Shown piece after piece: positions 1 to 10,830 of a DNA stretch of 10,830 nt. Every line of letters starts with the position of its first letter. Position 1 is the first letter of the stretch. The stretch covers positions 1 through 10,830 of the forward strand of contig JBIOKB010000029.1 in assembly GCA_044451405.1 (NCBI GenBank). Reading direction: 5' to 3'. The notes beneath the pieces are model-generated. The model made no database searches. It was not told the origin of the DNA and saw only the letters and a list, made by a program, of their open reading frames with translations. Both the position numbers and the translations under genes were made by a program. Origin of the DNA: Candidatus Babeliales bacterium. GTDB taxonomy: Bacteria; Babelota; Babeliae; Babelales; Vermiphilaceae.

Positions 1-89
1 CCCTGCATCCTATATATAAGGTATGGGAACCTGAGTATAAGGGGCTCTTGGGACATTAAAATTTCTAATATGGTATAGAAGAAAGGGAC

Positions 90-1007
90 ATGATGCAATT
101 GCTATCTGCATGGAAGGAGTCAATTCTCCTGTTTAAACCCTCCAATTTTAAGCTATTTCTCCTGGTTACCCTGAAATCTTTTATAGATACCCTTAAGGTA
201 TGGTTCAGGTACTGGTGGTGGCTTATTGGGGTAGTCCTGGTTGCTCCATACCTTATATGTGGCCTTCTTGATTATACTTTCCCCCTCACTGGTCAATGGT
301 TAGTGGGGTATGAAACAATATTTTTTATGCGGCAAGGTTTTTGGGCTATTTTTGTAGGTACATCATTTTCTCGTGACGCTTTGCTTATTTCTCCTGAAAC
401 AGCTTTTATGATTCGTATGGTAGTTGGTGTAAGTGTTACATGCTTATTAAGTTTGTTATACACCAGTCTTTATTTGAGTGTGCGACCATCTGTTGCTATA
501 AAAAATTGGGGTTATTTTAAAAATTATGGCAAACATGCTCTCTATATTTTTGCTTGGTTCTTGCTCTTACCTCAAACATTTATAATTACTGATTATGTGT
601 TTGGATTAGCTTCCTGGCCTCTTGTAATAATACTTGCAGGTATATCCTTTGTTATTATTTCTTCTATCAGTTTATTATATATAACGTTTTTATTAGATTC
701 AGACGCTTCATTAAAACAAGTAGCATTATCAGTGTTGCGTGCCATTAAAATGACAGTCTACAATCTTCCCTTTTTTATTCTTACTCTTTTAATGTTTTTT
801 ATTTTGTATCTCATAGTGCTTGCGCCGGGCATTCTGCTCAATCCTATTGAAATACTGGGAGGATCGCTGGTAACATTTCAACGGTGGTTTTATATCTTGT
901 ACATAGCCAAAGATATTTTTATTATTCTCCTTCTTGCCTGCTTTTTCGTTAACTATTACATTAAAAAAATTCACGATAACTATTCGTTATATTTTGGCTC
1001 TAAATAA
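90..1007 (+). CDS. Polytopic integral membrane protein of unknown function
   Basis: 305-aa ORF with roughly 6-7 long hydrophobic segments and a purine-rich RBS-like GAAAGGGA just upstream (start at 90 or 93). No recognisable catalytic motif. Confidence 0.75.
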   Translation: MMQLLSAWKESILLFKPSNFKLFLLVTLKSFIDTLKVWFRYWWWLIGVVLVAPYLICGLLDYTFPLTGQWLVGYETIFFMRQGFWAIFVGTSFSRDALLISPETAFMIRMVVGVSVTCLLSLLYTSLYLSVRPSVAIKNWGYFKNYGKHALYIFAWFLLLPQTFIITDYVFGLASWPLVIILAGISFVIISSISLLYITFLLDSDASLKQVALSVLRAIKMTVYNLPFFILTLLMFFILYLIVLAPGILLNPIEILGGSLVTFQRWFYILYIAKDIFIILLLACFFVNYYIKKIHDNYSLYFGSK

Positions 1008-1014
1008 GGAGAGC

Positions 1015-1746
1015 ATGATGCCATCAGCTCGTGTGGTCATACATACCCTCGTTTCCCGTTTTTTAATCGCACTCCTGATTATTATTGTAGCAATCCCCTT
1101 TGGTATCTTTTTGTTGTTACCTGCGCGCTGGCGTTACGATAATAGAGTGTACTTTTGGATGATGCATGTGATTTATATGATCTTGGTTAAAATTACTTTT
1201 TTACGTGTTACGTATAAAGGCCTTGATCATGTGCTCCAAAATGAACCGGCTATTATTGTCGCCAACCATCAATCATCATTAGATATTCCCTTAATTGGTG
1301 CGGTGTTTGGGTATTATCCGCATATTTGGTTAGCAACAACTGATTTATTAAAATCACCATTCTTCCGCCTTTTTTTACCCCGTGTTGCCGTAATGGTTGA
1401 TACATCAACGCCATTAAAGGCTATGAGATCATTAGTGCAAACACTCATGTTGATTGAAGGGAACACGCGTCATGCGGTTTTATTCCCTGAAGGGAGCCGC
1501 TATACCGATGGCCAGATCCATGATTTTTATCTTGGTTTTGTTATACTAGCCAAAAAAACAGGTCGTCCGGTTATACCGATGCGCATCTTTAATGCAAACA
1601 AAGTGTATCCACCCGATACATTTTGGGCGCAAAATTATCCGATTACCGTAGTTGTTGGTAAACCGATGATGATGCATGCAGGAGAAACTGAAGAAGCTTT
1701 TTGTGATCGTGTACGCCAGTGGTTTATTGAACAACGTGAGGGATAG
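1015..1746 (+). CDS. plsC: 1-acyl-sn-glycerol-3-phosphate acyltransferase (LPLAT/PlsC family)
   Basis: HX4D motif (ANHQSSLDIP), FPEGSR motif, 'PVIP' block and an N-terminal TM segment. Start moved from 934 to ATGATG at 1015/1018, which follows AAGGAG at 1006-1011. Confidence 0.9.
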   Translation: MMPSARVVIHTLVSRFLIALLIIIVAIPFGIFLLLPARWRYDNRVYFWMMHVIYMILVKITFLRVTYKGLDHVLQNEPAIIVANHQSSLDIPLIGAVFGYYPHIWLATTDLLKSPFFRLFLPRVAVMVDTSTPLKAMRSLVQTLMLIEGNTRHAVLFPEGSRYTDGQIHDFYLGFVILAKKTGRPVIPMRIFNANKVYPPDTFWAQNYPITVVVGKPMMMHAGETEEAFCDRVRQWFIEQREG

Positions 1747-1757
1747 AGGAATACGTT

Positions 1758-2750
1758 GTGGATATGTTGTTACGTTTTGCTTACAGTGCGGCTCTGCTTG
1801 TTACCATTCCCGTACTTATAACCGTTATCTGGTACCGCCTTATGTATTATAAAGGGGTGGTATACCGGTATCCACTGACTACTACGTTAGCCAAGCAGAG
1901 CAATAACAGACGGCATATACATACCTACATTCTTTTTGCATTACGCGCACTAAGCTTAACCATCTTGGCACTGTTGGTTGGTAAACCCCAGCTGGTTGAT
2001 TCTCGTTCACATGTTATGCTTGAAGGCATTGATATTATTGTCGTGCTTGATGTTTCTGGCAGTATGGGCATGCCGCACCATGCGGGTGATGAGCGCTCGC
2101 GTATTGATGTAGCAAAAGAAGAAGCGATCCGTTTTATTGATAAGCGTACCAATGATGCTATTGGGCTGGTGATATTCGGCAGCGATGCGGTATCCCGCTG
2201 TCCATTAACCGCTGATAAAGTGCTGTTAAAATCCATGATTCATGATATTGAAATTGGCGTGATCAATCCTGAAGGCACTGTGGTTGCAACGTCCATTATT
2301 GCAGCTGCTAATCGGTTAAAGCAATCACATGCAGCAAGCAAAATTATGATTTTGTTAACTGATGGTGAGCCCAGTGAGCATGATGCTGATCCAGAAGTTG
2401 CTATCACCATCGCTCAACAACTTGGTATTAAAATTTACACCGTTGGTATTGGTGATGATCAGGAAGTGCTTGTGCAGCATCCACTGTATGGCAGAATACC
2501 GATGCGCACTACCCTGAACAAAGGTTTGTTGACGACTATTGCACATCGCACCGGCGGCCAATTTTTTGAAGCAAAAAATGCACAGGATATGCGCACCATT
2601 TATGATACCATTGATCGCTTAGAGCGAGCGCCCATTGATACGCCAATCTTTAGTAATTATTATGATATTTTTATGCCATTTATATGGGCATTGTTACTGT
2701 TATTACTTGGTGAGTTGTTAGCGCGATCATTAATCTGGCTGAGTTTGTGA
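1758..2750 (+). CDS. batA: BatA-like VWA-domain membrane protein
   Basis: MIDAS DVSGS, 'IGLVIFG...CPLTAD', 'ILLTDGE', 'IKIYTVGIG', 'TGGQFFEA'; N-terminal TM pair and C-terminal TM. GTG start after AGAGGA. Confidence 0.85.
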   Translation: MDMLLRFAYSAALLVTIPVLITVIWYRLMYYKGVVYRYPLTTTLAKQSNNRRHIHTYILFALRALSLTILALLVGKPQLVDSRSHVMLEGIDIIVVLDVSGSMGMPHHAGDERSRIDVAKEEAIRFIDKRTNDAIGLVIFGSDAVSRCPLTADKVLLKSMIHDIEIGVINPEGTVVATSIIAAANRLKQSHAASKIMILLTDGEPSEHDADPEVAITIAQQLGIKIYTVGIGDDQEVLVQHPLYGRIPMRTTLNKGLLTTIAHRTGGQFFEAKNAQDMRTIYDTIDRLERAPIDTPIFSNYYDIFMPFIWALLLLLLGELLARSLIWLSL

Positions 2751-2757
2751 GTGAGTT

Positions 2758-3735
2758 ATGTGGGGAATTACGTGGGCATGTACGGCACATCTTATCTATA
2801 GTCCATTGTTACTTGGCGTACTGGGGCTGTTGCTGTATCGGTTACATCGGGTAAAACAGATAGTTGCGTTCTTGGCCGATGGCTTACAGGGCTTTTCTTG
2901 GATAAAGCAGTGGCTCAAGTTGCTACTCTTTTTTTTAGCCTTCTGTGCGATTTTTTGTGCGTTTTTACGCCCGCAATGGGGAAAGAAAGAAGAACGCATT
3001 GCACAACAGGGGCGTGATTTATTTATTGCGCTTGATATCTCCAAATCGATGCTTGCGCACGATGTTAAACCAAACAGATTGAAGTGTGCACAACAAAAAA
3101 TTAAACAGTTAGTACAGCAATTATCCTGTGAGCGCGTTGGCCTCATTCTCTTTTCTGGATCAGCGTTTGTGCAATGTCCGTTAACCTCTGATTATGCAGC
3201 GTTTTATATGTTTTTAGATCAGCTTGATGTAGAAACTATTTCTTCGGGCGCTACTGCACTTGATCAGGCAATTATGTATGCATTGCGTGCGTTTAATGTG
3301 GGGCCTGAGCGAAAAAACAAACTATTGGTTATTGTTACGGATGGTGAAGATTTTTCACAGAATTTAACGGAGGTAGCACATCAAGCGGCTCAGGAACGTC
3401 TGCACATATTTACGCTTGGTGTAGGAACCAAAGAAGGTGCGCCAATTCCATTGGTTGATATGCATGGCAAATCGCAAGGACATCAAAAAGATAGTAAAGG
3501 GGCGGTGGTAATTTCGCGTCTTAACGAGCAGATGCTGTCAAAGCTTGCTCATGACTGTGGCGGTACGTATATCACCATGAGCAACGATGATAGTGATGTA
3601 CGCAAACTTCTTAAGGAAGTTGCATCGTTTGAAAAAGAGACATTGGAAGATAAAAAAGTTACGCAGTATCATGATCAGTACCCATATTTTGTGGCCGTAG
3701 CGTTTTTCTTATTAGCACTAGAGTGGATCCTATGA
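2758..3735 (+). CDS. batB: BatB-like VWA-domain membrane protein
   Basis: 'RPQWG', MIDAS DISKSM followed by 'DVKPNRL', 'CPLTSDY', 'TDGED', 'GVGTKEGAPIP', 'ISRLNE'. Second VWA gene, directly after batA. Confidence 0.85.
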   Translation: MWGITWACTAHLIYSPLLLGVLGLLLYRLHRVKQIVAFLADGLQGFSWIKQWLKLLLFFLAFCAIFCAFLRPQWGKKEERIAQQGRDLFIALDISKSMLAHDVKPNRLKCAQQKIKQLVQQLSCERVGLILFSGSAFVQCPLTSDYAAFYMFLDQLDVETISSGATALDQAIMYALRAFNVGPERKNKLLVIVTDGEDFSQNLTEVAHQAAQERLHIFTLGVGTKEGAPIPLVDMHGKSQGHQKDSKGAVVISRLNEQMLSKLAHDCGGTYITMSNDDSDVRKLLKEVASFEKETLEDKKVTQYHDQYPYFVAVAFFLLALEWIL

Positions 3736-4598
3736 TGCGCATACTTATCATAAGCTGTATATGCATGCCGATGCATGCATGGTTTGAACATGGCCGTGCC
3801 GTAAATGCTGCTCATAGCGGTGATTGGCAGCGTGCACATACGCTGTTAACAACAGAGCTGGTGAATCATCCGCATGATCCATCAGTGGTGTACGATGCTG
3901 GTGTTGCTGCATACAAAACAGGTGATTATGAGCAAGCGCGCGCCTATTTTGATCATGTAATTTCTTTGCCACAGGCATCAGATCAGCTTAAAGAACGTGC
4001 TTATTTTAATGCGGGAAACACGCAGGTTGCACTAAAACAATTTGAGCAAGCCATTAAAAAGTATGAGCAGGCACTGTCTATCGATCCCCATGATGAGCAT
4101 GCGCGACACAACTTAGAGATAGTGAAAAAAATGCTCGAGCAACAAAAACAAGAACAAGACAAGCAAGAAAAAGAGAATGAAGAAAAAGAGAACAAAGAGC
4201 AGCAAGACGAGTCGTCAGAAGAATCTGAGAGCGAATCAGGAAGTGATGAGCAGCAGGGTGAAAGCAAGCAAGAAAAAAATAAAGAGCAAGCTGATACGAA
4301 AAATAGTGACGCGCAGAAAAAAGAACGTGATCAAAAAAAGCAAGAAGCTCAAAAACAGCAAACTGACAAAAAACAGAAAGAAGAACAGCAACAACAATCA
4401 GTAGCACAAGAAAAAGATAAGCGCGATAAAAAAGAGAGTGAAAAAGCAGCTGCGCAGCAGTCTGCCGTAAAACTTGATAAACAATTGCTCCGCTTACTCG
4501 AGCAACAAGAAAAGCATGATGCAGATATTAACAAGCAGATGATTAAAGCAACCGTTGGTAGTCATAAGGGTGATGCACATGATAAGCATTGTTGGTAA
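3732..4598 (+). CDS. batC: BatC-like TPR protein with Q/K/E-rich low-complexity tail
   Basis: Signal-like N-terminus, TPRs (YDAGVAAYKTGDYEQA; AYFNAGNTQVALKQFEQAIKKYEQALSIDP..ARHNLE), long Q/K/E tail and terminal Trp, typical of BatC. ATG at 3732 overlaps the batB stop (ATGA). Confidence 0.8.
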   Translation: MMRILIISCICMPMHAWFEHGRAVNAAHSGDWQRAHTLLTTELVNHPHDPSVVYDAGVAAYKTGDYEQARAYFDHVISLPQASDQLKERAYFNAGNTQVALKQFEQAIKKYEQALSIDPHDEHARHNLEIVKKMLEQQKQEQDKQEKENEEKENKEQQDESSEESESESGSDEQQGESKQEKNKEQADTKNSDAQKKERDQKKQEAQKQQTDKKQKEEQQQQSVAQEKDKRDKKESEKAAAQQSAVKLDKQLLRLLEQQEKHDADINKQMIKATVGSHKGDAHDKHCW

Positions 4599-6360
4599 AG
4601 CATGGTTCATCGGGAGCGTGCTGTTACTCAGCTCCTGCATGTATGCTACGGTAACACTCAAAGTTAAAGATCTTAATGGTATTGTGTTAAAAGAAGTAGC
4701 TGCAGGCTATCCGTGCACAATTGAATTAACCATTGATGATGCACAACGCCGTATGGAAAATCCGGAAATTAAGGGCCTCGATCAGTTTCATCTTGAAGGC
4801 CGTGAAACGAGCATGCAGATGATTAATGGTAAAACAACAGTTACTTATGGATTTCGTGCACGCTGCAACAAACCAGGATCATATACGATTGGGCCAGCAA
4901 AACTTTCTATAGAAGGTACAGAATATACATCAAATGTAGTGCCACTTACCGTTGTTGCTGCGCCCACGGCCAATGCACACACTGATGATACCACGGTATT
5001 TGCGCGCTTGCGCTGCACTAAAAAACAGGTGGTAGTTGGTGAAAAAGTTGGTGTGAGTATTCGTTTTTATTACACAAATCATGATTATTTGCTGCGTGAT
5101 GTTGGTAATCCCCCAGAAAAAGGCTATACGCGCAAAGAGGTACAAGGGCCATTTTCAGGCACCGAGGTGATTGATGGTGTGATGTATCATTATGTTGAAT
5201 GGACGTGGGATATGTATCCAACAAAACCAGGTGTACTCACTATACCTGCCTACAGCTTTGATTATGATACGCCTAAAACGGAAGGGCAGGACCATGTGTT
5301 TGCAGGATTCTCTCTCTTTTTTAATCGGCAACGCTATGATCGTCATCGAGTGTATTCAAATTCATGTGAATTAGAGGTTGATCACATACCAGAGGTAGAT
5401 AATGAAGCAGTGCAAGGAGTAGGTCACTGCACTGCATTTACCGCGCGTATAACACCTGCGCACGTTACACAAGGCGATGGCATGGTGCTTACGCTCGAGT
5501 TAACGGGCGATGCTGATTTTGATGCGGTTACTTTAAACTCATTGAAGCTGCCTGATGTATTTAAATGGTATGATTCACAAACATTACCAGTACAGGATGC
5601 TAAAGGTGGACAGCGGAAAAAATCATGGGAATATATTGTACAAGGGTTAAAACCGGGTACATTTGAAATTCCTGCACAACGTTTTACCTATTTTGATACA
5701 AAGAAACGTACGGTAGTTACGCTCGCTACATCACCACAGTCTGTTACGATTACATCTGCTTTGCAGGAAACCACGAACACTAAAAAATTAGCTGACGCCG
5801 AGTTGCCCCATCAAGAGCAGCAGCGAGCAGAAAACGAGCCTGTGGCTTCTCTTGCACAAGCTGTCGATATTGTCGATCCCTCAGGCCTCAGGCCCATACA
5901 TGAATCAGGGCAATGGTACGCACACCAAGAGCGATCAGTGCCATTGTGGTTGTATGTACTCTTAATGGCGTTGCCGATAAGTTTTGTAATCGCACGTTGG
6001 TTTTTAAATAATTACAGCGGATGGTTGCACGCAGTGGCACGTAAACGGTATCTCTTTAAACAAGCGCGTGCACAACTAGCACGGGCTGAACTTGTTGGTA
6101 ATGGTGCTGTAGTGTATCCACTCTTTATTTCTATCTTGAGTAGTTGTTTGTCAATTCCTGAATCCATGGTTACCGATGAGTTTATTGAGCAAGCATTTAA
6201 GAATGCAGGGTTAAACGATGCACAGTGTAATGCCTGGAAACAGTTTTTTGTACAAGCAGCAGCGTATGCATTTTATGCAGAAAATAATAAGCAACGAGCA
6301 CCAGATGATTTTTTTCAACAAGCTGCTGCATGGCTTGATGTGTGTGAGAAACAGTTATGA
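4579..6360 (+). CDS. batD: BatD family protein (beta-rich extracytoplasmic domains plus C-terminal TM)
   Basis: Signal peptide, BatD-like motifs (SMQMING, PGSYTIGPA, PTKPGVLTIP, PGTFEIPAQRFTYFD) and a TM near residue 460; position after batC. Start 4579 follows AAGGGTG (4573 is an alternative). Confidence 0.8.
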   Translation: MISIVGKAWFIGSVLLLSSCMYATVTLKVKDLNGIVLKEVAAGYPCTIELTIDDAQRRMENPEIKGLDQFHLEGRETSMQMINGKTTVTYGFRARCNKPGSYTIGPAKLSIEGTEYTSNVVPLTVVAAPTANAHTDDTTVFARLRCTKKQVVVGEKVGVSIRFYYTNHDYLLRDVGNPPEKGYTRKEVQGPFSGTEVIDGVMYHYVEWTWDMYPTKPGVLTIPAYSFDYDTPKTEGQDHVFAGFSLFFNRQRYDRHRVYSNSCELEVDHIPEVDNEAVQGVGHCTAFTARITPAHVTQGDGMVLTLELTGDADFDAVTLNSLKLPDVFKWYDSQTLPVQDAKGGQRKKSWEYIVQGLKPGTFEIPAQRFTYFDTKKRTVVTLATSPQSVTITSALQETTNTKKLADAELPHQEQQRAENEPVASLAQAVDIVDPSGLRPIHESGQWYAHQERSVPLWLYVLLMALPISFVIARWFLNNYSGWLHAVARKRYLFKQARAQLARAELVGNGAVVYPLFISILSSCLSIPESMVTDEFIEQAFKNAGLNDAQCNAWKQFFVQAAAYAFYAENNKQRAPDDFFQQAAAWLDVCEKQL

Positions 6361-7076
6361 TTAAAAGTATAAAACTCACGATAATGTTGATGCTCGTGTG
6401 TGCAGGAACGCATCTTGTTGGTGCACCAACTAACCAGGAGATTTTTTTACAAGCAAATGCTGCGTATAGAACACATGATTATGAAAGAGCGCTTGCGTTG
6501 TATGATCAGATATCCAATAAAGGGCCTGTTGTTTGGTACAATATGGGTAATTGTGCCTATCAATTAAAGCGATATCCGTATGCGTATATATATTGGAAAA
6601 AGAGTGAACAGGGCGCATCGTGGGCGTTGCTCAATGATGCTGAGCATAATCTTGCATTGGTAGCGCATCCCGATGAACCAGTATCCATGTATAACCATAG
6701 TGCACATATGGTACGTATGTATGTGCAGTGGAGTTCGTTGTGGTGGCTGCAAGTGATGCTATTACTTATCTGGTGCGTATTCTTGTTGTTGTATGTGCAT
6801 CGTACGCTCCGTTTTTTGCAGCCATTGGTATTGCTACTTGTTTGTTGCTGTGGTATAGCTCTCAAGGGTAAGTATACTGACATGGGATTAAGAAATGGTA
6901 TTGTTGTGCATAATCAAGCACCGGTATATACAGGTCCAGATACACAGTTTTATCGTATAACGATGCTTGATGAAATGGCTACGGTTACCGTAGTGCAGCA
7001 AGATAGAGATTGGTATAAGATTTCGTATAAAAATCAGGTAGGCTGGATGCCTGCGAGTGTGATTGCGAGCGTGTAA
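6357..7076 (+). CDS. batE: BatE-like TPR + TM + SH3-like domain protein
   Basis: TPR (FLQANAAYRTHDYERALALY; WYNMGNCAYQ), two TM helices and a C-terminal bacterial SH3-like segment (VYTGP...WYKISYKNQVGWMP). ATGA overlap with the batD stop. Confidence 0.8.
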   Translation: MIKSIKLTIMLMLVCAGTHLVGAPTNQEIFLQANAAYRTHDYERALALYDQISNKGPVVWYNMGNCAYQLKRYPYAYIYWKKSEQGASWALLNDAEHNLALVAHPDEPVSMYNHSAHMVRMYVQWSSLWWLQVMLLLIWCVFLLLYVHRTLRFLQPLVLLLVCCCGIALKGKYTDMGLRNGIVVHNQAPVYTGPDTQFYRITMLDEMATVTVVQQDRDWYKISYKNQVGWMPASVIASV

Positions 7077-7077
7077 A

Positions 7078-8076
7078 GTGAATATTAAGATCTCATTACA
7101 AAATGCGGGGAAAATTGCGCTGATACTTGGCATGCTCAGCATGCTCATGAGCATAATACTTATTATGTATCAGTGTCGCTTTTTCAAGCAAGAAATTGAA
7201 AAGATGATTCAATTACAAGATGATTATCGCAATCATCTTGTAGCCGTTAATAAAGTGTTGCAGGATTACAATAAAATAAAGGAACGTTTAGACGCTTTAG
7301 AATCAAACGATCAAAAAAAAAAAATTCTGAAAGATAGTGACGCGCTTGCATTCAACGGGTTCCCACAAGGAGCACAAGTTTTTTCAAGTGATGATACTGA
7401 TGAGGAACATCAAGAATCCTTTGTTGCTATTAATCGTGATTTAGAATATCTCAAGCAATCGACGGTTTCCTATTTTAAACAGCGGCAGATGAATCTTGTA
7501 TTAAATCGCCTTAATTTAGATGATTGGTCCGAGTATACTGATCAACTGCGCGCATCACATAAGCGCCACGTACCACGCAAACGGCGTACATCACGCAGCA
7601 AACGAGTGTCGCTTGCTGAACGGCGCATTGAGCGTATACGTCCGGCAGAATATGTGCAAGAAGCAAAAGATTTATCTTTTGTATGGCCTATCGATCGTTC
7701 TCAATTTTGGTTAAGTTCTCGCTTCGGGCCACGGCGTAAAGCAAACGGAGCGCGCGGGTTCCATTATGGCGTTGATATGGCAGCAGTAAAAGGTACTCCA
7801 GTATATGCAGCAGCAAGCGGTGTGGTGATTCAAGCATACCGTTCACCAGGCTATGGCAATACCATTGTTATTGCGCACAATCGCAAATATCGTACACGGT
7901 ATGCGCATTTAAATTCTATACATGTGAAAGTTGGGCAAAATGTGCACAAAGGCGATTTTATTGGCAAAGTTGGTGCAACGGGCCATGTGCGGAGTAAGTA
8001 TGGCAATGCGTCACACTTGCATTTTGAAGTGTGTGCATTTGGCAAGCAAGTTAACCCGTTGTATTTCTTGAGCTGA
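7078..8076 (+). CDS. Membrane-anchored M23 family metallopeptidase (peptidoglycan endopeptidase)
   Basis: N-terminal TM plus coiled coil. C-terminal M23 domain with SSRFGPR, HYGVD (HxxxD), GYGN, YAHL, HLHFE (HxH) and VNP. Start uncertain: GTG 7078 chosen, with 7063 and 7132 possible. Confidence 0.9.
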   Translation: MNIKISLQNAGKIALILGMLSMLMSIILIMYQCRFFKQEIEKMIQLQDDYRNHLVAVNKVLQDYNKIKERLDALESNDQKKKILKDSDALAFNGFPQGAQVFSSDDTDEEHQESFVAINRDLEYLKQSTVSYFKQRQMNLVLNRLNLDDWSEYTDQLRASHKRHVPRKRRTSRSKRVSLAERRIERIRPAEYVQEAKDLSFVWPIDRSQFWLSSRFGPRRKANGARGFHYGVDMAAVKGTPVYAAASGVVIQAYRSPGYGNTIVIAHNRKYRTRYAHLNSIHVKVGQNVHKGDFIGKVGATGHVRSKYGNASHLHFEVCAFGKQVNPLYFLS

Positions 8077-8105
8077 TTGACGGCAGTTCTGACTCACGTT
8101 AAACT
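8077..8105 (+). promoter_or_regulatory. Putative sigma70 promoter for lepB
   Basis: TTGACG (8077-8082), 17-nt spacer, TAAACT (8100-8105), about 43 nt upstream of the lepB ATG. Confidence 0.55.
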
Positions 8106-8148
8106 CCGTAACAATCCAAAAGTTATTTAGATAGTCATAAGGATATGC

Positions 8149-9174
8149 ATGTCGTATAAATTTTCTCCCTATAAACGTAACAGCAGCGGCGGTTTTTTAA
8201 GCACGGCTAAAGAACTGGTAGGCTTGCTTATTGTCGTATTTTTAATTCGTACGTTTGGCTTTGGCTTATATCAAGTTCCAACCGGATCCATGGAAGTTAC
8301 CATGCTTGTTGGTGAGCGCTTTTTTGCAGATAAATTCACCATTCTTTTTGCAAAACCATCCAGAGGTCAAATTATTGCATTTAATGATCCACTCTTTCCG
8401 TATTCTACCAATCCGGTAATACGTCTGTTTCAGGAATATGTGTGGGGCCCATCAAATTGGACAAAACGGGTCATTGGTATTCCAGGCGATACCGTGCGTG
8501 GCGTGATAGAAGATGGCAAGCCGGTTGTGTATGTGAATGATAAAAAACTGGATGAACCATATGTTAATAAGTATCCACTTATTGCGTTGTGGGTTGATGA
8601 TCCGGTGAAGTTGCGTGAGCAAGCAATGCAGGAGACGCAACAGTTAATTGCGGCGCATCGTCTTGATGCATCACAAGCAGATGCCTTTGTAAGTTATATC
8701 TTGAGTCATTATTGGATGTATCGTCCCTATGATCCATCACGTTCTTTAGAAGACCAACCATTTAATAGAATTCTTCCTGATCGTGTAGTGCGCGTTCCAC
8801 TTCCACAATCAACAGAACCAACTCCGGGATTTGCTGTAACCCCAGAAGGGTTTGTCTTACAAGAGCCCTATGTTCCGGTGCCTGATCATGAAGTGGGGAT
8901 GCAAAAGCAAGGTGCGAGCCATTGGAATGGTACCGATGAGTTTTATGTTGAGTTGGGCAAAAATCAATATTGGCTCATGGGTGATAATCGGCGCGGCAGT
9001 AAAGATTGTCGTTTCTTTGGCCCTATTGATGGGCGCTTAATCCATGGCAAAATCTTATTTAGAATCTGGTCAAGCGATAGTAGCGAATCATGGTGGATTT
9101 TAGATTTACTCAAGCATCCCATTGATTTCTGGAAGCGCATGCGCTGGTCTCGCTTCTTCCAGTTCATCCATTAA
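8149..9174 (+). CDS. lepB: Signal peptidase I (S26)
   Basis: TM followed by VPTGSM (catalytic Ser), KRVIGIPGD (catalytic Lys) and box E 'MGDNRRGSKDCRFFG'. AAGGA RBS upstream. Confidence 0.95.
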   Translation: MSYKFSPYKRNSSGGFLSTAKELVGLLIVVFLIRTFGFGLYQVPTGSMEVTMLVGERFFADKFTILFAKPSRGQIIAFNDPLFPYSTNPVIRLFQEYVWGPSNWTKRVIGIPGDTVRGVIEDGKPVVYVNDKKLDEPYVNKYPLIALWVDDPVKLREQAMQETQQLIAAHRLDASQADAFVSYILSHYWMYRPYDPSRSLEDQPFNRILPDRVVRVPLPQSTEPTPGFAVTPEGFVLQEPYVPVPDHEVGMQKQGASHWNGTDEFYVELGKNQYWLMGDNRRGSKDCRFFGPIDGRLIHGKILFRIWSSDSSESWWILDLLKHPIDFWKRMRWSRFFQFIH

Positions 9175-9177
9175 ACC

Positions 9178-9205
9178 TTGATCTACAAGAGATTTATGCT
9201 ACATT
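9178..9205 (+). promoter_or_regulatory. Putative sigma70 promoter with extended -10, for rhodanese and possibly the tRNAs
   Basis: TTGATC (9178-9183), 16-nt spacer, TG-n-TACATT (9197-9205). Confidence 0.4.
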
Positions 9206-9244
9206 TATAGAGCTTTTGTTTCAACCTTAAAATAAGAATATATC

Positions 9245-9745
9245 ATGAACCAATTAACCCGTTTATTTCGCAGTCTTAGTGGTTTAGCACTTGTAGGTTT
9301 GCTTGCAAGTTGTAGCTGCGGTTCAAAAGTTGAACAAAAACGCAGCGGTTTAGTGGTTATCAATGTTCTTGATAAAGAGGTGTATGACGATTGTCATATC
9401 AAGGGTTCAGTGAATGTGCCATTTACTAAGTTGAGCGAATATGCCCAAGGCCTTGATCCTGAAACAGCAGAAGTTGTTGTATATTGTAGTAATTATATGT
9501 GCTCGACCAGTGGACATGCATGCAAGCAGCTTATGAAGATGGGCTTTAAGCATGTGTGGGCATATGAGGGAGGTACTGCTGAGTGGTACCAAATGGGACT
9601 TCCGGTTGAAGGGCCATGTAAAAACTCATATTTAATACAAAAAATTATGCCCCCACGGCATGAGGGCGAGCAGGCCATAGCGATTATTACGACACAGGAA
9701 CTGGCAGAAAAAATGCATGTGAGCGCGGCAAAGCCCAGCCATTAA
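9245..9745 (+). CDS. Rhodanese-like domain lipoprotein
   Basis: Lipobox-like LLASC after a hydrophobic stretch. Rhodanese motifs 'Y..CHIKGSVNVP', 'VVVYC' (active-site loop), 'MGFKHVWAYEGG..EW' and 'GLPVE'. Confidence 0.85.
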   Translation: MNQLTRLFRSLSGLALVGLLASCSCGSKVEQKRSGLVVINVLDKEVYDDCHIKGSVNVPFTKLSEYAQGLDPETAEVVVYCSNYMCSTSGHACKQLMKMGFKHVWAYEGGTAEWYQMGLPVEGPCKNSYLIQKIMPPRHEGEQAIAIITTQELAEKMHVSAAKPSH

Positions 9746-9765
9746 TAGTATATAGAGGGGCGCCA

Positions 9766-9823
9766 GCCTGACGAAGTTTAATACTTCCTTGGGTTTGACT
9801 TCGAAGTAAAAACGTAGACAGGC
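9766..9823 (+). repeat. Half copy (hairpin 2 only) of the tRNA-associated structured repeat
   Basis: GCCTG-A-CGAAG-TTT..TACTTC...GAAGTA..AAA-CGTAG-A-CAGGC. Same architecture as 9994-10052 and 10265-10320. Confidence 0.6.
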
Positions 9824-9894
9824 GGCATAGCCAAGTGGTAAGGCATGGGTCTGCAAAACCTTGATCCCCGGTTCGAATCCGGGTGCCGCCTCCA
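9821..9894 (+). tRNA. tRNA-Cys (GCA)
   Basis: Acceptor stem GGCGGCA/TGCCGCC, D arm GCC-AAGTGGTAA-GGC, anticodon loop CTGCAAA, T arm CCCGG-TTCGAAT-CCGGG, discriminator T, encoded CCA. Confidence 0.97.
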
Positions 9895-10052
9895 TACTTT
9901 GCCTTTTCCACGATGCTTAACAAGAGCTGTGAAGGCTACGTATGGCAGGCCAAACTACGCCTGATGATGATTGACATAAAAAAGGCAAAGTATGCCCTTC
10001 ATAGCCTACAGCTTGCTCGTGTAATTCTTCGGTAGTAGAGGCGAAGTAGGGC
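9892..10052 (+). repeat. tRNA-3'-anchored structured repeat, copy 1
   Basis: 15-bp perfect inverted repeat 9893-9907/9980-9994. Conserved blocks GCCT...GGCTACG-NN-TGGC..GCCA...AGGC..AG-NN-TGCCC.TCATAGC...GCGA.G..GGGC, shared with 10170-10320. Confidence 0.75.
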
Positions 10053-10086
10053 AAAAAAGTAAGTAGTTAGTGGTTGAAATTAATGT

Positions 10087-10172
10087 GCCGAGGTGGCGGA
10101 ATGGTAGACGCAAAGGACTTAAAATCCTTCGGGCTTTTGCCTGTGCCGGTTCGAGTCCGGCTCTCGGCACCA
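10087..10172 (+). tRNA. tRNA-Leu (TAA)
   Basis: Acceptor stem GCCGAGG/TCTCGGC, anticodon arm AAGGA-CTTAAAA-TCCTT, long variable arm GGGC-TTTT-GCCT, T arm GCCGG-TTCGAGT-CCGGC, ending ACCA. Confidence 0.97.
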
Positions 10173-10320
10173 ATCTACGCCTGCATCGGGAAAGACTTCG
10201 ATGTTAAATTGGGCTACGATTGGCTACGCCAGTCTCTTTAACGGAATGACTAAAGGCGTAGATTGCCCCTCATAGCTCAGCTAATCTTCGTAGTTATTCT
10301 CTCGCAAGCGACGAGTGGGC
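10170..10320 (+). repeat. tRNA-3'-anchored structured repeat, copy 2 (leader of the GIY-YIG gene)
   Basis: 12-bp perfect inverted repeat 10171-10182/10254-10265, with the same conserved blocks and order as copy 1. Confidence 0.75.
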
Positions 10321-10344
10321 AGTCTGAGTGGCAAAGATATTGAT

Positions 10345-10593
10345 ATGTTCTATGTATATTTTCTTAAATCTCTTAAAAATTCTAAACAAGCATATATTGG
10401 CTATTCTACTAATGTAGAAGATCGCCTTGAAACACATAATTCCGGTAGATCGATTCATACAGCAAAATACAGACCCTGGGAATTAATCTACTATATTGCT
10501 TTTAAAAATTCTGGTGAAGCGAGGGAATTTGAAACATATTTAAAAACACCTTCAGGAAAAGCGTTTGCTCTCCGGCGATTATTACCAAAATAA
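10345..10593 (+). CDS. Stand-alone GIY-YIG nuclease (SLX1/UPF0213-like, 82 aa)
   Basis: YVY...YIG motif, conserved Arg and His (RLETHN), 'T.KYRPWELIY', and metal-binding Glu (AREFETYLK). ATG 10345 is preferred over GTG 10315, which lies inside the repeat hairpin. Confidence 0.9.
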   Translation: MFYVYFLKSLKNSKQAYIGYSTNVEDRLETHNSGRSIHTAKYRPWELIYYIAFKNSGEAREFETYLKTPSGKAFALRRLLPK

Positions 10594-10604
10594 ATTTATC
10601 AATC

Positions 10605-10662
10605 CTGTTCGTCCTGAACCTGACAAAGTAGTGTGCCAAAAGCACACTAGGGTATCGAACGG
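10605..10662. repeat. Nested palindrome (REP-like element or terminator-like hairpin) downstream of GIY-YIG
   Basis: Outer stem CTGTTCG/CGAACGG, inner perfect 8-bp stem TAGTGTGC-CAAAA-GCACACTA. Confidence 0.55.
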
Positions 10663-10690
10663 CATCTATTTATTAAAAAAAAGATACCAT

Positions 10691-10830
10691 ATGTGGCCAA
10701 GTTTTGCCTTATTATTACTCATCAACTCCAATCATGAAATCTTATTATTACGTCGCATAAATACCCCTTTTTGCAACCACTGTTACTCATTACCTGGTGG
10801 TAAAATAGAAGTTGGGGAGACTGCCACTCA
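10691..10830 (+). CDS. Nudix hydrolase, 5' part (runs off the window)
   Basis: Own translation: MWPSFALLLLINSNHEILLLRRINTPFCNHCYSLPGGKIEVGETAT. 'ILLLRR' and 'LPGGKIEVGET' are the start of a Nudix box (GX5E). Confidence 0.85.
   Translation, partial: MWPSFALLLLINSNHEILLLRRINTPFCNHCYSLPGGKIEVGETAT

Follow-up and report, generated by a model that had tools for sequence, protein, structure and literature searches.

A hairpin element at tRNA 3' ends that looks like a selfish DNA unit, accompanied by a minimal GIY-YIG nuclease gene, in Candidatus Babeliales and other bacteria

REP/BIME elements are imperfect palindromes with internal bubbles that occur in alternating orientation and in mosaics, in which one gene for a partner enzyme is flanked by copies and many further copies are gene-less. 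IS200/IS605 elements act through folded single-strand hairpins, and insert 3' of a short target that is base-paired with a guide by the hairpin foot. The Ssn proteins, small single-domain GIY-YIG nucleases, have been reported to bind a hairpin as single-stranded DNA and to cut beside flanking hairpin repeats (PMC11893778, Chenal et al. 2025). The Discussion of that paper likens the NTS-ssnA layout to REP/RAYT and IS200/IS605 (PMC11893778), so that the REP/RAYT analogy drawn in the first-pass annotation of the locus described here has a counterpart in print.

This paper describes a stretch of 10,830 nucleotides from a Candidatus Babeliales bacterium, referred to as the window, in which a structured element follows two tRNA genes and the second copy is succeeded by a gene encoding a minimal GIY-YIG nuclease. 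The tRNA-end element and the nuclease gene together look like a small, previously undescribed selfish DNA element. We assign a probability of roughly 0.55 to the reading that it is a REP/BIME-like or Ssn-like selfish DNA element at tRNA 3' ends with an SLX1-like mini-nuclease as its partner, for which we infer cleavage and mobility. The literature searched, to which most subscription journals did not belong, describes neither the element nor any association of tRNA or tmRNA with small GIY-YIG genes.

In the window, tRNA-Cys(GCA) (9821-9894, + strand; ARAGORN, Rfam tRNA 63.8 bits) and tRNA-Leu(UAA) (10087-10172, + strand; ARAGORN, Rfam tRNA 59.3 bits) are each followed, with zero spacer after the CCA, by an element of about 150 nt on the + strand, an arrangement that had been claimed previously and is confirmed by ARAGORN, Rfam and the sequence itself. 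Copy 1, without a gene, occupies 9892-10053 including the CCA of tRNA-Cys (9895-10053 without it), and copy 2, followed by the gene, occupies 10170-10321 including the CCA of tRNA-Leu (10173-10321 without it). The short conserved blocks listed in the first-pass annotation are present where it had placed them and are real, but its scheme had missed that the tRNA CCA is part of the first hairpin, that alternative pairings exist, and that the two main hairpins show reverse complementarity.

The terminal CCA of tRNA-Cys (9892-9894) at the same time opens hairpin A of copy 1 as its first three bases; this hairpin (9892-9944, +) consists of a foot CCATAC/GTATGG, a bubble TTT/TAC and a GCCTT/AAGGC stem. 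It is followed by a small hairpin H (9943-9952, +; TGG-CAGG-CCA), by strand S3, AGGCAAAGTA(TG) (9983-9994, +), which pairs with 9893-9904, and by hairpin B (9993-10053, +), with a foot TGCCCTTC/GAAGTAGGGCA containing one T.T mismatch, a 3x3 bubble ATA/GAA, a GCCT/AGGC stem and a 31-nt loop. In copy 2, hairpin A (10170-10223, +; foot CCAATC/GATTGG, bubble TAC/TAC, and GCC/GGC with a 30-nt insert) likewise begins with the tRNA CCA, here that of tRNA-Leu (10170-10172), and is followed by hairpin H (10221-10231, +; TGGC-TAC-GCCA), the S3 strand AGGCGTAGAT(TG) (10254-10265, +) and hairpin B (10264-10321, +; bubble ATA/GAC), which was assigned by aligning it with copy 1 and with the family. Between the outer helices of the two copies, TACTTTGCCT/AGGCAAAGTA in copy 1 versus ATCTACGCCT/AGGCGTAGAT in copy 2, four pairs are compensatory.

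A covariance model constructed from 16 copies, all from other genomes (model R1), gave exactly two matches in the window, one at each copy. Copy 1 scored 46.9 bits (E 7e-8; 9892-10053), its hairpin B aligning to model positions 64-93, and copy 2 scored 24.1 bits (E 0.011; 10170-10270), a match that is partial because of the long loop in its hairpin B. Folded as DNA, hairpin A of copy 1 reached -10.4 kcal/mol (z -3.7), the domain closed by S3 and its upstream partner S1 reached -21 kcal/mol in the same copy (z -5.35), and hairpin A of copy 2 reached -8.9 kcal/mol (z -2.5). Hairpin B of copy 1 folds weakly when taken alone (z -1.75), and for that of copy 2 taken alone the fold was no better than in shuffles (z -0.86). 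Full-length RNA folds of the window copies were also tried and yielded unstable minimum-energy structures (z -2.4 and -1.95) that were uninformative.

Two flanking regions may be related to the element. The 10.8-kb window contains 24 CTWCG boxes, 16 of them within 9772-10293, and a box scan placed four CTWCG/CGWAG boxes, an uncertain feature without assigned strand, just 5' of tRNA-Cys (9772-9817). These may represent a decayed piece of a further copy; 9784-9811 forms a 71% direct repeat with 10181-10208, and model R1 gave no match at the boxes. Downstream of the gene, a structured stretch (10604-10662, +) contains a stem CTGTTCG/CGAACGG around AGTGTGC-CAAAA-GCACACT, and the DNA fold of 10594-10690 has -11.9 kcal/mol (z -2.75). 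It may be a terminator-like 3' end, its membership of the element being uncertain; model R1 did not match it, and the consensus scan found no + strand terminator there. A search of the window for a repeated tRNA 3' end found none, and a domain scan of its 12 ORFs found no integrase or transposase, in agreement with the first-pass annotation, and no TnpA/TnpB or HUH Y1 protein.

The gene behind copy 2 (10345-10593, +) encodes an 82-aa, single-domain, SLX1/UPF0213-like GIY-YIG protein (PF01541, E 1e-16), which bears out its earlier identification as a minimal GIY-YIG gene. The ATG at 10345 was taken as the start because all homologues begin there (MFYVY...), and an alternative GTG at 10315 would give a 92-aa ORF, of which PF01541 spans residues 11-82. 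The distance from the end of copy 2 to the ATG is 23 nt (10322-10344), and not 24 nt as counted before. Residues Y5, Y17, R27, H31, N32 and E63 are invariant or nearly so in the family alignment, and the AlphaFold model (pLDDT 94) is one compact domain with the minimal GIY-YIG fold. Foldseek placed At-HIGLE and Slx1 on top (TMq 0.70-0.75) and matched I-TevI only weakly (E 1.4), and phmmer against the PDB gave an SLX1 homologue (E 2e-4) and UPF0213 proteins (E 3e-4). The closest relatives, 73-88% identical, are known from metagenome contigs only. A tblastn search with the protein against phage and plasmid collections returned no relative and hence pointed to no vector of transfer; PHROGs gave no family match, NCBIfam nothing useful, and the ESM Atlas generic GIY-YIG clusters only. 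The PADLOC defence models gave just two partial matches (about 19 bits over 33 residues, candidate PDC-S14).

For comparison with other genomes, 80 loci were used, being the best 80 of at least 555 nuclease relatives picked by similarity to the window's subfamily; a GIY-YIG neighbour is therefore present in 80/80 by construction, and the association with tRNA may be weaker across the wider nuclease family. The relatives in these loci share 46-61% identity and belong to 17 named phyla, among which are Dependentiae, Saccharimonadota and Doudnaibacteriota, and include a Gracilibacteria MAG. Relatives of the window protein are also carried by Rhizomicrobium palustre, Terricaulis silvestris and Geomonas paludis (L079, at tmRNA), and the relevant entries of Supplementary Data 4 of PMC11893778 list a cd10448 (GIY-YIG_unchar_3) homologue for the first two and none for Geomonas paludis, a mixed and indirect indication as to whether the window protein falls in cd10448.

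In 65 of these 80 loci a tRNA (15 isotypes) or tmRNA ends 67-381 nt upstream of the gene on the same strand, against a chance expectation of 0.37 in 80 calculated from how densely the remaining 28 tRNA genes are spaced there; Rfam added a tmRNA in L005 (66/80), and five further loci have a fragment of T-arm plus CCA directly before the element. Model matches on the + strand ending 0-400 nt before the gene were found in 76 of 81 sources, the window included, and the remaining five comprise three with a visible short form and two with fragments only. Fifty-eight matches lie no more than 6 nt from a tRNA end: 51 begin with the CCA of the tRNA itself, one begins a base later and six begin directly after the CCA. 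The expectation that further copies would exist and be enriched at CCA ends and near small GIY-YIG genes is thus borne out in many genomes. Gene-less copies were recognised by eye 3' of at least 8 of 29 further tRNA genes, a strict two-motif filter flagging four of these. Other genomes, like the window, thus contain copies with the gene alongside copies without it. Element pieces also occur 3' of the gene in at least 12 of the 81 sources. The element matches no Rfam family: Rfam 15 matched only tRNA and tmRNA in window 9000-10830 (E up to 10), and likewise in ten other loci (E up to 1) and in twelve at the gathering score. Each checked prediction of the first-pass annotation came out as expected, and its interpretation is, taken together, partly supported.

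Throughout the family, the element starts at the CCA of the tRNA with strand S1 (CCA-x1x2-C-TTC-GC), which together with S2 (GC-TWC-G-x2'x1'-TGG) forms hairpin A with its 6-bp foot and 3x3 pyrimidine bubble. Alternatively, S1 pairs perfectly with the downstream strand S3 (GC-GAA-G-x2'x1'-TG), and the S1:S2 and S1:S3 pairings are mutually exclusive. Hairpin B (TGCCCnCC-GWA-GC...GC-GAA-GGnGGGCA) has a 3x3 purine bubble, lies 3' of S3 and is separated from the gene by 4-250 nt. Hairpins A and B are approximate reverse complements of each other, and a B-type hairpin can therefore form on each of the two DNA strands; the minus strand of copies also matches the model (in L059, for example, 77.6 bits on the + and 50.7 bits on the - strand).

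Pairs were counted in the 40 best + strand copies, in an alignment fitted to hairpins A and B, which favours both. The foot of hairpin A, CCA:TGG included, is 99.6% paired, with changes on both sides in five of its six pairs (n=40), and hairpin B is 90-98% paired across the family. The combined A and B structure is 94.2% paired versus 76.0% in shuffles, with none of 500 shuffles as high, and slid controls gave 33-44%. CCA pairs with TGG in 32 of the 40 copies, the foot starts after the CCA in six, and L053 has a compensated CCG:CGG instead. S1 and S3 pair at x1 in 38/40 copies, and their helix is 77% paired in this alignment fitted to A and B, a figure that is low partly because of misalignment.

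According to one alternative, the element has a role as RNA: within one co-transcript it would trail the tRNA on the 3' side and serve the nuclease mRNA as its 5' leader, hairpin A would hold the CCA end until processing, the S1:S2/S1:S3 switch and hairpin B would control cleavage from the tRNA, mRNA stability and nuclease translation, and gene-less copies would be leftovers of gene loss. This is possible, although we consider it probably incorrect. It would account for the constant co-orientation of element and tRNA and the start at the CCA, and for the lack of sites resembling a promoter or terminator on the window's + strand from the tRNAs to the gene. Both mutually exclusive pairings covary with x1x2, and an RNA switch would look alike; in RNA, a 3x3 GAA/GAA bubble could form a stable motif, and L049 has a 'solo' copy followed by a 33-aa gene remnant. 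In five of 40 loci (L011, L032, L037, L041, L077), moreover, the 3' strand of hairpin B carries a Shine-Dalgarno-like AAGGAGG well placed 9-16 nt before the ATG, but most loci have no such sequence there, and sequestration of the Shine-Dalgarno sequence was rejected as a general rule. An RNA transcribed from one strand needs neither the reverse complementarity of A and B nor the minus-strand model matches, and G.T pairs (G.U in RNA) are as rare as A.C pairs (6 and 3, respectively, of 711 pair cells). Copies and pieces also lie 3' of the gene, others stand apart from any gene or tRNA, and copy 1 of the window is the leader of nothing, since just 33 nt separate it from tRNA-Leu. A long-range refold of S1:S5 and S2:S4 is 86.8% paired but shows covariation no higher than shuffles, which further argues against an RNA role, as does the reported failure of the characterised relative SsnA to bind RNA (PMC11893778). 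A ribozyme was considered separately and rejected, CUGAUGA occurring in copy 1 only and the Rfam scans giving no ribozyme family.

A second alternative, which we regard as improbable, holds that element and nuclease are a domesticated pair, in which the nuclease would cut incoming or exposed hairpin-bearing single-stranded DNA and so shape recombination or transformation at tRNA and tmRNA loci, which are island hot spots, without moving the element, as a counterpart of the Neisseria pair NTS and SsnA. The NTS-ssnA-NTS layout has a protein of this kind and likewise a gene between hairpins (PMC11893778). In L056, a 3' fragment of tmRNA bears element and gene while the intact tmRNA lies 6.4 kb away, like the far end of an island, and L044 contains repeated tRNA 3' ends. 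Conversely, the patchy spread over phyla at the identities given above, the different tRNAs of sister lineages and the perfect flanking repeats suggest a moving element, and one to five copies were seen per locus rather than hundreds. Chance or the composition of tRNA flanks, with the gene as an unrelated neighbour, could appeal to the presence of only two copies in the window, to their MAFFT identity of 72% being inflated by gaps and to the modest z-scores of the full-length RNA folds, but it is already refuted by the recognition of both copies with a model from other genomes, by the 65 of 80 loci (best 80 of at least 555) against 0.37 expected and by covariation above all 500 shuffles.

Several observations point to movement, in line with the selfish-element reading. 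Twelve of 81 sources have direct repeats of 16-107 nt on both sides of the gene; in L019, L030, L044 and L063 the repeats are 100% identical, and in six loci their period is 338-361 nt. L033 contains two nearly identical 130-nt copies 3' of two different tRNA-Ser genes. Mapped on the protein tree, the type of host RNA requires 34 changes (minimum 14, shuffled mean 44.8), and the starred sister pair L064 (tmRNA) and L018 (tRNA-Ala, in the complete Dependentiae genome AP025250) has different host RNAs; since only two of 77 inner branches are starred and the tree is poorly resolved, such hopping rests on few well-supported pairs.

As a selfish element, the unit could operate as follows. The nuclease gene would lack a promoter of its own and depend on read-through transcription that starts at the promoter of the tRNA or tmRNA, in keeping with the missing promoter-like and terminator-like sites in the window, and its product, by analogy with the Ssn nucleases and SLX1, may recognise the bubble hairpins in extruded DNA or in folded single strands. 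Nicking near the hairpins would allow repair or recombination to copy the element to other tRNA ends, with the TGG:CCA pairing marking the junction; alternatively, the copied unit may be a segment of about 340-360 bp that comprises the gene and part of the element. Copy 2 at tRNA-Leu would then be the gene-bearing copy and copy 1 at tRNA-Cys a gene-less one. A bolder and doubtful proposal is that the unit of about 340-360 bp represents a new class of minimal mobile element, which would find every tRNA and tmRNA by the universal CCA through a TGG guide built into the bubble hairpin, perhaps pass through a circular or tandem intermediate, and leave gene-less palindromic copies behind; if so, it would be among the smallest autonomous mobile elements known, with a distribution over at least 17 named phyla, Dependentiae and several candidate phyla among them.

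If the selfish-element reading is correct, a large unstudied group of GIY-YIG proteins of 80 residues would acquire a function together with a natural substrate, and its partner structure, being defined by sequence, is open to bench tests. The 3' ends of tRNA and tmRNA genes, known as landing sites of integrases, would also anchor a nuclease-linked palindromic element, and there would be an explanation for the long, structured spacers that occur in the tRNA operons of Dependentiae and of further bacteria about which little is known. Site- and structure-specific single-strand nucleases of this small size are wanted as tools, as stated in the Ssn paper (PMC11893778), and the set of small nucleases would be broadened by a family whose hairpin code is conserved and modular. 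One covariance model could let annotation pipelines flag the elements.

Among described systems, free-standing GIY-YIG homing endonucleases (I-TevI, Seg) combine the nuclease with a DNA-binding domain and recognise a long double-stranded target, whereas the protein described here has 82 aa and one domain. Integrase-borne tRNA and tmRNA islands use the identical target genes, and the repeated 3' ends in L044 and L056 resemble theirs, but here no integrase is present, the junction lies after the CCA instead of inside the tRNA, and the unit measures about 0.1-0.4 kb. SLX1, At-HIGLE and UPF0213 (YhbQ-like) proteins are nearest in sequence and fold (E 1e-4 to 1e-3, TMq 0.70-0.75), and SLX1 is a branched-DNA cutter by the titles of its entries; the window protein differs from the SLX1 type by its small size, the lack of a RING domain, the absence of a visible Slx4-like partner and its subfamily-specific genomic context. 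In a comparison with IS200/IS605, the CCA:TGG foot would take the part of the guide, as judged from covariation; the locus differs in having no TnpA/TnpB and in the position of its gene outside the A/B pair.

The Ssn systems have in common with this locus a small single-domain GIY-YIG protein (80-95 aa in the Ssn type, 82 aa here) and a gene flanked by hairpin-forming inverted repeats, A and B lying upstream in 76/81 sources and pieces downstream in at least 12. They differ in that the element described here has conserved 3x3 bubbles and an inverted A/B pair, is anchored at tRNA and tmRNA CCA ends, the words tRNA and tmRNA being absent from the main text of PMC11893778, and has a protein whose fold is nearest to SLX1/UPF0213; a search of 1 kb around the gene with the published SRM motif gave matches in 0 of 81 sources, compared with an average of 1.25 in shuffled flanks. 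Relative to REP/BIME with RAYT, the partner is a GIY-YIG protein rather than an HUH Y1 enzyme and the copies reside at tRNA ends rather than scattered between genes, while the bubble palindromes, their alternating orientation, the single enzyme gene and the gene-less copies are shared.

On the plus strand of the 10.8-kb window, successive genes encode an acyltransferase, two VWA proteins, a TPR protein, BatD, a TPR-SH3 protein, an M23 peptidase, signal peptidase I and a rhodanese protein, followed on the 3' side by tRNA-Cys(GCA) (9821-9894), tRNA-Leu(UAA) (10087-10172), the small GIY-YIG gene, and the first part of a NUDIX gene. The VWA, VWA, TPR, BatD and TPR-SH3 genes form a Bat-like cluster upstream of signal peptidase I (8149-9174), which is unusually long (341 aa) and shares 55-58% identity with proteins named for Candidatus Dependentiae or Babeliales, so that the window is probably derived from this group; the TPR protein gene (3723-4598) contains Lys/Glu-rich 15-nt periodic repeats (AAGAAAAAGAGAA-like, 4145-4520). 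The conserved blocks of an element following two unrelated tRNAs without a spacer, as described in the first-pass annotation, were found in the sequence. Its two copies, of approximately 150 nt each (copy 1, 9895-10053; copy 2, 10173-10321), start at the base after the CCA, and their outer helices (TACTTTGCCT/AGGCAAAGTA in copy 1 versus ATCTACGCCT/AGGCGTAGAT in copy 2) differ by four compensatory pairs. The spacer between copy 2 and the nuclease gene is short, as had been reported, and measures 23 nt instead of 24, because all homologues of the gene begin at the ATG at 10345. CTWCG boxes are concentrated at 9772-10293 (16 of the 24 in the window). Just 5' of tRNA-Cys, positions 9772-9817 hold four CTWCG/CGWAG boxes together with a 71% repeat of a segment of copy 2, and to judge from this sequence may represent a decayed additional copy.

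The 82-aa protein consists of the GIY-YIG domain alone (PF01541), and its nearest relatives (73-88% identity) are known from metagenome contigs only. A search of 185,579 species genomes, queried with 20 aligned family members, yielded at least 555 relatives, of which the best 80 (46-61% identity, 17 named phyla) make up the set of loci designated by L numbers; together with the window these are the 81 sources referred to below. The AlphaFold model of the protein (mean pLDDT 94) has At-HIGLE and Slx1 as nearest solved folds (E 1e-4 to 1e-3, TMq 0.70-0.75), followed by UPF0213 proteins, and UvrC and I-TevI are much weaker matches. Residues Y5, Y17, R27, H31, N32, and E63, which, judged by the superfamily, probably form the catalytic set, are invariant or nearly so in the family alignment. 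In the Gracilibacteria locus L039 (10001-10246), codon 34 is an in-frame TGA that is read as glycine under table 25 to give the full 82-aa protein; since the gene is intact only with this reading, it is a working gene of its host.

The anticipated enrichment of the element at tRNA CCA ends and beside small GIY-YIG genes was borne out: in 65 of these best 80 loci from at least 555 relatives, ARAGORN placed the 3' end of a tRNA or tmRNA 67-381 nt 5' of the gene and on its strand, against a chance expectation of 0.37 per 80 calculated from how densely the remaining 28 tRNA genes are spaced over that 1.21 Mb. The upstream RNAs in these 65 loci include tRNAs of 15 isotypes and, in 16 loci, tmRNA. 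One further tmRNA was recognized by Rfam (L005), and a T-arm plus CCA fragment lies immediately 5' of the element in L019, L010, L025, L050, and L056; L012 and L019 are truncated by the contig end. In L056, element and gene lie behind a tmRNA 3'-end fragment (9799-9887), 6.4 kb 3' of the intact tmRNA (3257-3616), a layout resembling the distal end of an island insertion. The Geobacteraceae locus L078 has two element copies (9778 and 12007), each after CGCCACCCCA-CCA without a detected tRNA, and the two CCA-ending stretches are possibly short 3' fragments that were carried along. In L006 (10697-10730), a perfect hairpin, GTCATTTC...GAAATGAC, comes after tRNA-Pro and precedes TGGCAAGGCCA; this is possibly a short element variant with a different first strand.

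A single architecture is common to all 65 spacers between tRNA or tmRNA and gene. The covariance model R1, built from alignment A3 of 16 short copies, was searched against the window and the 80 loci (1.22 Mb in total), and the further copies foreseen in the first-pass annotation were indeed present: 76 of the 81 sources (window plus best 80 of at least 555) have a plus-strand match ending 0-400 nt before the gene. Among the remaining five, a short form is visible in L021, L030, and L061, and L031 and L040 contain fragments only. Within the window, copy 1 (46.9 bits, E 7e-8) and copy 2 (24.1 bits, E 0.011) are the only matches. A nested stem-loop 3' of the GIY-YIG stop codon (10604-10662; z -2.75 as DNA) lacks a T-run and is not matched by R1. 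Fifty-eight matches lie no more than 6 nt from a tRNA end: 51 start at the tRNA's own CCA, one starts a base later, and six start right after the CCA. Rfam scans of part of the window and of selected loci, bearing on the possibility that the element belongs to a known family, returned no families other than tRNA and tmRNA.

The element opens with strand S1, CCA-x1x2-C-TTC-GC, which is followed by a variable small stem-loop and by S2, GC-TWC-G-x2'x1'-TGG. Hairpin A arises by pairing of S1 with S2 and consists of a 6-bp foot containing the CCA, a 3x3 bubble (TTC/TTC in 25 and TTC/TAC in 9 of 40 copies), and an inner stem. Directly 3' of S2 stands C-NNN-GCCA, followed by a variable stretch; in about half of the copies it repeats CCA-x1x2 and is able to pair with S2 as small hairpin H. 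In copy 1, hairpin H's CCA is directly followed by CCAAACTACGCCTG (9950-9963), which is similar to copy 2 at its junction with tRNA-Leu, CCAATCTACGCCTG (10170-10183), as though another S1 had been inserted behind the internal CCA. Strand S3, GC-GAA-G-x2'x1'-TG, is the perfect complement of S1, and the last part is hairpin B, with foot GCCCnCC/GGnGGGC, a 3x3 bubble (of 40 copies, GAA/GAA in 17, GTA/GAA in 6, GAA/GTA in 4, ATA/GAC in 3), GC/GC, and a loop of 4 to approximately 50 nt. In alignment A5, comprising the 40 best plus-strand copies and fitted to hairpins A and B, so that the figures for these two are favoured, the A+B structure is 94.2% paired versus 76.0% after shuffling (0 of 500 shuffles as high) and 33-44% with slid partners. 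Pairing in the foot of hairpin A reaches 99.6%, and five of its six pairs show changes on both sides, including CCG:CGG in L053. In the same alignment the S1:S3 helix is 77% paired overall, with x1 paired in 38 of 40 copies, and the dinucleotide after the CCA thus covaries with two different partners. The competition for S1 is preserved in a minority of loci with a permuted order (L001, L003, L013, L022, L060), in which a local S1+S3 hairpin is followed by hairpin B and then by S2. Refolding into a single long stem (S1:S5 plus S2:S4) was rejected, as nothing beyond conserved sequence supports it.

Signs of recent DNA events were found in several loci. Direct repeats of 16-107 nt lie on either side of the gene in 12 of the 81 sources (window plus best 80 of at least 555), and are perfect in L019 (54 nt), L030 (40 nt), L044 (84 nt), and L063 (26 nt); in six loci the downstream repeat copy begins at -1 to +16 nt relative to the stop codon end. 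Three unrelated loci share a repeat period of 338 nt (L017, 4503-5000; L019, 166-557; L063, 9513-9876), and three more, L028, L059, and L030, have periods in the range 348-361 nt (348, 358, and 361). The repeats start at differing points of the element, also in the loci with the 338-nt period, as would result from a gene-plus-element unit integrating into a resident copy or from a copy of more than unit length. In L044 (2047-2623), the 20-nt 3' end of tRNA-Arg is present three times, and the perfect 84-nt repeat, which ends in it, brackets element and gene. Two different tRNA-Ser genes in L033 are each followed by 130 nearly identical nt ending right after hairpin H; in this Babeliales MAG (5008-10640), element-like sequence lies 3' of all five tRNA genes in the locus. 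A decayed 33-aa gene remnant (5421-5519) stands behind the second, seemingly gene-less copy in L049, and L060 has a 36-aa gene fragment (10282-10389) downstream of the intact gene. On a weak tree (2 of 77 branches starred) of the 80 proteins, the best of at least 555, phyla are intermixed and the host RNA type requires 34 changes (minimum 14, shuffled mean 44.8); one starred sister pair, both Dependentiae, is on tmRNA (L064) and tRNA-Ala (L018).

The coexistence of gene-bearing and gene-less copies, as first proposed from the window, was recovered among the loci: inspection by eye gave gene-less copies in the same orientation behind at least 8 of 29 additional tRNA genes, namely the window tRNA-Cys, four tRNAs in L033, tRNA-Lys in L036, tRNA-Ser in L049, and tRNA-Val in L021, and a strict two-motif filter retained 4 of the 29. 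Isolated B-type hairpins are present elsewhere. Hairpin A approximates the reverse complement of hairpin B (TTC versus GAA bubble), and therefore R1 also fits these copies when read on the minus strand (plus/minus 77.6/50.7 bits in L059, 85.4/49.0 in L055). Of the 711 pair cells counted in hairpins A and B, six are G.T and three are A.C; structured RNAs generally accept far more G.U pairs. An RNA role, with the element as a leader processed from the tRNA, would fit the fixed orientation relative to the tRNA, the absence of promoters and terminators from the stretch between tRNA and gene, and the AAGGAGG within hairpin B, 9-16 nt 5' of the ATG, in 5 of 40 loci (L011, L032, L037, L041, L077). 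A role at the DNA level is favoured by the minus-strand matches, the rarity of G.T, the gene-less copies, and the isolated B hairpins.

The reading of a palindromic element at tRNA ends, which has a small GIY-YIG partner and occurs in both gene-bearing and gene-less copies, is supported in every prediction that could be checked; its enzymology and mode of spread we infer. Full-text literature searches returned no other description of the element. As described in print, the nearest published system, Ssn, comprises small single-domain GIY-YIG proteins (CDD cd10448) with hairpin repeats on their flanks, which cleave ssDNA only, beside these repeats, and modulate transformation in Neisseria; its authors compare it to IS elements and REP/RAYT (PMC11893778). 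Hints for assigning the window protein to cd10448 are mixed in the genome table of that paper (PMC11893778). In contrast to the anchoring described here, tRNA and tmRNA are absent as words from the main text of the Ssn paper, and the published SRM repeat motif matched near the gene in 0 of the 81 sources, i.e., the window and the best 80 of at least 555 relatives (PMC11893778). Element and nuclease are filed as a pair of nuclease and hairpin repeat resembling Ssn or REP/RAYT, in which the anchoring at the tRNA/tmRNA CCA end, the CCA:TGG foot, the inverted A/B bubble hairpins, and the competing S1:S3 helix are new.

Follow-up and report, generated by a model that had tools for sequence, protein, structure and literature searches.

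A dispersed palindromic repeat docked on the encoded CCA of tRNA genes in a Candidatus Babeliales genome

The window analyzed in this study, a stretch of 10,830 nucleotides from Candidatus Babeliales bacterium (GCA_044451405.1, contig JBIOKB010000029.1), carries genes for tRNA-Cys and tRNA-Leu(taa), and in each case the strand beginning at the encoded CCA can pair with two sites farther downstream. An earlier note on this DNA described the parallel base changes in the two trailers as a three-way covariation, and proposed either a conformational switch coupled to tRNA 3′ processing or a footprint of templated copying. The question is what these trailers are. With a probability of about 60%, each of them is made up of two copies, arranged tail-to-tail, of a palindromic repeat that measures about 60 nt and is dispersed lineage-wide.

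The repeat family was found by listing the 200 nt downstream of every tRNA in the genome (1.02 Mb, 89 contigs, 34 ARAGORN tRNAs, 95.7% complete). The 20 seed copies of a covariance model, R1, comprised 16 of this genome and 4 of relatives; 13 of the 20 seeds were tRNA-docked, so counts obtained with R1 lean towards docked copies. Five family copies were recognized by R1 in the window, and the features of the region are as follows.

9754..9822, minus strand: family copy E0 (R1, 39.9 bits; E 1.2e-8 in the window, E 1.1e-6 genome-wide)
9821..9894, plus strand: tRNA-Cys(gca) (ARAGORN; Rfam tRNA, 63.8 bits), encoded CCA at 9892-9894
9892..9956, plus strand: element E1a, a family copy (R1, 50 bits, E 4.6e-11), containing repeats D5, D8 and I6
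9980..9994, plus strand: far arm (arm B) of copy 1, inverted repeat I1, 15/15 complement of 9893-9907
9983..10051, minus strand: element E2a, an inverted family copy (R1, 15.4 bits, E 0.0086, filters off)
10087..10172, plus strand: tRNA-Leu(taa) (ARAGORN; Rfam tRNA, 59.3 bits), encoded CCA at 10170-10172
10170..10235, plus strand: element E1b, a family copy (R1, 66.1 bits, E 6.6e-15)
10254..10265, plus strand: far arm (arm B) of copy 2, inverted repeat I7, 12/12 complement of 10171-10182
10260..10318, minus strand: element E2b, an inverted family copy (R1, 19.9 bits, E 0.00072)
10345..10593, plus strand: gene for an 82-aa GIY-YIG nuclease, UPF0213/SLX1-like (Pfam GIY-YIG, E 9.9e-17)

The CCA of tRNA-Cys forms the first three bases of E1a, and that of tRNA-Leu(taa) the first three bases of E1b; the first two bases of the minus-strand copy E0 overlap the 5′ end of tRNA-Cys. 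E1a consists of the 5′ arm CCATAC (9892-9897), an inner hairpin, the partner GTATGG (9940-9945) and a tail in which the arm motif is repeated at 9950-9963. In E1b, CCAATC (10170-10175) pairs with GATTGG (10218-10223), and a local hairpin, TTGGC/GCCAG (10220-10232), competes with this helix for the same TGG. The local helices (helix A) reported previously, CCATA (9892-9896) with TATGG (9941-9945) and CCAAT (10170-10174) with ATTGG (10219-10223), were thus read from the sequence as described, and each is 6 bp long (CCATAC/GTATGG and CCAATC/GATTGG). Over 159 nt, E1b shared 86% identity with the copy that follows tRNA-Ser(gga) on contig C20. The far arm of copy 1 directly adjoins E2a and was aligned by R1 as its 3′ tail, the far arm of copy 2 directly adjoins E2b, and the GIY-YIG gene lies directly 3′ of this second composite (E1b, far arm and E2b). 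Relatives of the E2a hairpin were found alone at other sites in the genome, where most copies detected by R1 were single; the window has two tail-to-tail pairs.

The long-range helices (helix B) were likewise present as perfect inverted repeats, 15 nt in copy 1 (9893-9907/9980-9994) and 12 nt in copy 2 (10171-10182/10254-10265), with 72 and 71 nt between the arms, respectively. In 5000 dinucleotide shuffles per trailer, the longest CCA-anchored inverted repeats were 9 and 11 nt. Trailers folded up to the far arm had z values of -4.3 and -4.7, and none of 200 shuffles was equally stable. The switch from TA to AT after the CCA is compensated at both the near and the far arms, and that from CTTTG to CTACG in the far arm, as the earlier note had observed. 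It was also correct that the two helices share one 5′ arm, making the partners mutually exclusive. Their energies are nearly equal: enforcing helix A or helix B gave -30.4 vs -32.9 kcal/mol in copy 1 and -33.8 vs -35.1 kcal/mol in copy 2. For a transcript ending short of the far arm, helix A was the computed fold of lowest energy, and further partners appeared when the inverted unit was included in the folding. Since three or four copies of one arm are present, alternative pairing is inherent to the repeat. Switching between the nearly iso-energetic helices is possible according to these folds, and nothing ties the alternative pairing to regulation or to a dedicated RNA switch. A known structured RNA or riboswitch of Rfam was rejected, with no curated covariance model matching except for tRNA; the search of the window returned only the two tRNAs at gathering score and, at E ≤ 1, nothing else of note in 9700-10400.

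Alignment of the 20 copies gave the consensus CCAGTC-TWC-GCY, a variable inner hairpin, RGC-TAC-GCCTGG, and then CT-nn-CGCCAGTCT. More generally, the unit of about 60 nt comprises a 5′ arm CC(A/C)NNC-TWC-GCY, the variable inner hairpin, a complementary arm RGC-TWC-GNN(T/G)GG and a short tail in which the 5′ arm recurs; the unpaired letters CT-W-CG were near-invariant in both arms. R1 detected 49 matches in this genome at E ≤ 0.01 and 74 at E ≤ 1. Matches were also found in 21 of the 31 nearest genomes (15/18 other genera of the family and 5/12 other families) and, at E ≤ 1e-4, in 65 members of a class-wide sample of 141 genomes, with 47 of 91 genera represented; the whole sample belongs to one order and ranges from 0.8 to 1.7 Mb in genome size. 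Related genomes are non-independent samples in these counts. The rhodanese gene of the window identified three related MAG loci (47-48% identity), all with the order rhodanese - tRNA-Cys - tRNA-Leu(taa) and with the element after both tRNAs, the inner hairpins being different.

Docking on the CCA was frequent. Of the 49 matches in this genome, 11 have the first C of a tRNA CCA as their first base, and 38 lie elsewhere. As judged by eye, 18 of the 34 ARAGORN tRNAs are followed by at least the 5′ arm, including 11 full copies, 2 interrupted copies, 2 minimal copies of 38 nt and 3 arms only. In relatives, 35 of 48 R1 matches (34 loci) start at a tRNA CCA, and among the matches listed for the three genomes in which all tRNAs were tabulated, 17 of 25, 14 of 17 and 7 of 9 adjoin a tRNA. 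Docking on the CCA of tmRNA was seen in two genomes; the tmRNA, 5S RNA and RNase P RNA of this genome are without an element downstream. A Tyr-Gly-Thr tRNA cluster carries three elements in one other genus and none in this genome. The stem of a docked repeat, whether at a tRNA or a tmRNA gene, has the encoded CCA as its first three bases. Such sharing of the tRNA CCA by a stem foot is unusual for palindromic repeats, and a literature search gave no account of tRNA genes with CCA-docked repeats.

In helix A, the 5′ arm CC(A/C)NNC pairs with GNN(T/G)GG about 45 nt downstream. RNAalifold, applied without guidance to a MAFFT alignment, predicted both this outer helix and the basal part of the inner hairpin. 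In the 20-copy alignment, the structure was 85.8% paired, none of 500 shuffles attained its covariation score, and GCC/GGC alternated with GCT/AGC in a ratio of 10:10. In the 48 matches from 34 loci of relatives, an alignment that was fitted to R1 and leans towards it, the outer helix was 88.5% paired, again with 0/500 shuffles reaching the covariation score, and the fourth pair was G:C in 37, U:A in 7, A:U in 3 and C:G in 1.

Helix A partners were then read by position in 96 of 97 copies, the one left out being without the anchor motif. The third pair was A:T in 43 of the 46 tRNA-docked copies, while the 50 non-docked copies had C:G (23), A:T (15) or A:G (8). With T as the partner at docked copies, in place of the G of most others, the partner base of the element follows A76 of the tRNA, a tracking that is expected under RNA-level selection too. 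All 46 docked copies had a Watson-Crick fourth pair (G:C 36, A:T 5, T:A 5); the fifth was paired in 15 of the 46, the rest being mostly T:C or T:T, and the fourth and fifth pairs switch together. No G:T pair was found at positions 1-5 in any of the 96 copies (480 cells). Compensated variants beyond the TA and AT of the window were TT/AA, AC/GT, GC/GC, GG/CC and TG/CA, and CCATGC/GCATGG occurs in another genus; TA and AT are therefore two among several variants. The pairing of the CCA-proximal arm is kept by compensatory changes in 96 copies from many genera, in agreement with the claim that this structure is preserved.

For helix B, a far arm was defined as a perfect complement of at least 10 nt to the 5′ arm, counted from the CA of the CCA and located no more than 110 nt downstream. 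Such arms occurred in 8 of 97 elements vs 168 of 9312 (1.8%) cross-pairings, in which arms were set against foreign trailers; the 15-nt arm of copy 1 was the longest among the 97. Every one of the eight directly adjoins an inverted family copy, indicating that the composite has the order unit(+), spacer, far arm, unit(-). At 18 far-arm-like sites collected with an unbiased pattern, the variant dinucleotide matched the local 5′ arm in 8, vs 16% by chance, the non-consensus matches being TA (three genera), GC (one genus) and AT (one genus). No match was seen at the remaining 10 sites, including the orthologous tRNA-Leu(taa) of a sister genus, where a GT in the 5′ arm faces a TA in the far arm. 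Covariation across many homologues, which the earlier note had named as its check, thus held for helix A and only in part for helix B, and the three-way covariation is recurrent, though not universal. The far arms of the window agree with the arm of the first unit (15/15 and 12/12) better than with that of the inverted unit, a feature not predicted by a simple dimer architecture.

Family membership, CCA docking and compensatory changes are accompanied by spread and turnover at the DNA level. When the 49 copies were compared with a crude ORF map, no orientation was preferred (classes of 12, 11, 10 and 7, with 9 undetermined); 15 lie inside a crude ORF and 34 outside crude ORFs of at least 100 codons. 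Nested or interrupted copies are present in the genome, and orthologous tRNA-Cys and tRNA-Leu sites in other genera carry different subfamilies. Contigs C27 and C28 are two versions of one tRNA-Ser(tga) locus, with flanks 97% and 95% identical; from CCAGTC to the right flank, one has a minimal element of 66 nt and the other 300 nt with a small GIY-YIG gene. Neither folding energy nor G-U use showed a strand asymmetry, as a sign of RNA selection, in the 46 docked copies: the mean hairpin bias was -0.08 kcal/mol, 18 copies favoring the sense and 27 the antisense strand. Small GIY-YIG nuclease genes are recurrent neighbors of the element and its composites, which also speaks for spread as DNA. 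No target-site duplication was seen at element junctions. A MITE was rejected as well; arms of 10-15 nt occur in 8 of 97 elements, but there was no target-site duplication and no autonomous element with the same ends.

These observations could be joined as follows. Where a second unit follows the first in inverted orientation, an extra complement of the first arm lies next to the second unit. A single 5′ arm then has the near arm of helix A and the far arm of helix B as partners, with a local hairpin as a competitor. On this reading, the three-way covariation marks a repeat in which complementarity of the arms is maintained. We infer that it is maintained through propagation of the hairpin itself or through copying of one arm from another during repair or replication; the neighboring small GIY-YIG nuclease may take part in this. 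The element would be expected in the transcript of the tRNA precursor and would have to be cut off. The pattern can be accounted for without a regulated switch. The trailers are copies of a dispersed repeat and not a locus-specific switch, and of the two proposals in the earlier note, the footprint of templated copying, here of a repeated element, is closer to the evidence than the dedicated processing switch.

A role at the RNA level was weighed against the dispersed repeat. According to this explanation, the element would be a cis-acting module of tRNA precursors, domesticated from the repeat, in which the TGG strand pairs by turns with the tRNA-proximal arm, within a terminator-like local hairpin and, in composites, with the far arm. 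The trailer would pair with the CCA and the next three bases, and 3′ processing, the access of RNase P or read-through would come to depend on the state of the CCA end. Class-wide docking at tRNA and tmRNA genes, reaching about half of the tRNAs in several genera, and the near-invariant unpaired CT-W-CG letters could equally reflect a selected role in tRNA precursors. In the same direction point the tracking of A76 by the partner base, the better preservation of pairs 3 and 4 at docked copies (90/92 cells vs 74/100 elsewhere), and conformers within 1.3-2.5 kcal/mol of each other with helix A as the minimum until the far arm exists. No RNB-domain gene (RNB-type exonuclease) was found in the genome at 95.7% completeness, which would also suit such a module; a gene for RNase E/G and one of the CCA-adding/poly(A) polymerase family are present. 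The local hairpin CTGGC/GCCAG is conserved and 89.7% paired, but it showed no covariation. In many relatives it is a 5-bp hairpin followed by T-rich sequence, so that it may act as a weak terminator there. In the window, an intrinsic terminator was rejected: scanning the + strand of 9600-10830 gave no hairpin with a T run and no terminator-like site after either tRNA. Of the features expected of a conformational switch, similar energies, covariation of helix A and, in part, that of helix B were observed; strand asymmetry and wobble at pairs 1-5 were not. The 38 of 49 copies away from tRNAs, in both orientations, argue against a dedicated processing switch, as do a hairpin equally stable on either strand, the lack of G:T at helix A pairs 1-5 and the far arms mismatched at 10 of 18 sites. 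Against the module also stand the location of elements between tRNAs that are probably co-transcribed, the varying presence at orthologous tRNAs, and the tmRNA, 5S RNA and RNase P RNA that have no element in this genome. We regard the module as rather unlikely.

A further explanation is that the perfect far arms are a by-product, imperfect arms having been perfected by intrastrand template switching or gene conversion, with helix B unselected and functionless. The perfect Watson-Crick arms (15, 12 and 11 nt) without wobble, the match of copy 1 extending 3-4 nt past the family consensus arm, and the mismatched sites, including that of the sister genus, are consistent with it, but the same three-part match with four dinucleotides in at least five genera would need repeated conversion or selection, and the covariation of helix A is too general for such an origin; this explanation is improbable. 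Another, which is quite unlikely, takes the CCA-docked palindromes as landing sites and gene-less derivatives of a tiny cassette encoding only a UPF0213/SLX1-like GIY-YIG nuclease. The cassette would settle at tRNA and tmRNA 3′ ends via its CCA-paired hairpin foot, and nuclease cuts at the extruded hairpin, together with copying repair, would spread the element and keep the three arms complementary. The 82-aa protein has the catalytic domain only, without a DNA-binding domain, and its matches among PDB sequences were one SLX1 homologue and two UPF0213 proteins. All three small GIY-YIG genes of this genome directly follow a family copy; in relatives, such genes are multi-copy and some have internal stops. 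Among the best 16 GIY-YIG loci of relatives, 4 have a stable-RNA CCA or element followed by GIY-YIG and 11 have no element nearby, and six further cases of such an order were found by coordinate comparison. A literature search for GIY-YIG with YhbQ found nothing. The association is a lead and not a finding.

Mobilization of a classical REP/REPIN by a RAYT (Y1, IS200/IS605-type) transposase is extremely improbable. The element is indeed short, palindromic and dispersed, inverted pairs of it exist, and its non-tRNA copies have CGTC, CCTC or TGTC at positions 3-6, like the heads in the passages describing CGTC-tagged REPs (PMC3733652). The Y1 transposase domain PF01797, however, had 0 matches in this genome and was absent from 26 of 31 related genomes, and its presence in the other 5 did not track element copy number. 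At six Y1 loci, there were 2 R1 matches, neither flanking the Y1 gene. In the nearest case, the Y1 gene belongs to an IS200-like unit of 567 bp; the ends of this unit bear no relation to the element, which lies 237 nt outside. With no Y1 gene in the genome and none flanked by the element at the six loci, the RAYT/Y1 transposase was rejected as mobilizer; the small GIY-YIG nuclease is a candidate for the mobilizing enzyme of the repeat.

The dispersed repeat can be compared with known systems. The closest described kind is the REP/BIME/REPIN group, especially the CGTC-tagged REPs (PMC3733652). As with the REP/BIME/REPIN sequences of Proteobacteria, the copies described here are short dispersed hairpin repeats with many subfamilies, some inverted pairs and sometimes intragenic copies, and they are mostly extragenic (49 matches in 1.02 Mb, 34 of them outside crude ORFs). 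A Y1 gene flanked by repeats, typical of REP/REPIN, was found neither in this genome nor at the six Y1 loci. In the relevant passages of Di Nocera et al. (2013, PMC3733652), CGTC-tagged REPs have an unpaired head (CGTC, TGTC or CCTC), a stem of 8-9 bp starting with A/T, a loop of 4-5 nt and a tail fitting CCA; head-to-head pairs predominate and there is no dedicated transposase. The head letters CGTC/CCTC/TGTC at positions 3-6 of non-tRNA copies, a CCA tail and the absence of a linked transposase are shared with the REPs of that description (PMC3733652). Docking on a tRNA CCA does not figure in those passages (PMC3733652), the comparison being one of descriptions and not of consensus sequences. 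In addition, the Babeliales unit measures about 60 nt and includes a variable inner hairpin, unlike a REP of 20-40 nt; its CGTC-like letters are paired, its stem and loop are longer and variable, and its pairs are tail-to-tail and not head-to-head as in that account.

Palindromes near tRNA genes have precedents. Yin, Heckman and RajBhandary reportedly described in 1981 GC-rich palindromes that flank Neurospora mitochondrial tRNA genes, as a possible processing signal or mobile element. These, too, are a repeated palindrome family tied to tRNA genes, but they belong to an organelle, have unrelated sequences and flank the genes, and they are not known to share the CCA in a stem. In Methanopyrus kandleri, the pertinent passages of PMC5217627 place an 18-nt palindrome about 10 bp downstream of about half of the tRNA genes and propose it as a 3′ maturation signal. 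A conserved palindrome after about half of the tRNA genes is a similarity; the motif differs in that, by those passages, it is from an archaeon, lies 10 bp away from the CCA, is found in one species and is not reported as a dispersed repeat. With the IS200/IS605 guide-target system the likeness is that flank and internal sequence covary. In those transposons the left-end flank is read by base pairing with an internal guide, whereas here no Y1 transposase is linked and the pairing is an ordinary antiparallel 6-bp helix. The 3′ external transcribed spacer of E. coli glyW-cysT-leuZ is a tRNA trailer acting as an sRNA sponge; it shares with the window the pair tRNA-Cys then tRNA-Leu(taa) and the idea of a functional trailer, but it is a single short locus-specific sequence and not a repeat family. 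Free-standing GIY-YIG homing cassettes show presence or absence at a specific target, have decaying copies and carry a DNA-binding domain. The small GIY-YIG genes resemble them in being multi-copy, some with stops, in recurring after the element and in the presence/absence pair of C27 and C28; they differ in the 82-aa catalytic domain only, in having UPF0213 and SLX1 as nearest solved relatives, and in the 11 of 16 best loci without an element.

Small palindromic repeats are common in bacteria, and for few of them are the targets and the route of spreading known. The repeat described here takes the universal CCA of tRNA and tmRNA as the start of its stem and adapts the partner base to it, across a class of genomes of about 1 Mb. 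This raises the questions of how one repeat recognizes all tRNA 3′ ends, and whether a trailer that locks the CCA is needed or merely tolerated by tRNA precursors. The link to the tiny GIY-YIG gene offers a candidate enzyme; if the cassette explanation were true, it would give a function to the widespread UPF0213 (YhbQ-type) proteins and a reason why a whole class of small genomes keeps such trailers. If the repeat is functionless, it would be a clean natural case of repeated arms giving an apparent multi-way covariation that may be mistaken for a riboswitch-like element.

Small GIY-YIG genes of the UPF0213/SLX1-like type were located immediately 3' of copies of the element, the dispersed palindromic repeat of about 60 nt whose stem foot, at tRNA and tmRNA genes, coincides with the encoded CCA, at three places in the genome of the window (G000), and a further copy of the family was found 5' of tRNA-Cys:

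Family copies and GIY-YIG genes
Window 10345-10593, plus strand: small GIY-YIG gene, immediately 3' of a family copy
Contig C62, 137-352: small GIY-YIG gene, immediately 3' of a family copy
Contig C28, 98-301: small GIY-YIG gene, immediately 3' of a family copy
Window 9754-9822, minus strand: family copy on the opposite strand, adjoining the 5' end of tRNA-Cys

The order of a tRNA or tmRNA CCA, the element and a GIY-YIG gene was observed in several genera; in relatives such genes are present in multiple copies, some with internal stops. The same tRNA-Ser(tga) locus was present on two contigs of G000 (C27:11107-11439 and C28:1-569), with flank identities of 97% and 95%. Between CCAGTC, the common form of the 5' arm, and the right flank, the former has a 66-nt minimal element, whereas the latter has approximately 300 nt including the GIY-YIG gene. 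The pair represents either strain variants within the bin or a duplication.

The first CC of the minus-strand copy is complementary to the first GG of tRNA-Cys, and no copy was found at the corresponding place in three syntenic relatives. The CCA of the tmRNA coincides with the element start in two other genomes (locus L095 of G001, 963-1399; locus L111 of G032, 1123-1558); the tmRNA of G000 is associated with an ordinary hairpin and a T run. ARAGORN assigned the G000 tmRNA (C18:15179-15548) an unusual tag ending in ...NLAYC, and also called two doubtful tRNAs on C3 (34504-34818): a tRNA-Ile(aat) and a tRNA whose anticodon has four bases. A single RNase E/G gene and a single member of the PolyA_pol family were identified in G000, and no RNB-domain (RNase II/R) gene was found in this assembly, which is 95.7% complete.

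Upstream in the window (1758-6360), the genes resemble an operon of the Bat type, encoding two VWA proteins, a TPR protein and BatD; after these come genes for an SH3/TPR protein, an M23 peptidase, a signal peptidase and a rhodanese.

Other small repeats were also noted. A second hairpin repeat, unrelated to the element, lies 3' of the GIY-YIG gene at approximately 10603-10666 of the window (arms GTTCGTCC... / ...CGAACGG), and its relatives occur at C62:8-50 as well as 3' of the elements at tRNA-Phe, tRNA-Met and tRNA-Leu(gag). In related genome G004, a 567-bp IS200-like unit occurs in two copies of 99.8% identity (locus L071, 1353-1919; locus L076, 1442-2008); it has its own end hairpins and shows no relation to the element. 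Directly 3' of CCAGTCT, a small GC hairpin (GGTGCGC...GCGCAC) is inserted, as a nested unit, in two family copies of G000 (C4:28572-28654 and C2:9726-9803); it seems to represent a third small repeat, with the element as its apparent landing place.
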